This document shows, one piece after another, positions 1 through 53,150 of a stretch of 53,150 bases of DNA (its first letter is position 1; the number at the start of each line of letters is the position of its first letter). A program made the translations under genes and the position numbers. The notes beneath the pieces were generated by a model. It was not told the origin of the DNA and searched no databases. It saw nothing but the letters and a program-made list of their open reading frames with translations. The stretch is from Girardia tigrina. Its lineage: Eukaryota. The stretch is taken from contig MQRK01173881.1 in assembly GCA_001938485.1 (NCBI GenBank), positions 62,001 to 115,150 of the forward strand, read 5' to 3'.

Positions 1-761
1 AAATGTATATAAGTTAGATTGATAGATTAGACTCAAGCCTTATAATTTGGAACCCCTAGGGAAATTCCAGGGCGACATCGTACATCATGACCGTCAACAA
101 GCCCAAATGAAACAAAAATCATAATTTCAAGTTTGTCTCTATATATCACTCAGATACACAATTGATTACTAATAATACAAATATTTTAATGTTTCATTTA
201 TTAATTTTTTCCCTTTTATTTAATATTTATTAATCCATGATAATAAGAAAATGTACAAAATTATCAGTAGAAAATTAAGAAAAAATAAATAGACATTTGG
301 ATATGTATGAAAACCTTTAATGGATATTTTAAGAATCATTCTTCATAATTGTGAGGAATATTTTAAATTGTGTATGATGTGATGTGTCGATTTGAGTGTG
401 TTCACATTGTAGTTGTGATTCTCCCACCCAGTTGGGAAATTAGTGCTTTATTGTACCTGCGATCACTGATCATTTGAACAGAATTTATATTTTTAAAATT
501 AATGAAAATTAAATAATCTGACAAGATTTAAATTTAAAAAGTGATAATATAGGGTAATTTCTAATATAAGTAATATTTTTCAAAAATTAAAATAAGCATG
601 TTTAATGTTTTTATTAAAGAAGTTTATTTTTTTAGAATTTCAGATAATTTTAAAATTATTTTTTTATAATTTTACTAATTATTTAAAAATTAAAATAATA
701 ATAAATGGTGAAATTTTTGTTCGAATAATCATTATTAAAAATTCAGAAACTGCGCTAATTA

Positions 762-1973
762 TTGAGTTTTTCGGAAAGTAATTTCGTTTTTTCCGGACAG
801 TGGATTTAACTGTTTTTCGATCCCAACTTTACGCTTAAGCCACATAATCATTATATGTTTTGATAGGTGATATAGCAAGGCGTGTATGTGAAAAAGTTCA
901 ATTGAATTTAAGCAGTAGTTTTTGGTTGGTGCCCTTTTAAATATGGAGAGCAATAAGCAACATTTTCGTCATATTTTACTTTTTTACTGTTCAAGCCAGA
1001 AAGAAATTAACCGATATGTATGGAAAAGATGTGTTGACAATAAGCCAGTGACAGAACTGGTTTGCGTAATTTCGATCCGGCAATTTTTATGTCTAAGATG
1101 CACCACGTTCTGGAAGGCCCGTTGAAGCTGATAAAGGCAAGATAAAGGCATTAGTTGATGCGAACCAGAGATTAACAACAACTGTTTTTGACCACCTGAA
1201 TTGCCTGGCTTTAACCTCGAAGTTCGATATATCGGTTCCCCATGTCCTCGTGGAGAGAAATTTGTGTCGTCGCGTTGTGGTCTGTGATTCGCTCCTCACG
1301 AAAATTATCTATTTTTAAGCGCATCATTACTGGGGACGAAAAATGAGTTGTATATAACAATGTCAAACGCAAGAGATCATGGAACAGAAAAGATGAAGCG
1401 GTAGAAAACATTTCGAAAGCCAATATCCATAAAAAAGGTGAGGCTGTCTGTTTTGTGGGATTTTAAGAGTCGTTATTTTGAGCTTTTACCGAATAACATA
1501 TGAATAAATTCGGAAGTCTACTGTCATCAGCTGCACAAACTGAATGATGTACTTCAACAGAAAAAGCCAGAATTAATCAATAGAAAAGGTGTAGTGTTCC
1601 ACCAAGATAATGCGAGACTGCATACAAGTTTGGGCACTCGCTAAAAGCTTTTACAGCTTGAATAGGATACACTGCCACAGCTACCATATTCTCCACATCT
1701 GGCGCCTTTGGATTATTATTTTTTCCAGTCACTGCAAAATTTATTGGACGGTAAAACCTTTACCTCAAATGAAGATTTCAAAAATCACCTGGATCAGTTT
1801 TTTCTAGCAAAGACCAAACATTTTATAATCGTGGAATCATGCTAATACAAGAAAGATGGCAAAAAGTGTTGGATCAGAATGGTCAATATATAATTTAAAA
1901 AAATATTTATTCATTAACCGAAGACCGTCTTTCATTTACACAAAAAAACGAAATCACTTTCCGAACAACCCAA
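762..1973 (+). mobile_element. Degenerate full-length mariner transposon (mellifera-like subfamily)
   Basis: TA at 760-761 and 1974-1975. TIR ttgagtttttcggaaagtaatttcgttttt pairs with aaaaacgaaatcactttccgaacaacccaa. Frameshifted transposase from ATG 943 (MESNKQHFRHILLFY) with ITGDEK, HQDNARLHTS and PYSPHLAPLDY motifs. Confidence 0.92.
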
Positions 1974-3741
1974 TAAAACGATGATAAATGTTGAAAGAAC
2001 TTCTGAGAGTAGTGATGACTCTAATTGTAATAATAATAAATGCTTTTATAATAATTGTGTCGGTGCTCTTAACAATAATTAGAAGGTAATTTGATAATTT
2101 TATTTCAGAACATGTTTCATATGAATTGAACAGTTTATGAAATCGGTTAGTTGGAAAAACTTTATTGTAAATGAAATATCAAGTTCTCTACAAAATATCT
2201 GATGTCATACATTATGTGAATCAAATAAATAAATAAAATAAAATTTATGCCACTCGAACGAAACACAAATTCTAAGATTTATTGTTCCAACAATCATTGT
2301 GCAATAGTGCAAATCCCCAATTTAATCCAGGTGAAATGTGAAGAAATATTTCAATGACTTGTTTGCTCATGTGTAAAGTAAATGTGACAAAGTAAATTGG
2401 CAAAGATACTATGAAACAGATCACTTATTCTAATGACACAACATTAATATATCTCCGTATGTATATATTTGCATATAGAAGTGTAGGAAATCTAGAATGG
2501 TTAGTATCATCAAATTTGTGTGATTAAACCATGACAGCGATTCTCCTGGGATGGCAACATGTAGTGTTTGTTTAGAATCCGCAAATGTCTCTGGCACAAA
2601 GAATAAATGTCAAAAAGCGATCACAAAATCCATCTTTCATTACTTGAATTAAAAAAATCAAATTGGAAATGTTTCGTTAAATTACTTACATTATTGATAA
2701 AATATATATATTATATATCTATCAATTAAATTATAAAGATTGATTTTTGCTGGTAAAGAATTGAATATTTTTTTCTCTAATTTTAATATAATAATATTTT
2801 TTTTGAAATTATGACTTGAGAATAATGAAAAAAAAATAAAAATGCGGTTGAGTAAATATTTTGATTAAAAATATAAATGGATTAGTATAAAAAAGTTAAA
2901 GTAATGTCACAAATTGAATGTTGGTACTCTGCATCGTCACGGCTAGGATACAATGAGATGCTCACCGGATATGGGGCGACTGGCTTTCGTGAGAGCTGTG
3001 AGAATAGTGCACTGAAGTCAGTTTTGGGACGCGCTGTTTAATTAATATTCTACATTTATTGAGAATATAGTTTCGACATAATCATTGATCTCGATGAAGT
3101 CATTTAGAGGTCATTGAGAATACCAGAAGAGAACAAATAGGAATTATTTGTAGACTAAAAGGATCGATATTTTTATTAGGCTTTTAACATTGATAGTTTG
3201 CCTGTTAATCTTTTTGTACCATATTTTTATATATATTTTTTACTTAAATACTAACATTAGTAAAATAACATATATTACGTTGCTAATAACTTTAAGACTT
3301 GCATTGTATTACATTGGATTTTTATATCAGTATTTACAATGTATTTTGAGAAAAAAATATGATGTAGTTAGTTTCTAGTATAAAATTAGTGACACATTAT
3401 TATCCTAATACTGATATATTAAACTAACAGTCGTTCATGAACTTTAAGGGTTTTCGTGACATGAGGAATATTTGGAATGTTGATGTTTTGTGTGTTGTTA
3501 CAAAAAATTAAATTATGAGATCGCACAAAAAATTCGCAGAAATAAAAAATTGCATAAAAAAGGACCGCATAAAAACAGGTTTGAGTGTATTTGAATGTTG
3601 TGTTGATTTAGAATTGTGTCTTTACGAATCAGATTGATGATTAATATTTTAATTCTTATAATGTGAAACTAATTTATTCAAATTTAGATTTAATATTCAA
3701 ATTTTTAATTTATTATGATTGTAAATTTTAAATGATTTTAT

Positions 3742-4127
3742 TACAAGCTTTTATTACGTTTCATTTGTTTGTTTGTTTGTTTGTCTGTATGGATCAAATC
3801 TTGCGATCGAAATTTCACCCACTTCTCGTTCACCTAGCGACATGAAACTTTTAGGACTGATGTATTCTATGTGACAATACACTTTTTCACTGTCACTACT
3901 CATCTACCGCCTTTAGTTTGGCCGCAAAAAGTAATTAAAGTGTCGTTCTCATGATTTCTTCAGTAGTAGGCTTTGAAATTTGCTACATCTAAATGCAAAT
4001 AGAAAGTGGGTTTTCGCCTAGTAGGCTTTGATAATTCAGTCAAAAATGTGGGAAGTGGGTGAAATAGATACAGAACCGCAAATATATGACAAATTATAAA
4101 AGCTTGTACACCAAAAATTTTTTTGGT
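3742..4127 (+). mobile_element. Helentron-associated (HINE/DINE-1-like) non-autonomous element
   Basis: 13 bp subterminal inverted repeat tacaagcttttat (3742-3754) / ataaaagcttgta (4096-4108), (TTTG)n microsatellite after the 5' repeat, and 3' hairpin accaaaaa...ttttggt (4110-4127). This matches HINE architecture. Confidence 0.65.
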
Positions 4128-5081
4128 ATGATATTATTAATTTATTTTTTTAAATATGTAAATTATTAAATCTAATTAATATTTTTTAATCATTATTAGT
4201 AATTTTATTTTAACCAATAGTATTTGTAGTAAATAATTTAAATAGAATATATATATATATATATATGTGTTCAAGTTTGTTCAGATTTTAGGATAAGTAT
4301 CAACCAGTGAGTGATGAATATAAGCGAAATCACTATTACGGATAGTTACAAAGATGATCCAAATTGTGATTGTATTAAATGTTGCAACAAATATATAAAA
4401 AAATTTAAATAAACTAAAATATATTCGAACGATATCAACGAATTAACTCAAATAAAAGAAATATATCAAGTTATTGATCACAGATAACACGAACGAAAAG
4501 AAAATGAGAGTAATCGGGAAGATAGAACCAACCAATTAATATATTACTTTAGTCGATGGGTCTTAGGCGAAATATATACAGTGAGTGAGCTTCGGTATAG
4601 ATTTTGAATAATTTTAAATGTTTCTTCTTCTTTTGATAAGCTTTGATGGAATTATTGATAGATAGATAATTTAGCACTGAGGATATGGTTTTGGAAAATT
4701 GGTGAATAGAGAAAACTTGTTCTGCTGATTCGTAGTATTTTCCTTAAATTGCAAATTCCATTCCGAATCTCAATAGAGATATTGATTTTTAATCTTGATT
4801 ATTATATATTTTTTTTTAAATTTTATTTTTAATAAATTGGGTCTAATAAATCGTTAATTTATGCAATGCTTTGCATAAAAAATCAATTTTGCTTTGAATG
4901 CAAATGTATGAAAGTTTTGACAAAGATTGTCTTGAGGACAATCAAAATTGTTGTTTAAATAAAAATATAAAAAATCAAATTGGTGTTCTTAATAATAAAG
5001 TTTATTGCAAATGGATTTATAATAACCAAAAATATTTTCAAAAAGAGATGAAGTAATTAAAAAATCAAAATCTCTAAAGAT

Positions 5082-6280
5082 TCATAAAATCCAAACACCA
5101 CAATTTTTGTTTAATTGGCGCAATTGCATATATTGAAGACAATTAGGATTTAGAGACTCAAACATACTGAACCAAAGAAACACTTTTTCCAGACATTTTC
5201 TCACAATATCGTGACTAGAAGCAAAAGGAAAAAGTAGGCAAAGGAGATCAGCATATAAAGAAACCACATGTACGTTTGAATTATCAGAAGCTAATATATT
5301 CTTGATAATGTTAGTAGCTTTACTAAGTATTTCTTCAGAAAAAGTTGTAAAAAATTTTTTAATCTGGTCTTGGAATTTGTCATCGCTGTATGGATTGATG
5401 TCCAATTTAAGCCAGAATTCGATAACTGATAGCAAATTTTCGAGATTCCTTTGATTAGTGATCAGTAACAGTAACGTTGCTGTTTGATCTTCTGGTCGCC
5501 CCTTTCGCTCGAAAATCGTCTCGATGGTTTCAATGATTGCGGAATCGTATTTATCGACGATGAGCGATGGAATAAGAACTGTGAATATTCGATCAGTCAT
5601 TGAGAGCAACATGTCGTGTTTTATCTAGCCGCACAAGCTCTGAATGGTAATGATAGCTTCTAATGGTAGATTGATCAATACCGACTGGGGATCGACCGGA
5701 TTCGAAACTATTTCTAGACAAAAATCCATAATACACTCGAAATTGTCGATTATATACAATACAACTTCTTTTTTGCGCTTCTCAGGGGCCTGACTATCAC
5801 CAGGTAGTGTCTCGGAAAGACAATGGAGCATTGCCAAGATCACCGCTTGAGTTATTGTTCCGTCGCTTTTCAATCCGATTAAATCAACAATAAATGTGTT
5901 ATAATTCTGTGGACATTCATGTCGAATGAAATAAACCACAGATTGGCGATTATCCATCGCATAACTCTCTCGGAATCGTTATTTACCTTTATTGATTGAT
6001 ATTCCTGGATTATTTTCATCAAATAAGACTTTGTTTTATTTTTATCCGCTTCATTCCATTTATACAAAATATAATGTTCGAGACATTTCAAACCGAATAT
6101 TTTCGCTTGTTCATTTCCAACGGGGCTCAATAGTGTTTTGAAATCTTCCAATTTGTACAAATCATTTTGGAATGTATTTAAAATTTGAAAATGTTGACGT
6201 CTTTCGTCGTTCGGTAAATTCGGATCAGCTGTTTTCCATAAACTTTCAATTGCATTTTCAATCATGTTTAAATAATTCAC
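5082..6280 (-). pseudogene. Exportin-5-like (importin-beta N-terminal plus Xpo1 domain) pseudogene, intronless over about 1.2 kb
   Basis: Three ORF-track pieces join into one protein. FGLKCLEHYILYKWN resembles XPO5 FGLQILEHVVKFRWN, VVYFIRHECPQNY resembles VVEMIKREWPQHW, and ERKGRPEDQ resembles SRKGKLEDR. There is a 1-nt frameshift near 5943 and an in-frame TAG at 5625-5627; the next ORF resumes in the same frame after IKHD. Confidence 0.75.
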
Positions 6281-7643
6281 GAAAAATCAGATTTTTTAAC
6301 GAATATTTATTTGACTTCAAATTTATTTGTACACAAACAACTCTGATTATTTTTAATTTATTCAAACAAATTCCAAATTAATAATTTGATCGATAAAATT
6401 CACATAAATCAAACAAAATAATCAAAAAACACTGCTTTTTCACAAAATTAATCAATTCAACACCTGTACACAAATTCATTTTAATTAATACAAAAACATT
6501 TTTACCACCATTTTTTTCCATTTTTTCACGACGTAAAAAGAAATTGAAATTTATCACAAAACAGCAGTGTTAAACTAAAAAAATTAAATAAAATAATTAT
6601 CATATCGAATATCATAGTTAAATAATTCAATTAATAAGTAATTTATCGATTAATTACAAAATTAATAATTAATGGAAATGTTGGAAAATATTGTTAATTC
6701 AGAATACATAAAAATAAAAAAAAACTTTTGTAATTTTTCTGTTAATTCTATTGTGCAATGTTATGATAAAATGCATTATATAATTTATTTTTACTACAAA
6801 ATTATTTTTTAATGGATGGAAAAAAATTGATAGAGATTTGTTTATAATATTTTAAAATGTATTTTCCTAATAACTAATATATTTAAAAGACAATTATATA
6901 TAATTCTTCGGAAAATTGCCTGTTTTAAAGTAAAAGCATAATTAAAATTCGTGATTGAATGTTTGAGTTGATAAATTTGAGTTTCATTTAGGGATCCATT
7001 GGAGTGAGTTTTTATTATTTAGTTGGAAGCAATGTCGCAGTCAATTATTAATTGATATCCGATAGAAACCGAAGTCGGGTAGCTAAACTTCACAAAAAGA
7101 AAATAATAAATGCCTCAGTGATATTATTCGAAAATAAAAAATAATAATTTATAAAATTTGTACTCTATATTTTAATATTAGATGTTATTTTAAGAAATTT
7201 CCCTTTGTTCCTTTTTGAATCCTATTAAAGGATATTGTTAATTAGTCTTGAACCCTTCTATTAATTCAATTAATATTTCATCAAGATTTAGGACAACTAG
7301 TTACCTTTTTTTGTTATCATCAAAACATGTTGACAGTAGTTCTTTTTAAAACATAATACTATTTTTATGACTTTTTCGTTTTAAAATATTCTTTCTATTC
7401 CATAAATTCGGTGAATAGTTGTCATTTGACCTCAGTACAATTCATTCCGCAGGCAACTTAGCTCAGAAATCAACAAGTAATTCAACAAAATCTTCAAATA
7501 TTAACATAAATCTTTCAACAGATACTCATTGAATTTGATATTTATTTCATAATTATCTAGAAAATGTTTATTGATAAAGGTTAAAAAAATAGAATAATTT
7601 TAGTTAAATTATAGAATAATTTTTAATAAATTAACTTTTACTG

Positions 7644-7674
<31 letters not shown>

Positions 7675-7865
7675 ACTTTCACAAATGCAAATGAAAGTTG
7701 AAATATTTTCCACAAAACTTTGTTTCTTAAAAATAATCATGGAAGAATAATTAGAAAGAGGTTGAGGGATACTAAATATAATTCGATATCCAAATTTGAA
7801 TTCATAAGAAACTTTCGAGGAACAATTTTCTTTTGCACAAACCTTTTATACACAAAGATAATGTA

Positions 7866-8229
7866 GCGTATTATCGCGCAGATTAGTGGCAAGCACGCAT
7901 AAGTCGCACATGATTTTTTTTTATAAAATGCACTTTTTTGATAGATAAGCCGCAGCTTATATGCGCGATATAAATATATAGTTATTGAAAAGTATGCCTT
8001 TTTTGTAAACTTTTTTTCACTAATATAAAACTTCGTTTAAATTAGAAAATTGGATTTGAATGAAAGTATTAAAATTTTCTTTGTGTTAATTTATTATTAT
8101 TTTTTGTGTTAAACTGTCAATCAAGAAGAATTTTATGATATCGGTCGCATAAGTCGCAACTACTTTTGTTTCTTTTTAACTTTCATTTTTTTCTCAGATA
8201 GGTCGCGCCTTATCTGCGCGATAATATGG
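7866..8229. mobile_element. pogo/Tc2-type MITE
   Basis: TA flanks at 7864-7865 and 8230-8231. TIR gcgtattatcgcgcagat pairs with atctgcgcgataatatgg. Internal ataagtcgca subterminal repeats; no ORF. Confidence 0.75.
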
Positions 8230-10792
8230 TAATATAAATACGAATACTTAATTTATTATTTCTTTTTTTTGGAATTTACAAAATTAGTTTTTTCACATTT
8301 CTTAAATTAAAATTTTATCTTTTAAAGATTTTAATAATTTTTTTTCCTTTTAATTCATTTAAAACATTTTCATATCAAAAATATTTCAATTATCAAAGTT
8401 CTATTTTAATCACTAAGCAATTTTTTTAAATATCTTTAACTAAACTTTCCATTTTATATTCTTATAAAATTTGCATTTTATAATAATATTTAAATAATAA
8501 AATTCCCATTCTAGATTTTAATTTTAAATATTTTCAACCCTAAAATTTTATAATATTTTAATTTACAAAACATATTTTTTTACTCTAAAATATATTTCAC
8601 TATATTTTAATGCATGAAATATTTTTAAATATTTTAAAATTCCCTTAAATATTAAAATATCAAATTTTATGTGATCTCCCCAAAATCCTAACAAAAAGAA
8701 TTTGTGAAAATAAACAATAGAAATTTGAATATATAATGTAAGTGAATCAAGCAAAAGGGCGTAATTTATAATTGGAAAAACGGTAAATACTGTTAAAATT
8801 TTATAATTCAGGAAAAACTAAGAATGTAATTTGCACTCTTATTTTACGAGAGCATTTATTCATCAATGATGCTGCATTCCCGTTTATCTCATTAATTTTT
8901 GCGCCAGAAAATTATCAAAACAATCCAAATGTTTGACATCCCAACATTGTTACTATACAGAATATTATATTTAATTATAATTAAGTTTTTTTCAAAGTAT
9001 AGTTTATAAATCCCTAGGGTGTTTAAATAAGTTGTATAATAACAATATTTTTTTAATAACATTATGGTTGATCATTTAAATAAAAGTATTCAGAAAATAT
9101 TATTTATGTTTTTATAACATTATGACAATAGAGATACTAATGATTGTTGTCTTTTAATCAAAATATCTATATAGACTTTCATTCATCCTTTACAAAATCA
9201 TGAGTACTCAAATGAACAAAAATCTTTTAAAAATAATTGTGTCCAAAATATCTAAAAAATAATGACCCTTCAATAGATAGACATTTAAGATTTATATAAA
9301 CTCAGTTCATAACACTTCTAATGTTAGAAATGTGATTTGAATTTCCATAGAATGCCATGAAAAATCTACCACCGGACAGTGGTAACAGAGGGTCAGTGGC
9401 AGGTTCGATGCTCGGACGTTTTGTGCTTGACCCATTTGTTATTATCCAGACTGATCATCATTTATACTTTATCACATATATCGAATCAAAATAACTTAAA
9501 GTTCAAAACACAAAATATCGATAATATTATAAAAATTTATTAATTAAAAGATTTCCAGTCTTTTCACATCAAAATTCAGTTAGTAATGAAATTCGTCTTT
9601 TATAATCATAAATTTATCGATCAAAATAACAATAGCAGCAATAATTCGTCTTTAGATTAAATTTCGTAAAATAACAATGATAGTGAAACTCGTTTTTTTG
9701 ATTAATTTCGTAAAAAGATGTATTCATAAACTGTTATCAATCGAACAATTACAAAACTCTTATATCGGAAAAGTTTTTTTATGAAAATATATCAAAATTT
9801 TCTGATCACTCGCTCTGATTGGATGACCAATAAGAATCTAAAATTGGATAATAATAATAATCTAAATTAGATATTTTTCAATTTAATCTATTGTAATACG
9901 AACGGCAAAGTAGCAAGAATCAACAATATAAAGATCTTTAAATTGTTAATCATAAAACGATAAAGTTTCTGACATAATTAAATTGTCTTTGGATAGGATA
10001 TTGAAATATACATCAATAATAACGAAATATAAAAGATAATAATAAAAAAAAGATTATTAAAGATAATAATAATTCCGAACAAATTTTTTTACAAAAATTT
10101 AATCAAATAAGGTTTTTTCGGACATGACTATTTTCTGTGTCTTTTGAAAGATACTCCAAATTATTGTACTCACATTTTATGGGTTTTCTGCTAACAATTA
10201 TTATGATTACAAATAGTACCAAATGTGTTACAGTCAAATAGGCTAATTGATGAATATTATCGTTTTTAGATAAAATATTACAATTAAATGCAGAATTTTC
10301 AAAGACTTTCCTTTCACATTTTAGTTTAACGAAAGGCAATTTTAAATATGTTGCTTTCTTTCTCAATTTCTGGTTACTCAAAATGTGGAAATAGTTTCAC
10401 CCACTTCACTCTTGGAGGCCACAAATTCGAGGAATCAATGATGGCTTAAATAAAATTTAAAATAAATGTTTCAATAGTAAAATAAAATATTATTACTAAA
10501 GCTTTTCCATATTCAAGTCAGTAGGTGAATAAAAGGCGGAAAATATTTATTATGGAATAAATATTTTATTTTATTTTTATTTATAGTTGAATTTTAAAAA
10601 GTTCAATTTTAACCAATAAATTTATCTTTTGATTATTTAATTACAAATCGATTTCGTTATTTATAGTCTTTTTTTAGTTTTTTTTGATATTTTTTATTAT
10701 TGAATTATTTACTACTTAAAAATTGATTATTATCTTTTTTAGTCTTCTAATAATAATAGTAATAATATTAATATTAAATGTGTCAATTGTAG

Positions 10793-11124
10793 GAATCTCT
10801 AGAATAGAGACCGTGGATAAGGAGATATGTGACTTAATACGGTCGAGCAGAGAGCGTTGCGGCTGTCAGTGCGTAGCGGGCCAGTGTGTCCCAGAAACTT
10901 GTAGCTGTACTCAGAACGGTATCCAGTGTCAAGTGGATCGGGGCAATTTTCCTTGTGGCTGTGGTCCTACCCCGTGCAGCAATCCGCTGGGTAGGGTCGA
11001 ATTCAATCCTATCCGCGTCAGAACTCATTTTATTCACACAATAATGCGATTACAGATGCAAGATCAATATCAGTCAGATGAATCCACAGAAAATTATTCA
11101 AATCAGAAATTAAAAACTGTTGAG
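10793..11124 (+). CDS. CSRNP: Cysteine/serine-rich nuclear protein (CSRNP/AXUD1 family), internal exon encoding the conserved Cys-rich domain
   Basis: Translation IRSSRERCGCQC..CVPETCSCTQNGIQCQVDRGNFPCGC..PCSNPLGRVEFNPIRVRTHFIHTIMRL is the CSRNP signature. Acceptor ttgtag ends at 10792 (phase 1); donor gag|gtaaaa starts at 11125 (phase 0). Confidence 0.93.
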
Positions 11125-12310
11125 GTAAAAAAATATATACAAAATTAACTTTAAAATTAGAAATTAAGATTCATTTTAAATATATATTAATTTTGTCACA
11201 ATATTGTCAAAGATTTGCTTCTGTCAAGACTTTGTAATGGGCTTTTAAATGGGAATATTTCTAATTTAGTATTTATTTTTTTTATTTAAAATCGTTCCTA
11301 ATTGTATTGAAAAAAAAACAATTTATATCAATTTATTTTTGTGAATAAATTATTAATGTTAAGTACCCATTGAAGGATATCTCACCACTCATTTATATTT
11401 TACAACTGGACATTGCGCTGCTTCTAGCACGTACCAACCGTTTGATCCTTCCCTTTCCTATGGGACAAAACTCCATAAAAGTTAAATTATATTACAATTA
11501 AACTTATTTCGTTAATGATATTATTGTGTTAATTTTGTAATATTATGTTTACAATTATATTTTTTTCTAATTTTAAATATTTTATTTTTTTTACTTTTTT
11601 TCAGTTGAATGATTTACACGTTCCACAATTGGCATTTACTCTAATTTCTATTTATTATGCTAATTTCTGATAATATGTGTAAGAATATGTATCTAATAAA
11701 ACATATATGCATCTATTTATATTGGGAGAGTTTTCTAATATTTTTCATGTAATTCTTTTCGTCTAAAAAACCTGAATCAACGTTATTTTCTTTTGGTAAC
11801 TCGCGACCCTATGATTTATTTTGCAACCAAAGCTCAACTGGAAATATTATATCTTTTACCCGGAAGAATAATTGTAGGGTACTATTCCTTTAGATCGGAC
11901 TAATATTAATAATTTAGTTTTATAAATATATTTAATAAAGTGAGTCTCATAAAAAATATTTATAGATTAATTAATTAAAAGGTGCTTTTACTTAATGTCG
12001 TACTAAAAGAGTTGGGAAACGGAAGCTAATTTTGTTTGATTTACGATGAAGGGAAGGGAAAGTAGATTGAAAAGTTATGACGTCTGAAAATTCTGAACCA
12101 AACGCCCACAATTATTTAATTTTAATTTTTTCATTATTTTAATAAGTCTTATAATATATATCATTTGCACTAACTTTAAAAAAAACTAGTAAATCAAAAA
12201 TAAATTTTATATCCAATTTTTATGCTGGTAGAACTCTATTTGACTAAGAGAATTTTTTATCTTTTGTATAAGGGAAAATTACTATTATATTTATTAATAC
12301 TTTTTTTGCG

Positions 12311-12830
12311 TAATATAAACTACTTATATTTTATAAGTAGATCTTATTCAATTAATAGTATTCAGGAACTCCGATGATACCGTTTTAATACCAATTCTGA
12401 GACCTTAAAAAGTTTTTTTGATCAAATTTTCATATTATCATTTAGTCCGACTATCACCTTTTCTGCTCTATGGCACACTTTCTTCGTGGTCGCAGCTTCA
12501 ATAATCTGGCCGAGGTCGAAAACGGGTGTCACCAGTTCTTCACTTCTAAGAACAAGGATTGGTACCGCAGCCCATAGATGGGTTCAAGCTATAGATTCAA
12601 ATGGCCTTTACTTTGAAACTTAAATGTTTTTTATTTATTGTAAAATTATGTTTAAATTTTTAATAAAAAATACGAAAAGACTTTTGGTTCACCCTAATAT
12701 TATCATCGAAAATGAGTAAGTGTGCAAAGTTCGGAGAAAATTAATTGAGTAAAAGGCTTTTAAAAATAGGTTTCTAATTTAAAAGGATACACATATTTAT
12801 GTAGAAACTAAGCTAATATAAAGAGTGGAA
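12311..12830. repeat. Dispersed non-autonomous repeat (possibly Helentron/HINE-like), interrupted at about 12445-12699
   Basis: 12311-12444 plus 12700-12795 align co-linearly with 36517-36740 (aatataaactacttata...ataagtagat...aatgagtaa...caaagtt...aggtttctaa). Confidence 0.6.
12560..12697 (+). mobile_element. 3' fragment of a mariner element
   Basis: Encodes RWVQAIDSNGLYFE* followed by a TIR-like end cgaaaagacttttggttcaccctaa and TA at 12698-12699. Confidence 0.6.
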
Positions 12831-12852
12831 TAATGAAAGTTCTTGGTGTTAA

Positions 12853-12986
12853 CACGTTCCCTGTTCCAAAAAAAATAAAATTGAAATTGTATGTGTTGCC
12901 TGACACACATATGATTCAGGAACTTATTAGTGCTTTATAAACGCAAATTTCTTGTACCATATATGGTTCAACGGACAGGAAACGTG
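12853..12986. mobile_element. piggyBac-type MITE
   Basis: TTAA at 12849-12852 and 12987-12990. TIR cacgttccctgttcc pairs with ggacaggaaacgtg. Confidence 0.7.
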
Positions 12987-15201
12987 TTAATTACATGTAT
13001 CCTATACGGTCAAATATTTCTCATGGATAAAAATTGTGTTGACATTAGAGACAAAAAGAGTAAAAAAATGGTTTAGGTTTTTCAGTTTTACTGCAGTCGC
13101 GATGACAATCTTTTTTAAGCAGGCAACATAAGTGGGGATTTCAAAGCGTCTTAAGAGTTGAGAAGAAAATTCTTTCCTTCTTTTTTATTTTTCAAAATAC
13201 ACAACTTTTAACTGATCAAGAGCAAACTAAGATAGCAACACGATATAAAATGATTAATTCCATTGTTAAATATTAAAGATGGTGAATTGCATAAAAAGGT
13301 AACATGCGACTTTACACCTGTTCTTTGTAAGAATCTGGCGATAGTGCAATAATTGTTTAATCACAGTCTGTAAACATCAAAGTTATGCAAGTCATTCACT
13401 TACACAATACTTTCCATGTTGCATTAGTTATAGAAATTTTTTATCTAGGACCTAAAATCTGAAGACTCTAATTCCAGAATGGAATATTGAATATATTGGG
13501 TATTGTGTGGTATAATGATTAAAAAATGACATTGAAGAACATGCAGATGCGACCAAAGATGACTGTGTGAGGCATAATTGTCGATTTATATCTTCGTCGT
13601 GATATCGCGAATACTGCTATATTCAAATGCTCATAAATTATGCATGGCTCTTCCTTATCTAGCTTGGATAATATTAGTCACTTGATATTCCTACATGATA
13701 TTGTCCCGTCCTATTTTGATCTTACTGAGCGTGTGTAGCATGGCCAACATTTTACAGAGAGTTTAACATGGACCTAATGAATGGATTATAAAAAGTCTAA
13801 AAACGTTGGACGAAAATAGTTCATTCCATCCATGACCGTTTTAGGAAGCCTATTGAAGCTTCGAATTTTTACGTGGAAGCACAGTGAATGACTTTCATAT
13901 TCCCATACAATAAATAATATATGATTTATTTTCAATAAATATGTAATAGAAGTATCGATTTTATTACTGGTCTTTATCGGTTGTCACTTTTTAATTATTC
14001 TTTACTCAAAAGAATTACATTTTATTATTTTGTATTCATCTGTTTTTGTTCTGTAGAACAATCATTTTTCTTTTACTGATTTTTTAGACTCTCGTTCTCA
14101 CTTAGAGACTTTCTAATATTGCATCCCAATGTAATACTTAGATGACTTATGTTTTACTTAATTTATTCTACAATACGTTCGATTGGTCTTGGTCGTCTTA
14201 TTTGTCATGGTTCTTGGAAAGATATTCTTGACAGACTTGTTAGAATACCATTTTCTAATTCTAATTTTCTAAAATTATGACTAAAATTAATCCTGTTTTT
14301 ATGTATTGAAATATTAAAGAATTAAACCATAAAGTAATGAAATCAACTGCAACTCATGGTGAACCTCTGGACTTGCTTGCAGTCATAAAACAGGATTCCA
14401 AACTGTTTGTGCTGACATTTACGATATGAGAGCACTCCAAAAGTTGGCAAGAATTTTTTGGAAAGACAAATATTTGGGACATTACACAATTTTTATGCAA
14501 AACTACATTCACTTATCTTCAATGTTTTACAATATTAATTTATTTTCATTCCATATGTATTTCTATCACATTTTGAGTATCATTTAGTAATTCGGAAAAA
14601 TCATTTTCTTTCTGATGAATCAAAAACTGAAAACATAATTCATATTATTATAGTTTTCAAAAATATTATCAATAAGTCCCCTGTGATGTCTGCTAAGATT
14701 TATTTCGGAATACGAGTAGGTCTTCCTAATCCATCGATCCCTGAGGTCCTTGTCTCGAAGTACCAGTATTGATGTTCCGTTCGATGCAATATTTTATTTT
14801 TGAAAAAAAGTTATCATCAAAAATTTACAAACGTCCAATTTACAGCAATGATGACAACAAATTTGTTCGAAAATTATCTCTCTTACACAAGAAATTCAAA
14901 ATCATCGATTAGCAAACCGAAAAAACAATCCCTGTCAAAATTTTGCCACATAAACAAATTTTAACCTTCAATGATGCGTTTAAACAAATGCATTTTACTA
15001 TTTATTTTCATTTATTTAATTTGTTTTTAATGTAATTATCTTTTCATATTTTTATATACAATATATACACATGTATATAATTATATAACAACAAAAAAAC
15101 GAACAAAAATATCACAGATTGTCATTTCAAATTGAGGGTCAATTGTTCACATTTCAGACTTCGAGAAAAGGGAGAGAAAAAGAGAGAATTCATTTCTTAT
15201 A

Positions 15202-16470
15202 TTAGGTTGGTCGAAAAATAATGGAGGTTTTTGAGCTTTATACTTTATCTACTTTGATATGTATATAAGTTTAAATGCATTAGTGTTAGATATTATTTGA
15301 AATCTTATGCCTAGCTGTATATTCCTATAGTCATTATTAACATATTGATGTTATTTTTTAGAATATTTACGGTGCTAAATTAATAATAGAAAAAATTAAA
15401 ATTCGAGCAATTTTCTTGTACGAATTTAAACTGGGTCGTAAAGCAGCAGAAACGGCTCGCAATATCAATAAAGCGTTTGGCAAGGGAACAGCTTCTGAGC
15501 GCACAGTGCAACGATGGTTCCGAAAATTTTCTGATGGATATGAAAACTTTGAAGATGAAGAAAGTCGTGGTCGTCCAGTTGCTGTGAACAACAACAATTT
15601 GAGGACAATGGTGGAAACAGATCCTCGTACAACAATCAGAGAACTTGCAGATGGGTTGGGCATTAGTCATTCAACAGTCCTGGATCGTTTTAAACAACTT
15701 GTAAAAATCAAGAAACTTGATAAATTGGTTCCACATGATTTGAATGAAAATCAAAAGAACCTACGCTATGAAATTTGTTCTGCCAATCATCTTCGCAATA
15801 AAAACGATCCATTTCTTGATCGTATTGTTACCTGTGATGAGAAATNNNNNNNNNNNNNNNNNNNNNNNNNNNNNNNNNNNNNNNNNNNNNNNNNNNNNNN
15901 NNNNNNNNNNNNNNNNNNNNNNNNNAAGGTTATGGTGACAGTTTGGTGGTGTGATGCTGGAATCATCCACTATAGTTTCTTGAATCCAGGTGAAACAATC
16001 ACAGCGGAGAGGTTCTGTCATGAAATTGATGAAATGCATAAAAATTGAAAACCCTTTGTCCGGGATTGGTCAATCGATAAAGTTCCATCCTTCTTCATGA
16101 TAACGCTAGACCTCATATTTCAAAAGTGACTCTTCAAAAGCTTAATGAGTTGGGCTATGAAACCCTGCTTCATCCACCATATTCACCAGACCTCTCGCCA
16201 ACGGACTTCTACTTTTTCAGGCATTTGTACAACTTCCTACGTGAAAAAAATTTTCAAAAACCAAAATGATGCTCAAAATGCCTTCCAAGAATTCGTCGCT
16301 TCAAGAACCGATGCATCTTATGCTGATGGAATAAAACAACTTGTTTCTCGTTGGCAAAAATGTATTGATGCCAACGGTTCATACTTTGATTAATAAATTT
16401 TTGTTTCTGTGAATTTTCACGTCTTTGAAGTTTATGTCCCAAAGTCGCCATTATTTTTCGACCAACCTAA
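15202..16470 (+). mobile_element. Mariner transposon, cecropia subfamily (Hsmar1-like), disrupted, with assembly gap
   Basis: TIR ttaggttggtcgaaaaataatgg pairs with ccattatttttcgaccaacctaa. Protein IRAIFLYEFKLGRKAAETARNINKAFG..VPHDL..IVTCDEK..HDNARPH..HPPYSPDLSPTDFY. Stops and frameshifts after 16048; gap 15846-15925. Confidence 0.95.
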
Positions 16471-18049
16471 CAATAATAATCAAACAATGATATAAATTAT
16501 GATAACAATTTTGAACTCTGAACAACTGGTATTACAGTTATCTAATTATTGGAAACTGACTATTTTTTTTATGATTTTAATAAAAATATTTCATTTACAT
16601 TGTAATTATGTATTTACAACTTTAGGAAGTAGAAGTGCCATCCACGAAATAAAATGTTTAGGTTAATAATTAGTTTATGGGGAGAAGCACAATTAAAGCC
16701 CATAGCTTTTGTAACTCATGACAGAAAAGATGAATCTCTTTTAAAATAATGCACCTAGTAGATGAATATGTTATTTATATAGCCGAATATATGTAGTAAA
16801 TGTACAGATTTAATGGAAATAATTAAACAAGTTCTGGATGTTTGGAATCATTGATGAGACTTTTATCGTTGTTATAAAAGTATTATAGAGACGTCCGTGA
16901 ATGTCACTGTTCTATGTATGTTTAGAACTGAAGATTCTCAATGTAGGATTTTAGAGAATTCAAAGATAACTGTAACCAAATTTTAAACGTATCTTTAAAA
17001 ATCGATGTTTTTTTATGAATCCATTTTTCATATCATTGACCAAGCCATTGAGGGAGACTTTTGTTCAATAATAATGATAAGTAATGTACATTTCCGAGTA
17101 ATGTATCACCCATTCTTTTTTTTAAAGAATCCAATATAAATGATAAATGGCCTGTAGTGACCACTAAATAAAACATAACCGTTTTGTTAAAATTTTTCCA
17201 AAAAAATTTAATTCACAAAAGAAAAATTATTAAATCCAAATTAACAAATTTTATTATTAATCAATTTTCACCTTCTGTTAAATTTCTTAAAATCAGTAAA
17301 ATCGATAAAAATATTTTTTTCTCGTTTCAATAATAAAACTTTATTATCAATTATAAAAAGAAAAATCGAGAAAAGAAGTTGGAAAACGAATCGAAAGACA
17401 ATAGGACAAATAAAAAAATGACGGACACAATTTTTGATTAATTAAAATAAATAAATTTTTTTGCTTTGTTTTTTTGTGGTTTTGCTCGATAATAAAATGT
17501 CTCTTTTTCGTTATTACACGTCATGTATGAGGCGCTCTAAAACTGTCGTTAATAACGGTGACTGCAAAAACTATAACGAAACAGAAGAATTGAATGTTCT
17601 TTCTGTCACAGAAATTCCCAATTCGATTAAAACTGTGGGATCCGTACTGAGTCGAACCGACGCGAAAGGTACCGCGCAGAAAACCGCCAGTCAAGGTTGT
17701 TCTCGTTTTCGGATAGCAGTATGAAGTCGCGAGGTGGCTAGATTGCGGTCCACGTGTTACATATCGAAAGCCATCGAGTGCCGGTAATCTTCATACGATA
17801 TTTATGAGCCTTGTTTCGTCGTGTTGCAGGATCCGTCCCTCGTGAACACAGACTGAGATACTTGATTCCGGTTCACGGTCAACTATCAGGCAAATATAAC
17901 AGCCCTTTATATTTTTTATTCCTCTTATTTCCTGAACTGAAGTCTGTTAAATACATTTCTGTTAACAAGACAATTTGGGCTCCCATTGCGTAACTGTCAG
18001 TAAAAAAGTACAAGGGTCTCAGGAAAAGCATGTATATAGTGCCAACGTA

Positions 18050-18631
18050 CGAGGGGCGTTCCGAAAGTAAGTGGAAATACTTATATTCGAGTGTGCGCGT
18101 GTGTGTGCATCTTACAGAGGGACAGATGGCGTGGTGGTGTGATGTTCGTACCAGCCAATAGAAATCGAGCAAAAGTGGCATTGGTCCATGCAACATGTGA
18201 GCAGCATAGAGGAAACTGTCATAGGCAGTGTTTTCATTTTTGTTTAACACATGGAAGACGCAGTACGTTCTCAGCGTGCCATCATCTTTTTCCTTTGGAA
18301 AGAGGATACTCCAGTGTCTGATATTGTGCGCCGCTTATCAAATGTGTTTCAAAGAAGAGCCCTGCAGAAGTCTGCCGTCTACAATTGGGTGCATCAATTC
18401 GAAAATGGACGTGAATCCTTGGACGACGAGGACAGGAGTGGACGTCCAGCAACGACGATCACGGTAGAAAATGTGGAAAAAGTGTCGGAGACCATCAATG
18501 CAAATCGCTGCCTTACCATTCGCGAGTTGGCGGAGATGACAGGCCTATCTGAATGACATTGTATTCCTTCAATAAATGCTTTCTTGTGGTATCGTCTCCC
18601 TTTTTTCCACTTACTTTCGGAACGCCCTTCG
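18050..18631 (+). mobile_element. Internally deleted mariner (582 bp) retaining both TIRs
   Basis: TA at 18048-18049 and 18632-18633. TIR cgaggggcgttccgaaagtaagtggaaa pairs with tttccacttactttcggaacgcccttcg. Confidence 0.92.
18251..18556 (+). CDS. Truncated mariner transposase ORF with only the N-terminal HTH DNA-binding region (101 aa)
   Basis: QRAIIFFLW..VYNWVHQFENGRESLDDEDRSGRP..LTIRELAEMTGLS*; uninterrupted, with no DDD catalytic domain. Confidence 0.7.
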   Translation: MEDAVRSQRAIIFFLWKEDTPVSDIVRRLSNVFQRRALQKSAVYNWVHQFENGRESLDDEDRSGRPATTITVENVEKVSETINANRCLTIRELAEMTGLSE

Positions 18632-21446
18632 TATTTTATTTGTCTATTTTGTCAATATAAAAATTAGAATTTAATTTAACAAATAATTTATGAAAGTAAT
18701 ATTAAGAAAGATAATATAATTCCTTAACAATAGCGATAGAATATCTAAATAATATTATGGGTAAACATCAACCTGCCTCAGAATCATTTTTGTATCTATC
18801 AAAGATTGTCTTTATTACTCAGTTGTAGGTCTCATTCTATCCGATCTAACAATTATGATTCTCCAAACAATATTTAGCGATCAAATTGTTACAAAATATC
18901 CTAAAAAAAGTATTATGAGACGTTAAGATCAATTAATTATTGTTTTTTCTTCCGTCTAATCATATCTGCTTCCATGTATGTGATATATAGAAGCTTGTCG
19001 TTTCACTCTTCTTTAAATTTTAATTGAAATAAAATTTTATAAATATAAAATGTACTAGAATTATATCTCGACGAAAAATATTGATTATTTTAAAGAACGT
19101 TCTTTGATTTATAAACGCAAATTGTCATTATTAGATAGTTTTTGGTTTGTAAAGCTCTAAACAATTTGTACATCTGTACGTGTGTCCTGTACTGCAACCT
19201 TAAAATATTTGATTGTAACTTGTTAAAAGTTTAAAGGTCTATGAGATCCTACCAAAATTTTAGGTATAACTAAAGACGATAAAGTTCATTTAGTCGTGGA
19301 ATGATCGACCCGGATCAAAAGTATATACACTGTGATCGGTCAATGATAATTAACGTTTGTTTTATTTCATTTGAAATGAGACCTGTGGAATTTCAACAGA
19401 ATTTAATTAGACTTTTCATTTTTTTTAATATTCAAATCAAAATGTTTGTCGTATTAATTCCAAATAACATTTAACTAATTAAATATTTCTATATTATATA
19501 AACATATTTTAATTTAAATTTCAGATTATCATCATTTTTAAGTAACAATACCTAAAGCTGAAGGTAACATTGTAATGCTAAAGTTAGTTAGATGCTCTGC
19601 CAGTTAATTAAGAATACTTCCTTTTTAGTCTACCAACTGTTTTGGGATTGCTTTTTTATTCTTGTATTTTTCTATTCTCTTTCAGCAATGATTTAGATCT
19701 TTTAGACTTAGACAAGCCATTTTTATTGAGAGTTAATCTTTTAGAAACGAAGTTTTAGTAATTTTAAGAATTAAGCATTTTAAGACCTATTGCTAAGGTT
19801 TGGACGTAATAATGTAGTATTCCTTTCAAGAATTCCAGGAGAAGCGTTTATAATTCTGACGCCCTAATAAAATAATTTATTTCAATCAACAATCAAATCA
19901 TAGGGTGAGTTTCCTGAAATTCTTTATTTTGGATGGAATCCAATGCTAATTTCAACTGTTCAAATCGATGTTCCACCAGAGGAAGAAGAGAAGGATATTC
20001 AATCAAAGGGTCCATAAATTTTGGTTACTAAAATTCCTTTTTAAAAATATTTTTCAAATTACAATTTCATTTTTCTGATTTCTATTTTGTTTTGAAATTA
20101 ATATTTCTTAATTTTATAAATGAAACAATTAAAAAAAATTCTTTTATGGGTTTTTTTAGATAAGATGCAACTTGATGTTTTCAATGGTGACATTTTGCTT
20201 AAGAAAAACATGAAAGATTACCATCTGATTACCGCTTCTGGTGGTTCAAATGTCTTTTATCTTTGTAAAAATTAAATGAAATATTTTTTTATTTATATCA
20301 TTAAATAGTTATTCAAAAATTAATAATTTTATAAAACTTAACTAGTCATAATATTTACATAATTAAATTTATGTCCAATATTATGGTGGTTGTTTATGTT
20401 AGGGTATTGGTGTGATTCTTTCCATGGGCTAATTATCCTCTTTTAATGAAGGAATTTCTGTTTCGCACTTTATTTTCTTACATACTTAACGGTTTATTAT
20501 GTGATTTATGAACGAAACATAATTTATTAATTAATGCATACTTTAATAAATAATAAGGATAATAATAATTATAATGTATAATTCTTATTGATTTTCTAAA
20601 TAAATATCGATTTTAAAACTTTATTTATCATATTGATTAAAAAATATTTGTCAATAAATAAACCATCAACATATAGACGTTTTTTCTTCGACTCTGTATA
20701 ACAGTTCTGAACTATGGCTGATAGGAGTAAGGCGACGTTGTACGACAAAATGATATCCAATTTAAGCTGATTTTTTTAAAGAATGGAGTTCACCTAGTGC
20801 TAAATCATACAAAAATAATGATTCCAGTGTCATATTTAGTAAAAAAAACATCCGGAAAAAGGTGATTCCACCAGGACATGTAATGAGTTGGTACAGTAAT
20901 TACTGTAGACTTACAAGAAACATTTAGTTCCGAAAAGACGAAAAATAGTTCTACGTTCTTTGTATTCGTTGCATATACGGGTGATCATTGTTCAATCATT
21001 TTATGATAAGATCAAAATTGTTTTTTTGATTTTTCTGTTGCTAATCGTAGTTCGTAGAACTTGAGAACCATTAAAACACTGTGCTTCATGTTATATTAAT
21101 CTTTTCAGAAGATTCCTAAAATTTTGTAGCTAATAAAAATAAAATACTAAGAAACTACTTATCTTTTGAAAGTTTTAAGTTTCGCCAAAATAGTTTATTA
21201 TTTTTTTAGTTTTGAAAATTTAAAGGAAATAAATTAGAAAATTAAAATGCAGAGTAAAAATATAATAAAATGAGTACGTGTTTAAAATATGTTTACATTG
21301 ATAGCAATTAATTTATTTTATAAGTGGAATTAGTTTAAATAAAGTTTAAAATAAATAATTAACGGATTAATATTTTTAGAAATAATTTTTTTAATAAAAG
21401 GGCTTATTGTAAATTTAAATTAATTAGTTTTTATGATAAAGTTTCG

Positions 21447-21680
21447 TAAGAATGTAAAAGTATTTTACATTTTAAATTTTTTAAAATATTTTGTAAAAAA
21501 ATGCAAAATTATTTTAAGGTAAAGATTTTGTAAAATGTTTTCAAAAAATGTAAAATTATTTAAGGTTTTAAAATTTGTAAATTTTTTTGGAAAAAATGTA
21601 AAATTATTTTTAAGGTTTAATTTTCGTGAATTTTCAAAATTTAATCGAAAAGAATTGTAAATTAATTTTAGGTGAAATAA
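21447..21680. repeat. Degenerate AT-rich minisatellite, about 47-50 bp unit, about 4 copies
   Basis: Recurrent aaaaatgtaaaattatttt(t)aaggt core. Confidence 0.55.
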
Positions 21681-23310
21681 TTGAATTAATTTGTTTAAAT
21701 ATGTGAATTTTTGATATTAATAAATTTTTGTGGTGTTAAATTATGACTTCAGAATGTGATAATAATGAAAGTGTCTTAAACGCTACTTACAATGACTATG
21801 AAAACTTATTATTCAATTTTGCATACGTTTTATAACTACGGTATTATCGAGACATTTATACTCCACATGTTATACGTCGAAGTTGTCGTCTTTACAAGCT
21901 GATTATGAATAGACTCTGAGTTTCCTTTAAGTCACCTTTTATATATTACAAAAATGTATTTTATTTGTTAATTTTTAGAGTAGATTTTCCATCAGGTTAA
22001 ATGTTAATAACCATAAAATTTTCATGTCTTATTTTAGTTATTTTTTTTGAAAAATTAAAGCATGAGTAATACAAGTATTGTATGATAGTTGAGAGTATTT
22101 AATATGCATATAAATTCTTAAAAACAAATAAAAATATTTTATGTCCTTTAACATTTAGATTAAAGTTTTTTTCTCTCGGAATTCATTTTGTTTTATACTT
22201 TCTATGCGTAAGGTGTTTTAACTCTTTCGTTACCAGGAACATATGTGTACGTTTCTGCATACATGGGTCGAGAAACCGAGGAACGTATATTTTCGATTGA
22301 TGTTTTTACTGAGTTTAAAAGAAGAAAAACGTAAATAAGTGTCTTTTAGGCGCGTATAATAGTGCTGCTGTATGCATTAGTTGCCGAAATTTTATCGCGA
22401 ACAAACTTGTATTTAGAGCATTATAATAGTCCATAACAAAAGGATTAAGTAAAAATAGAGAAAATAGAAAATTGTTAATTAAAATAATTTAAAAAGAAAA
22501 TGTTTGGTATTATTAAAATGTTAGATACAACGTGAATAACATCATCCATTCAGAACAATTTGTCTTTGAGCACGATTCTGGAATGTGTTCTTCTACACCA
22601 GAGTCCCTATGTCTCACATGTTACTTCTGAGTGTGTCATAACTATTCTTTGAGTGCAATGTAATTGTGTTAATAATCTTTAAATACATTTTTTACGTTTT
22701 GCATCACCATTTACATCACCAGATATAGATTGAATCGAAGGATACAAAAACACGCGTGGATTTTAAAAAGTTCTTTAATAAATTTATCAATACAGTCAAT
22801 TAACTCTAAAATCCTATGATACTTATATGTACAATTAATGTAATATTCTATAAAATAAAAATAAATTTAAAATCTTTTCTTCAGTAACTAAATTGATATT
22901 TAAATAAACATCGAATAGTAATATTTTTTTAATAAGTCACAAGACTTATTTAAGTGAATATTATTTATATTTAATAGACTCACTCTTCTTATATAGACAC
23001 AATCCATCTCAGAACTCCGTACTTAACTGAAGCCTCATATACATATATAGATGTATATATACTCAAATTTGAAATTGAAATAAATAATTTAATAGGATGT
23101 TATTGGTGAGCTGGCTTTATTAGATTGCATTGATATGAAAATATACATTTTATTGTAATTTTTAAAGAAAATTATTGTTTTTGGAATTTTGACTTTATTT
23201 TTTTTCAAAATATATTAACTAATTATATATATATATATATATATATATTAAACATAATTTTGTGTTTGTGATGGACAATGAAATGAAAGAAATTTTGAAA
23301 AACATGATCA

Positions 23311-23350
23311 AAGAACATGTTTCGATGTTTTTACATCATCATCAGTAATT
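23311..23350 (-). ncRNA. Degenerate minimal type I hammerhead ribozyme (Penelope-like family)
   Basis: Minus strand reads aatta-CTGATGA-T-GATGT-aaaa-ACATC-GAAAC-AT-GTT-ctttg. Core and stem II are intact, stem I is mismatched. Same family as 43859-43900; (TA)n lies about 60 nt downstream (23225-23248). Confidence 0.65.
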
Positions 23351-24839
23351 ATTAAATAAATCAAAAATAATATTAAAAATTTTATTAATTTGAAAATAAT
23401 TAATTGTTATAAATAATCTGTAAAATAAATATTTAAAACCAAAATTTTTTAAACAGTTATAAAAAAATATNNNNNNNNNNNNNNNNNNNNNNNNNNNNNN
23501 NNNNNNNNNNNNNNNNNNNNNNNNNNNNNNNNNNNNNNNNNNNNNNNNNNNNNNNNNNNNNNNNNNNNNNNNNNNNNNNNNNNNNNNNNNNNNNNNNNNN
23601 NNNNNNNNNNNNNNNNNNNNNNNNNNNNNNNNNNNNNNNNNNNNNNNNNNNNNNNNNNNNNNNNNNNNNNNNNNNNNNNNNNNNNNNNNNNNNNNNNNNN
23701 NNNNNNNNNNNNNNNNNNNNNNNNNNNNNNNNNNNNNNNNNNNNNNNNNNNNNNNNNNNNNNNNNNNNNNNNNNNNNNNNNNNNNNNNNNAGATCTGGAT
23801 TATGAAATTGAAATAGTTCCTCATAAATTTGTTTCAATAATGAAAATTGTAGTAGAAATAAAAGTTTGCAAATTATGAATTCTGATTTCAATCACGAACC
23901 TAATAATTGATATTTACATTTCAAAACTAATTAACAAAACGGTAAAATAAAAAGACAAAGTTTATTTAATAAGGTCAAATATAAAAATAAAAGTGTATAT
24001 ATAAAAATTAATATATATACACCACGTATATATAAATAATAAATAAATATAAAAATAAAGTGAATAAAAGTGTCAAACATTTAACGTAAATATATTTAAT
24101 GATTAAGGTGGCATGAGAATTTATACAATATAACATTAATTATTATTCAAAATGGGTAAAGTATAACCGTATCAATACCTAAAATGTTTGACGAACATTT
24201 GGCCAGTATTATTCAATAATATCTTACTTTACTAAAACGTTATTTTTAATATTTTATAACTTGTTATTTAATTTATCAAAATCAATCCAATTTATTATTG
24301 CTAATAACGAGGTAAAAAACATTCAAACATTTCGTTTGATTACAGTGACCTTATTTGTTTTGATATAAACGATATCTTTTACAAGTTGTATTTAAAATAA
24401 AAATGGTTTTATGTTTCACATCTTCAGGTGTCCTTCATTTTTTTGTCAGGAAAATTTGATCCCTGCACCTATGATTATAGGTTAAATATATATTCAGATA
24501 AATAGTTTAGGACCTTAAAATTTGCACTACTTTGGTAGTTTTTGTCACAGTAAATTATTATCAAAGTTGGGTAGTTAAGTTCAGTGGTCATTAATGATCA
24601 GGATATTTTAAATTTTCATTTTTATTCTTTTATTTACTTCCTTCATAAAGCTTTTCATAGTAATTAAAAAGCTACATGATATGACAAACAAGTCATATGC
24701 AATATGCTATATATGCTATATGCAAGAAGGAAATATTATTTTGTCATGAAGTTAAATTTTTATTGTAGCTATATTATTATAGGTTTAATTTGTATAGTTT
24801 ATTTTAAATTATAATTATAATTTGGAAATTTTTTCAAGT

Positions 24840-25740
24840 AATGATTGATGCAGTGGAATATTGTAGCTTTATAAAGTTTCTTGTACTATGCCATGTTCCC
24901 AGTAGTAATTTTTTCTAATTGAAACACACATATGGCGAGAATTGTTCATTATGCGGAATATGGAAGCTTGTTAGTTTTTGATAACTAAAGGACTAGCTGC
25001 CAATGTGAAATTTTTCACGAAATTAAAGAAATTTGCGAATCTTTACTGTGAGAAGACTAGCGTATCGCAACGCAACTACTGACCGATGCTGTCAATGGGA
25101 GCATATGAACCATACAAGCAATCCTGCATGAATTTTAAGTGAGAAAGCTGGCGTTCAGATTTGTTTCGCGCTTTTTTCATAAGAGACATGTGAGCAGTAA
25201 CTGAGTGCTTTCAGACAAACCTTTTTCTTTCCCAATAGCGTGTAATATCATCACACAATATAAGAAATCTCTCAGTCTAAGTTTGCTAAAGTTTAAACAA
25301 GTCCAGGGAGTGGAAATTTCCATAAGAACCAAGTTCTCAGAAGATATCTTGAACCTCTGACAGAAAAAAAGCCTGATGCTAAGCATTTTTTGGATACCCG
25401 TGGTGTTATCCTTGTAGATGTTGCTGAAAAAATATCAGGCTCAACCATGCATACTACTTTGATCTTGTCTGTAAATACCGACATGCTCGACGAAAACAAC
25501 ATAGCATTACAATTTGGTTTCTCCAGTACAATTCACCAATTCACAAAGATGCAGCACCCATGCAAACTCAGGAGGAAACTAGATTTGACTTATTGAACTA
25601 TCCTCACTAAATTTCAGACCTTACGTCCGATGATTTTTATCGTTTCAGGTAAATGAAGAAACATTTTCGTTGCAAAAAGTTTGTAAATGTTAAGATTTGA
25701 TAGATGTTGAGAGTTACCTGATTTATCAGTCCTAATTTTT
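24840..25740 (+). mobile_element. Highly degenerate mariner transposase remnant
   Basis: Fragments FIKFLV..KHTYGENC, FLDTRGVILVD and LLNYPH*ISDLTSDDFYRF (decayed HPPYSPDLAPSDF); TIRs not recognised. Confidence 0.55.
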
Positions 25741-26331
25741 TTCAAGATTTGTGTGTGCAAATGTCCGTGTGAGCAAATGTCATGCCAAAAAACATTCGTC
25801 CGGAAATGTCATGTGAGGAAACATCCAGTCACTTGGTTGAAATACCATCTATATATTCTTTTATAAATTTTGTTCATTAAATATTCACATTTACTCCATA
25901 ATTATAAATTATTTTCAAGTTAGAATAGAATAAATTATTTTCAACATTTCAATTTAAATTTTTCGAATGATTGATTTGCCATTAATATTTTTCTTTATTT
26001 TTATAACTTTCATATTTTGATAATTATATTCGTTAAAAAACCGTTTTCAACTAGAAACAGTTTGATTTAAAGTATTTTTTGAATTGAAATTTGTTCTTTT
26101 GCCGATATTTGATCAAGTTTTTTCGATAGGTTGTAAAGTTTTCCTTTCCAATTATACCGCTTCTTTATTTATCTTACGGATATTCACATGGATTTGTCCC
26201 TTTTTTTCTTAATAAAGAGTTTATTAAAAAGAAAAGTTAGCATTTGATATTTGGCTATTATACTTTGAAGTTTTCAAAATTTTCTTGTTATGGAAAATGC
26301 ATTTTATGTAAATTGAATTATGTTTTCTATA

Positions 26332-26994
26332 CAGTGTAAGCCGCTTAATAGGACCACATTTGTCCCCAAACCCAACTGGTCCTGTTAATCGACTGGTCCA
26401 ATTAAGCGAAGTGGTGTTATTTTTTGACAAAGTACACTTTTCGAGTTGCTACAAGAGAGAAGTTGGTGGTGACGATTTCATAAGAAGGTGTGAGCTTGCT
26501 GCAGCTCTCGTCAGCAGCCAGTCTGCAACCCTCCCCATTGTGCTCTAGCAAGATTGATGTCGAGTTAGGCGACACATATACACATGCGTACCTGGGATGG
26601 TAAGTGTATGGGGCTACCACCACTAACTGTACGTTTGCTTGCAGGATACTTTTCCTTTTTCTGTGTCCTGTGTGTGTGCTACAAATGTAGCAGGTGCTCT
26701 CTGCAGCTAAAGAGATAAGAACAAATACAGTAAATACAAATTAAGTCAAGACCTGCTTCTTTGTTACGCGTGTATGTGTATGTTGATTAGGGTGGGTGTA
26801 TGACCTACGCTAAAAACACGTTTTTCATGACTTTCATGTTGTTTGAATGGTCAAACAGTTTCATGAGTGGTCCCATTAACCGACTTTTACTGGTCCTATT
26901 AAGCGGCTGCTTTAATATTCGAAACATAGGAAATGATTCGGTCCCACAGAATTTGGTCCTATTAACCAGTGGTCCTATTAAGCGGCTTTCACTG
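26332..26994. mobile_element. pogo/Tigger-type MITE (663 bp)
   Basis: TA at 26330-26331 and 26995-26996. 26 bp TIR cagtgtaagccgcttaataggaccac pairs with gtggtcctattaagcggctttcactg. Multiple tggtcc(t/a/c)attaa subterminal repeats at both ends. Confidence 0.9.
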
Positions 26995-27733
26995 TATTAG
27001 GCCCACTACTTATTGGTAACACCGCATATTATATTAAGATAATATCGGAAAAAAATATATATTGTATTTGATCAATTAATATTATAAAAGCAAAATCTAT
27101 TTCTATCACTATAATATGAATGTTATATTCAGTTAAAGTCTTCCAAAGGGTTCGTAAGTAAATAAATAAAATAAAGAATGAATTTGATATATAAATCGAA
27201 AATTATTTTTATCGTAGAAAGAATCGGGGTGGACATTTTATTGATTTTTAATTATCTTTTTATTGTGTATGGTGATAAATTTTATAATGATATTCTAAAT
27301 ATATATAAATCATATTTTAGTAATTTAAATTATTTAACTATTATCTGTTAGCAAAACAATATATAAGATTAAATAAAATATAATTTATTAAAATTTAAAT
27401 TATAGATCAAATATTTGTTTTATATATCAAAGTCCTTCGAGTTATCACAGATAAATGATATGCAAAATCTAAAGAATCGTTCATAATTAATGATGATTAT
27501 TATTATGAAAATATTATTATTAATATAATTTTTTAAATTGTTATTATTTACGATGATAATTATCTGCTAGATGCTGCTTGCTTTTTAATTTTAATTTTTT
27601 AATTATTTATTCTGTTATGAAAATAAATATATCCAACAGTTTTATGTAATTTTTTTGCAATAGAATAATTTCATTTTATATTTTCAAATTGTTTAATAAC
27701 CAAATGAAAAGATTAATTAATTTATCTATTTAG

Positions 27734-28255
27734 AATACTAAATCAGATCAATTATTTTCAAAAGATTTTGACATGAGTATGTGCAATAGTACAAATCAAG
27801 GGTCGTGTAGAGACTGTCAGAACGATAAATACCTTCAGGTTTTGATGAACGAATGGACAAACCAATTACAGAAGCTTCACCCATCCTGGCAATATTCATC
27901 CAATGTGTCGTTACCCTATGACTCGTGGACGTACGGGCCAGAAATGTTTTGTTCTAGCATTTACTGTTCTAAAGATTTTTCAACTGTTTCTTTTTTACCT
28001 TACTCTAATTACACAATTAATTCTTTATCGGGTCTAAATGTTGGAACTCCTCAAATCAGTTATCATCAAAACCAGCCACAAGTTCAATATCGTCAAACTA
28101 CACCTGTTTATCAATCTGGTTGCATTGAACAGAATATGTTAAACTTTCATTCAAAGTCGAAGAGTTCAGAGTTTTGCGTACTTAACGATACCCACAGATC
28201 TACCGATTACAATAAGCAAAGTTCTTTGGACAATATCTTTTCCAAACAAAATAAC
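27734..28255 (+). CDS. CSRNP: CSRNP-family gene, penultimate exon (174 codons)
   Basis: Acceptor tatttag ends at 27733; open frame NTKSDQ...GSCRDCQND...SKQNN; donor aac|gtaagt at 28256. Phase 0/0 matches both neighbouring exons. Linkage to CSRNP is inferred from phase and strand. Confidence 0.78.
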
Positions 28256-28508
28256 GTAAGTTTCGGTTATTTATATATTTAGAAATAATAAACTAAAAAC
28301 ATTTAAATATATTACGTTTGGATTGTTTTTAACTTGTTCGAATACTATAATTCAAAAATTTTAGGTGTTCCCATATATTTGTCTAACCCTTAGGATACAT
28401 GATATCTCGATGGTGGTATATTTTGTCCCCAGTCTTATTTTATATACAATGTTGTTGTATATATTTGTTCCAACATGCTTTTTTTTGGTAAAGTATTGTT
28501 GTTTATTT

Positions 28509-28550
<42 letters not shown>

Positions 28551-29165
28551 TATTACAAGATATTTTTATTTGAAAATTTTGAAATTTAGAAAAGAACAAA
28601 AGATTTAGAAGAAGAATACATACTGTTGCGGAAAGTGGTGATTTTTTTAAAGTTATTTGTTGATCATAGCCATTTTGCAAGCACAGAAAATGTTGATTTC
28701 TCGTCCGATAGCAGTTTTAACGAACAAAGCCATAATAACACGTGGAATTATTTCACAGATTTGAACGTTCGCATTTCAAGGAATGACTAATGTCGCACTC
28801 GGTGAACTTTTTAATTTATCATATGAAAAGTTTATTTGGAGCGATTGGCATACTCAAAACGGAAGAAGTATCTATTAATTGATGAACCAATTTTGAAAGT
28901 CTTTAATGACTTCAAAAATAGAGAAATGTTAGAATATTTACTGGAAGTTGCTTACAACTTTTATATGGATTAAATAGAAACAAAAAATTTTGATGATAAT
29001 ATTAAAATAAAATATATATTCCTTTTTTTAATATATAGTTTATTTAATTTTGGATCAATTTAAACCGCAATTATTTATAGAAATTGTATACTTGAACAAA
29101 TATTTTCAATAACATTGTATATACAAAAAATAATATGGCTGAAATACTGGTTCAAGATGTCTGCC

Positions 29166-29210
<45 letters not shown>

Positions 29211-30191
29211 GATTGTAAATTTTTGTGTTCGATTTGAAATAAAATTCAATGAAATACATTTTAAACAAAATATTTATGTTATTTGCATGTAACATTAATT
29301 TCTACTATCATTTTTGACAATTTTAAGATTTTCTAGATTACTTTTTCTTCAAAGGAGGCTCTAAGGTAGTTTCTGACCCATTCCGTGTAATCAAAAGTTT
29401 TGTTCTTACAGTGTTTTATCTACTTCAGTTACTACATAATAATTGCAATAGCAAAGTCAGGGTGATATATTCGGTGCAGCAAGATATCCCATTTTAACTC
29501 TTATTTTCGCAGCGTCTGTTTGGAGACATCTGGTCTATGATCTACTGTTATCATGGTACAAAAGGACACCTTTTGATCTATCTAATTTGGGGCATTTAGT
29601 TTGAATTTGCTCAATTAACTTTTTTTGAGAATATTTTGATTCATTTTACTTTAAAATAACTGCTAGAATATAATATGTCAATACAAAAAACTGCCATATC
29701 ATATGATTTTTTAGTAGTGAAAAAATAAATAAATATTACAAAAAATAGATTCTCAAATTTCATTAATTATAGTTTACAAAAACTGCTTTAAAAAATAAGA
29801 AATTTAAAATTTTATCTGGTAAACGAGAACAAACTTTAATGTATGAGCTTGACCATTATTCGGTGGAATAATCTGCAAACTAAAACTCTATATTTTTGTT
29901 AAAGTATGAGGAAAATAAGTAATTCTGGTAATCCTGTAATTTCTAGTTATAACAGTAAAAGTCTTGTTGATATATTGTCTTATGGACCAGTCGGATTATG
30001 AGTGATGATTCAAAAGGGTTATTCGTCAAATAATCTCATTAAAATTATCTAACAATTTCATACCAACGTTTACGAAATAGATGAACGATTGCTTTACGAT
30101 ACTTCTTTTTTCTTAATTAATACAGTTCTTTACAAGTATAGGCACAGCCTATAGGCAGCAATGTTCCTTGTGTTTATGATACGTGCTGAAA

Positions 30192-30228
<37 letters not shown>

Positions 30229-30654
30229 NNNNNNNNNNNNNNNNNNNNNNNNNNNNNNNNNNNNNNNNNNNNNNNNNNNNNNNNNNNNNNNNNNNNNNNN
30301 NNNNNNNNNNNNNNNNNNNNNNNNNNNNNNNNNNNNNNNNNNNNNNNNNNNNNNNNNNNNNNNNNNNNNNNNNNNNNNNNNNNNNNNNNNNNNNNNNNNN
30401 NNNNNNNNNNNNNNNNNNNNNNNNNNNNNNNNNNNNNNNNNNNNNNNNNNNNNNNNNNNNNNNNNNNNNNNNNNNNNNNNNNNNNNNNNNNNNNNNNNNN
30501 NNNNNNNNNNNNNNNNNNNNNNNNNNNNNNNNNNNNNNNNNNNNNNNNNNNNNNNNNNNNNNNNNNNNNNNNNNNNNNNNNNNNNNNNNNNNNNNNNNNN
30601 NNNNNNNNNNNNNNNNNNNNNNNNNNNNNNNNNNNNNNNNNNNNNNNNNNNNNN

Positions 30655-30685
<31 letters not shown>

Positions 30686-30719
30686 GTTATATATAATTCA
30701 TAATCTTGTTAATTAATTA

Positions 30720-31080
30720 TTTATAATTGTACATCAACCAGAATGTCATCTACACATCCAGAAAATGGATTTCGGATCATGGATAAAATTTTATCAATTT
30801 TCAATCAACTCTGCTCAAAATCTGTCATAAGTGCAAAGATATTGTTATGAAATTCTTCAATCTTTTCTCTTGTAATATGTGAAGATATGATCTCCAAATT
30901 TGGAAAATTTTCAAGTTTGGGTTCAATCAGATTTCTAGAGAAACGTTCGTTTCATGTGAAAAGATTTTAACTTTTATTATTAAATTTTTATTATTGAAAG
31001 TTTGGTAACTGATATTAAAAAATTAATCGCGGGCCGCATATATTTGTTACGTTCGCCCTGTATTGTTCATGCTTAGATTA
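30720..31080 (-). mobile_element. hAT (Buster/Charlie-like) transposase fragment
   Basis: Minus strand reads NFPNLEII..FALMTDFE..MIRNPF..VDDILVDVQL, with a gcggcccgcg subterminal motif near 31030. Confidence 0.45.
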
Positions 31081-31964
31081 ACCTTCCCGAGGATAATCGC
31101 TGCTAATCTCAATTACATATTATAGACAGTATAATTTATTGCAACTTTCTCCGACATTTTAAATTTTAAAACCTCAGAATCAGGTTCAAGTCATCCTATA
31201 AAGGAAATTCGAATCCGGTTCTAAGGACAACGAGCTACTAAATCCGATTTCTAAAGATTTGATTCGAAAATCTTTGTTATAATTAAAATTGATAAATATT
31301 TATATAATTTATATAAAACATTTCTTGATAAATGACTAAGTAAATGATTTGGTATAGCAATATCGCATATCGTTTCAAATAAGCAACCTGCAATATAACT
31401 ATTATCCATTAGTAATTTCCGGTATTCCGATGACTGTCCGGATCGCGTATTCAGTGGACGGTGCTTCGTCGACACAATTAATAAGCAATTTTATGAATCT
31501 CATATAGATAATAGTCGCATTTTGGTTTTGTTAATTATTTTGTATTAATTGAATTTATAACAATTCATATTTATTAAAGTTTTCTACCAGTTTTCTATCA
31601 TTCCATTTTCGTCTGGTTAATTTTGTCTGGTTTATTGCCATTTTATACTATGAATAAGTTAATTAATTATTTAATTACTTAATATTATAATATAATGAAA
31701 AAAAGTTTAGTTGAAAATTGTTTTTGTAATTATAAAAAATTGATAGATTTTTTTTTCGTTAACTTTTAGATATTGTGTAAAAACTAGTTTGAAATATTTA
31801 TTATTAAACTATTATTTGTCGAGTTGATAATATAAAATTTATATTATTTTATTTATTGTTAACGTAATCGTTTAATTAAATTTATCTATCAAACATTTGT
31901 GTAAATCTTTATATTTCATAATATAAATGATAAATATAAAAATCCCAAATATTTAACTTTAATA

Positions 31965-33216
31965 TTAGATTCGGGAAAAATTAATCCATTATTTTAATTC
32001 ATTATTTATCGATCAAACAATTTCAAATTTACGCTCTTTGTCAAGGTAATATTTCACAGTAATTTCACAAAAAAAATTTTGCTTTTTTTATTCAGTTCTG
32101 AGTTACAGGGTGTTAAAAATGGAAGTTACCAAAGAAAAAATTCGGTACATTTTACAGTTTTTATTCGATAAAGGCGAAAATGCAAGCCAGGCGGCTGTTA
32201 TTGTGAATGGTGTTTATGGTGCCAATGCTGTAACAGCTAATTACATGCAATTTTGGTTTCGTCGATTCCGTGGAGGCATTTTTTATCTTAAAGATGCACC
32301 TCGCACAGACAGGCCTATCCTTGAAAATGTCGATAAAATCTCGGTAATGATCGAAGTTGATCGGCATGTTAGTAGTCGTAGCATCGCAAAGGAGCTGAAG
32401 ATCGACCACAAAACAGTTTTAAACCATTTGGGAAAAGCAGGATTCAAAAAGAAACTTGATGTTTGGGTTCCACACCAATTAACACCAAAAAACATGATGG
32501 ATCGAATTTCCATCTGCGAAGCCTTGGTCAAACGAAATGAAATCGACCCATTTCTAAACGGATGGTTACTGGGGATGAGAAATGGGAAATTGAGAAATAT
32601 TGTACGAAAACGATCGTGGTCAAAGCACGGTGAAGCACCTCAAACGGTTACCAAACCAGGACTAACGGCCAGGAAGGTTCTACTGTGTATTTGGTAGGAC
32701 TGGAAAGGAATCATTTATTATGAGTTGCTTCCGTATGGTCAAACACTAAATTCAGATCTGTACTGTCATCAACTGGACCGTTTGAAGATAGCAATTGATG
32801 AGAAACGACCAGAATTGGCCAACAGAAGAGATGTTGTGTTCCATCACGACAACACCAGACCACATACGTCTGTAGTGACTCGCCAAAAACTCAGGGAGCT
32901 TGGTTGGGAAGTTTTAATACATCCACCATATAGTCCGGACCTGGCACCAAGCGATTACCACCTTTTTCTCGCATTGCAAAATTTCCTGAGTGATAAGAAA
33001 TTTGCATCAATAGAAGATTGAAAATCGATTACTACAGTTTTTCGCCAATAAGTACCAAGACTTCTACGAGAGAGGCATTATGAAGCTACCTTCAAAATGG
33101 CAACTAATTATACAACAAAATGGTGCATTTCTGACTCTAAGAGGACAATCCGAAACATGTTAAATAAAGTTTTGAATTTCACGCCAAAATAATGGATTTC
33201 TTTTTCCCCAACCTAA
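31965..33216 (+). mobile_element. Near full-length mariner (mellifera-like) with frameshifted D,D34D transposase
   Basis: TA at 31963-31964 and 33217-33218. TIR ttagattcgggaaaaattaatccattattt pairs with aaataatggatttctttttccccaacctaa. ATG 32119 MEVTKEKIRYILQF, WVPHQL, HHDNTRPHTS, HPPYSPDLAPSDYHLF. Confidence 0.95.
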
Positions 33217-36200
33217 TAATTTTTGTTTAGAATTTGTTTAATCATATATTATATCATATCATATAATATATCTGTAATTCTAATTTGAGATGTTAATCAG
33301 GAGATAGGGTACCTGACCAAGACTTAATTCACATTGCACTACAATGTTGATTTGATTCCCTTAACGTGATAGAACTTAGAAAATTCAATTAGTGAAAGCG
33401 AAATCGAAGGGGAGATCATGGAACAAATACGTACCACATTTACTTCTTTAAAGGACTGTGATTAGATTTTACTATGAAATGGTCTAAATGCTCTAGGTTT
33501 TGTAACATTAGAATCGTGTCATTTACATTTGATGTGAGAAAATCCCTTTCCGTTCTAAATTTTATATAAAAATTTGATTGGCAGAGGCGCCATAACTGGT
33601 AAATTGAATGAGCTAAGGGTCATTCAAAATTCAGATTATGGAATTGGACACTGCAGATTGATTAAGTTTCTTAAGATTTTAAATTAGAATAGTTTTAAAC
33701 TTAATACAACATAGATTGGAAACACTCATCACCTTTTATGAGAATTCAGAAACAGGGCCATTTAACACTACAGAAAAGTCAAAGTTTTGTTACTCATAAT
33801 TTAAAGTATAAATATAAAAAATATTAAATTTGTTTGAAACAAGTAGCCTATAATGTAATATGTTACAAACCCGATCGTTGAAATCTAAGATTAGCGCACT
33901 AAGACTGTTTTCGGTAACTTTTTAGGGTTGTTGGACGAGATTATTTAACATTTATGGCATAGGCAATGTGACAGTACACAAGTGTATAATCAGAATTTCT
34001 TTGTCAAAAGATGATTTATAACCATCACGATTTTCTATCAATGAAGAAAAACTATTTTCAAAGTGGCGTGTTGTACATCAAATGGCCGAGGTATTGTTTC
34101 CTCTGTCAGCAGAAATCTCAACAGACAGCGTGAGAATATCTCTTTCTCTGCCTTGCTGATTTTCATTGTATAAATTTTGGAATTATACAGCAATAACTTT
34201 TATATTACACATTTCATTCTTTTATAAACTCAAGGTTCATAATTTCTTTCAAAATTATATTATGGACGAATAGTATTGCACTTTCACACAGGTGCAGTTA
34301 ATTTACCCCAATCCAAGCCGAAAAGCCGGAGGTTTTGTCTCATTTTTGCTCATAGCTACGCTTTGTGTTCAATAACTATATCTTCGTAACTCTTTAAGAC
34401 ACATCAGTTGTATGTAAAAAGACTTTCTTGTATAAATTACAATTGCATTGTGTTACAAATTGATAATAAGATTCTTAAAAGGGATTTATTTATGTCTACA
34501 ATATGTATTTTAGTTAAACAAATATAATACCAAATATATAATTACTTTTTGGACGACATATGTATTCTGTATAAGTGTTTAAAAATTGTGATCTGAGCAT
34601 CAAACATTTATTTATCGTAAACACCGTCATTTTGGTGACCCGTTAAATGCGCGCGCGACAAATTTTATATTATTATTTACTTATTGCTAAAAATATTTTT
34701 GAAATATAAAATTAAAAAAATGCTTTTGAAAATTTTTTATTATTAATTCGTTATTGCTAAAAATATAGCTCTTAATATTGACATTTAGATTGTCTCTTTT
34801 AGATAATTGTTTAATAGATAATAAGTTTGTGTTTGTTAATCTTTTGCTCCATTATATTAAATTAATATTGACATTATTTTTGAAATATAAAATTTATATT
34901 TCAAAGATATTTTTAGCATTAACTAATTAATAATAAATTTTCAAAAACATATATGCAATCCCCTTTTAGCGCATTTGTCTGGGTACCTGTCGTTTTATCG
35001 AGTAATTATCATCAAAAATTACTTCTTTGAACAATCAATATACTAACAAATAATAATCTACATAAGGTATTTTGAAGAGAGGTGTAATATTGTTCCAGTG
35101 AAATATTTCTATATAATAAATAAACAAAATCAGTGATTTTTTGGTAGAATTATTATTTTGCCAATATTGAAGGACAAATCTGATACAAGACTAGTGTCTA
35201 CATCTAGAAACTTAGAATACTTAATTTAACCTTCATGGAACATCCACTTTCAAACGGTTCATTTGACCCTTCACTTATTAGTTTGGCCAGGTCTCTTTCC
35301 TTAGGGATTCTGGGTTCACTCATTTTCCACAAAGAATGAGTTAATATAATAAGTGCTGTTTCATATATGAAATATTTATATTGCTTTCCAATAATTTAAA
35401 AACTACTAGGGCGTCAAAGTATAGTAGTATAGGGGACTATAGTTCATATATTTGATAAAATTCATTCTAATTTTGTGTAATTCCCCTCTGTGCAAAGCGA
35501 TGTTTCTAAACTATCTACACTGCAGCAATGTGGATTGAGTCTGGAATCTACAAGACCGAGCAAAACATGTTCATTTACTTTACAACTATCAAATTTTCTT
35601 TGACAAATGACATTTTATTTTTTTTCTCGTTATTTTCTATATTTAATTTTAAAAATGGTAATTGGTAAATGCATACTAATTGGACATTCGTTAATATGTA
35701 ATAAATTAATTTTAATTATATTTTATCATATGGTGCAATATCACTGGGATTATTTCGAATGAACTTCATAACCAATTTTTAAAAAAAATTGTTGCATATG
35801 CAATTACTGAATCTGTGAATAGTCGGTTGTTCCTTTCACGTACCACAAGGATGATGAGACTAAACTCTTAAGTTACAATAAACAACGCTGGTAGTGGATT
35901 TTAGTGTTCGGTAAAAGTCTAGAAGATCCATTCTGCTTTTCAATTCAAAAAAGGATTTATTCTTGAAAATCGAATTCACAAAGTTTATTTAATGTTATCT
36001 CAAAGAACAATCATCTAGTTTGGCAAACTTCGATTAATGTACGATATTTAAAAAAATCAAAAAATAGTTAAATCTTTGATCTTCTGACCTTACGACCCCC
36101 TGATATAAATAAAAATTTAAATCAAACCTGCTGGATAGACCAAAAAATGGCTGAGTTCCCAACTCTGATAATTTTCATTCAATGTTTATTTGAATTATAA

Positions 36201-36516
36201 ATTAATAATAACTAATTGGAGTTGTGACCCCAATTTTAAAAATGACTATAACTAGATTGTTTGTTATAGTAGTAAATAGCTCGTTGAAACTCCAAAATTC
36301 GTTACTCTATCTGCTTTCAACTTAATATTTTGTCATTGTGATTATAAAAACCTTTTGTACAATTTTAGGTACAAAAGAATCACGTTGCTTAAGTTAAACT
36401 ATAAATCAAAAAATTTAATTTTTTATATCCATTCTTTATGCAGACAAAAAACTCTACTTTGCAAACAAAGTTTTTAAAATTTTAAAAATTTAAATTAAAT
36501 AAACACATTAAAAATT

Positions 36517-36733
36517 AATATAAACTACTTATAATTTATAAGTAGATATCTCGCAATTAATATTGTTCGGGAACTCTGAATTTTCCGTTTTTTCCCACTT
36601 TGGGATCTTAAAAAATTTTTTTCGATCAAATTTCTACATAATCATTTATTGTCATTAAGAATGAGTAAACGTACAAAGTTTAAAAAAAATCGATTGAATA
36701 AAAAGCCTTCAAAAACAGGTTTCTAAATTTCAT

Positions 36734-36766
<33 letters not shown>
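36517..36766. repeat. Second copy of the 12311-12830 dispersed repeat, ending in (TA)n
   Basis: Co-linear similarity to 12311-12444 and 12700-12795, without the insertion. Confidence 0.6.
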
Positions 36767-36769
<3 letters not shown>

Positions 36770-38039
36770 TTCAACCGGAACTTTTAGACATACAGATGTA
36801 CCGCATATTGGAAATTCTATGATGATGTTCTTGAAGACTCCTGTTTTTAGAAATCATTGGTTATGAATGATTAAACTATGAGAACGAATTCACTTTATTA
36901 AATTGTTCAACAAATTAATATTAACTTTTTGTATTTATACGCCCTATCTAAAATCTGTGATCTTATGTGCATTAATTTTCCAGTAGTTTTATCTTTTGGA
37001 CAACAGTATTATAGATACATTGAAGGTTGGATAGAAGGGGAACTTTTTTGAAGAAATTCATCTGAAAGCATGATTAAATCAGGATAGAAGGGTAAAAAAT
37101 CACACTTTACCTACTGGAGATGGGCATTTCGATTTCGGTTAGAAGTTTGTGTCCCTATCTGACACGAGCAAGTCAGGAAAGGGTTTAAAGGATGTATTAT
37201 AGAAGTGATCCGACTTTGTATATTTAAAATTAAAAAACAATGTCCAAGAAATTAACAAAGACATTATTCTAGACGTACCCTTCAGCATCATACAAAGATG
37301 ACATCAGTGTTATAAATTAGATAAGACGATATTCTTTAATAAAGATATGTTAGGATGCTCTTTAATTCTCTTAAACCTGAAGATTAATGGGAAGTCTAGT
37401 TATGAGACTTAGGATTATTGAAAGAAAATCGTAATCGAATATTACAAAAATTAGTTTTCGGGAATTCGAATATAAAAACGAAATTAATAACAAAAAAAAT
37501 ATTTTTTTATATTTACATGTTGATTGTTTGTATAAATTGGATTAATTATGCACCCCCGCTCAACAAGATTTTTTAGTTCTTGTAGTTTGATTAGAGAGAT
37601 CCTTTTGTATTCAGTAGATCCGAAGATAATTTGCTCTAAACTTTCACTGCATTTTTACAATTTAGTTCAATTGAAAAATTGAAAGATGATTTTAAGTTTA
37701 ATTATCAAAAAAACATTTAAATTAAAAGCAAATATGTATTAATTATTTTCACTGATAATAATACTTTAAGGAAAAAAAGAAATAAAAGTTCTTGTTCCTA
37801 ATTAAACATGTTCAAAGATCTCCTGTTAGGATTGTTAGAAACTTGAAATCCTTTGATCTCACATTTAAAAGGATTTATTAAGTCTTTGACATTTAATATG
37901 TTTGGCAATCTTCTATTTCGTTTTTATAGAAAAGAAATATGATTTATTTATATTTTCAATTATCAAATAGACGATTATATTGTTTATTATTATTCCTTAT
38001 TCTTTTTTTAAACTGTTTTCTGATTGTCTTTCGCTATAG

Positions 38040-38693
38040 ATTTCGCCAGATACCTGTGTCATGAACGCTGAGCACTCCGACGCTCAGGTTCAGTCTTCGT
38101 CTTATGTGTCTCGTCCCAATAATTTTCACTTATCCATGGCAAAATGTGAATCAAATGATCACTTCCCATATCAATCTCGTAATCCCAAAATGTATTGTAA
38201 CACAAAAGACATATGTAAATATGATATTGGATTTGTCGACACCTTCAACAATACAACCACATCTAAACAACCATGTTTTAATTCATCAGAATTTGTAAAT
38301 ACGATTCATTATTCTTTGTCAAAGTCTAATGACACTACAAACTTAACAAACCATTGTGATGACTCAAATGTATTAAACGAATCTACAAGTATGTCCTGGT
38401 CTGACGATGAAGACGCAATCTCTGACGGTCAGGATCCGAGGATCGCGACGGCACCCAATGGTCAATTGTATACTGTTTTACAGCCAGTTTCTCAATCAAG
38501 AATCGTTTCAACTTTCTATCAAAATTCTCAGGCAATTGACTCATGCAAAATTTGCAAATTCAAGTCGCCTGATACGAGGCAGCAGCGATTGAACAGTTTC
38601 TGTGTTTCAGATTTTTCTATAACGAATGACATGTACCATCACCAGGCACTCCCGATGAAGTGCCCCACCGACAAGTCGGAGGTTTGCGCCTGA
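38040..38693 (+). CDS. CSRNP: CSRNP-family gene, terminal coding exon (Ser/Asn-rich C-terminus)
   Basis: Pyrimidine tract plus ctatag acceptor ending at 38039; phase 0 in frame with the 210 aa ORF to TGA at 38691-38693. AATAAA at 38805 and 38845. Linkage to CSRNP is inferred from phase and strand. Confidence 0.75.
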   Translation: MSPDTCVMNAEHSDAQVQSSSYVSRPNNFHLSMAKCESNDHFPYQSRNPKMYCNTKDICKYDIGFVDTFNNTTTSKQPCFNSSEFVNTIHYSLSKSNDTTNLTNHCDDSNVLNESTSMSWSDDEDAISDGQDPRIATAPNGQLYTVLQPVSQSRIVSTFYQNSQAIDSCKICKFKSPDTRQQRLNSFCVSDFSITNDMYHHQALPMKCPTDKSEVCA

Positions 38694-38804
38694 AGAAGAA
38701 TAATCTCTGTGATATATATTCTCATGATAATTGTCGTCACATATTTAATTAACTCTTCTTATCCAATTGTAGTTTGCAAGACTTAGAGATAATGTACAAT
38801 ATTT

Positions 38805-38810
38805 AATAAA
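38805..38810 (+). promoter_or_regulatory. Candidate polyadenylation signal of the CSRNP gene
   Basis: AATAAA about 110 nt after the stop codon, second copy at 38845. The AT-rich background makes it weak evidence. Confidence 0.4.
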
Positions 38811-38904
38811 TATCAAAATATCCTAAATTATCCATTTATTTCATAAATAAAATCATTGTGATAATAATTATTACTATTTTATTATTATTATTTATTTATT
38901 ATTA

Positions 38905-39281
38905 GGAGTCATTCATAAATTACGTTACGTGATTTCTCCCTCCCTCGTCGTTACTACTCGTTCCAAAATAGTATACCCCTATGAAAGTGCGCCACAAATT
39001 TATGAGTTCCCTTCCCTCTTCATAATACGTTGATTTTTTGTATGTCAATATACTAACAGTTTAAATAATATTCTATTATTTTTAAGGCTGTTATATGTCG
39101 AAACTAAATTCTCACTATTAATTTATTACTTTTATAGCAAATGCATAAGGAGACGATTTTTTGATTTTTTTTTTAATGGGACATCCCATTTCAGAATACC
39201 TTTCTTCCCATCTTCATACATTATCACATTGAACTAAACCCCTTGTCGTTGTAGTGCGTGGCGTAGTTTATGAACGACCCC
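38905..39281. mobile_element. PIF/Harbinger-type MITE
   Basis: TTA TSD at 38902-38904 and 39282-39284. TIR ggagtcattcataaattacg pairs with cgtagtttatgaacgacccc. Confidence 0.75.
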
Positions 39282-39305
39282 TTATGTATTTATTATCATT
39301 ATTAT

Positions 39306-39615
39306 TAGGGGTTTTTTAACGTTTCCTGCTGGGTGTAAATGTGGGTGTACAGGGTAACATGTTTATTTTTACTGAAAAAAATTGTTACATCACTCATGCA
39401 CACTGGATTTAAAGGGTTAAGAACAAAAGAATGTCTTTTACTTATTAAAGAAGTATACAATTACAAATGACCTTGAGAAGGAGCGTGTATGTGCGAGAGG
39501 GAGAGAGAGTGGGTGGAATAGCAGTGTGTGTATTTTAATGAATCCATGCTTTACCTATAAATAAACAAATTTTTAGGTGTACATTGTACACCCAAAATGG
39601 CCATAAAAAACCCTG
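39306..39615. mobile_element. Probable hAT-type MITE
   Basis: Ends taggggttttttaa / ataaaaaaccctg with gggtgta / tacaccc subterminal inverted motifs; TSD imperfect. Confidence 0.4.
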
Positions 39616-39699
39616 AATAATTATTGATATTATTATTGGGAAAATAATATTTAAATAACACAGTAAATTGGTTTCAAAATTAATTACAACTGCAAATGG

Positions 39700-40860
39700 G
39701 TCACTCTAAACAAAATATTGAATTTGTTAAATGTCTGTGGATTGGTCTTGTAGAATATAAATACGGTTGTTTGGGTGAGTCGTCGTAATTGACGAAACAC
39801 TAATGCTAATCCCAGCCGATTAAATTGCCGTTTAGGATTACCCGGGAAAATATTTTTTTTCGGACGGAAAATTCAATTAAATCTCGGTTTTTGAATGTAA
39901 AATATCAATTTCGTCTTTGAATTTTTTCCAAGTAATTGTATATACGAAATGGTGGCCGAAAAAGATGTGCAGGCAATTTAATGCTGAAAGAGAGACTCAT
40001 TAATAATTCAATGAAGAATAATATTTGGCATTCGTGGAATTCTTGATAATGCGCACCGGTCGATCGACAAATAAATATCGGTCGCAGTCCCTCTTTGGGA
40101 ATCTGTTCAGTTTATGTCCGAGTCTCTTGGGGCCAGTTTCTTTGAGGACACCGTCCCCCGACAATCCGGTAAATAAAAGTTAAGTCGGATACAATCCGAT
40201 CATTGTGGTGAGCTCTGAACCCCTCTATGGTGACTGATCCATTGATTATTGTCAATTCTTCATAAATATTTATTTTGTATAAATTGTATTCCTTTACAAG
40301 TACCAAAATTCGATCTTTAAAGAATTATTTGTAAATTATTGTCCCTTAAGGACAGGATTTTCTTTGCTAATCTGAATAATGTAAGCAGATTTTTGAAATG
40401 ACAAATAAGTTAATATTCTATGGATCAAAATTTGCCAACTTCTCCCGACAAAAATTGAGCAATAATATCTTTTATTAATAATTGGTCACTTGAGTATCAG
40501 TTAGGACATTCCCAATTCGAACTAAGGTGGATAAATTTTAATTCTTTTTGTTGATTAAATTTATTTGGTATTCTCAACGATGCGGTGTCCCATGATGAGG
40601 GTTTGGACATTATTAACTATCTGCAGATGTATTTGTTAAGATAAATTTGGATAACTTTACCCGAATGAAGTAGTTTGCTTCCACCTTCTTATTTCTCTAG
40701 CTGACAATATTTCTAAAGATCGAGGTCCATAAGTTTATTTGATGTTCTTTTCTTTGACGAATGCAAAGAACGTTTTACGTTAATTTTTCTATTTTTATAA
40801 AACAGAAAGTTTGTAATAATAATTCACCCATATCTTTTAATTTGAACTTGGCACAGTAAA
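39700..40860 (-). mobile_element. Degenerate non-LTR (CR1-like) RT remnant
   Basis: Scattered minus-strand fragments such as NRLGLALVFRQLRRLTQTTVFIFYKT resembling a LINE RT C-terminus; heavily decayed. Confidence 0.3.
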
Positions 40861-40891
40861 CAAGAACACAAAAGTTCATATAAGGTAGATA

Positions 40892-42200
40892 TGTAACGAA
40901 TATAAATTCAAACAATTCAATTAAAGAATATAAATGTATTTATTATAGTTACACATTCTTACCATCATAATGCACTCCCATATTTATTACTAAATCAAAT
41001 TAATCTATCACACATAACTATACCCCTCCTCTGGCGTTTGAGTTACTTGATGTTCCTTATTTATACCCTATTTGGAAATCGAATTTTAATCTGATGTGGC
41101 GAAATGAACCCGATCATCTTGTACGGTCCTTTATTTGGAAATTGTTCTTATTTCTCTTTGTAAAGTCAACCTTCACGAGTACTACTTGCCCCTCCCTGAA
41201 ATATATCTTCCTTCGAATTTCCTTTTGATATATCCTCATTTTCTCTGCTGCTGCATCCGCATTGTCCCGAACCTCTTGTGAGGAATATTTGGTGTGTGGA
41301 TGTTTTTGTGTAGTTTTTGCATGTTCAAATATTGTATGTTGATTTTGGATTGTGCCTCTCCTAACCAGATGGATTATCAATATTTAATTTTTTATAATCT
41401 GAAACTAATTTATTTAAATTTAGATTTAATATTCAAATTTTTAGTTTTTATGTTTGCAACTTTTAAATAATTTTAATGATTTTATTTTTGTAAATTTTTA
41501 AATAATTAAAATCAAATTAATGTTTAAAAATGACTATAAAAATATTTTATTTTAGCCAATCAAATTTAAATTAAATATTTTTAAATAAAATAATCTTATC
41601 AAGTATAGTTCAGATTATAATGGGAGATATTGAAAATTGATTGATGGATTCTAGTGAAAACAATAATATTGATCATCATAAAGATGATAAAAATTGTGAA
41701 TGTAATAAATGTTCTGTCAAATTTGTGAGTTCTCTTAACACCTCTGCTGTGATTTTCGTTCCCGGCACTGAATGGATGTTTATTTTCCGACTGTAAACGA
41801 TCTCGAAAGTTGAAAATTTTGTTGAATCTTTAACAGTTCTATTATGATTGAATTCAATCCGATTCAATATATCATTCCAATTTTTTCTGTACATTTACTT
41901 TTCAATGACATCGCATGAAATATCTTACTGTTCTAATCACCCATTTGATATGGTGAACTGATTTCTTGGTTTATCTGTAATTATTTCAGACTCTTACTCA
42001 TAAATTCATTCTCGAATTGTCTATCCAGGTCTGTCAAAATGCTATACGGCTTCCCGAATTTATAATTTTAAATAATTAATTAATTTATAATTTTTCGGGC
42101 TGACTAAATCAGAAGATTTTTTTACCATCAAATACAATAGATCAACGAGCAAACTTAACGTTTTACTTATTGCCAATATCCGAAGAACATTTCATTGAAT
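40892..42200 (-). mobile_element. Gypsy/Ty3 LTR retrotransposon remnant: integrase C-terminus, PPT and probable short 3' LTR
   Basis: Minus strand ILTDLDRQFEN, NWNDILNRIEFNHNRTV..STKFSTFEIVY and FREGQVVLVK..KGPY (GPY/F module). PPT agaggagggg at 41032-41023 abuts a putative LTR 41022-40892 ending gttaca. Interrupted by an AT-rich insert at about 41380-41725. Confidence 0.7.
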
Positions 42201-43139
42201 ATCAACTATATTTGATCAAACTTCTAAACTATCGTTTAGTAATTGTGAGTAAATATTCTGTGATTAAAAAAGTTAAATGTTATAACCAAGATTATTATAT
42301 TTGTTAGTTGAATTTATCTTTTTTTTCTTTTTTTTGTTCTAAACAGGTTCATCCAGCAAAGACATAGTTGGATTAACCTGGTTAGTTACTCAGTACCTAT
42401 AATATATAAAAATAGCGGATTGGTACACTCCTTCATTCGAGAAACGAAATCCATTATTTTTATACCTACTATGCAATTCTTATAATCATTCATAACACAT
42501 TGCAAGATTTATTATTAAAACAAAAACAATATTAAAACAATTTAGCTAATCACACATAACTATTATGTCATAAGAAGAATTCTGTAGCTGATAGTTTTAA
42601 TATCCCAGGCTATGGAGGATCCATTTTAAAACGTCCTATTTATTGCGCTTTTGTTAGAATATCTATAGTAGCAAAAAGACACATTCCACTAGATATGATG
42701 ATGGGAGGATGATTGATGGATAAAGAAATTACACATCTTCATTCAGTCACATTAATTTTCATATTTGCGAAAATAGAAAATTTTGCTACTTTTATCATTT
42801 TTCAAATCAGTTGATTCATTTGTAATGTCTTGTTCAGTATTTAACTATAATTTACTAAATAAGTTATGTAAACAATAAATCTAGAAATTTTGGATAAATG
42901 GATGTGAGAAATTTTTCTTTAAAGTTTTGCACCAGTAACTGGAAATGTTAGGAGATAATATTCATTATGTGTTCAAAAAGACTATCATTAGTGTGATAAT
43001 TGTTATTGTAAAATCGGGTTAACAACCTCTCCATATTTCTTGATCTCTACAATTCAATAGATGATTGAGAATGGAACTGTTTCGACTCAGTTGAGTATGT
43101 AAAGCTATTCCAGTTCGAAGATGACGGTTTGTCTCTCCT

Positions 43140-43511
43140 TCAATTGTTAAATTGAGGGTATTTTTTACTACAAATAACGTTTCTGGTTTTCTTTCTAATA
43201 AATAAAAAGTCCATTGAGTTTGAAGGCAAATCTAGTTTATCAATTTAAATGTCACAAGTGTGTAGCTTTGTACATTAGAGAGACAAACCGTTATCTGCGA
43301 ACTAGAATTAAGTTGAAACAGTTCTCTTCTCAATCATCTATTGAATTGTAGGGATGGAGAAAGTATGAAGCGTAATAGGGAATTCAAAGTTTTAAGTATA
43401 GATTTTGACAATTACAAGGAGAGGATAATCACTGAAGCATTGTTAATTAAATATTATAAACCATGCTTAAATGTTCAAAGTGATTCGTCAAATTATATTA
43501 AAATATTCTAA
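43140..43511 (+). mobile_element. Penelope-like element, C-terminal GIY-YIG endonuclease remnant
   Basis: LKANLVYQFKCHKCVALYIRETNRYLRTRIK...FKVLS..ERIITEALLIKYYKPCLNVQ..F*. Matches the VY-C-C-YIGET-R and E-LLI-P-LN signatures of Penelope GIY-YIG domains. Confidence 0.85.
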
Positions 43512-43728
43512 TTCTTAGTTTTTTTCATTTCGTTTTTTGTCTTTTTTTTCATTAAATTAGAAAATGATTTTTTATTTTTAAATTTCCAATTTTAATTATT
43601 TTAAGAATCTATTTGTTTATTCTTGTAAATTTTTAAATTAAAGTAATTAAAAAAGCCTTAAAATTGAATAATATTGCATAACTGTCTACCGCCAAAATAA
43701 AATGACTTAAATCTGAAATTTCAATCAG

Positions 43729-43765
43729 TCAACTGAAGATGTTAATATGGCGAAACTAGTATTGA
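43729..43765 (+). ncRNA. Minimal type I hammerhead ribozyme in the Penelope pLTR
   Basis: tcaa-CTGAAGA-T-GTTA-ata-TGGC-GAAAC-TA-GTA-ttga. Stem I tcaa/ttga, palindromic ACTAGT stem III, GUA cleavage triplet, followed by AATAAA; about 220 nt downstream of the GIY-YIG stop. Confidence 0.75.
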
Positions 43766-43858
43766 ATAAATGTTTAGAAAAAGGACTATTTTAGTATATA
43801 TATATATATACTTATATATTTCGAAAATATAATTTGATTAAAGCTTTTTTATACAACT

Positions 43859-43900
43859 ATTGGACATGTTTCGATGTTTATATACATCATCATCAGCAAT
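43859..43900 (-). ncRNA. Minimal type I hammerhead ribozyme with intact core
   Basis: Minus strand attg-CTGATGA-T-GATGT-atataa-ACATC-GAAAC-AT-GTC-caat. Perfect stem I and stem II, palindromic ACATGT stem III, GUC triplet. Confidence 0.88.
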
Positions 43901-44300
43901 TTTCTATTGAATTATTTGAATAATACAATTTTTCACAATTTTAATAAATATAATTTACTTTAAAAGGTGACGAAAAAATTAAACATTTTTATTTATGAAA
44001 ATATTATTGGGTAATTTTGAACTTTCTATTTGGTGAAATTCTATTTGGAATCAATTTAAATGTTTTCTTCTGATTTTAAAGAAAAATTTTAATCAACAGA
44101 CAACAATTTATCAATATGCACGATTCTGGAATGTATTTGAAATGTTTTTAAACATTTAGTAAAAATTAATTTTTAATCTATTTATTTTCATAAATAAAAA
44201 TGTTTAATTTTTTCGTCACCTTTTAAAGTAAATTATATTTATTAAAATTGTGAAAAATTGTATTATTCAAACAATTCAATAGAAAATTGCTGATGATGAT
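43886..44300. repeat. Long inverted repeat: 118 bp arms (43886-44003 / 44183-44300), 1 mismatch, 179 bp spacer
   Basis: Direct comparison of the arms. The right arm ends attgCTGATGATGAT at the N-gap 44301-44350, which is the start of a second hammerhead copy on the + strand. Confidence 0.92.
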
Positions 44301-45569
44301 NNNNNNNNNNNNNNNNNNNNNNNNNNNNNNNNNNNNNNNNNNNNNNNNNNATATATATATATATATATATATCAAGAGCGGATCTTAAATTAAATTTCAA
44401 ATTTAAACATAGAACATTGTTGCAGGATTGAGAAGTTTTGCAACCAAAATTCAAATTTTATTTGCTCCCAACGTTTCGTTTTTTAAATATAACTTTCTTA
44501 AGAGTTCAATAATCTAATGAACCATAAGGTCATATTCATTATATGACTTTATATGACATTATAAGAAAATGCACCAAGATTTCATACCAAACATTTACTT
44601 TTATTTAAGTAAAAGGTCACTATTCGGCTACACTGTTCTATCTCTTTCTTTTATGTCAGGAGTCGTTCTTTTTTTATTCACCTCGCATGTTCACTGTCTT
44701 AAAAATAGTGCAGGAAAATTTTAGTTTGATATTCGCGCTAAAACGTTTACTGATTTTTTTACTTCCCTTGCTACATAGAAATATTGTATTCGAAAACTAT
44801 TGAAAACTTTCCATTTTTGAGGTCTGTGCAATTCAAAACACTCGTTTTTAAAAAATGTCGGTCTGTCTTTCTATCTGTGAACATAAAACCAATAAATAAA
44901 TTTATTAATAAAATAAATTGTAATTTTATATGAAACATAAAATTTAATTTTTGGGAAATAATAAATAAACTAGAAAATTATTTTGTAACTTTTGTGTAAA
45001 CATAAAACAAATCAAAAATGATATTAATTCATAAATTTCACATTAAAATATAATTGCTTTAAGACAAAATAAAAAATATAACTCCATAAAAAAGGATTAA
45101 ATGAAAACAATTAAAAATATAATTTTCAATTTTTTGAGCAATATAATTTATTCTTATTTTTTAAAAGTACACTTTATTTTATGTAAAAAAGGGTAATTTA
45201 AAAGTTGTTAAATTAAACGAAAATTTCGATTTTTTAATTTTTTTTTCAAAACGTTATTTTATCAAAAATAAAAGTAATTTTTAAACGATTATGAAAACGA
45301 AATGAAAATGTCATTGTATAGAAGGGGGAAATATAATTAAGTAACGGTTAAATTTAAATGTATTAGAAAACGGAAATTTAATAAAAGATGTAACAAAATC
45401 TTTGTGACAAAATTTCAATAAAATCACCTTATAATTTTTTACTAAAAAAGTATAAAATTTTAATTCGTAATAAATGAAATATATTTTAAATTATATATAT
45501 ATTTTTATTTATAATGGTTTGTGTAAAAAGAAAGTGTGAAAGTTCATCGAAAATATTTGTTTAAAAAAC

Positions 45570-45838
45570 TTAAATTGTTATAGAAATCAAGTTTTGCGTT
45601 AATGACTTATTCTCTTGATCAAGAACCCAATAATCATAATTATTATTTATCTGATTTTTGTCGCTATTTATTGTATTTAATTTTTCACTTTCCATTTCCA
45701 TTTTAATTAATTTATCGACAGTTTCACGAATTAATTTTTCAACTATCGATTTCGAATATCCATTTTTATGAGGCGAATCCATAAACTTATCAATACTTTC
45801 ATTGCATTTAGCGCACGTAGACGAAAGTGTCCAAGATC
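45570..45838 (-). mobile_element. Penelope-like RT, C-terminal (thumb) part
   Basis: RSWTLSS..ESIDKFMDSPHKNGYSKSIVEKLI continues in frame from 52579-53150 once the hAT and one TSD are removed. Confidence 0.85.
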
Positions 45839-47016
45839 CAGGGGCGGATTTAGGGGGGCAATCGCCCCCTAGACAAATAAAAAATTAGTTTGTATAAATA
45901 AAAAAATAAAAATAAGCTGTTATTTTGCACAAATTAAAAATTATACATTCCGTTTCTTATAAATCGATAAAATTTTGTTAAAACTCATTTAATAATCATT
46001 TTTAAGTAAAGAAGGAGACCTTAAAAATCATGAAAATATCAATATCATAAAAACGCAATCCAAAGTGCCCAGAATATAATAAAATTATGTCTTTAACTAA
46101 ATAAAATTATTTTGAATCAAATTAGTATGGAACGCAAGAGCAATATTGAAAGACTGAAACCGATTGTTGAAACCATCATATTTCTTGATAGACAGAATAT
46201 ATCGTTCAGAAACACAAAGATGAGGGGAGCATAGTTATCGAACCAGATATTTCATTTGTTAATGAAGGAAACTTTAGAGAGCTCCTTCGTTTTAGAATTT
46301 ATTGTGACGACTCTATTTTTGATGAATATTTAAAAAATAGTAATGCAAAAGCTACATATATTAGTAAAACAATACAAAATCAATTAATAGAACACTGTGG
46401 TAATGAAATTACGTATATAATATTAGAAAGAGTGAATCAAACTAAACATTATTGTGTCTATGATGAAACAACAAATGTAACTCACACTTCATAAATAAGT
46501 ATTTGCGTAAGTTATGTTTATAACAACTAGAGGTGAAAAGATTTCATATCGTTTCTCAATGTACGTAAATATTTTAAAGACGAACCGAAAGCTTATCAGC
46601 CTAGAGTAACAGGTAAAATTCTTGGGAAACTTATTCTCGAAAAATTAAGAAATATTTGAATTTATATAAATACATGAATTGGTATTGGGATAGACGGGTG
46701 GTAAATGATGGTTTCTGAACAAGGTGGTGTTGTTACCGAAATTTAAAAAGTAGCATTATTGTATAATAAATGTATTTGTTTTAATCATGCATTAAATTTT
46801 TCAATACAAATTTCAATGTATCTAAAATGTCATCCGTTCAGACAATATGTAATTCTATTGCAGTAATTGAAAACGTGATATCATTTTTTAATGTATTTAC
46901 CAAAAGGTATTAGGTTTTGCAAATTACACTTAGCGAAAAACTGAAAGGTTTATCTGAGGCTCTTTGGGTTGAACGAAGTGAATCTATTATACAATTTATT
47001 GATTCTATAGAGAATA

Positions 47017-48148
47017 TTAGGTGTAAAAGTATGAAATGCGGATTTCAGAAAACGGATTGTGCACAATGCAAAAAGTAGGTCAATGGTTAGGCAATGATGT
47101 CATAATATTGAGTAATTATGTAGTGTCTCATAAGTAACTCATAAATTGATAAAGCGTTTTAATAATTGTTGTATTTCTGTGTTTTAGATGTCCAATTTAT
47201 GCCAAGCAGGGAGCATTCGCGGACGGTACTAATTTTTTGTTACCATCTAAAGAAAACTGCTGCTGAATCATACCGATTACTCCAAGAAGCTTATGGTGAA
47301 TATGCCCCATCGNNNNNNNNNNNNNNNNNNNNNNNNNNNNNNNNNNNNNNNNNNNNNNNNNNNNNNNNNNNNNNNNNNNNNNNNNNNNNNNNNNNNNNNN
47401 NNNNNNNNNNNNNNNNNNNNNNNNNNNNNNNNNNNNNNNNNNNNNNNNNNNNNNNNNNNNNNNNNNNNNNNNNNNNNNNNNNNNNNNNNNNNNNNNNNNN
47501 NNNNNNNNNNNNNNNNNNNNNNNNNNNNNNNNNNNNNNNNNNNNNNNNNNNNNNNNNNNNNNNNNNNNNNNNNNNNNNNNNNNNNNNNNNNNNNNNNNNN
47601 NNNNNNNNNNNNNNNNNNNNNNNNNNNNNNNNNNNNNNNNNNNNNNNNNNNNNNNNNNNNNNNNNNNNNNNNNNNNNNNNNNNNNNNNNNNNNNNNNNNN
47701 NNNNNNNNNNNNNNNNNNNNNNNNNNNNNNNNNNNNNNNNNNNNNNNNNNNNNNNNNNNNNNNNNNNNNNNNNNNNNNNNNNNNNNNNNNNNNNNNNNNN
47801 NNNNNNNNNNNNNNNNNNNNNNNNNNNNNNNNNNNNNNNNNNNNNNNNNNNNNNNNNNNNNNNNNNNNNNNNNNNNNNNNNNNNNNNNNNNNNNNNNNNN
47901 NNNNNNNNNNNNNNNNNNNNNNNNNNNNNNNNNNNNNNNNNNNNNNNNNNNNNNNAAAATGGGTCGATGAATGGTTCTTGGAAAAAAAGGAAGACTTTTA
48001 CTGGCGAGGTATCCACAATTTGAGATATAGATGGGACAAATGTATCATTAGTAATGGAGCATATTTTGAATAAACCTTTTTTTATCGTTCTTTTTTTTAA
48101 CGTATTTCTTTTCAAAATTTAATCCGCAATTCATACTTGTACACCTAA
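47017..48148 (+). mobile_element. Mos1-like (mauritiana subfamily) mariner nested in the hAT; centre lies in an assembly gap
   Basis: TA at 47015-47016 and 48149-48150. TIR ttaggtgtaaaagtatgaaatgcggatt pairs with aatccgcaattcatacttgtacacctaa. RTVLIFCYHLKKTAAESYRLL resembles the Mos1 N-terminus; ends RWDKCIISNGAYFE*. Confidence 0.92.
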
Positions 48149-48674
48149 TATTCCTGTAGCGGGGGGGGGGGAATAAATGGTATAATCCATGAACAATACC
48201 TTCATAAAAATGAAAATTTGTCGAGCTCGGACTAGAGTCGTCTATTGAGCCCAGGAGCCATAAGCCGTATAAGTTAAAACTTAATTTGCTAACAAAATCA
48301 TCCATAGACTATTACCACGCGTTTATACAGTCTTCTCACAAAGGGTTACCCTCGGGAATGCATCTAATGAAGGTTATCAAAGAACCAAATTCCTTGTGTT
48401 TGCAAGATGGTCTTAATATCAGTCTGAGTAACCGTACCGACAAGAACCTAGACACAAATTCATGGGTTCATTTCATTTCATTTTTCAAATTTCATTTCAT
48501 CATACAAATTCATTTTTTGGAAGGTCTAAGGATCAGGTTGTACGAAATAACTCATGAAAAACTAAAAAGACAAGTTCTTACATGTTATTTTTTTGAAAAA
48601 AATAATAGCATATTTAAGATTGGATGGATTGTTTATCTTCCTCAAAAGCTAAACTACATATTAAAGCCTTAAAA

Positions 48675-49150
48675 CAGTGTTTCCAAACGTGGGGCCCACG
48701 CATCACAGGGGTGCAATTCGAAAATTACTTTAATCTTGTCTCTCTAGACTTTTTAAAATTTAAATGCGAGGCTGTATATCGGTACCAAATTTCACAAATA
48801 AAGCAAATTCTTAAATAATTGAAATAAATAAATATTAGTTATAATTTCATTTGACGAGACAAAAATATCAATTGCGTGATTGGCGTCATCAATTAAAATT
48901 CGTCTGGGGTTCACTGTGGAGCGTGCTGTCTGGATGTTTAAAAACTCGCTAAACAACTCAGAATTCCACCAAATGTGCAAGAAAACTATTGCTACCCTTT
49001 CCATCTTCATTTTTAGCTGAATATGGATTTAGTGCAGTAAATGATTTACTGATTAAAAGTAGAAATCGGCAGGATGTAACACGACGTGGAGACTTGAGAC
49101 TGTAGTAAACCAAATTGGAACTTAGTATCAAATCTCTGTGCAGTGATCTC
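48675..49150 (+). mobile_element. Buster-type hAT fragment nested in the larger hAT
   Basis: Left end cagtgtttccaaacgtggggccc after a nnnTAnnn site (ccttaaaa). C-terminal LLLPFPSSFLAEYGFSAVNDLLIKSRNRQD...DLRL; right TIR not seen. Confidence 0.65.
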
Positions 49151-49505
49151 ACTAAACTGAAATAATAAATTAACATAGAAAAATATGTATTAAATTTCAG
49201 TTGCATTAGTTGAAAGCCGCTATTCTTCTTTGCGTCGACTAAAAACATTATTAAGAAATCGAATGGGTGCAGAAAGGTTAATAGGATTAGCTTTGCTTCT
49301 TAGACATCAAGATATATATGTTATATTTTTATTGTTATTGCATGTTTTGGCAAGGGGTATTCGCGCTGTGATTGTCTTTGGCCCTTACTTGAGCCAAATT
49401 TAAATTAAAATATTAAATGAATTAAAATTAAATAAAGTAAAACATTTTAATTAAATATAAAATAAGTAATTAAAGTAAAAATAAACAAGTAATTCAAATA
49501 AATAA

Positions 49506-49545
<40 letters not shown>

Positions 49546-49641
49546 TTATATCTAAAAATATTGTTATAAAACCATCACGTTCATATGGTTTTGTGATGGC
49601 ATAGTTTTGACGTTTGGTTTGTTGTTTGCCGGACTTTTAAA

Positions 49642-49995
49642 ATGAAATTTAATGAACTAGTTTCAGATATCAAACTGGCTATTTATTACGCTACATTAGC
49701 TCTCACGGAAATCAGAAACAGTAGTAATTTTGTGAAATTATTACAGTTGATTCTGTTGATTGGAAATTTCATGAATAGTTCCTCAAAATACTTTCAAACA
49801 GTCGGTTTTCAGATCTCTCAAAACTTTCTGACACAAGAGACAATCAAAATGAAAACACTCTAATGGAGTTTTTTAGTCTATCAAATAAAAAATCATTTCC
49901 GTCTTTAATTAATTTTATTTCTGAGTTAACATATTTGGATAAAGCATCGAAAGTTTCTTCTAAATCTATCAGTTCCCACCGACTAAAGGAATAAT
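49642..49995 (+). pseudogene. Diaphanous-type formin FH2 domain fragment, frameshifted
   Basis: KFNELVSDIK..EIRNSSNFVKLLQLILLIGNFMNSSS..VGFQIS, then after a frameshift KLSDTRDNQNENTLMEF..FPSLINFISELTYLDKASKVS. Matches the FH2 GNxMN and KLxDTK..TLLHFL..ELxHVEKASRVS motifs. Confidence 0.82.
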
Positions 49996-50243
49996 AAAAA
50001 AATTTAAACGATAAATTTATTCAATTTTCCGAAGTTTTAATTTACTTTAAAAGAAATTTAAAAATTTGAAGAAAAGAAACACTGCAATTCACTCAATGAC
50101 TTTCAAAAATCTGATATTTGAAAAGAAAATAAAAAGTAAAAAAAAATCTATAAAAAAATAAATAAATAAATAAACTATTAATTTCAAATAAGTTGGCTTT
50201 GACTTCTCGAATCGATATTTTTTAAAGGAAAATAAAACGAATA

Positions 50244-51900
50244 CAGTCCACCCTCGTTTCCGGGGCATTCTTTATGGTGGGGCACCTTGATTTCTGGGTA
50301 AATATTGGTTTTTGGGGCAAGTTTTAAGATAATCACACTATTACATATTATTTATATTGTGTTTTTATTCCAAAAGTACAATTAATTTTCGTTTTTGGGG
50401 CATATTTTTTAACCTAAAAATAATATTTAATCTTGGTCTGAAATAAGTATCAAAATTTCCCCAAATTTAAAATATTACAAGCTTTTTTTAAAAAATAATT
50501 GTAGTGTTCACTAAATCGCATAAAAAGTAGCAACCAAATAAGAGTTTTTTAGTAAAAATAAACTTTTAGTATTCTATTAATTAACTGTTTATTTTTTTAA
50601 CTTGTGCTTTCGTTAAACATTATGCCAACTAACAGAAGTCCAAATCGTTATTAATTGAATATTATTACAAAAATATTTCTAACTTGGTGATAAGAAATTC
50701 ATTCAAAAAGTTAATTTGAAAGTAACTAAAGACAAAGGGGCCGAATTTTATTATCGGATTGTTGTTGGAAGTGTGTGGTAATTTATAAAGAAAAAGCATT
50801 AAGTTTGGAAACACGAGACAAAAAAAACAACAAAGGTAAAGTCAACCTGTGTATTCTAACAGTTGGATAGACATGGTTTATTAAAATGACAACTTGATAA
50901 CAAAAAATGAACAGCATAATAAAATAAAAAATCAATTAACGATGAAAAGCTTGTATTATATACAATGATCATTTGATTGTAACTTAATTTTATATTAAAT
51001 TTTGTAAAAAAAACATTATACTCAATAACGAAAAAACTAATAGCGAGCGAAAAATTTGAAATTGCGAAATGTTTGAAGGATGAAAAAACAACAGAGAGAA
51101 AATTAATTGAAAAATTTTCTACAAGTAAAGGTGCCATTTTTAGAATTAAAAAGAATTTAGACAATATTCTTAACATTTGGGATAAAAGAAAATGTGACAA
51201 ACAAAAATCAGAAGAAACTATGAAAGAAAATCCATTTAATAAATATAAAGAGCTTAATGGTTTGGTCTTGGAAGTTTTTAATCGCCTAAGATCTTAATCG
51301 AATCCATTAAATGGAACGATAATCAAAACCATCGATGTGAAAATTGCAAAAAAAACTTGGATTAGAAAACTTCAAGGCGTCTAATGGGTGGATGGAGAAT
51401 TTTAAAAAACGGAATAAATTTGAGTTTAAACGAATTGCCGGTGAATCCAAGATCTGCTGATTTGGAATATTTAGATGAATTTTACGATGTTCTTAAAACA
51501 AAACTTGGACAATATGAACCTCGGGATGTGTGGAATTGCGATGAAACAGGACTTAACTATCTGAACCCTCCCTCAAAAAGTTTTGTCGCACCCGATGATG
51601 ATTGTAGAGGTATTAAAGTAAAAAAATAGAGAGTTACCATATTATTTTGCTGTAATATGTGCGGAGATAAAACGGAACTTCTAGTAATAGGCAAGGCAAA
51701 AAACCGAGGTGTTTTGGTGGGTTTGACCCAAAATTCATAAAAATAAATTATGGACACTCAATAAAGGCATGGATGTCATCAAAAGTTTTAAAAAAATGGT
51801 TAATTAAAATTAATAATGAGGTGGAAGTGGAGAAATGGAAAATTTTAATTATTTTAGATAATGCACTATCCCATCCGAATATCCAACTTTCGGCAATAGA
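50244..51900 (+). mobile_element. pogo/Tigger (CENP-B-like HTH plus DDE_1) transposon, 3'-truncated
   Basis: TA plus left TIR cagtccaccctcgtttccggggca at 50244. Decayed transposase at about 51020-51900: FKASNGW..FK.R, VWNCDETGL, RVTILFCCN..GDK..LLVIGKAKN, KAWMSS, ILIILDNALSHP. Right TIR absent. Confidence 0.88.
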
Positions 51901-52578
51901 GTCAAAAATTGTTTCCGGGAAATCAAAATTCAATGAATTTTCTTTTAGTTAAATCAATCTCTTTTCGACTAATCAATTCGATCCTATTAATTGCTGTAGC
52001 AATTCTTGCAGTACGAGTGCGTTGAAGAAACAGATTGTGACGAAGCACTGCGACGATTCCTTGAACAATGTTCCCTTGACCTGTGGGACGGTTGAGACCG
52101 GTCCTTTTTTGAGAAAGAAACTGAACTTTAATATGAAATTGAATAAACACAAATCGAATAAATATATCTCATCTTCCTCTGAGATACAACAAGGGGGCAA
52201 AATCGTAAATGATCTGAACTGTTATTGTGATTTTTTTTAATTTTGTTAAATTTTTATATATAATTTTGAAAATTTTTTATTTAATAAATAATTTGCTAAA
52301 ATCATAGTAATAGTTCTGCATCAACTTAAATAATACCCGCACCAAGAAGCATATCGTTATTTCGGATATTATTTGTTTTTATAAAATATTTTAAAATAAA
52401 ATTAAAAAAATATAAAATAATACTATTATTTTAAGTAGAATGTGTTTTATTTGAATAGTTAGTTTGGTAAACGAAATAACAATAATAACGCTGTATAATT
52501 ATGCTTTTACTAATTTTCTATTTTTTGTCTAAATCAGAATCGCCCTCCCCATAGAATCATAGTCTAGATCCGCCCCTG

Positions 52579-53150
52579 CCAAGATCTATAGATCAAACCT
52601 GTTATCATATTTCTTTTATATTTGGATTAGAAAAAACTGTTAGTTGTATATAACCCTGTATCAGTTTTCTTTCTATAGATCCAGTTTCAAAATAATCATT
52701 TTTCTATCCTTCTATCAACAGATCTAAGAATGGTACAACATGATTGTTTTCATATTCTACCGTTAATTTAAATTTGAATGTAAGGAATTCATATAATTAA
52801 AGAAAGGTGCAACTTGTTATTTATAATCAAACATTAGAAAAATATCATCTACATAACGTTTATAAATTCTAGTTTTAATACCATCATATAAACTTATTTT
52901 CTCTTCAATCTTTGAAAGAAATATCGAAGCTAAATTTGGACCTGGTGGAAAACCGATAGCTACCCCCATAAACCTGTTGATATCATTCATTATTAAATAA
53001 AAATCGTAAATTCAATGTAGCAAAATACAACTGTAAGTAGCGTTTATGCCACTTTCATTATTATCATATTCTTGAGCCATGATTCAACACCACAAAAATT
53101 TATTAATATAACAATTCACATTTCTAAAACAAATTTTCCTGTTAATTTAA
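52579..53150 (-). mobile_element. Penelope-like reverse transcriptase core, degenerate, running off the window end
   Basis: Minus strand YQQVYGVAIGFPPGPNLASIF, IYKRYVDDIFLMF, VPFLDLLI, YRKKTDTGLY. Confidence 0.88.

Follow-up and report, generated by a model that had tools for sequence, protein, structure and literature searches.

The fold-back structure at positions 43795 to 44372 very probably consists of two pseudo-LTR ends of a very abundant, endonuclease-bearing Penelope-like element (PLE), likely laid down head-to-head by a single insertion event in a TA microsatellite, and likely dead on arrival. The window, by which we mean the whole stretch of 53,150 nucleotides of Girardia tigrina DNA that was analysed, is AT-rich animal DNA with several mariner remains.

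Layout of the locus and its hammerhead motifs

The features of the locus and of its left neighbour are as follows.

43202 to 43794, plus strand: separate older PLE 3′ end, with a frameshifted GIY-YIG C-terminus (43202-43508), a 3′ UTR and a hammerhead core (43733-43761)
43795 to 43810, no strand: (TA)8 microsatellite, the likely target, common to the 3′ end of the neighbouring PLE
43817 to 44015, minus strand: left arm, a nearly whole PLE pseudo-LTR (3′ UTR, hammerhead, first 17 codons)
43818 to 43867, minus strand: PLE ORF start, with the ATG inside hammerhead stem III and a match to the N-terminus of protein P0091
43859 to 43900, minus strand: minimal type I hammerhead, as a sequence motif with predicted cleavage
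44016 to 44029, no strand: left junction filler; the letters of 44024-44033 recur exactly at 44039-44048
44030 to 44167, no strand: spacer, a piece of a separate high-copy repeat; the right edge is approximate
44160 to 44182, no strand: right junction filler, in which 44160-44175 is a perfect 16-nt palindrome
44183 to 44300, plus strand: right arm, an inverted pseudo-LTR copy of the same subfamily as the left arm
44301 to 44350: assembly gap of 50 N directly after the right arm
44351 to 44372, no strand: (AT)11 microsatellite that likely forms the second half of the target

The inverted repeat pair occupies 43886-44003 and 44183-44300, with 118 nt in each copy, 179 nt between them and a single mismatch, at 43914 (arms 99% alike). 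Length, inversion, mismatch and separation of the arms, as well as the bounding TA runs, agree with an initial annotation of this DNA. However, the left arm overlaps the hammerhead instead of following it as annotated, and the first 12 nt of the annotated 179-nt spacer are still arm, the left-arm family sequence being 43817-44015. Comparison of the arms shows a head-to-head inverted 5′-truncated copy, the 5′ end of the right arm being 12 nt shorter than that of the left. The description of the insertion as recent is plausible with one mismatch in 118 nt.

The TA runs flank the structure on both sides, and the 3′ end of the right arm falls within the gap together with any target duplication. 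From the left arm, the gap is predicted to contain the 27 nt that the hammerhead lacks, together with part or the whole of the 3′ end: 27 more letters would close helix I of the plus-strand motif and 69 would mirror the left arm, compared with 50 N in the assembly. Closing the gap with reads had been suggested as a check; contigs of the organism from four runs were placed over the region and 44301-44350 stayed open. The gap bin has a depth of 0 because repeats were skipped in contig placement.

The minus-strand motif comprises CUGAUGA, one extra U, a 5-bp helix II, GAAA, a palindromic 6-nt stem-III region, a GUC site and a 4-bp helix I. At motif level it has the extra base at 9/10.1, the G10.1-C11.1 pair and the palindromic stem III listed in the available part of PMC4209133. 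Cleavage is predicted after 43863, and the palindromic stem III predicts that a dimer would be needed. A search with hammerhead models had been proposed; Rfam gave no hammerhead at the gathering score or at E up to 10, and the isolated motif folded no better than shuffles (z -1.1). For these reasons the identification is based on the core motif and its context, and the annotated intact minus-strand hammerhead stands as a minimal core (43900-43859) without an Rfam match or an excess of folding. On the plus strand the helix-I strand and 11 core letters are sequenced (44286-44300) before the gap begins. The annotated plus-strand hammerhead was thus not confirmed: of the proposed pair, one per strand, half is observed and half is a prediction.

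Helix-I pairs 1 and 2 covary across families: each is paired in 37 of 46 contexts against a shuffle mean of 28.7, a count reached by 1 and 0 of 2000 shuffles, respectively (the sequences are related, so this is not a probability). Pairs 3-5 did no better than shuffles. The covariation of the first two pairs suggests that selection likely acts on the motif in these families' parent elements, with pairs 3-5 adding nothing to this. The hammerhead core pattern was found in none of the viral contigs searched. A loose hammerhead-like match at 26471-26514 failed a stricter scan.

Parent family, abundance and surroundings

A core-pattern scan of metagenome contigs gave at least 119 loci; the 119 listed are 98 distinct ones. 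The left arm (43817-44015) aligns with one of them, L108 (175-381), at 81% over 209 columns. This match lies directly after the stop codon of an ORF for reverse transcriptase (RT) and endonuclease, and L108:1-156 encodes the last 52 aa of P0057. P0057 (536 aa) has an RT domain (RVT_1, E 2e-11) together with GIY..YIG and CCHH motifs, as in PLE endonucleases. Pfam GIY-YIG at E 0.05 matched neither P0057 nor P0091; it matched the aligned relative P0060. The endonuclease was called from the proteins' own motifs and from the alignment with P0060. P0091 (836 aa) belongs to the 90% cluster of P0057, and its N-terminus corresponds to the residues coded on the minus strand from 43867, with 8/8 and then 11/11 residues identical around a 1-nt frameshift. 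Because the stop end of L108/P0057 and the start of P0091 both map to the arm, each arm is a pseudo-LTR of a Penelope-like retroelement, in which the 3′ UTR is followed by the hammerhead and the first codons. An ORF with RT plus, at its C-terminus, a GIY-YIG endonuclease (the latter recognised by motifs) next to the repeat is the arrangement of endonuclease-positive PLEs. The DKG motif, the CCHH finger and the lack of a CX2-5CxxC linker finger are Penelope/Poseidon traits under the definitions in the available part of PMC8557442, as aligned by eye.

The left arm breaks about 15 nt past the position of the ORF stop and, at its other side, ends at the short 3′ end of the family. An optional tail of 30-40 nt is absent from it; the extension in L108 is about 24 nt, and the corresponding end of the right arm is in the gap. 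The further 3′ extension of L108 lies in frame with the ORF. Both arms share identical indels relative to L108, and an 18-nt segment of L108 is absent from both. Being 81% alike, L108 may come from another species. The PLE family of the arms may already be included in the supplements of PMC8557442.

Contigs from four of 24 runs of the organism (X1, X2, X3 and X9) were placed on 42900-44600. On the unique flank the summed contig depth was 115 in X1 and about 52 in X2; on the arms it was 0.7-1.9 million in X1, about 10,000 times the unique flank, depth not being equal to copy number. This excess of four orders of magnitude indicates that the arms are a very abundant repeat. At 44015, 67 X1 and 52 X2 contigs depart from the window and continue like L108 toward the ORF stop, and loose ends at 43904 come from contigs with the 18-nt segment that both arms lack. 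Since the L108-type variant is thus found in the same runs, the two arms represent one subfamily among several. Contigs from X3 and X9 cover the arms and not the unique flank; the kind of these runs is guessed at best, so this coverage is no evidence of transcription at the locus. To the right of the second TA run, 44373-44600 is a repeat of moderate depth (about 6,000-52,000 in X1).

The spacer is repeat DNA separate from the arms. Its summed depth is about 1.0 million in X1, contig pieces begin at 44030 in X1, X2 and X9, and none of the longest pieces listed starts before that position. In X3 and X9, loose ends leave the spacer into other sequence on both sides, at 44030 and 44167. Family members mostly continue differently at the edges of arm and spacer, and the arm-spacer joints of this locus were crossed by none of the contig pieces listed (19278 further pieces lie outside this list). 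The spacer matched neither P0091 and 13 fellow cluster members, nor Pfam in six frames, nor the 119 listed metagenome loci; a protein search with one reading frame gave no match, and a 24-nt pattern from it occurred in no viral or prokaryote contig. A faint likeness to the pre-RT part of other PLE families is too weak to place it there, the profile score of 6.3 bits being equalled by 3 of 300 shuffles. A presumed likeness of the spacer to mariner or piggyBac motifs was supported by no search. A 36-nt stretch at 22554-22589 is 83% alike to the spacer and may belong to the same repeat.

Both junction fillers copy nearby DNA, and in this AT-rich context the copies are no more than suggestive: close 10-mer repeats like that of the left filler start at 21 of 51526 window positions, and six perfect palindromes of at least 16 nt occur in the window outside TA runs.

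A third, different hammerhead (43733-43761, plus) lies just outside the left TA run, and the decayed PLE to which it belongs ends at that run. The endonuclease end of this older element was matched by profile search and not by word search; against P0002, on which Pfam finds GIY-YIG, tblastn gave E 1e-30. In the window, a TA run follows 33-65 nt downstream of all three minimal hammerheads, two of which share one run, while 1.8% of positions would show this by chance.

Several other observations were made in the window. In the older relic (43036-43794), which is from another PLE family, helix II differs by two changes, at 43742-43743, from nearly all placed contigs, and an inverted endonuclease fragment 86-90% alike lies 5′ of it (43037-43138, minus). 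The third PLE-type hammerhead of the window (23314-23345, minus; region 23224-23790) is 65 nt from (TA)12, beside a 320-N gap, and its helix I does not pair. At 30196-30682, a TA run, a 426-N gap and another TA run are possibly a further repeat insertion in a microsatellite. Decayed PLE fragments with RT and thumb, of the P0017 family, are present at 52579-53030 and 45696-45836 (minus). Host genes are represented by an exportin-like sequence (Xpo1, IBN_N; 5082-6286, minus) and a CSRNP exon (Pfam CSRNP_N; 10720-11148, plus). Remains of mariner or other DDE transposases lie at 15362-16069, 18248-18556, 32050-33021, 47166-48073, 51671-51952 and 41114-41894, the last of which, by eye, we take to resemble a decayed LTR-retrotransposon integrase.

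Among the matches listed, 3 of the 119 metagenome loci carry two outward-facing hammerhead cores, spaced by 109, 466 and 587 nt. A looser count of inverted copies (11 of the 71 loci with 300 nt upstream) mixes in flank repeats and duplicate loci, and we therefore rely on the stricter one. L114 contains a 614-nt fold-back at 96% whose arms start in the last codons of a PLE ORF, and both L114 and L079 have the optional tail at one end only. In the family of L114 the core lies after a GIY-YIG C-terminus in L060 (Pfam E 0.001, which misses the curated cut-off) and ahead of an RT-type ORF in L009. Three other head-to-head joints with fillers of 22, 15 and 4 letters occurred among contigs of two DNA runs at a depth of 54-149; their sides are 24-35 letters where shown, which is weak in repeats. 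Two loci are of separate note: L071:2154-2555, which shows the same core pattern, resembles a retrozyme tandem in having three hammerhead cores on one strand at a spacing of 184 nt, and L047:289-422 is a compact 134-nt fold-back with one complete hammerhead and an inverted partner that lacks the CUGAUGA half.

Origin of the fold-back

The initial annotation proposed a non-autonomous ambisense mini-element, with arm, spacer and arm copied together and each strand's hammerhead doing the processing. We consider this most improbable, even though the geometry is as described, the arms are near-identical, the spacer is high-copy too and covariation holds for helix-I pairs 1 and 2. Whichever strand is transcribed, the transcript would also end in a pseudo-LTR, and pseudo-LTRs are described in the available part of PMC3846280 as moving cargo in trans. 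Contigs nevertheless exit at 44015, 44030 and 44167 into other sequence, and no listed long piece crosses a joint; one hammerhead per strand would give one cut and excise no unit; no tandem array is present at the locus, and covariation stops at the second helix-I pair. In PMC4209133, as far as its available part goes, the minimal hammerhead tested was uncleaved as a monomer and weakly cleaved as a dimer. Folding of the known letters of the minus transcript gives an unpaired probability below 0.001 for the CUGAUGA core, and the predicted cost of imposing the hammerhead fold is 4.8 kcal/mol in a lone arm but 27.4 in the fold-back. The long hairpin foreseen for a transcript is thus also predicted here, but a read-through transcript would hide its hammerheads in it. 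By analogy, the locus is a possible source of hairpin siRNA, as reported for inverted Penelope copies in Drosophila (PMC3681739, available part). A bolder idea, to which we give very little credence, is that the family protein re-inserts the arm-spacer-arm cassette from both polarities, since the pseudo-LTR at the end of each transcript would bring the RT start site with it, making the cassette a MITE-like two-way non-autonomous PLE with a captured repeat that feeds hairpin small RNAs against its parent.

Alternatively, two separate insertions, both from one young subfamily but oppositely oriented, could have come to flank an older repeat fragment within a hot spot rich in TA. The abundance of the family, a different PLE that ends at the same left TA run and the TA runs near all three hammerheads of the window speak for this, yet both arms share their indels relative to L108 although the L108-type variant occurs in the same runs, their 5′ breaks are just 12 nt apart, and insertions made separately should have left a TA target on the inner side as well, where there is none. 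We regard a double insertion as very unlikely. That the inverted arm is an assembly or amplification artefact seems extremely improbable. It does stop at a gap, inverted PLE structures trouble short-read assemblies (PMC8557442, available part), and the contig pieces listed give no read support for the arm-spacer joints; against this, the arms differ at one base and in the 5′ break, nearby sequence is copied in the fillers, comparable fold-backs with a tail on one side are present in unrelated assemblies, and two DNA runs contain other head-to-head joints.

A single head-to-head insertion of a truncated PLE could be explained as follows. The PLE endonuclease would cut the AT-rich target; the available part of PMC11167929 describes purified PLE protein as cutting AT-rich DNA on both strands. 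Reverse transcription would begin just downstream of the hammerhead and halt after about 200 nt; in the same source it starts at two sites just inside the ORF, and hammerhead cleavage is not required in vitro. Next, a fragment of an unrelated repeat would be captured, either by end joining or by template jumping. The same event would also yield the second arm, whether the first cDNA snapped back and was copied or synthesis was primed from the opposite cut strand. Accessible sections of PMC8557442 give inverted 5′-truncated copies and one-sided tails as typical of PLEs, and those of PMC3846280 describe capture of unrelated DNA between pLTRs and palindromes at inverted junctions, read as self-priming. 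The palindrome at the junction and the nested 5′ break incline us slightly towards snap-back copying; the data do not separate it from two-ended priming, since run-off at the RNA 5′ end also gives matching breaks. The hammerheads would be passengers of the pseudo-LTR. The background given in the initial annotation, that hammerheads occur in Penelope pLTRs and that inverted pLTRs are known, agrees with this evidence, and its own alternative of a one-off inverted Penelope insertion is what the evidence favours.

One truncated inverted PLE insertion has little weight alone; what it offers is a way into a very abundant PLE family for which a relative of 836 aa is already recorded. The available part of PMC8557442 names as open questions the construction of inverted PLE ends and the preference of PLEs for microsatellites. 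Snap-back and two-ended priming could be told apart from the family's many head-to-head joints. An association with TA, based on three ends in one window, occurs here in a family without the linker zinc finger proposed as the cause of the bias.

Comparison with known systems

With animal non-LTR retrozymes (PMC7229834; bioRxiv 10.64898/2026.07.22.740005) the locus shares small size, non-coding character, a type I hammerhead and relation to PLEs. In the available parts of these accounts retrozymes are defined by a tandem array, with head-to-tail repeats, same-strand hammerheads and released circles, whereas the units here are head-to-head with one hammerhead, or part of one, per strand. A viroid-like ambisense RNA would need a ribozyme that folds in both polarities of its circle; here half of the second motif is unsequenced, and the hairpin is predicted to bury the core. 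No animal ambisense fold-back retrozyme was found in the published literature at the level of titles.

Closer parallels exist in Schistosoma mansoni, for which the available part of PMC4209133 describes dual minimal hammerheads on opposite strands, 100-700 bp apart, as probably truncated PLEs. Opposite strands are common to both (about 390 bp apart here, with the second motif half sequenced), as are the extra base before helix II, G10.1-C11.1, a short helix I and a palindromic stem-III region; helix II has 5 bp here against 7-8 bp in S. mansoni. PAc, a Poseidon element of Anolis (PMC11167929, available part), shares the hammerhead overlapping the ORF start, AT-rich targets and two 3′ ends about a tail apart, the latter seen here in the family (L108). 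The ATG lies in stem III here, as read from the DNA, and at the start of stem II in PAc.

The inverted, 5′-truncated insertion units of endonuclease-positive PLEs, in the accessible sections of PMC8557442 and PMC3846280, have in common with the locus the head-to-head pseudo-LTRs, a pseudo-LTR over the first ORF codons, an optional family tail, a palindrome at the inverted junction, captured unrelated DNA, a TA target and an assembly gap. The locus differs in having no ORF body between its arms and a spacer from a separate repeat. Overall, it is a new instance of a known pattern, an ordinary truncated and inverted PLE insertion in a TA hot spot.
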